IMG/VR virus record: IMGVR_UViG_2585427777_000025 | From: a virus | Taxonomy: Duplodnaviria > Heunggongvirae > Uroviricota > Caudoviricetes | DNA length: 10,970 bases | Reading direction: 5' to 3' (one strand) | Shown here: positions 1 through 10,970 of the stretch, piece after piece | Numbering within the stretch: position 1 is the stretch's first letter | How the letters are laid out: each line of letters starts with the position of its first letter | The notes under the pieces: model-generated | The model's input: the letters and a program-made list of their open reading frames with translations, nothing else | What the model was told of the DNA's origin: nothing | The model's database searches: none | Translations under genes and position numbers: made by a program

Positions 1-1284
1 TTACAGACTTCTGGAAGGTTGCGCAGCTCTTACAACACGCGGTTGATCTTCCGCAGCGTCTTCCAGCGCACTTAAATCACGGTCTTTCACCTCTGGCATT
101 TTCAGCGCAGAGATTAAACCAATCACTGAATATGCCATGATCATAATGGCGATCGGATACCAGGATTCCGTCATGGTGCAGAAAATCCCCGCCAGGATAG
201 GACCAAAACCGGAAGCGATAAGACCACCAATTTCTTTAGAAATAGCCATCCGGGTAAAGCGGTTTTTACAGCCGAACATTTCTGCCATGGTAATGTTTTC
301 CAGAGCAAATAATCCCAGCACCGCACAGTTATGAATCACAATCAGTGCAACCATAATGGTGCTCGGGGCATAGCTTTTATCTACAATGATAGAAAGCATT
401 GGCCATGCCAGCACAATCGCGGAGGTATTCATAATAATATACGGGATCCGGCGACCAATTTTATCGGATAACCAACCAAGGAACGGAATGGTCATAAAGC
501 CGAGAATCGAACTGATCATCAATGCATCTGTTGGAATTGCTTTGTTAAACAATAACGTCTGCACTAAATAGCCTGCAAGGAAAGTCTGAATTAACCCGGA
601 GTTACCCGCCTGACCAAAACGCAGCCCTGTTGCCAGCCAGAAGGATTTGCTCTGGAACATGCTACCAGCAGGTGCAGGTTTTGCTGTCGGTTGGTTACTG
701 TCGTTAACCTTCTCAAAGACCGGGCTTTCTTTCAGATTCATACGCAACCAGATAGCAAAGACCATCACGACAACACTCGCCAGGAACGGTATACGCCATC
801 CCCACGCCAGCAGTTCCTCTTTACTGAGAATGAAGAACATAAAGGCCCAGATTGCCGTTGCGCTCAAGGTTCCGCAGTTAGTTCCCATAGCCACAAATGA
901 GGAGATAATTCCGCGCTTACCTTTTGGCGCATATTCCGCCAGCATCGTACCGGCACCGGAAATTTCCGCACCTGCACCCAACCCCTGAATAATACGCAAC
1001 GTCACCAGCAAGATGGGTGCAAAAACACCAATCTGTGCATAGGTCGGTAACACACCAATTAAGGTGGTACAGTTCCCCATCATGGTGATGGTAATAAAGA
1101 GCACTTTTTTACGCCCTATTCTGTCGCCCATTTTGCCGAAAATAAATGCTCCGACAATACGCGCCACATAACCTGCACCGTAGGTTCCCATTGCCAGAAT
1201 TAACGCCATTGCCGTTGATGATTCAGGAAAAAATATTTCATGAAACACTAACGCTGCGCCGAGCGAATATAACTGGAAATCCAT
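1..1284 (-). CDS. ydfJ: MFS-family metabolite:H+ symporter (ProP/KgtP-like), N-terminally truncated at the prophage junction
   Basis: 427-aa ORF in the track with multiple hydrophobic segments and the MFS loop motif GKMGDRIGRKK. By my recalled alignment to ProP it lacks about 28-35 N-terminal residues. An in-frame TGA sits two codons upstream of the ATG (plus 1288-1290), so the frame cannot extend. No obvious Shine-Dalgarno sequence. Stop codon is at 1-3. Confidence 0.85.
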   Translation of the reverse strand: MDFQLYSLGAALVFHEIFFPESSTAMALILAMGTYGAGYVARIVGAFIFGKMGDRIGRKKVLFITITMMGNCTTLIGVLPTYAQIGVFAPILLVTLRIIQGLGAGAEISGAGTMLAEYAPKGKRGIISSFVAMGTNCGTLSATAIWAFMFFILSKEELLAWGWRIPFLASVVVMVFAIWLRMNLKESPVFEKVNDSNQPTAKPAPAGSMFQSKSFWLATGLRFGQAGNSGLIQTFLAGYLVQTLLFNKAIPTDALMISSILGFMTIPFLGWLSDKIGRRIPYIIMNTSAIVLAWPMLSIIVDKSYAPSTIMVALIVIHNCAVLGLFALENITMAEMFGCKNRFTRMAISKEIGGLIASGFGPILAGIFCTMTESWYPIAIMIMAYSVIGLISALKMPEVKDRDLSALEDAAEDQPRVVRAAQPSRSL

Positions 1285-1888
1285 AATTCACAGGTGTTTT
1301 TTCCCATCCTGTGGTTTCCTTAGCGTTTTCTAGGTTTTTTCAGATAGTTGCATTTTTTTAAAAAGCATCCTAAGTTCGATCTCAGTGTCTATCTGGGGCC
1401 TATTTCTGTCCCATATATGCCCCAAAAAAACTCCCCAACAGATAAGTAGTTTTTTCATGGATTTATGCGTAAAATCAAGAACGGCTGGAAATCATTCAAT
1501 ACTCACACTATCGAAAAATTTACCAGCCAATCGCAGCACGTTCTTGCATAAGGCGTGTCTGCGGTTTTTCAACTATTCAGATACATCACTCCCATCACAT
1601 TCATTCCTCCGCATCAAAGGCATATAGGCTATATCACCTTGATATTTTTCTTTTTCAGATAAAAACTGTTATCTATGTATACTTTTAAACCCAATCCGTG
1701 TAGAGTCTCTGCATAAGATAGTTTGCAGTTGCCGCTTCAGCTTGCGCCATAAACCGCCTGATTTTTGCTGCCACCTGTTAGCATTCCTGTATACCTGAAA
1801 CGACAATGTTTATCTACGAACTTTAAGAACACCCAAGATAAAAATTGTCAACTATATCATATATAACACATTACTAATTCGAGGCTAT

Positions 1889-2002
1889 ATGAACAGCATA
1901 CTGATAATCACATCTCTCCTTATCATATTCAGCATTTTTAGTCATGCCCTAATAAAATTAGGGATTGGCATATCCAATAACCCAGACAAAACCGATGTAT
2001 AA
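1889..2002 (+). CDS. hypothetical small hydrophobic protein (37 aa, single predicted transmembrane helix)
   Basis: ATG at 1889 preceded by GAGG 4 nt upstream; my translation is [37 protein letters not shown], ending at TAA 2000-2002. Lies 68 bp upstream of the ydfK-like gene on the same strand. Below the size cutoff of the ORF track; no homology evidence. Confidence 0.25.
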
Positions 2003-2070
2003 GTCAACATATCCTGAATCAGACATACAATATCGCAATGAAAATCAATAATATTTTAAGGAATATCTTC

Positions 2071-2304
2071 ATGAAATCAAAAGACACCCTAAAGTGGTTC
2101 CCTGCGCAGCTTCCTGAAGTAAGAATTATCCTAGGGGATGCTGTAGTGGAAGTAGCAAAACAGGGAAGACCTATCAATACCAGAACATTGCTTGATTACA
2201 TTGAAGGAAACATAAAGAAAAAATCATGGCTGGATAACAAAGAATTATTACAAACAGCGATATCAGTTCTTAAAGACAACCAAAATTTAAATGGTAAAAT
2301 GTAA
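2071..2304 (+). CDS. ydfK: YdfK/YnaE-family small prophage protein (cold-shock-inducible family)
   Basis: 77 codons from the ATG at 2071, which has AAGGA 8 nt upstream; the track ORF 2038-2304 starts at an upstream ATG with no RBS. Sequence MKSKDTLKWFPAQLPEVRIILGD... matches my memory of YdfK/YnaE, which sit next to pin at the ends of Qin and Rac. Confidence 0.8.
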   Translation: MKSKDTLKWFPAQLPEVRIILGDAVVEVAKQGRPINTRTLLDYIEGNIKKKSWLDNKELLQTAISVLKDNQNLNGKM

Positions 2305-2620
2305 TATAATAAACTTACTTTTTTATCATTTTTCCACTTTAACAACATTTTGCTCCACTTTTCCACGACCAAACAACTTGAAATCTGGTTAAAATAACAC
2401 GCAACACTATTCTTCTTCCTTGAGTCCGCCCGGAACTCGAAAAACAAACCGAGTTAAAGCCATTTTTCACAAAATCGATTTTGGGTCTCACCAAAATTAC
2501 GGGGTTGCATACGCATTCGTTTATTTTCGAACGTGTACATACAAATATGCACAAAAATAATCATAATTATTTTCTGAGATGCATTATGATATGAACACCA
2601 ATTTCGTATAGAGTCTCACT

Positions 2621-3211
2621 ATGTCTCAAATTTTTGCTTACTGTCGGATATCAACGCTGGATCAGACCACCGAAAATCAACGCCGGGAAATCGAAAGTGC
2701 AGGTTTTAAAATCAAACCTCAGCAAATAATCGAAGAACACATTAGCGGCTCAGCAGCAACCAGTGAGCGTCCTGGTTTTAACCGGTTGCTTGCTCGCCTG
2801 AAATGTGGTGATCAATTGATTGTGACAAAACTGGATCGCCTTGGTTGTAATGCAATGGATATCAGGAAAACAGTGGAACAACTGACCGAAACAGGTATCA
2901 GAGTACATTGCTTAGCATTGGGGGGCATTGACCTGACCAGTCCAACAGGAAAAATGATGATGCAAGTAATTTCAGCAGTCGCTGAATTTGAACGAGACCT
3001 TTTACTTGAACGCACTCATTCCGGGATAGTAAGAGCCCGCGGCGCAGGGAAACGTTTTGGTCGACCACCTGTGTTAAATGAAGAACAGAAACAGGCGGTA
3101 TTCGAACGAATTAAGTCAGGTGTAAGTATAAGTGCCATTGCCCGGGAATTCAAAACCTCGCGGCAAACCATTTTAAGAGCCAAAGCAAAACTTCAGACAC
3201 CTGACATATAA
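2621..3211 (+). CDS. pinQ: serine recombinase (resolvase/invertase family), PinQ/PinR-like
   Basis: 196-aa ORF with the N-terminal catalytic motif Y-C-R-I-S-T-L-D-Q (serine recombinase Y-x-R-x-S-T-x-x-Q), the conserved [12 protein letters not shown] segment and a C-terminal helix-turn-helix region ([19 protein letters not shown]). Motifs look intact. Confidence 0.85.
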
Positions 3212-3308
3212 AAAATAATCTCGGTGTGAGATGCTTTACGTCTTCCAAGCCCCCTTCCTTGCCGTAAATGGAAAGATACATCTAATTATAGAATTTATAT
3301 GTTTTACC

Positions 3309-3884
3309 CTACGGCAGTGCTGGCCATTCAATATCCTGTGCAGTTGACGTATCAACACGGTTCAGCAATACCCGATACTTTTTCCATGCTTCCAGCAACG
3401 AGATTTCTTCCTCCGTTGCAATTTCCAGATCTGCAGCATCCTGAAGCGGCGCAATATGCTCACTGGCTACCTGCATCAGGTTGTTTTTTGTTTCTTCCGC
3501 CTCCCGGATCCGGAACAGTTTTTCTGCTTCCGTATCCTTCACCCAGGCTGTGCCGTTCCACTTCTGAAACTCCCCTTCCGGCGATAACCAGGTAACATTT
3601 TCCGGTAACGGACCGAGTTCAGAAATAAATAACGCGTCGCCGGAAGCCACGTCATAAACCGTTTTACCCCGATGATCTTCAACGAGATGCCACGATGACT
3701 CATCACTGTTGAAAACAGCCACGAAGCCAGCCGGAATATCTGGCGGTGCAATATCGGTACTGTTTGCTGGCAGACCTGTATGAGGCGGAATATATGCATC
3801 ACCTTCACCAATAAATTCATTAGTTCCGGCCAGCAGATTATAAATTTTTATGGTCCGTGGTTGTTCACTCATTCTGAATGCCAT
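3309..3884 (-). CDS. tfaQ: tail fibre assembly protein (lambda Tfa-like)
   Basis: 191-aa ORF beginning [24 protein letters not shown]..., collinear with lambda Tfa as I recall it. Its ATG (3882-3884) overlaps the stf stop (3884-3886) as TAATG, suggesting translational coupling. Confidence 0.85.
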
Positions 3885-4846
3885 TATGCAAGCCTCACAA
3901 TATAGTTAAATGCGATGTTTTTGACGGTGTTTTCCGCGTTACCAGCAGCGTTAACGGTGATGGTGTGTCCATGTGAACCAATCGCAACGGAGTGCGTATG
4001 AGCACCAATACCGACAGTATGTGCATGTGCGCCTGCGCTTGCAGCAGTGCCGGACAGCGAGTGGGTATGAGCACCATCTGATGATGTCTTCCCTGCATTA
4101 CGAGTCTGGCCACTACCGCTTGTTGTGCTCATAATCCCCGCGCTTAGATTTGAAATCGCGGTATAACCATTAGGGAAAATGCTCGTGTTCGTGCCACCAA
4201 ATGCACCGGAACTCTTGTGTTGGTGCGCACCGGCACTATTTGCGGTCCCGCTAATACTATGGGTATGCGCCCCGGTGTTATTCGTGGATTTGGTTCCGTA
4301 ATCAAACGACGATGTGGTTTTCGTCCCCAAATCCGTACTGGATGCGCTGGCGCTGTGGGTGTGCGATTTAATGCCGTCCTGTTCCTGAGATAATACGGCC
4401 CGACCACTGGCGGGCTTGCCCTTAATCGTCCAGCCACGCATATCAGGGATCACGCCTGACGGATAAGCAACTGCAAGTTTCGGGTATGCAGATTTGTCAA
4501 AAGTCTGCCCCTGCATCAGGGCATAACCAGACGGAACGGTATCTGATGGCCACGGGATTGGTGCACCGACTGGATAAAACTCTGCAGGAGGATGAGCCGA
4601 GGTGTAAAGCTGCGCCCACGGCGACCAGTTTGCGTCGGTCGTATCCCGTCGTGAACGAATAAATGCCGGAGCATGAGCACCGCTTGTACCACTCCAGCCG
4701 ATGAGTAACTCACCTTCGCCAACGGCTGTCATCCCTTTCAGGTGAATGATATTTCCATACGCTGTTGGATATCCGTTGTTATACACCTCGTATAACTCAA
4801 GACCTGCTGCCCCCTGCGTATTGTCTGTCAGCGCGGTTAACCTCAC
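3884..4846 (-). CDS. stfQ: side tail fibre protein, C-terminal (distal) fragment; 5'-truncated remnant
   Basis: Open frame 3884-4855 in the track (323 aa, TTG start). A GTG at 4844-4846 would give 320 aa. Both candidate starts lie inside sequence derived from capsid gene E; the stf-derived sequence begins around 4837 ([12 protein letters not shown]...). The C-terminal half is rich in GAHTHS / AGAHAH repeats typical of tail-fibre tips. No shaft or baseplate-attachment domain is present. Confidence 0.7.
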
Positions 4847-5024
4847 CGGAAACAATCGGCGAAACGTACAGCGCCATGTTTACCAGTCCCGGAATTTGTG
4901 AGAGATAGACTTTCTCCGTGGTGAAGGGATAGCTCTCACGGAAAAAGAGACGCAGAAACAGCGGATCAAACTTAAATTTCTGCTCATTTGCCGCCAGCAG
5001 TTGGGCGGTTGTGTACATCGACAT
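4838..5024 (-). pseudogene. E: major capsid protein E, N-terminal 62-codon remnant
   Basis: Track ORF 4797-5024 begins MSMYTTAQLLAANEQKFKFDPLFLRLFFRESYPF...VSPIVSGEV, matching the lambda gpE N-terminus as I recall it, then diverges after codon 62 into 13 out-of-frame codons and a stop. Lies about 56 bp downstream of D, as in lambda. Confidence 0.8.
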
Positions 5025-5038
5025 AAAAAAATCCCGTA

Positions 5039-5060
5039 AAAAAAAGCCGCACAGGCGGCC
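5039..5060 (-). terminator. candidate stem-loop with U-tract between D and E (weak intrinsic terminator or mRNA processing/stability element)
   Basis: On the minus strand just after the D stop: GCCGC-CTGT-GCGGC (5-bp GC stem, 4-nt loop; plus 5046-5059) followed by T7. The stem is short, so termination is likely partial at most. Coordinates may be off by 1. Confidence 0.3.
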
Positions 5061-5080
5061 TTTAGTGATGAAGGGTAAAG

Positions 5081-5413
5081 TTAAACGATGCTGATTGCCG
5101 TTCCGGCAAACGCGGTCCGTTTTTTCGTCTCGTCGCTGGCAGCCTCCGGCCAGAGCACATCCTCATAACGGAACGTGCCGGACTTGTAGAACGTCAGCGT
5201 GGTGCTGGTCTGGTCAGCAGCAACCGCAAGAATGCCAACGGCAGCACCGTCGGTGGTGCCATCCCACGCAACCAGCTTACGGCTGGAGGTGTCCAGCATC
5301 AGCGGGGTCATTGCAGGCGCTTTCGCACTCAATCCGCCGGGCGCGGTTGCGGTATGAGCCGGGTCACTGTTGCCCAGCGGCTGGTAATGGGTAAAGGTTT
5401 CTTTGCTCGTCAT
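5081..5413 (-). CDS. D: head decoration protein (lambda gpD-like)
   Basis: 110 codons from the second ATG ([27 protein letters not shown]...), matching lambda gpD length and sequence from memory; the track ORF starts two codons earlier (MFM...). Begins 9 nt after the C stop. Confidence 0.9.
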
Positions 5414-5422
5414 AAACATCCC

Positions 5423-6028
5423 TTACACTGGTGTGTTCAGCAAATCGTTAACGGCATCAGATGCCGGGTTACCTGCAGCCAGCGGTGCCGGTGCCCCCTG
5501 CATCAGACGATCCAGCGCAGTGTCACTGCGCGCCTGTGCACTCTGTGGTGCTGCGGCCAGAATGCGGCGGGCCGTTTCCACGGTCATACCGGGGGTTTCT
5601 GCCAGCACGCGTGCCTGTTCTTCGCGTCCGTGAGCCTCCTCACAGTTGAGGATCCCCATAATGCGGCTGTTTTCTGCCGCAACCGCTGCGGTGATCTGCG
5701 CGTTCACGTCCGGCTGCGCCGCGCTGGCGTTTTCGCCCTCCGTCGCTGGCACCACGTCAGTAACGTCAGCCTGCGAAGCAGTGGCTGAAACAGTTGTTGA
5801 TTGAGTCTCTTTGGTCATTCGCCCTCCTGAGAGACGGGATTTACGTGCATCCAGTGCATCACGCATGACGGTGATCGCATCGGTGCTGTTAACAAGTTCA
5901 TCAGCCAGTCCGGCATCAATGGCCTCCTGACCGCTGTACACTGCAGCCTCGGTATCCAGCACAGCCTGCACGGACAGGCCGGTATATGCCGACACCTTCT
6001 GCGCAAACATCTGGCGGGTTGCGTCCAT
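5423..6028 (-). CDS. nu3: scaffolding protein Nu3-like, in-frame internal start within C
   Basis: In-frame ATG at 6026-6028 (MDATRQMFAQKVSAYTG...) gives 201 aa sharing the C stop, the nested arrangement known for lambda C/Nu3. No strong Shine-Dalgarno seen; assigned by position and length. Confidence 0.55.
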   Translation of the reverse strand: MDATRQMFAQKVSAYTGLSVQAVLDTEAAVYSGQEAIDAGLADELVNSTDAITVMRDALDARKSRLSGGRMTKETQSTTVSATASQADVTDVVPATEGENASAAQPDVNAQITAAVAAENSRIMGILNCEEAHGREEQARVLAETPGMTVETARRILAAAPQSAQARSDTALDRLMQGAPAPLAAGNPASDAVNDLLNTPV

Positions 6029-6722
6029 CCGGGACTGCAGTGTCTCCCGGACGTCATCCGGAAGATGGCTGTAGGGGTTGCCATCCACCTTATGGCTGCC
6101 GCTGTAAATCAGAGTGATTTCCACACCCTGTTTCTCCAGCGCAGCACCGTAATTACTGTGAGCCATCATGACGCCGATGGAGCCTGTCCGGGCGGTCTGC
6201 GTGACCAGACGCCGGGAGGCGGCACTGGCAAGCAGCTGACCTGCACTGCAGTTCATGTCGTTGGCCAGCGCCCATACCGGTTTTATGTCACGCACACGGG
6301 CGATGATGTCAGCGCAGTCAAATGCCCCCGCCACCATCCCGCCGGGCGTGTCCATATCGAGCAGAATGCCGTCCACCATCGGATCGCTGGCAGCCTGTTG
6401 CAGACGGGCGATAATGCCGTTGTAACCGGTCATCCCCGAGTACGGCTGCAGCGCCCGCGTCCGGCTGACCAGCGTGCCGGACACCGGCAGCACGGCGATG
6501 CCGTTCATGACCTGATAACTGCGGGCCTGTCGTGGTCCGTCATCATCACCGGATAATGCCAGCGTCGCGAGTGCCTCCTGGGCAGTCAGGCTGTCGCCGG
6601 ACACCGCATCCATCAGGCGGCTGATCCCAAGCTGGCCTGCAAGCGCACAAAAGAAAACCCGCGCATAGGCGGGTTCAAGCATCAGCGGCTCATTAAAAGC
6701 CATGCTGGCAATATGCGGGAGA

Positions 6723-6742
<20 letters not shown>
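5423..6742 (-). CDS. C: prohead protease / minor capsid protein (lambda gpC-like, ClpP/S49-like fold)
   Basis: 439 codons from a GTG at 6740-6742 (VTAELRNLPHIASMAFNEPLML...), preceded by GAGGAGGAGAAGA; the track ORF extends further upstream in frame through the overlap with B. The start overlaps the end of B by 20 nt. Confidence 0.9.
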
Positions 6743-10424
<3,682 letters not shown>

Positions 10425-10450
<26 letters not shown>

Positions 10451-10970
10451 TCAGCAACCCCGGTATCAGTTCATCCAGCGCGGCTGCTTTGTTCATGGCT
10501 TTGATGATATCCCGTTTCAGGAAATCAACATGTCGGTTTTCCAGTTCCGGAAAACGCCGCTGCACCGACAGGGGGATCCCGTCGAGAATACTGGCAATTT
10601 CACCTGCGATCCGCGACAGCACGAAAGTACAGAATGCGGTTTCCACCACTTCAGCGGAGTCTCTGGCATTTTTCAGCTCCTGTGCGTCGGCCTGCGCACG
10701 CGTAAGTCGATGGCGTTCGTACTCAATAGTCCCTGGCTGGAGATCTGTCTCGCTGGCCTGCCGCAGTTCTTCAACTTCCCGGCGCAGCTTTTCGTTCTCA
10801 ATTTCAGCATCCCTTTCGGCATACCATCTTATAACGGCGGCAGAGTCATAAAGCACCTCATTACCCTTGCCACCGCCTCGCAGAACGGGCATTCCCTGTT
10901 CCTGCCAGTTCTGAATGGTACGGATACTCGCACCGAAAATGTCAGCCAGCTGCTTTTTGTTGACTTCCAT
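10425..10970 (-). CDS. nu1: terminase small subunit (lambda Nu1-like)
   Basis: 181-aa ORF MEVNKKQLADIFGASIRTIQNWQEQGMPVLRGGGKGNEVLYDS..., with the N-terminal winged-HTH DNA-binding region. The start codon is the last 3 nt of the window, so cos and any upstream sequence lie outside it. Confidence 0.9.

Follow-up and report, generated by a model that had tools for sequence, protein, structure and literature searches.

How did a host transporter gene come to begin at the very edge of phage DNA, and is the open reading frame left there still a working gene? The question is raised by the left end of the window, the whole 10,970-nucleotide stretch of viral DNA analysed here, where the initial annotation had proposed a prophage integrated into the 5' end of an MFS transporter gene. 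Comparison of attL, attB and attP, together with the K-12 gene ynfP, upholds that proposal: the junction is almost certainly the attL site of a Qin-type (mEp460-like) lambdoid prophage in ydfJ, generated by tyrosine-integrase site-specific recombination. The feature is an ordinary one and is already known, as Ramisetty and Sudhakari 2019 (PMC6379469) reported the insertion of Qin into the 5' end of ydfJ, with loss of the promoter and 28 codons. The elements around the junction are:

1 to 1284, minus strand: residual ydfJ ORF, codons 29-455 plus stop, 427 aa, an MFS transporter of the MHS (metabolite:H+ symporter) family
1273 to 1290: extended imperfect att site, CTGGAAATCCATAATTCA
1276 to 1286: att core, GAAATCCATAA, 11 bp, the only sequence common to attL, attR, attB and attP
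1288 to 1290, minus strand: in-frame TGA, phage-derived, two codons upstream of the ATG
1287 to 2070: phage arm of attP, AT-rich and with little coding sequence, joined directly to the int-side arm in free phages

Read on the minus strand, window positions 1-1284 are E. coli ydfJ without its first 28 codons, and the ATG at 1284-1282 corresponds to Met29 of the intact 455-aa protein; the closest genome match covers 96% of the window. The last host base is 1286, where identity to the empty site stops; the sequence from 1287 on belongs to an mEp460/Qin-type lambdoid phage and forms the right arm of its attP. AT-rich, unrelated sequence had been noted beyond 1284. The loss of identity and the GC content (0.38-0.39 over 1201-1650 and 0.32-0.36 over 1800-2400, against 0.43-0.51 inside ydfJ) confirm this change, while the true boundary, 1286/1287, lies two bases further, and host-like sequence does not continue past it.

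The core had been expected within a few tens of bp of 1285, and at 1276-1286 it includes this very position. On the gene strand it reads TTATGGATTTC, spanning codons F28 (in part), M29, D30 and F31; the ATG at 1282-1284 falls inside it. Up to window position 1286, attL is identical to attB, and attR matches attB from the core on; 11 bp are all that they share. Homology to the free phage begins at 1273, and over the extended imperfect site attB is CTGGAAATCCATAAATTCA (19 bp) and attP is CTTGAAATCCATAATTCA (18 bp). By our mapping, the extended site at 1273-1290 is probably the '18- or 19-bp att' published for the PPydfJ prophages (PMC8112680, S7 Fig legend). Rfam and tRNA scans revealed no RNA gene at the junction, and no IS was found there.

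In complete E. coli genomes both states of the locus are common. A short probe for the attL junction matched 3,186 of 5,426 genomes (~59%), and this recurrence of an identical junction shows that it is not a chance feature. The empty attB site was detected with a 120-bp probe in 2,012 of the 5,426 (~37%), where rspB is closely followed by an intact 455-aa ydfJ, and a synthetic empty site composed of the left host arm, the core and the right host arm was contiguous at 99.9% identity in ~2,007 genomes. In strain M217, for example, an intact 455-aa ydfJ lies 57 bp downstream of rspB. The uninterrupted orthologue of prophage-free strains thus starts 28 codons upstream of the window ATG.

As the window ends inside the prophage, before its own attR, int and xis, attR was read in the K-12, E. 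ruysiae, Shigella and other E. coli loci. The missing 5' fragment of the gene, which was predicted to lie at the other prophage end, is present there in all of them. In K-12 it forms, at the int end of Qin, the 36-aa ORF ynfP, encoding MTIEKHERSTKDLVKAAVSGWLGTALEFMDF followed by KSHAC, and the order int, core, ydfJ 5' fragment, rspB recurs in E. ruysiae, Shigella and other E. coli. YnfP has been detected in K-12 (PMC6001520). The Qin prophage of K-12 is annotated at 1632277..1652745, with one end at the first base of the core and the other just before the second core copy, and its intQ is a pseudogene.

Free phages supply the other partner of the recombination. A synthetic attP was found contiguous, with 98.2-99.5% identity and 100% coverage, in phages PhiR42_1, mEp460_ev081, HannyBb and Tritos, whose gene order is exo-xis-int-attP-ydfK-pin-tfa-stf. 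Their integrase has Arm-DNA-bind_2 and Phage_integrase domains and their xis is a DUF1233 protein. The integrases of Hafnia and Rahnella (55% identical) were also considered as users of the ydfJ site; neither adjoins ydfJ or rspB, which points to another site.

The arrangement arises as follows. In the phage, attP lies between int and the ydfK-like gene, and its recombination with attB at ydfJ codons 27-31 (E-F-M-D-F) splits ydfJ. The first 84 nt of the gene remain with the upstream rspA-rspB at the int end and yield the 36-aa ynfP, and the other 1,284 nt end up on the ydfK/pinQ side. The ATG that opens the 3' piece is an accident, since the Met29 codon falls within the core. The insertion may further put a distance of ~20 kb or more between ydfJ'-ydfI and the rspAB promoter region.

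The remainder of the window holds the phage genes behind this arm:

1889 to 2002, plus strand: ynfT, small ORF of 37 aa, reported to be detected by epitope tagging in K-12
2071 to 2304, plus strand: ydfK, 77 aa, cold shock protein by K-12 annotation, pointing away from ydfJ
2621 to 3211, plus strand: pinQ serine recombinase with Resolvase and HTH_7 domains
3309 to 3884, minus strand: tfaQ tail fibre assembly protein
3884 to 4855, minus strand: C-terminal remnant of the side tail fibre gene (stf)
4797 to 5024, minus strand: surviving 5' part of the major capsid gene (~61 native codons), joined to the stf remnant
5081 to 8527, minus strand: lambda-like head genes, comprising the following four
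5081 to 5419, minus strand: decoration protein
from 5423, minus strand: S49 protease/scaffold
6723 to 8324, minus strand: portal
8321 to 8527, minus strand: head-tail joining protein W
8524 to 10450, minus strand: terminase large subunit gene, frameshifted
10425 to 10970, minus strand: nohA, Nu1-type small terminase subunit, 181 aa

Two lesions mark this prophage as defective. In the terminase gene, a T-run near 9011 is longer by a single T, which gives 1927 nt compared with 1926 nt in strain 19KM2326N, and the capsid-stf fusion was made by deletion of the remaining capsid, head-completion and tail genes. An inverted-repeat search for pinQ gave no convincing invertible segment.

How much of the transporter is lost was judged from family profiles and sequence conservation. 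Orthologues from E. coli, Citrobacter, Enterobacter, Lelliottia and Pantoea are 455-458 aa long and start 28 residues earlier than the window ORF, which itself begins at position 40 of the ProP model and position 37 of ShiA. A deficit of 28-35 residues relative to ProP-type homologues had been estimated, and the exact number is 28. Sixteen of these 28 residues are invariant across genera (D12-F28, all but position 15), and the homology to ShiA and ProP reaches residues 5-12 of full-length YdfJ. The TIGR00883 (MHS) profile starts at residue 23; of its 400 positions, 7-400 are retained in the residual ORF, which passes the curated cut-off of 443.45 bits with a score of 451.4, compared with 462.2 for the full-length protein. 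A hydropathy peak covers residues 24-46. Hence, the earlier view that most of the first transmembrane helix is retained holds for its hydrophobic core, while the conserved N-terminal part of the helix, with the sixteen invariant residues, is gone, and a complete N-terminal helix as in full-length MHS members is absent. A predicted structure of full-length YdfJ places helix 1 at residues 10-46 with low confidence (mean pLDDT 44); this model is poor, the retrievable homologues all being >80% identical, and only its helix boundaries were used, with caution. A sequence search of the PDB for a solved relative returned distant MFS matches alone (SV2A, PHT1), which aligned from residue 61 onward and are uninformative on the N-terminus.

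The phage arm does not make up for this loss. Translation of the minus strand across the junction gives ...KHL*IMDFQLYS..., with TGA followed by ATT and then ATG, so that the in-frame stop seen two codons upstream of the ATG is real (1290-1288), and the arm shows neither similarity to the lost 28 codons nor a substitute N-terminus. As it brings a stop codon and no replacement N-terminus, the insertion disrupts ydfJ rather than restoring the gene.

Is the residual ORF nevertheless used? It might be transcribed from the prophage, by a phage-end promoter or by read-through of the late operon, translated from Met29, and retain some transport activity. This would add to the integration model and not replace it. 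We consider such expression unlikely. At the protein level no decay is visible: in K-12, W5-6 and 19KM2326N, in which the site is occupied, the residual YdfJ is identical to the intact allele over residues 29-455, and the retained MHS positions and the score above the cut-off also count in favour of this reading. The window allele, however, differs from residues 29-455 of the intact M217 protein by the single exchange I99N, a private change at an otherwise invariant position, and the sixteen invariant residues of the N-terminal helix are lost. The databases are divided as well, since the residual ydfJ is labelled as a CDS in the K-12 reference (b1543), whereas RefSeq (PGAP) flags it in other strains as a pseudogene 'missing N-terminus'. 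In favour of expression, ydfJ is among the genes differentially expressed upon DicC induction, and the Keio ydfJ deletion strain has an azithromycin phenotype, although the latter could reflect a polar effect on ydfI.

Transcription could reach ydfJ from stf-tfa, which lie on the same strand, and a same-strand terminator-like site between them and ydfJ was not found. On the other hand, ynfT, ydfK and pinQ are all directed away from ydfJ, no minus-strand promoter-like site occurs within ~770 bp upstream, and promoter-like sites appear at chance frequency (7 found, 6.0 expected). Promoter and terminator scans over 1150-2700 and 2600-5200 gave counts equal to chance, which leaves a phage-end promoter unsupported, and showed no clear terminator. 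Initiation of translation poses a further obstacle. As the initial annotation had remarked, the ATG has no evident Shine-Dalgarno sequence: the 25 nt upstream are GGATGGGAAAAAACACCTGTGAATT, and the sole anti-Shine-Dalgarno pairing, GGAUGGGAA (-6.0 kcal/mol), begins 25 nt before the ATG, a distance that we judge too great for initiation. The native ydfJ start is weak as well. Most likely, the residual ORF is poorly expressed or not expressed at all and, if made, would give a crippled transporter.

A second reading, in which the 427-aa form starting at Met29 is a native isoform and nothing was truncated, could draw on several homologues of exactly this length (P0101, P0080, P0116, P0113 and P0022), of which P0101 occurs on 77 contigs. 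P0101, the only 427-aa entry examined, directly adjoins phage genes (tail, DinI, S24 peptidase) in both Enterobacter loci read, L005 and L006, where the match to the Enterobacter empty site breaks off at exactly the same position, so that this form is prophage-truncated and the reading is already refuted. In addition, full-length forms dominate, residues 12-28 are invariant apart from position 15, and the native start is translated in K-12, as the detection of YnfP indicates; we give a native short form virtually no credence. An origin of the junction by a non-site-specific event (IS rearrangement, illegitimate recombination or 5' deletion), as could be imagined for a prophage with deletions elsewhere and, in other strains, rearrangements by IS elements, is equally improbable and already refuted by the predicted attP, contiguous beside int and xis in four free phages, and runs against the same 11-bp core at both ends with perfectly complementary gene halves, the identical junction in thousands of genomes, and the lack of an IS or tRNA at the junction.

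Several related elements are known. The window shares with K-12 Qin the attL junction, the core and the gene order ydfJ'-ynfT-ydfK-pinQ-tfaQ-stf, with 99.8% identity over positions 1-4839 and 100% over 10442-10970. It differs in keeping ~5.6 kb of head and packaging genes (4840-10441), which are deleted in Qin, where stfQ is fused to nohA, and in having defects of its own, namely the terminase frameshift and the capsid-stf deletion. The PPydfJ prophages of STEC/EPEC occupy the same chromosomal locus (Nakamura et al. 2021, PMC8112680). In that study, ydfJ is treated as a standard prophage locus, and att was defined by aligning attP, attL, attR and attB, the latter from a strain with an unoccupied ydfJ. 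PPydfJ prophages bear T3SS effector loci and may occur as stacked clusters, whereas the part of the prophage within the window has no effector genes. The phages mEp460_ev081, PhiR42_1, HannyBb and Tritos have the contiguous attP (98-99.5%) between int and a ydfK-like gene, followed by pin-tfa-stf, but are complete phage genomes, whereas the window holds a degraded prophage. Rac at ttcA and e14 at icd, two further K-12 prophages, are likewise lambdoid elements that integrated within coding sequences by way of a short core (PMC6379469). According to the same paper, e14 leaves a duplicate of the icd 3' end, and Rac alters the N-terminus of TtcA while a protein remains; at ydfJ, in contrast, the phage arm provides a stop codon and no replacement, which results in a simple truncation.

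The same breakpoint occurs outside E. coli. In Enterobacter, ydfJ is interrupted at this nucleotide by prophages with other cargo (an S24/UmuD-like peptidase, DinI and a different tail gene), whose core-proximal phage arm is similar (CACCTtTaAATcATGG compared with CACCTgTgAATtATGG). A search of sequenced phages with the Enterobacter attL arm matched the UmuD-like gene and nothing else, and no integrase was traced. In active lysogeny of the Listeria comK type, the host gene is restored by precise, regulated excision, and no lysis follows. The packaging and morphogenesis defects of the prophage in the window speak neither for nor against excision. Codons 27-31 of ydfJ might be a cross-genus integration hotspot that, with precise excision, serves as a reversible on/off switch for a sugar-acid operon rspA-rspB-ydfJ-ydfI, an idea that we regard as highly speculative and improbable. 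We take rspAB to belong to a putative L-gulonate/mannonate pathway, following the enolase-superfamily literature, and Wichelecki et al. are said to have linked rspAB/ydfI to L-gulonate in 2014; this link was not recovered by our literature search. For YdfJ, a published table lists 'K+ *' as the substrate under TCDB 2.A.1.6.9, an entry whose basis our literature search did not find.

The importance of the junction is small beyond correct annotation. The 427-aa 'YdfJ' of K-12-like strains is a prophage-truncated form, the true product has 455 aa, and YnfP (36 aa) is its orphaned N-terminus. Transporter screens with K-12 ydfJ knockout or overexpression libraries use the truncated allele, and the probable separation of ydfJ'-ydfI from rspAB would be worth noting in functional studies of the cluster. 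Enterobacter database entries of 427 aa can stem from the same type of event, as found for P0101.

The window opens with the residual part of a transporter gene, delimited as follows:

1-1284, minus strand, residual ydfJ open reading frame (ORF) of 427 aa, ATG at 1284-1282
1290-1288, minus strand, in-frame TGA two codons before this ATG (frame ...KHL*IMDFQ)

In agreement with the initial annotation, the start codon follows an in-frame stop and has no usable Shine-Dalgarno sequence in the 25 nt upstream (GGATGGGAAAAAACACCTGTGAATT), the sole anti-SD pairing beginning 25 nt away. The encoded protein is an MHS-subfamily MFS transporter, matched by Pfam MFS_1 and Sugar_tr and scoring 451 bits with TIGR00883 (MHS), above the cut-off of 443. 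The DNA beyond the gene is AT-rich and unrelated, as had been described: GC content is 0.43-0.51 within ydfJ versus 0.38-0.39 over 1201-1650 and 0.32-0.36 over 1800-2400, and the match to the empty host site (attB) ends after 1286.

Positions 900-2700 are 99.9% identical to the matching region of thousands of E. coli chromosomes, with ydfJ, ynfT, ydfK and pinQ annotated there. In K-12 MG1655 the locus is the left end of the cryptic lambdoid prophage Qin (annotated at 1632277..1652745), which reads ydfJ (b1543, 427 aa), ynfT, ydfK, pinQ, tfaQ, stfQ and nohA; in other strains RefSeq (PGAP) labels the same ydfJ 'incomplete; missing N-terminus'. At the far end of K-12 Qin the intQ pseudogene, ynfP (a 36-aa ORF), rspB and rspA follow in turn, and the missing 5' gene fragment, expected at the opposite prophage end, is ynfP, beside intQ. 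At 23729-23839 of the MG1655 locus (L001), ynfP encodes 31 native YdfJ residues and five phage-encoded ones; the product reads MTIEKHERSTKDLVKAAVSGWLGTALEFMDF followed by KSHAC, and the window ORF opens with its final native residues, MDF. Detection of tagged YnfP in K-12 (PMC6001520) shows the native ydfJ start to be active there, and the prophage junction therefore makes a translated chimeric micro-ORF.

The sequence GAAATCCATAA is present at both K-12 Qin junctions and occurs only once in the window, at 1276-1286. This 11-bp core spans 1285, close to which the att core had been predicted. A synthetic empty site, in which the core joins the window host arm to the far-side host arm of K-12, was contiguous at 99.9% identity in ~2,007 of 5,426 complete E. 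coli genomes. The uninterrupted orthologue was compared in E. coli M217, whose empty site carries an annotated 455-aa 'MHS family MFS transporter YdfJ', with rspB 57 bp upstream and ydfI 88 bp downstream, one strand throughout. Base by base, the occupied end in the window (attL) equals attB through 1286 and the other end (attR) equals it from the core on, the 11-bp core being their sole overlap; the host sequence, whose continuation past 1285 would have moved the boundary, stops two bases beyond 1284. The residual ATG, located within the core, is the Met29 codon of intact ydfJ. The loss is exactly 28 codons, within the 28-35 residues estimated from homologues. With one mismatch and one indel allowed, the site extends to CTGGAAATCCATAA(A)TTCA (window 1273-1290), 19 bp long in attB and 18 bp in the free-phage site (attP), and presumably corresponds to the '18- or 19-bp att sequence' of prophages at ydfJ, published as PPydfJ (PMC8112680). 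An attL probe of 121 bp centred on the junction, counted when at least 80% covered, was found in 3,186 of 5,426 E. coli genomes (59%) and an attB probe in 2,012 (37%), together 96% of genomes.

The DNA beyond 1286 is phage. A predicted attP, in which the core links the int-side arm of K-12 to window 1287-1600, occurs in one piece (100% coverage, 98.2-99.5% identity) in four sequenced phages, PhiR42_1, mEp460_ev081, HannyBb and Tritos. In mEp460_ev081, whose homology to the window begins at 1273, the exonuclease, excisionase and integrase genes precede attP, and a ydfK-like gene, serine recombinase, tfa and stf come after it, as they do in the window from 1287 on; PhiR42_1 has this order too. 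The phage integrase is a lambda-type tyrosine recombinase with Arm-DNA-bind_2 and Phage_integrase domains, the excisionase a DUF1233 protein. In E. ruysiae, Shigella flexneri and further E. coli, integrase relatives precede this same core, after which come the ydfJ 5' fragment and rspB. A contig labelled as a Veillonella parvula MAG (L011, JAGZPX010000007.1) carries an E. coli-type integrase (100%), the att core, the ydfJ 5' fragment and rspB (100%); almost certainly this is E. coli DNA that contaminated the bin.

These arrangements show an insertion in which the attP between int and ydfK, sharing the 11-bp core with ydfJ codons 27-31, cuts ydfJ cleanly in two, the phage arm bringing a stop codon and no substitute N-terminus. 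The insertion would probably also part ydfJ' and ydfI from the upstream rspA-rspB and their promoter, which Ramisetty and Sudhakari call 'promoter loss' (PMC6379469). The finding is thus correct but already known: that paper describes how Qin, by integrating at the ydfJ 5' end, deprives the gene of its promoter and 28 codons, PMC8112680 names ydfJ among the standard prophage loci and defines its att, and the K-12 reference annotation sets the Qin boundaries at the core.

The initial annotation suggested that most of the first transmembrane helix is retained, which is only partly right. The hydropathy peak covers residues 24-46 of full-length YdfJ, and because the MHS profile starts at residue 23, the residual ORF keeps profile positions 7-400. 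The Pfam MFS_1 alignment begins at residue 21, alignments to the ShiA and ProP models reach back to residues 5 and 12, and a low-confidence predicted structure (pLDDT 44) places helix 1 at residues 10-46. Of the lost residues, 16 are invariant among orthologues. Hence, in our reading, the hydrophobic core of TM1 is largely kept, but the cytoplasmic N-terminus has been lost along with a conserved N-terminal stretch of the helix. The residual proteins of K-12 and of two other occupied strains, W5-6 and 19KM2326N, show no difference from the intact M217 allele over residues 29-455. Private to the window allele is the non-conservative change I99N (window 1073), at a position otherwise invariant across 16 orthologues, which may signal that decay is beginning in this lineage.

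Had full-length orthologues begun at the window's methionine, the gene would not be truncated. In Citrobacter, Enterobacter, Lelliottia and Pantoea the orthologues have 455-458 aa and an N-terminus in common, D12-F28 of YdfJ being invariant across these genera save position 15. Some Enterobacter entries have 427 aa, and the one examined, P0101, was rejected as a native short form: in both loci read (L005, L006) phage tail, DinI and S24-peptidase genes lie upstream, and identity with an Enterobacter empty site (L007, rspA-rspB-ydfJ-ydfI) sets in at TCATGGATTTCC, exactly where it does in E. coli. Hence P0101 is itself prophage-truncated; these prophages split ydfJ at Qin's nucleotide and leave the same 427-aa residual ORF. 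Their core-proximal phage arm resembles that of the window, and a search for a sequenced phage carrying it found none. The breakpoint shared by Enterobacter prophages of different cargo is a modest addition to the known facts, and the sole one. The comparison with L007 used 2861-3011 of each of these two metagenome contigs, whose prophages bear S24/UmuD-like, DinI and different tail genes. The order rspA-rspB-ydfJ-ydfI-ydfZ, with a GntR regulator nearby, is conserved in Enterobacter and supports a putative operon for sugar-acid catabolism; going by the enolase-superfamily literature, this operon may serve L-gulonate/mannonate metabolism.

Meaningful expression of the residual ORF appears unlikely, and the sequence gives no support for it. 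In a promoter scan, promoter-like sites near the ORF occurred at chance frequency, with none on the minus strand within ~770 bp, and the adjacent phage genes ynfT, ydfK and pinQ are all directed away from ydfJ. The sole possible same-strand transcription into ydfJ would be read-through from the late stf-tfa genes ~2 kb off; scans of the intervening DNA revealed no promoter, and no clear terminator either. Indirect hints of expression come from ydfJ being among the genes differentially expressed upon DicC induction, the azithromycin phenotype of the Keio ydfJ knockout, and the identical residual alleles.

The window prophage is related to K-12 Qin but less reduced. The two are alike over 1-4839 (99.8%) and 10442-10970 (100%), and the window additionally retains a 5.6-kb stretch of lambda-like genes for head and packaging functions that is deleted from K-12, where stfQ is fused to nohA:

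4840-10441, genes kept in the window: capsid remnant, decoration protein, S49 protease, portal, W, most of the large terminase

The window prophage is defective. The large terminase gene (8524-10450, minus strand) has one extra T in a T-run near 9011, giving 1927 nt versus 1926 nt in 19KM2326N and a frameshift into ORFs 8981-10450 and 8524-9183. The major capsid gene breaks off after ~61 native codons and is fused to the C-terminal part of stf (4797-5024, 3884-4855), so that the remaining capsid sequence is lost together with the head-completion and tail genes. Three further features of the window are:

1889-2002, plus strand, ynfT, small ORF of 37 aa, hydrophobic
2621-3211, plus strand, pinQ, serine invertase gene that looks intact
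3343-3541, minus strand, strong Rfam match to IS009 (RF02111; 220.9 bits, gathering score 117) within the tfaQ coding region

No convincing inverted repeats flank tfa/stf beside pinQ within 1200-5200, the best pair (2091-2110 and 3039-3058) being 80% complementary over 20 nt, and the PinQ invertase may have lost its invertible segment. A peptide identical to YnfT, YnaM, is sited between ynaE and ttcC (table in PMC6001520), and both were reportedly detected in K-12 by epitope tagging (PMC6001520).

Follow-up and report, generated by a model that had tools for sequence, protein, structure and literature searches.

The window analysed here, that is, the whole stretch of 10,970 nucleotides recorded as IMGVR_UViG_2585427777_000025, represents the end of a defective lambdoid prophage of Qin type, inserted in ydfJ of Escherichia coli, and matching genomes annotate its genes in the order ydfJ-ynfT-ydfK-pinQ-tfaQ-stf. 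The recombinase gene in this stretch is an open frame of 196 aa (2621–3211, plus strand), whose product matches the Pfam families Resolvase (E 2.5e-36, residues 4–144) and HTH_7 (E 2e-11, residues 147–190); this protein is 100% identical to PinQ of the K-12 Qin prophage and differs at two residues from PinR of Rac. The recombinase gene and its neighbours are as follows:

2038–2304 (+): ydfK
2621–3211 (+): pinQ, small serine recombinase of 196 aa, assigned to the TnpR resolvase clade; named from its Pfam matches and identity to PinQ
3309–3884 (−): tfaQ, tail-fibre assembly gene (Caudo_TAP, E 3.6e-43), annotated tfaQ in matching genomes; outside the element described below
3884–~4842 (−): C-terminal fragment of stfQ (side tail-fibre), with a Collar domain; context only

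The stops of pinQ and tfa converge across a spacer of 97 bp (3212–3308), just as the original prediction had described them. A deletion has joined the stfQ fragment to the N-terminus of capsid gene E (in comparison with other genomes, stf homology stops at 4842 and homology to the major capsid gene begins at 4833–4834), and the head and terminase genes then follow; this capsid::stf junction is absent from complete E. coli genomes. In K-12, pinQ (b1545, Qin) and pinR (b1374, Rac) stand in the same gene order, ydfK/ynaE-pin-tfa-stf, as in the window; however, K-12 Qin is more deleted than the window's prophage and lacks the counterpart of 4840–10441. Over half of the complete E. coli genomes carry pinQ and pinR, and in 2,647 of 5,426 the junction between pinQ and tfa is contiguous. 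No breaks inside the pinQ-tfa spacer were found among the sampled partial hits, which start within tfa, and nothing in the population data therefore points to inversion at this junction.

An inversion switch of the tail-fibre type was sought in the same region. The window holds one tfa and one tail-fibre C-terminal fragment only, with no second tail-fibre cassette, and no convincing inverted repeats occur in 1900–5100, where the best pair is 24 nt long at 75% complementarity and where inverted and direct repeats alike amount to chance-level pairs only. Similarly, a scan for the hix/gix/cix/pix consensus at ≤3 mismatches gave 0 matches in the window, and the same pattern gave 0 matches in a Qin-like prophage whose stf is full-length and 0 in K-12 Rac; as a positive control, it recovers both pix sites of e14. 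The earlier remarks that neither a second stf/tfa cassette nor convincing crossover-site repeats can be seen are thus borne out. An 8-mer at ~2447–2454, AAACCGAG, had looked gix-like by eye and was rejected, as it belongs to the IRL-like sequence described below. What lies upstream of pinQ is a res remnant and a terminal inverted repeat, not an invertase crossover site.

Family placement of PinQ and its parent transposon

In an alignment of 16 proteins, PinQ shares 35–37% identity with the invertases PinE, Gin, Hin and PinL, which are 43–77% identical to one another (65–77% among PinE, Gin and Hin). Its identity to the Tn3 and gamma-delta resolvases, whose sequences, like that of Hin, serve as outgroups and for numbering only, is 31–36%. 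In contrast, PinQ is 77–83% identical to TnpR resolvases that adjoin Tn3-family transposases. The serine recombinase phylogeny proposed in the original prediction, here a neighbour-joining tree, agrees with the identity matrix in setting PinQ inside this TnpR clade, far from both Gin/PinE/Hin/PinL and Tn3/gamma-delta. The best PDB matches of PinQ are Gin (106 bits) and gamma-delta resolvase (84 bits), and it belongs with neither. The earlier impression of a generic resolvase/invertase rather than a Gin/Hin relative was therefore well founded, and the assignment of PinQ to the resolvase type rather than the Gin/Hin type is strongly supported by these sequence comparisons.

The resemblance to the invertases is one of general construction. 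Gin (Mu), PinE (e14), Hin and PinL (phi80) share with PinQ the small serine recombinase fold, the domain order and a GRPP-type arm, and invertases of this type are found, like pinQ, beside phage tail-fibre genes; however, they are Fis/enhancer-dependent, and pinQ has neither flanking 26-bp crossover sites nor an invertible segment. At 35% protein identity, the DNA of pinQ is too diverged to be aligned with gin or hin. The Tn3 and gamma-delta systems, on the other hand, resemble the intact members of PinQ's family in that tnpA and tnpR diverge from a multi-site res whose half-site is of the TGTCCGAAA type, and they agree with those members at the conserved catalytic residues and at the positions of the 2-3′ interface. 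Site I measures 28 bp in Tn3 and gamma-delta, whereas it is 26 bp in the transposon family of PinQ, the copy in the window being decayed.

Relatives of PinQ are common on plasmids, of which ~250 carry a protein 80–90% identical to it and 1,513 carry one that is 60–80% identical. The homologues of 77–79% identity, from Shewanella, Hafnia and Klebsiella, are divergent from a 994-aa transposase (DDE_Tnp_Tn3) across a 160-bp intergenic region, which is the classical tnpA-res-tnpR layout. A homologue on IncI/K-type plasmids, 83–84% identical to PinQ, lies in a complete element of 3,814 bp with perfect 38-bp inverted repeats (IRs; GGGGTCCGCTTGGAAAACGGAAAATATCCCACGCTAAG) and a 5-bp target duplication. 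Moreover, Shewanella baltica (CP002811/CP002813) carries three copies of the transposon, two of them with matching duplications, and related elements occur in Hafnia and Klebsiella. A complete copy and an example of the presumptive crossover site are:

E. coli plasmid pRM10386-2, NZ_CP028124.1, 43394–47207 (record coordinates): complete parent-type transposon
Site I of the parent transposon, example sequence: TGACCGAAAACGACCGGTTTCGGACA

This 3.8-kb Tn3-family transposon shares with the window the layout of res upstream of the recombinase gene and a 38-bp IR immediately past the tnpR stop, and the DNA-binding domains of its TnpRs are nearly identical to that of PinQ. The transposon copies differ from the window in possessing tnpA, intact res half-sites, an arginine where Tn3 has R71 and R/R/E where it has R2/R32/E56.

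The intact res can be described from seven independent family members (60–87% mutual protein identity), in all of which the core GWMCGAAA/TTTCGKWC recurs between tnpA and tnpR, within the 160-bp intergenic region, and keeps the same spacing relative to the start codon, namely at about −113, −97, −73, −51, −33 and −20. The cores at −113 and −97 form an inverted pair spanning 26 bp overall, those at −73 and −51 form a second inverted pair, and the copies at −33 and −20 stand around a TATAAT box. By analogy with Tn3, the −113/−97 pair is presumptively crossover site I.

The transposon remnant around pinQ

The window and the plasmid element are homologous past the open reading frame, by ~95 bp upstream and ~45 bp downstream, and the downstream homology stops precisely at the outer GGGG of the terminal repeat. 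The features recognised around pinQ are as follows:

2416–2420: target-site duplication, left copy, TTCCT; identical to 3255–3259 and, like it, directly outside the terminal repeats
2421–2458 (+): IRL, degenerate left terminal inverted repeat; 24/38 positions against the canonical IR GGGGTCCGCTTGGAAAACGGAAAATATCCCACGCTAAG, in the expected orientation
2508–2611 (+): decayed res; site I at 2508–2533, site II at 2549–2578, site III and promoter region at 2589–2611
3217–3254 (−): IRR, right terminal inverted repeat with a 3-nt deletion; its reverse complement, GGGGGCTTGGAAGACGTAAAGCATCTCACACCGAGATT, aligns with the canonical 38-bp IR
3255–3259: target-site duplication, right copy, TTCCT

The IRR occupies the place at which the canonical 38-bp IR directly follows the tnpR stop in the plasmid and Shewanella copies. 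The IRL is the second-best terminal-repeat match in the whole window, after the IRR, and its alignment is collinear through the repeat and ~9 nt beyond, with a score of 28–30 that a few of 300 shuffles also reached (mean 18, 95th percentile 23, maximum 31). Taken alone the IRL is weak and no more than suggestive; its position, its orientation and the flanking 5-bp repeat lend it support. Phage Turner, an O145 prophage and K-12 Qin and Rac all show the TTCCT flanks and the same structure, the K-12 genes pinQ and pinR sharing the IRs and the target duplication with the window, and intact family copies likewise make 5-bp duplications. With identical TTCCT copies outside both repeats, 2421–3254 is therefore an 834-bp transposase-less derivative of the transposon, lying 54 bp beyond the tfa stop.

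Between its ends the element is much reduced. No tnpA remnant was detected in the window by tblastn with the 994-aa TnpA, and only 47 bp separate the IRL from the site I remnant. The res region of the window is collinear, without indels, with the 160-bp intergenic region of the seven family members; however, every core contains 1–3 mismatches, the left half of site I, now ATACGCAT, is lost, and no intact site I occurs anywhere in the window. A first MAFFT alignment had placed a 20-bp insertion in site I, splitting it; this was rejected, as later alignments show a collinear but decayed region. A scan for the half-site motif of the family res gave 10 matches against 4.9 expected, with none in the upstream region at ≤2 mismatches, and these matches are taken as chance. 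Wild-type resolvases of the Tn3 type require two full res sites in direct repeat (PMC2794168). As judged from its sequence, the res that PinQ has in cis is a vestige with no partner site. The original prediction had also entertained a resolvase-type enzyme with an unrecognised target, and that target can now be named as the res site of the family, of which the copy upstream of pinQ has decayed.

No empty target site was found among the 5,426 E. coli genomes that could serve for a before/after comparison of the insertion, which is therefore best regarded as old and fixed in the phage module. The likeliest course of events is that an ancestor of the Rac/Qin-type phages acquired a Tn3-family transposon 54 bp past the tfa stop, with duplication of TTCCT, and that the transposase gene was lost afterwards, which would have left the 834-bp element with IRL, decayed res, tnpR and IRR. 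Given such an origin, the position of pinQ beside tfa would be an accident of transposition, and no local invertible segment would ever have existed at pinQ. The element resembles other transposase-less elements that have Tn3-type terminal IRs and a 5-bp duplication; unlike them, it keeps a resolvase gene and a res remnant, and its IRs are degenerate. It is probably immobile because of this degeneracy.

Residue changes and selection on pinQ

The recombinase itself has changed as well. One changed codon lies at an active-site position:

2846–2848 (+): codon 76, TGT (Cys), at the position of the catalytic arginine (R71 in Tn3/gamma-delta, R69 in Sin)

The motif LDRLGC of PinQ stands against LDRLGR in 15 of 15 comparison proteins, and codon 76 is TGT in pinQ and CGT in the transposon copies. 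Among the best 120 homologue clusters, the residue is R in 112 and C in 5, and all of the C clusters are of prophage type; they include clusters of 2,148, 1,066, 374 and 359 sequences. One of the Cys76 clusters, P0009, is 84% identical to PinQ and has the same pin-tfa-stf arrangement, so the residue is common to PinQ, PinR and a diverged prophage lineage, and the substitution is therefore old and shared. PinQ keeps the nucleophile Ser11 and has the equivalents of Tn3 Y6, R8, S10 and R68; in place of D36 it has Glu, as does the whole clade, and in place of R71 it has Cys76, so that it lacks the full Tn3 catalytic set (Y6, R8, S10, D36, R68, R71). The original description of an intact recombinase thus holds for the open frame, for the Resolvase and HTH_7 domains and for Ser11 with the other active-site residues, and fails at the catalytic arginine.

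What such a substitution may do can be gathered from related enzymes. Tn3 resolvase with R71A or R71K carries out no recombination, and its cleavage is slower by ~1000-fold or more; binding and synapsis are kept, and the R71 mutants are described as 'not inert' (PMC2794168). Similarly, Arg69 of Sin is described as the likely general acid (PMC6007550); on the general-acid arginine, PMC6007550 and PMC4499144 cite Keenholtz et al. (2013). By analogy with Tn3 resolvase and Sin, the R-to-C change would reduce catalysis by PinQ. Slow catalysis by over-produced PinQ is nonetheless possible, because the Tn3 R71 mutants are not inert.

The substitution at codon 76 is not isolated. At 17 positions PinQ differs where the five closest transposon resolvases agree, and 9 of the 17 are invariant in eight clade members. 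The changes R3Q, R35Q and E61K affect the counterparts of Tn3 R2, R32 and E56, three positions that are conserved in 8/8 clade members and that we take to belong to the 2-3′ regulatory interface of resolvases. This interface is reportedly needed for assembly of the res synaptosome, a requirement said to go back to Hughes et al. 1990 and Murley and Grindley 1998. The C-terminal DNA-binding domain of PinQ is almost unchanged from the transposon enzymes. The substitutions R2A and E56K belong to a deregulated 'NM' resolvase (PMC2794168).

Cointegrate resolution at res would no longer be possible for PinQ. Its native reaction appears to be lost because site I and the upstream accessory sites are degenerate and a partner site is absent, because R3Q, R35Q and E61K alter the 2-3′ interface positions, and because the equivalent of the Tn3 R71 arginine is a cysteine.

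Selection on the gene was estimated between two C76 prophage lineages, which are separated by 27 synonymous and 35 non-synonymous changes, giving a dN/dS of 0.36 with a binomial p = 3e-4 against neutrality, and the corresponding TnpR-to-TnpR value is 0.08. The constraint on pinQ is relaxed, about four-fold with respect to the transposon TnpRs, but it is real, and with dN/dS below 1 the PinQ protein therefore still does something.

Reported action in trans on the e14 P segment

Published experiments on the identical K-12 protein support another suggestion of the original prediction, namely that the recombinase is an orphan acting in trans. Kirigo et al. (NAR 2025; PMC12529663) report that over-production of PinQ lifts the inverted form of the e14 P segment, which is 1,797 bp long, from ~30% to ~88%, that over-produced PinE gives 49% inversion, and that deletion of pinQ lowers both P-segment inversion and T2 survival. 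The inverted P segment yields a chimeric StfE2, which blocks T2 adsorption, and the effect is gone when stfP, stfE or e14 is deleted; deletion of pinE locks the P segment despite the presence of pinQ and pinR (PMC12529663). The pinQ gene and its orphan role in trans are thus already known, and the original finding is not new. The literature searched yielded no mention of the transposon remnant around pinQ, of its target duplication or of the Arg-to-Cys change.

These results have to be reconciled with the history of the gene, and several readings of PinQ compete. That it is the relic of a tail-fibre switch of the Mu/P1/e14 type, a switch that has lost its second stf/tfa cassette and its crossover sites by deletion, is suggested by the way pinQ adjoins stf-tfa and by the genuine switches of e14 and Mu, and phi80 likewise has a Pin-type invertase gene, pinL, beside tail-fibre gene fragments. 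However, pinQ is enclosed in a transposon remnant with terminal IRs and a TTCCT target duplication, and its product falls in the wrong clade; the tail-fibre genes adjoin the 3′ end of pinQ, whereas the invertible segment of Mu and e14 lies at the 5′ end of gin and pinE. Moreover, pix/gix-like sites are absent even in relatives with full-length stf, and the viable phage Turner carries the same single-cassette arrangement. A lost switch, which the original prediction had listed among its options, is already contradicted by the present evidence and must be considered highly improbable, and the comparison with Mu, P1 and e14 is misleading in the case of pinQ. The loss of tnpA, the decay of res, the loss of the catalytic arginine and the four-fold relaxation of constraint (0.36 against 0.08) would also befit a functionless, slowly decaying remnant, effectively a pseudogene with an open frame; this is unlikely in view of an open frame across thousands of genomes and across two lineages whose proteins differ by 16%, of a dN/dS significantly below 1 after the R-to-C change, and of the deletion and over-expression phenotypes reported for K-12 (PMC12529663).

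Alternatively, PinQ may be a fully competent invertase that itself inverts the e14 P segment at pix in trans, making use of the Fis-bound enhancer inside pinE in the manner of Gin-family enzymes. The shift from ~30% to ~88% on over-production, the decrease of inversion and T2 survival on deletion of pinQ, and the disappearance of the effect with stfP, stfE or e14 (PMC12529663) all accord with such an activity. So does the pix half-site, TCTCCCAAACC, which by eye matches the family res half-site, TGTCCGAAACC, at 9/11 positions with a 1-bp register shift. In Gin/Hin-type systems the recombinational enhancer lies inside the 5′ part of the invertase gene, and the locked P segment of a pinE deletion would, by this analogy, be compatible with loss of an enhancer inside pinE. 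Several points nevertheless weigh against a competent invertase: the catalytic arginine is replaced by cysteine, the identity to enhancer-dependent invertases is only 35–37%, and resolvases of this kind need, in their wild-type form, the two directly repeated full res sites mentioned above (PMC2794168). In addition, the P segment of the pinE mutant is locked with pinQ and pinR present (PMC12529663), and an invertase limited by equilibrium would be expected to reach ~50%, close to the 49% of PinE, and not 88%; a pinE-null test of PinQ, a catalytic-serine mutant or an in-vitro assay was not found in the main text and Table S4 legend of PMC12529663. Direct inversion by PinQ is accordingly a doubtful, though conceivable, source of the published shift.

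A different account of the same shift may be proposed tentatively and with rather low confidence. PinQ and PinR would be 'ex-resolvases' that have lost their res, their 2-3′ interface and their general-acid arginine and that now serve as sequence-specific DNA-binding or synapsis proteins rather than as catalysts; the published change in the P segment would then reflect PinQ on pix-like sites, where it biases or traps inversion catalysed by PinE. Under this account, a further role of PinQ could be to repress relatives of its parent transposon that arrive on IncI/K plasmids, or to interfere with them.

Whichever mechanism operates at e14, pinQ is probably the stranded tnpR of a decayed Tn3-family transposon, impaired in catalysis and surviving as a trans-acting protein. 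The identity of PinQ, its family, the anatomy of the transposon and the residue changes in this account come from the present analysis and the trans effect on e14 from the literature, and it is the reduced catalysis and the mode of acting in trans that we infer; PinQ would persist as a DNA-binding protein whose strand cleavage is weak or nil.

The placement of PinQ has consequences for how these genes are named and read. Both pinQ and pinR are named and discussed as Pin-type invertases, whereas they appear here as Tn3-family resolvases without the catalytic arginine, which bears on the mechanistic reading of the 2025 report on 'recombinase-activated phage defence' (PMC12529663). The confusion extends to annotation, in which transposon resolvases are sometimes labelled 'pinR', and vice versa.

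Recombinase residues at the resolvase interface

The comparison of PinQ, the serine recombinase encoded by pinQ, with related resolvases centers on three codons, which correspond to R2, R32 and E56 of Tn3 resolvase:
2627-2629, 2723-2725 and 2801-2803, (+): pinQ codons 3, 35 and 61

At these codons PinQ carries Q/Q/K, whereas R/R/E is present in all eight of the transposon-clade resolvases (TnpR proteins related to PinQ), as well as in the Tn3 and gamma-delta resolvases. R3 is kept in PinR, the Rac prophage counterpart, and E61 in one large homologue cluster (P0001). Q35 is common to all prophage copies examined. Two further lineage-specific changes of PinQ fall at the positions of Tn3 M103 and V107, at which mutations activate resolvase. 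Separately, the sequence TGACCGAAACAG at 2883-2894 (+) within pinQ differs at one position from the res half-site of the PinQ transposon family; it coincides with the codons for LTETG, and the match is probably due to chance or driven by the codons.

Tail-fiber, head and terminase genes

Toward the tail-fiber and head genes, the following features can be differentiated:
3343-3541, (-): full-length Rfam match to IS009 (RF02111), 220.9 bits, E 3.8e-55 (gathering score 117), in the 3' half of tfaQ and on the same strand as tfa
4833-4842: stf::capsid E junction, with stf homology stopping at 4842 and capsid-gene homology beginning at 4833-4834
8524-10450, (-): large terminase subunit, apparently split into two overlapping ORFs
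8981-10450, (-): large terminase ORF, 489 aa
8524-9183, (-): large terminase ORF, 219 aa

At the junction, the stf fragment runs into the N-terminal end of capsid gene E; exactly this junction occurs in none of the complete E. coli genomes of the collection. K-12 Qin matches 1-4839 and 10442-10970 of the window and lacks 4840-10441; as stf homology stops at 4842, the stf-side endpoint of the K-12 nohA::stfQ deletion is that of the capsid::stf junction in this window to within 3 bp. The overlapping terminase ORFs suggest a frameshift, which would be consistent with a defective prophage. GC content is 34-41% over 1500-2750 (the ynfT-ydfK-pinQ upstream region) versus 57-63% over the head genes (5250-8500), a contrast that fits a mosaic accessory ("b-region"-like) module at the prophage end.

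Related transposons and their labels

In two 2026 genomics papers, on Klebsiella and gram-negative resistance contexts, "pinR" appears alongside Tn3 and tnpR terms; annotation pipelines may name transposon resolvases "pinR" owing to their homology to PinQ/PinR. In Shewanella baltica, two of the three copies of the PinQ-related transposon have perfect 5-bp duplications, and the third (CP002811.1, 2611248-2618838) is flanked by unlike 5-bp sequences, ATAAA and TATTA, which could have arisen by recombination between transposon copies.

Follow-up and report, generated by a model that had tools for sequence, protein, structure and literature searches.

A base-precise deletion endpoint in the side tail-fibre gene recurs among decaying prophages of Escherichia coli

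The window, by which we mean the whole stretch of 10,970 nt analysed here, is the Qin cryptic prophage locus of E. coli in a decayed state, with its genes in the order ydfJ'-ydfK-pinQ-tfaQ-'stf followed, across a junction, by E'-D-C-B-W-A-nu1. The locus was identified by combining an ORF listing with Pfam scans and BLAST searches against annotated genomes. An earlier sequence-only reading of this DNA had recognised neither the known cryptic prophage nor that its stf breakpoint is recurrent and shared with strain K-12. From left to right, the window holds the following features:

1–1284, minus strand: ydfJ', a host MFS transporter gene cut short by the prophage, which marks the locus as Qin.
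2071–2304: ydfK.
2621–3211, plus strand: pinQ, a serine invertase gene convergent with tfaQ (Pfam Resolvase and HTH_7).
3309–3884, minus strand: tfaQ, an intact tail-fibre assembly gene (Pfam Caudo_TAP).
3884–4837, minus strand: 'stf, the last 318 codons (T707–A1024) and stop codon of a Qin-type side tail-fibre gene, with Collar domain and fibre repeat.
4797–5024, minus strand: E', 62 codons of a lambda-type major capsid protein E, then 13 out-of-frame stf-derived codons, then TGA.
4826–4839, no strand assigned: retained left half of the recurrent stf breakpoint site, CTGTCAGCGCGGT-TA; the intact site, CGGTTACCCG, fits CGGNTANCCG.
4838–4839, no strand assigned: crossover dinucleotide TA, present in both parents (third base of E codon 62 and first base of codon 63; second and third bases of stf V706).
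5081–5419, minus strand: D, head decoration gene, intact (ORF and Pfam).
5423–6742, minus strand: C/nu3, head protease and scaffold gene (439-aa gene call, Peptidase_S49).
6723–8324, minus strand: B, portal gene (ORF and public gene call).
8321–8527, minus strand: W, head-tail joining gene (ORF and public gene call).
8524–10450, minus strand: A, terminase large subunit gene, a pseudogene split by an additional T (+1) in a T-run at ~9010.
10425–10970, minus strand: nu1 (nohA), terminase small subunit gene, whose TA at 10440–10441 is the partner site in K-12.

Positions 1–4839 are collinear with Qin of K-12 at 99.8% identity, with integration in ydfJ and the gene order ydfJ'-ynfT-ydfK-pinQ-tfaQ-'stf, and they are 99.9% identical to strains MLI105, which carries an intact stf, and WP2-S18-ESBL-08. 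Positions 4834–10970 are collinear with lambda 6325–191 (98.9% identity). The nu1 homologue nohA lies on the far side of the stf remnant, as is characteristic of Qin, with 5.6 kb of head genes intervening in the window. The split in gene A is present also in independent assemblies, and the Qin prophage of the window cannot make particles.

On the plus strand, positions 4830–4849 read AGCGCGGTTA ACCTCACCGG (longer plus-strand context, GTCTGTCAGCGCGGTTAACCTCACCGGAAAC). Alignment of the window with lambda E, intact stf and K-12 resolved the junction to the base. Identity to stf extends to 4839 inclusive and identity to E extends down to 4838 inclusive; base 4837 (T) is specific to stf, lambda E having A, and base 4840 (A) is specific to E, intact stf having C, so that the crossover is confined to the TA at 4838–4839. 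The microhomology comprises this TA, present in both parents, and CGG one base further out in each (CGGTTA in stf versus CGGATA in E). The alignment to lambda E and intact stf that the sequence-only reading had proposed thus locates the breakpoint at TA 4838–4839, with short microhomology. Its account of the frames holds up as well: the E frame follows lambda gpE to ...VSPIVSGEV and then diverges to a stop after 13 codons, the ORF at 5024–4797 comprising 62 gpE residues and 13 foreign codons, and from about 4837 another frame reads into the tail-fibre C-terminal domain, coordinates and frames being correct by alignment. In the stf frame, ACC at 4837–4835 corresponds to T707 of the 1024-aa intact Stf of MLI105 (...ASKGRV/T707...). 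The sequence past codon 62 is no longer E-derived; from the junction leftward it derives from stf.

This junction is a rare allele, and it is real rather than a misassembly. Exact-junction scans of species-representative genomes returned no match, and the junction was found later through a protein look-up, which placed the chimeric 75-residue E' product on contigs of NCBI, ENA and Logan assemblies from different samples. The junction 31-mer is identical in six independent public contigs, and contig JOST01000155.1 of GCA_000713855.1 is 100% identical to the window across all 10,970 nt. The probability that an assembly or sequencing artefact joined two unrelated contigs is negligible: the exact junction is absent from the complete RefSeq E. 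coli genomes (n = 5,426) and from GTDB representative genomes, and two homopolymer-length differences separate the window from lambda, but the finding of the same junction in the six contigs has already refuted this reading, and the parents have only TA plus CGG in common, far too short to mislead an assembler.

The extent of the missing DNA can be read from PhiR26_1, an intact phage that combines lambda-type head genes (98.9% identical to window 4834–10970) with the same stf allele. Its gene order, nu1-A-W-B-C-D-E-FI-FII-Z-U-V-G-T-H-M-L-K-I-J-lom-stf-tfa, is also that of lambda; the whole tail module lies between E and stf in PhiR26_1 just as had been pointed out for lambda, and the distance from E to stf in these intact relatives is about 13–15 kb. 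None of the relatives compared (lambda, PhiR26_1) has E adjacent to stf, and a deletion is therefore the right reading. The two TA dinucleotides lie 15,453 bp apart in PhiR26_1, and this interval is what is missing: the rest of E, FI through J (FI-FII and all tail genes), lom, and stf as far as codon 706. The sequence-only reading had envisaged a single deletion of roughly 14 kb that took most of E, the tail genes and the proximal part of stf. The deletion and its content stand, the size is larger than estimated when PhiR26_1 serves as the reference, and a single event is indistinguishable from nested deletions reusing the stf endpoint.

E codon 62 with one further base is joined out of frame to the distal third of stf. 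E' is a remnant and not a capsid gene: its E part is 99.5% identical to lambda and matches only profile positions 1–62 of 329 in Pfam Phage_cap_E, as against a full-length domain of ~329 positions (341 aa). On the other side of the junction, the N-terminal tail-attachment domain and shaft of Stf (residues 1–706, Qin-type) are absent from the window and only T707–A1024 is kept; this retained C-terminal, receptor-binding part contains the Collar domain and fibre repeat, and an intact tfaQ follows directly downstream. Taken mechanically, the 'stf ORF reaches back to TTG 4855 (323 aa), and public gene calls differ, giving 320 or 300 residues, the latter from an internal start. TTG 4855 and GTG 4846 had been put forward as the only start codons, whereas GTG 4786 and ATG 4732 are also in frame, within the stf-derived part. 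Reading the sequence before 4855 and 4846 disclosed no Shine-Dalgarno sequence, and no promoter-like site was found nearby on the 'stf strand; as internal starts exist and neither of these signals was seen, the chimeric product suggested earlier is conjecture. Given the out-of-frame fusion and a 'stf without a proper start or ribosome-binding site, E' and 'stf are both most likely pseudogene remnants.

K-12 carries a related arrangement. Its stfQ/nohA junction equals the window minus 4840–10441, with matching blocks that overlap by the 2-nt TA, and window 10442–10970 is identical to K-12 nohA at 529 of 529 positions. The two prophages thus have in common the locus, the flanks (99.8% over 4,839 nt), nohA, the stf endpoint nucleotide and the TA overlap, but differ in the partner: in K-12 the stf TA is joined to nu1 codon 176/177, whereas in the window it is joined to E codon 62/63 and A-W-B-C-D-E' are still present. 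K-12 is without an intact stf site, and its junction could have arisen when a window-like ancestor underwent another deletion from the shared stf endpoint, or independently. MLI105 kept an intact stf and lost W through lom' (lom'/A), and WP2-S18 lost stf 4795 through A 8891 (stf 4794/A 8892). Neither of these states is derivable from the window, nor the window from either of them, and independent decay therefore occurs among the closest relatives.

The first sign that the stf endpoint recurs was the perfect match of K-12 Qin to the window up to 4839, followed by nohA. In strain P377, the prophage remnant at att-lambda/bio shows E codon 153 joined to this very stf endpoint. Pattern and BLAST searches for this endpoint brought together further partners, namely a second nu1 site, gene Z, the lom end, a non-lambda portal gene, a J-related gene (in a metagenome contig and in the Rac locus of strain PCP06171), a ClpP-type head protease gene (Qin locus of strain GPEC1054) and an internal stf site (Rac locus of strain NCTC9066); five metagenome junctions are among the recurrent-endpoint cases. 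The same TA, in the context ...GCGCGG(T/C)-TA-CCCGACC..., ends at least 16 different deletions and three more are displaced by one base, with reuse spanning Qin, Rac and att-lambda prophages (three chromosomal loci) and two kinds of head module. The number of independent events is uncertain, as nesting may have derived some junctions from others. The partners include the following:

Sites represented: capsid gene E at codons 62, 153 and 296; two sites in nu1; codon 81 of A; genes B, Z, L, I/K, J and lom; the shaft region of stf; three HK97-type head-module genes; a site near ynaK.
Displaced by one base, partners without TA: GGTT/G in contig L035; GGTTAC/A in contigs L058 and L089.

To avoid the bias inherent in searching for the endpoint itself, we surveyed IMG/VR with a 27-nt anchor located 21–48 nt left of the TA and scored where each contig departed from the intact gene. 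Among 105 evaluable contigs, 91 were continuous across the site and 14 were broken exactly there, with 12 different partners; other departures across the next 2.1 kb were mostly shared allelic indels. Anchoring on the opposite side revealed one deletion (contig L130) that runs the other way from the same TA and joins the Stf shaft, in frame, to the C-terminal portion of Tfa, while the other 93 copies were continuous, with departures only at least 75 nt to the left that represent shared allelic differences. Deletions overwhelmingly remove the upstream side, a bias to which selection or sampling may have contributed. In a related stf allele, 91% identical and carrying GGTCAGCCG at the site, none of 23 IMG/VR copies was broken there, versus 14 of 105; this small CA-allele control is consistent with a requirement for TA, although by itself it lacks significance.

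The stf endpoint is a base-precise recurrent breakpoint, not a random one. That the window records a one-off illegitimate deletion, its shared endpoint being due to chance or common ancestry, is highly improbable. Prophage decay via deletion is common, and close relatives do show other endpoints, such as lom'/A in MLI105, stf 4794/A 8892 in WP2-S18 and the IS-associated breaks in L005 and L009. But 16 different partners at one dinucleotide, at three loci and with two head-module types, already contradict a random origin, and common ancestry cannot yield different partners without endpoint reuse. Chance is further opposed by the partners themselves: a native TA lies at the exchange point in 11 of the 11 that could be mapped onto lambda or PhiR26_1, where TA occupies ~3% of positions (642 in 21.6 kb). 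We found no description of a recurrent TA breakpoint in the literature searched.

Comparison of the junctions with their parents revealed further regularities. Wherever the parents mismatch next to the TA, the base before it always comes from stf and the base after it always from the partner, and the switch therefore takes place at the TA and not elsewhere within the homology patch. The partner flank that is kept is enriched for TA-N-C-C-G: across 16 partners, C occurs at +2 in 11, C at +3 in 11 and G at +4 in 9 (base frequencies for comparison, C 0.31 and G 0.26), and TAACC is present at 4 of 10 mapped partners versus 16 of 642 TA sites. Similarity of the partner flank to the stf site is modest overall (mean 4.6 versus 3.6 of 12 positions, p ~0.02), and some partners match the left flank instead, as Z does with CGCGGTTA. 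The intact stf site, CGGTTACCCG, fits the dyad CGGNTANCCG, which has no second match in the 48-kb genome of PhiR26_1. All mapped events are oriented as deletions, with 0 inversions among ~18. The codon phase of the fusion was the same in 4 of 5 lambda-gene partners, which is not significant (p ~0.14).

From the base-precise reuse of the endpoint, the TA in both parents of all mappable cases, the flank similarity and the restriction to deletions, we infer a sequence-directed break or exchange. A staggered break or strand exchange centred on TA would occur at the near-palindromic stf site, a second TA, situated upstream in the late operon and preferably with a similar flank (TA-N-C-C-G), would be joined to the stf side, and the outer ends would be united with loss of the intervening DNA. 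The retained half-site survives each event, and deletions can therefore be nested. The one-base-displaced events, whose partners have no TA (L035, L058 and L089), fit a break-and-join process better than a strict recombinase. Taken as a whole, this explanation, in which Qin decays by TA-to-TA deletion from a recurrent, base-precise stf endpoint through a proposed sequence-directed event, appears to us quite likely to be correct. As to the agent, we tentatively raise the possibility that E. coli or lambdoid phages encode an as yet unrecognised, sequence-specific activity that breaks DNA or exchanges strands; it would act on CGGNTANCCG-like sites with a TA crossover and erode prophages stepwise from the fixed stf point, sometimes giving in-frame fusions that set the receptor-binding tip on new N-termini.

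Three more familiar processes could instead be responsible. In replication pausing with template switching, a nascent strand would stall repeatedly at the stf site and re-prime, by short terminal homology, at a TA located upstream or downstream, producing a copy-choice deletion. Only deletions are observed, the microhomologies of 2 to 8 nt suit it (CGCGGTTA in the Z partner; TAACCGAC in the A-codon-81 partner versus TACCCGAC in stf), and a 3' end with some play would account for the one-base-displaced events. We nevertheless regard it as unlikely, since no strong hairpin or known pause signal could be read at the site, the switch point never slips within imperfect homologies, and the homology used lies to the left of the TA in some events and to the right in others, a pattern not accounted for by one stalled 3' end.

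The rule that the stf base precedes and the partner base follows the TA also emerges from a model in which cleavage complexes of a type IIA topoisomerase (gyrase or topo IV) at stf and at a second site are mis-joined: four-base 5' overhangs would pair at TA, tyrosine-linked mismatched end bases would be removed and the gaps filled. Two TTAC/ junctions resemble such a filled-in 5' overhang, the flanks of the stf site are dyad-symmetric, and gyrase-mediated illegitimate recombination is said to have been established by Ikeda and colleagues. A crude match to the published gyrase consensus scored z = 2.8 in a neighbouring register (T/TACC/C, within 16 bp either side), but the full 130-bp motif score is unremarkable (z = 0.7), and the determinants −4G/+8C, −2A/+6T and −1T/+5A (PMC10117906) are absent in the TA-centred register. 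Bottom-strand-derived products, which would also be expected, were not seen, and topoisomerase mis-joining thus seems rather improbable.

Proximity brings in the Pin-type serine invertases (PinQ, PinR or PinE), which might recombine the stf crossover site with upstream quasi-sites in the manner of P1 Cin quasi-site deletions, with their 2-bp central overlap. The genes pinQ and tfaQ are 100 bp apart, PinQ acts in trans on the e14 P segment (PMC12529663), serine recombinases use a 2-bp overlap and a symmetric site, and invertases have been suggested as drivers of stf exchange (PMC3945230). The stf site is nonetheless unlike the e14 pix sites inverted by PinQ (AAACC-NN-GGTTT core), which an inverted-repeat search located as AAACCTTGGTTTGGGAGAA and TTCTCCCAAACCAACGTTT. 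A scan of the window for the Din-family crossover site, a 26-bp imperfect dyad with the core AAACC-NN-GGTTT (hix/gix/cix/pix), gave no match at 4826–4852, and no inverted repeat pairing with the junction was found. Moreover, no pin gene adjoins the P377 remnant, three junctions are displaced by one base and have a partner without TA, and a palindromic TA core should give inversions as often as deletions, against none inverted in the ~18 mapped events. An origin through Pin enzymes is accordingly very doubtful.

Several further candidates were compared with the site and set aside. The homology of P1 Sv' to the stf module covers the motif, but 211 bp inside cixL rather than at cixL, and the IS30 hotspot of lambda (LHS, at 33,290) is unrelated in sequence. 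By-eye comparison showed that none of cos-like/terminase cleavage, the lambda att core, a Xer/dif arm, integron GTT sites, the IS608 target TTAC, RuvC/RusA preferences and BstEII (GGTNACC) fits the TA exchange point. For Rpn nucleases, the published enzyme is without sequence specificity. A 12-mer resembling the TrwC nic site at 4816–4827 is a real match, but it lacks the hairpin arm, and the nick it predicts would fall at a distance of 12 nt.

Neither the locus nor the type of event is new, and the proposed sequence-directed deletion from the stf site falls within the established theme of illegitimate-recombination hotspots. Deletions promoted by lambda Int (b2 type), reportedly described by Davis and Parkinson in 1971, extend from a fixed endpoint in the att core to secondary sites. 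They likewise form families with one base-precise endpoint, the second varying by partial similarity to the primary site; here, in contrast, the site lies within stf, bears no relation to any att core and serves as an endpoint in prophages whose integrases differ (Qin, Rac, att-lambda), and the overlap is 2 bp rather than 7 bp. Quasi-site recombination by Cin, Gin and Pin, reportedly the subject of work by Iida and Hiestand-Nauer in 1987, shares with our cases the 2-bp crossover matching between partners and a tail-fibre gene beside an invertase gene, but the fixed stf site is without the Din consensus and no inversion is found among the ~18 mapped events. Gyrase-mediated, short-homology-independent illegitimate recombination (the process ascribed above to Ikeda and colleagues) resembles the stf deletions in its hotspot endpoints with little homology and in its deletion outcome, but the known cleavage determinants are unmatched in the TA-centred register of the stf site; to our knowledge, a TA requirement is no feature of gyrase.

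Viewed alone, the junction is ordinary decay of a known cryptic prophage. What the comparison adds is that one nucleotide of a tail-fibre gene is reused as a deletion endpoint over many E. coli lineages, three prophage loci and two head types, with a precision that implies a sequence-directed break or exchange and not random loss. Endpoint reuse explains the long-known stfQ/nohA arrangement of K-12, and if the putative activity on CGGNTANCCG sites were real, it would have shaped Qin as found in the K-12 reference genome. The site also offers a way to test how prophages come apart while retaining the receptor-binding tip, tfa and pin, a gene set that, according to a 2025 study, can block phage adsorption. 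A rearranged C-terminal Stf fragment beside a pin gene is likewise found in the chimeric StfE2 of the cryptic prophage e14, from which it is clear that fragments of this type are capable of function (PMC12529663). Reversible Pin inversion gives rise to StfE2, which stays in frame, whereas the window holds an irreversible deletion and an out-of-frame fusion. Two hotspot events in other prophages give long in-frame fusions.

The TA-centred exchange rule, by which both parents carry TA at the exchange point and the product takes the base before it from stf and the base after it from the partner, may be general in these prophages and extend beyond the recurrent stf breakpoint (the hotspot; crossover TA at window 4838-4839), since GTTA|AC or GATA|AC (bar, junction) also occurs at other deletion junctions and a site at codon 81 of gene A, TAACCGAC, served as an endpoint in two unrelated events. 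The additional junctions lie in L115 and L114, at the second junction of L127 and at the third junction of L001, the remnant in strain P377; their sequences include CCCGTTA|ACGATG, GCTGTTA|ACGG and GGAGATA|ACCGAC. A second reused endpoint maps to gene C/nu3, at reverse-complement position 22382/22383 of the intact reference phage PhiR26_1, where ...GCATCACGCAT(G)| was fused to a different partner in each of two prophage loci (L046 and L001/P377).

Long in-frame fusions were present among the hotspot products. In L011/L057, the Stf tip is attached to the N-terminus of the portal protein (175 aa), generating a 479-aa ORF, and in L130 the C-terminal part of Tfa is joined in frame to the Stf shaft. 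The EHEC-type stf allele (L132, L133-L154) is 91% identical to the Qin-type allele, the former carrying GGTCAGCCG and the latter GGTTACCCG at the hotspot; none of the 23 IMG/VR copies of the EHEC-type allele was broken at this site.

Close to the junction, TGCGTATTGTCT at window 4816-4827 exactly matches the essential single-stranded portion of the nic site recognized by the TrwC relaxase of R388 (PMC4176350, PMC4814116). However, the predicted TrwC nick (4827/4828) would fall 12 nt away from the junction, and the hairpin arm of the nic site is missing, so this match is probably a coincidence.

Inspecting the Qin prophage in closely related E. coli strains (L005-L009, L017) revealed many different decay states, some of them associated with IS3 or IS903, and in one of these strains the locus harbors an HK97-type head module. 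Within the window, gene A, encoding the terminase large subunit, contains a run of seven T (9004-9012) as compared to six in lambda, the extra T breaking the gene into ORFs of 489 and 219 aa. The identical split was recovered in independent assemblies, so the frameshift is real.

The D-E intergenic region (5027-5062) likewise differs from lambda by one additional A (A8 versus A7), adjoining the D-E stem-loop, which carries a terminator annotation in phage HK629. Upstream of the serine invertase gene pinQ, window ~2437-2458 reads AAAAACAAACC-GA-GTTAAAGCC, resembling a Din-type crossover site in its left half (AAACC) and central GA, the right half being degenerate; it may be the relic of an earlier invertible segment at the pinQ 5' end.
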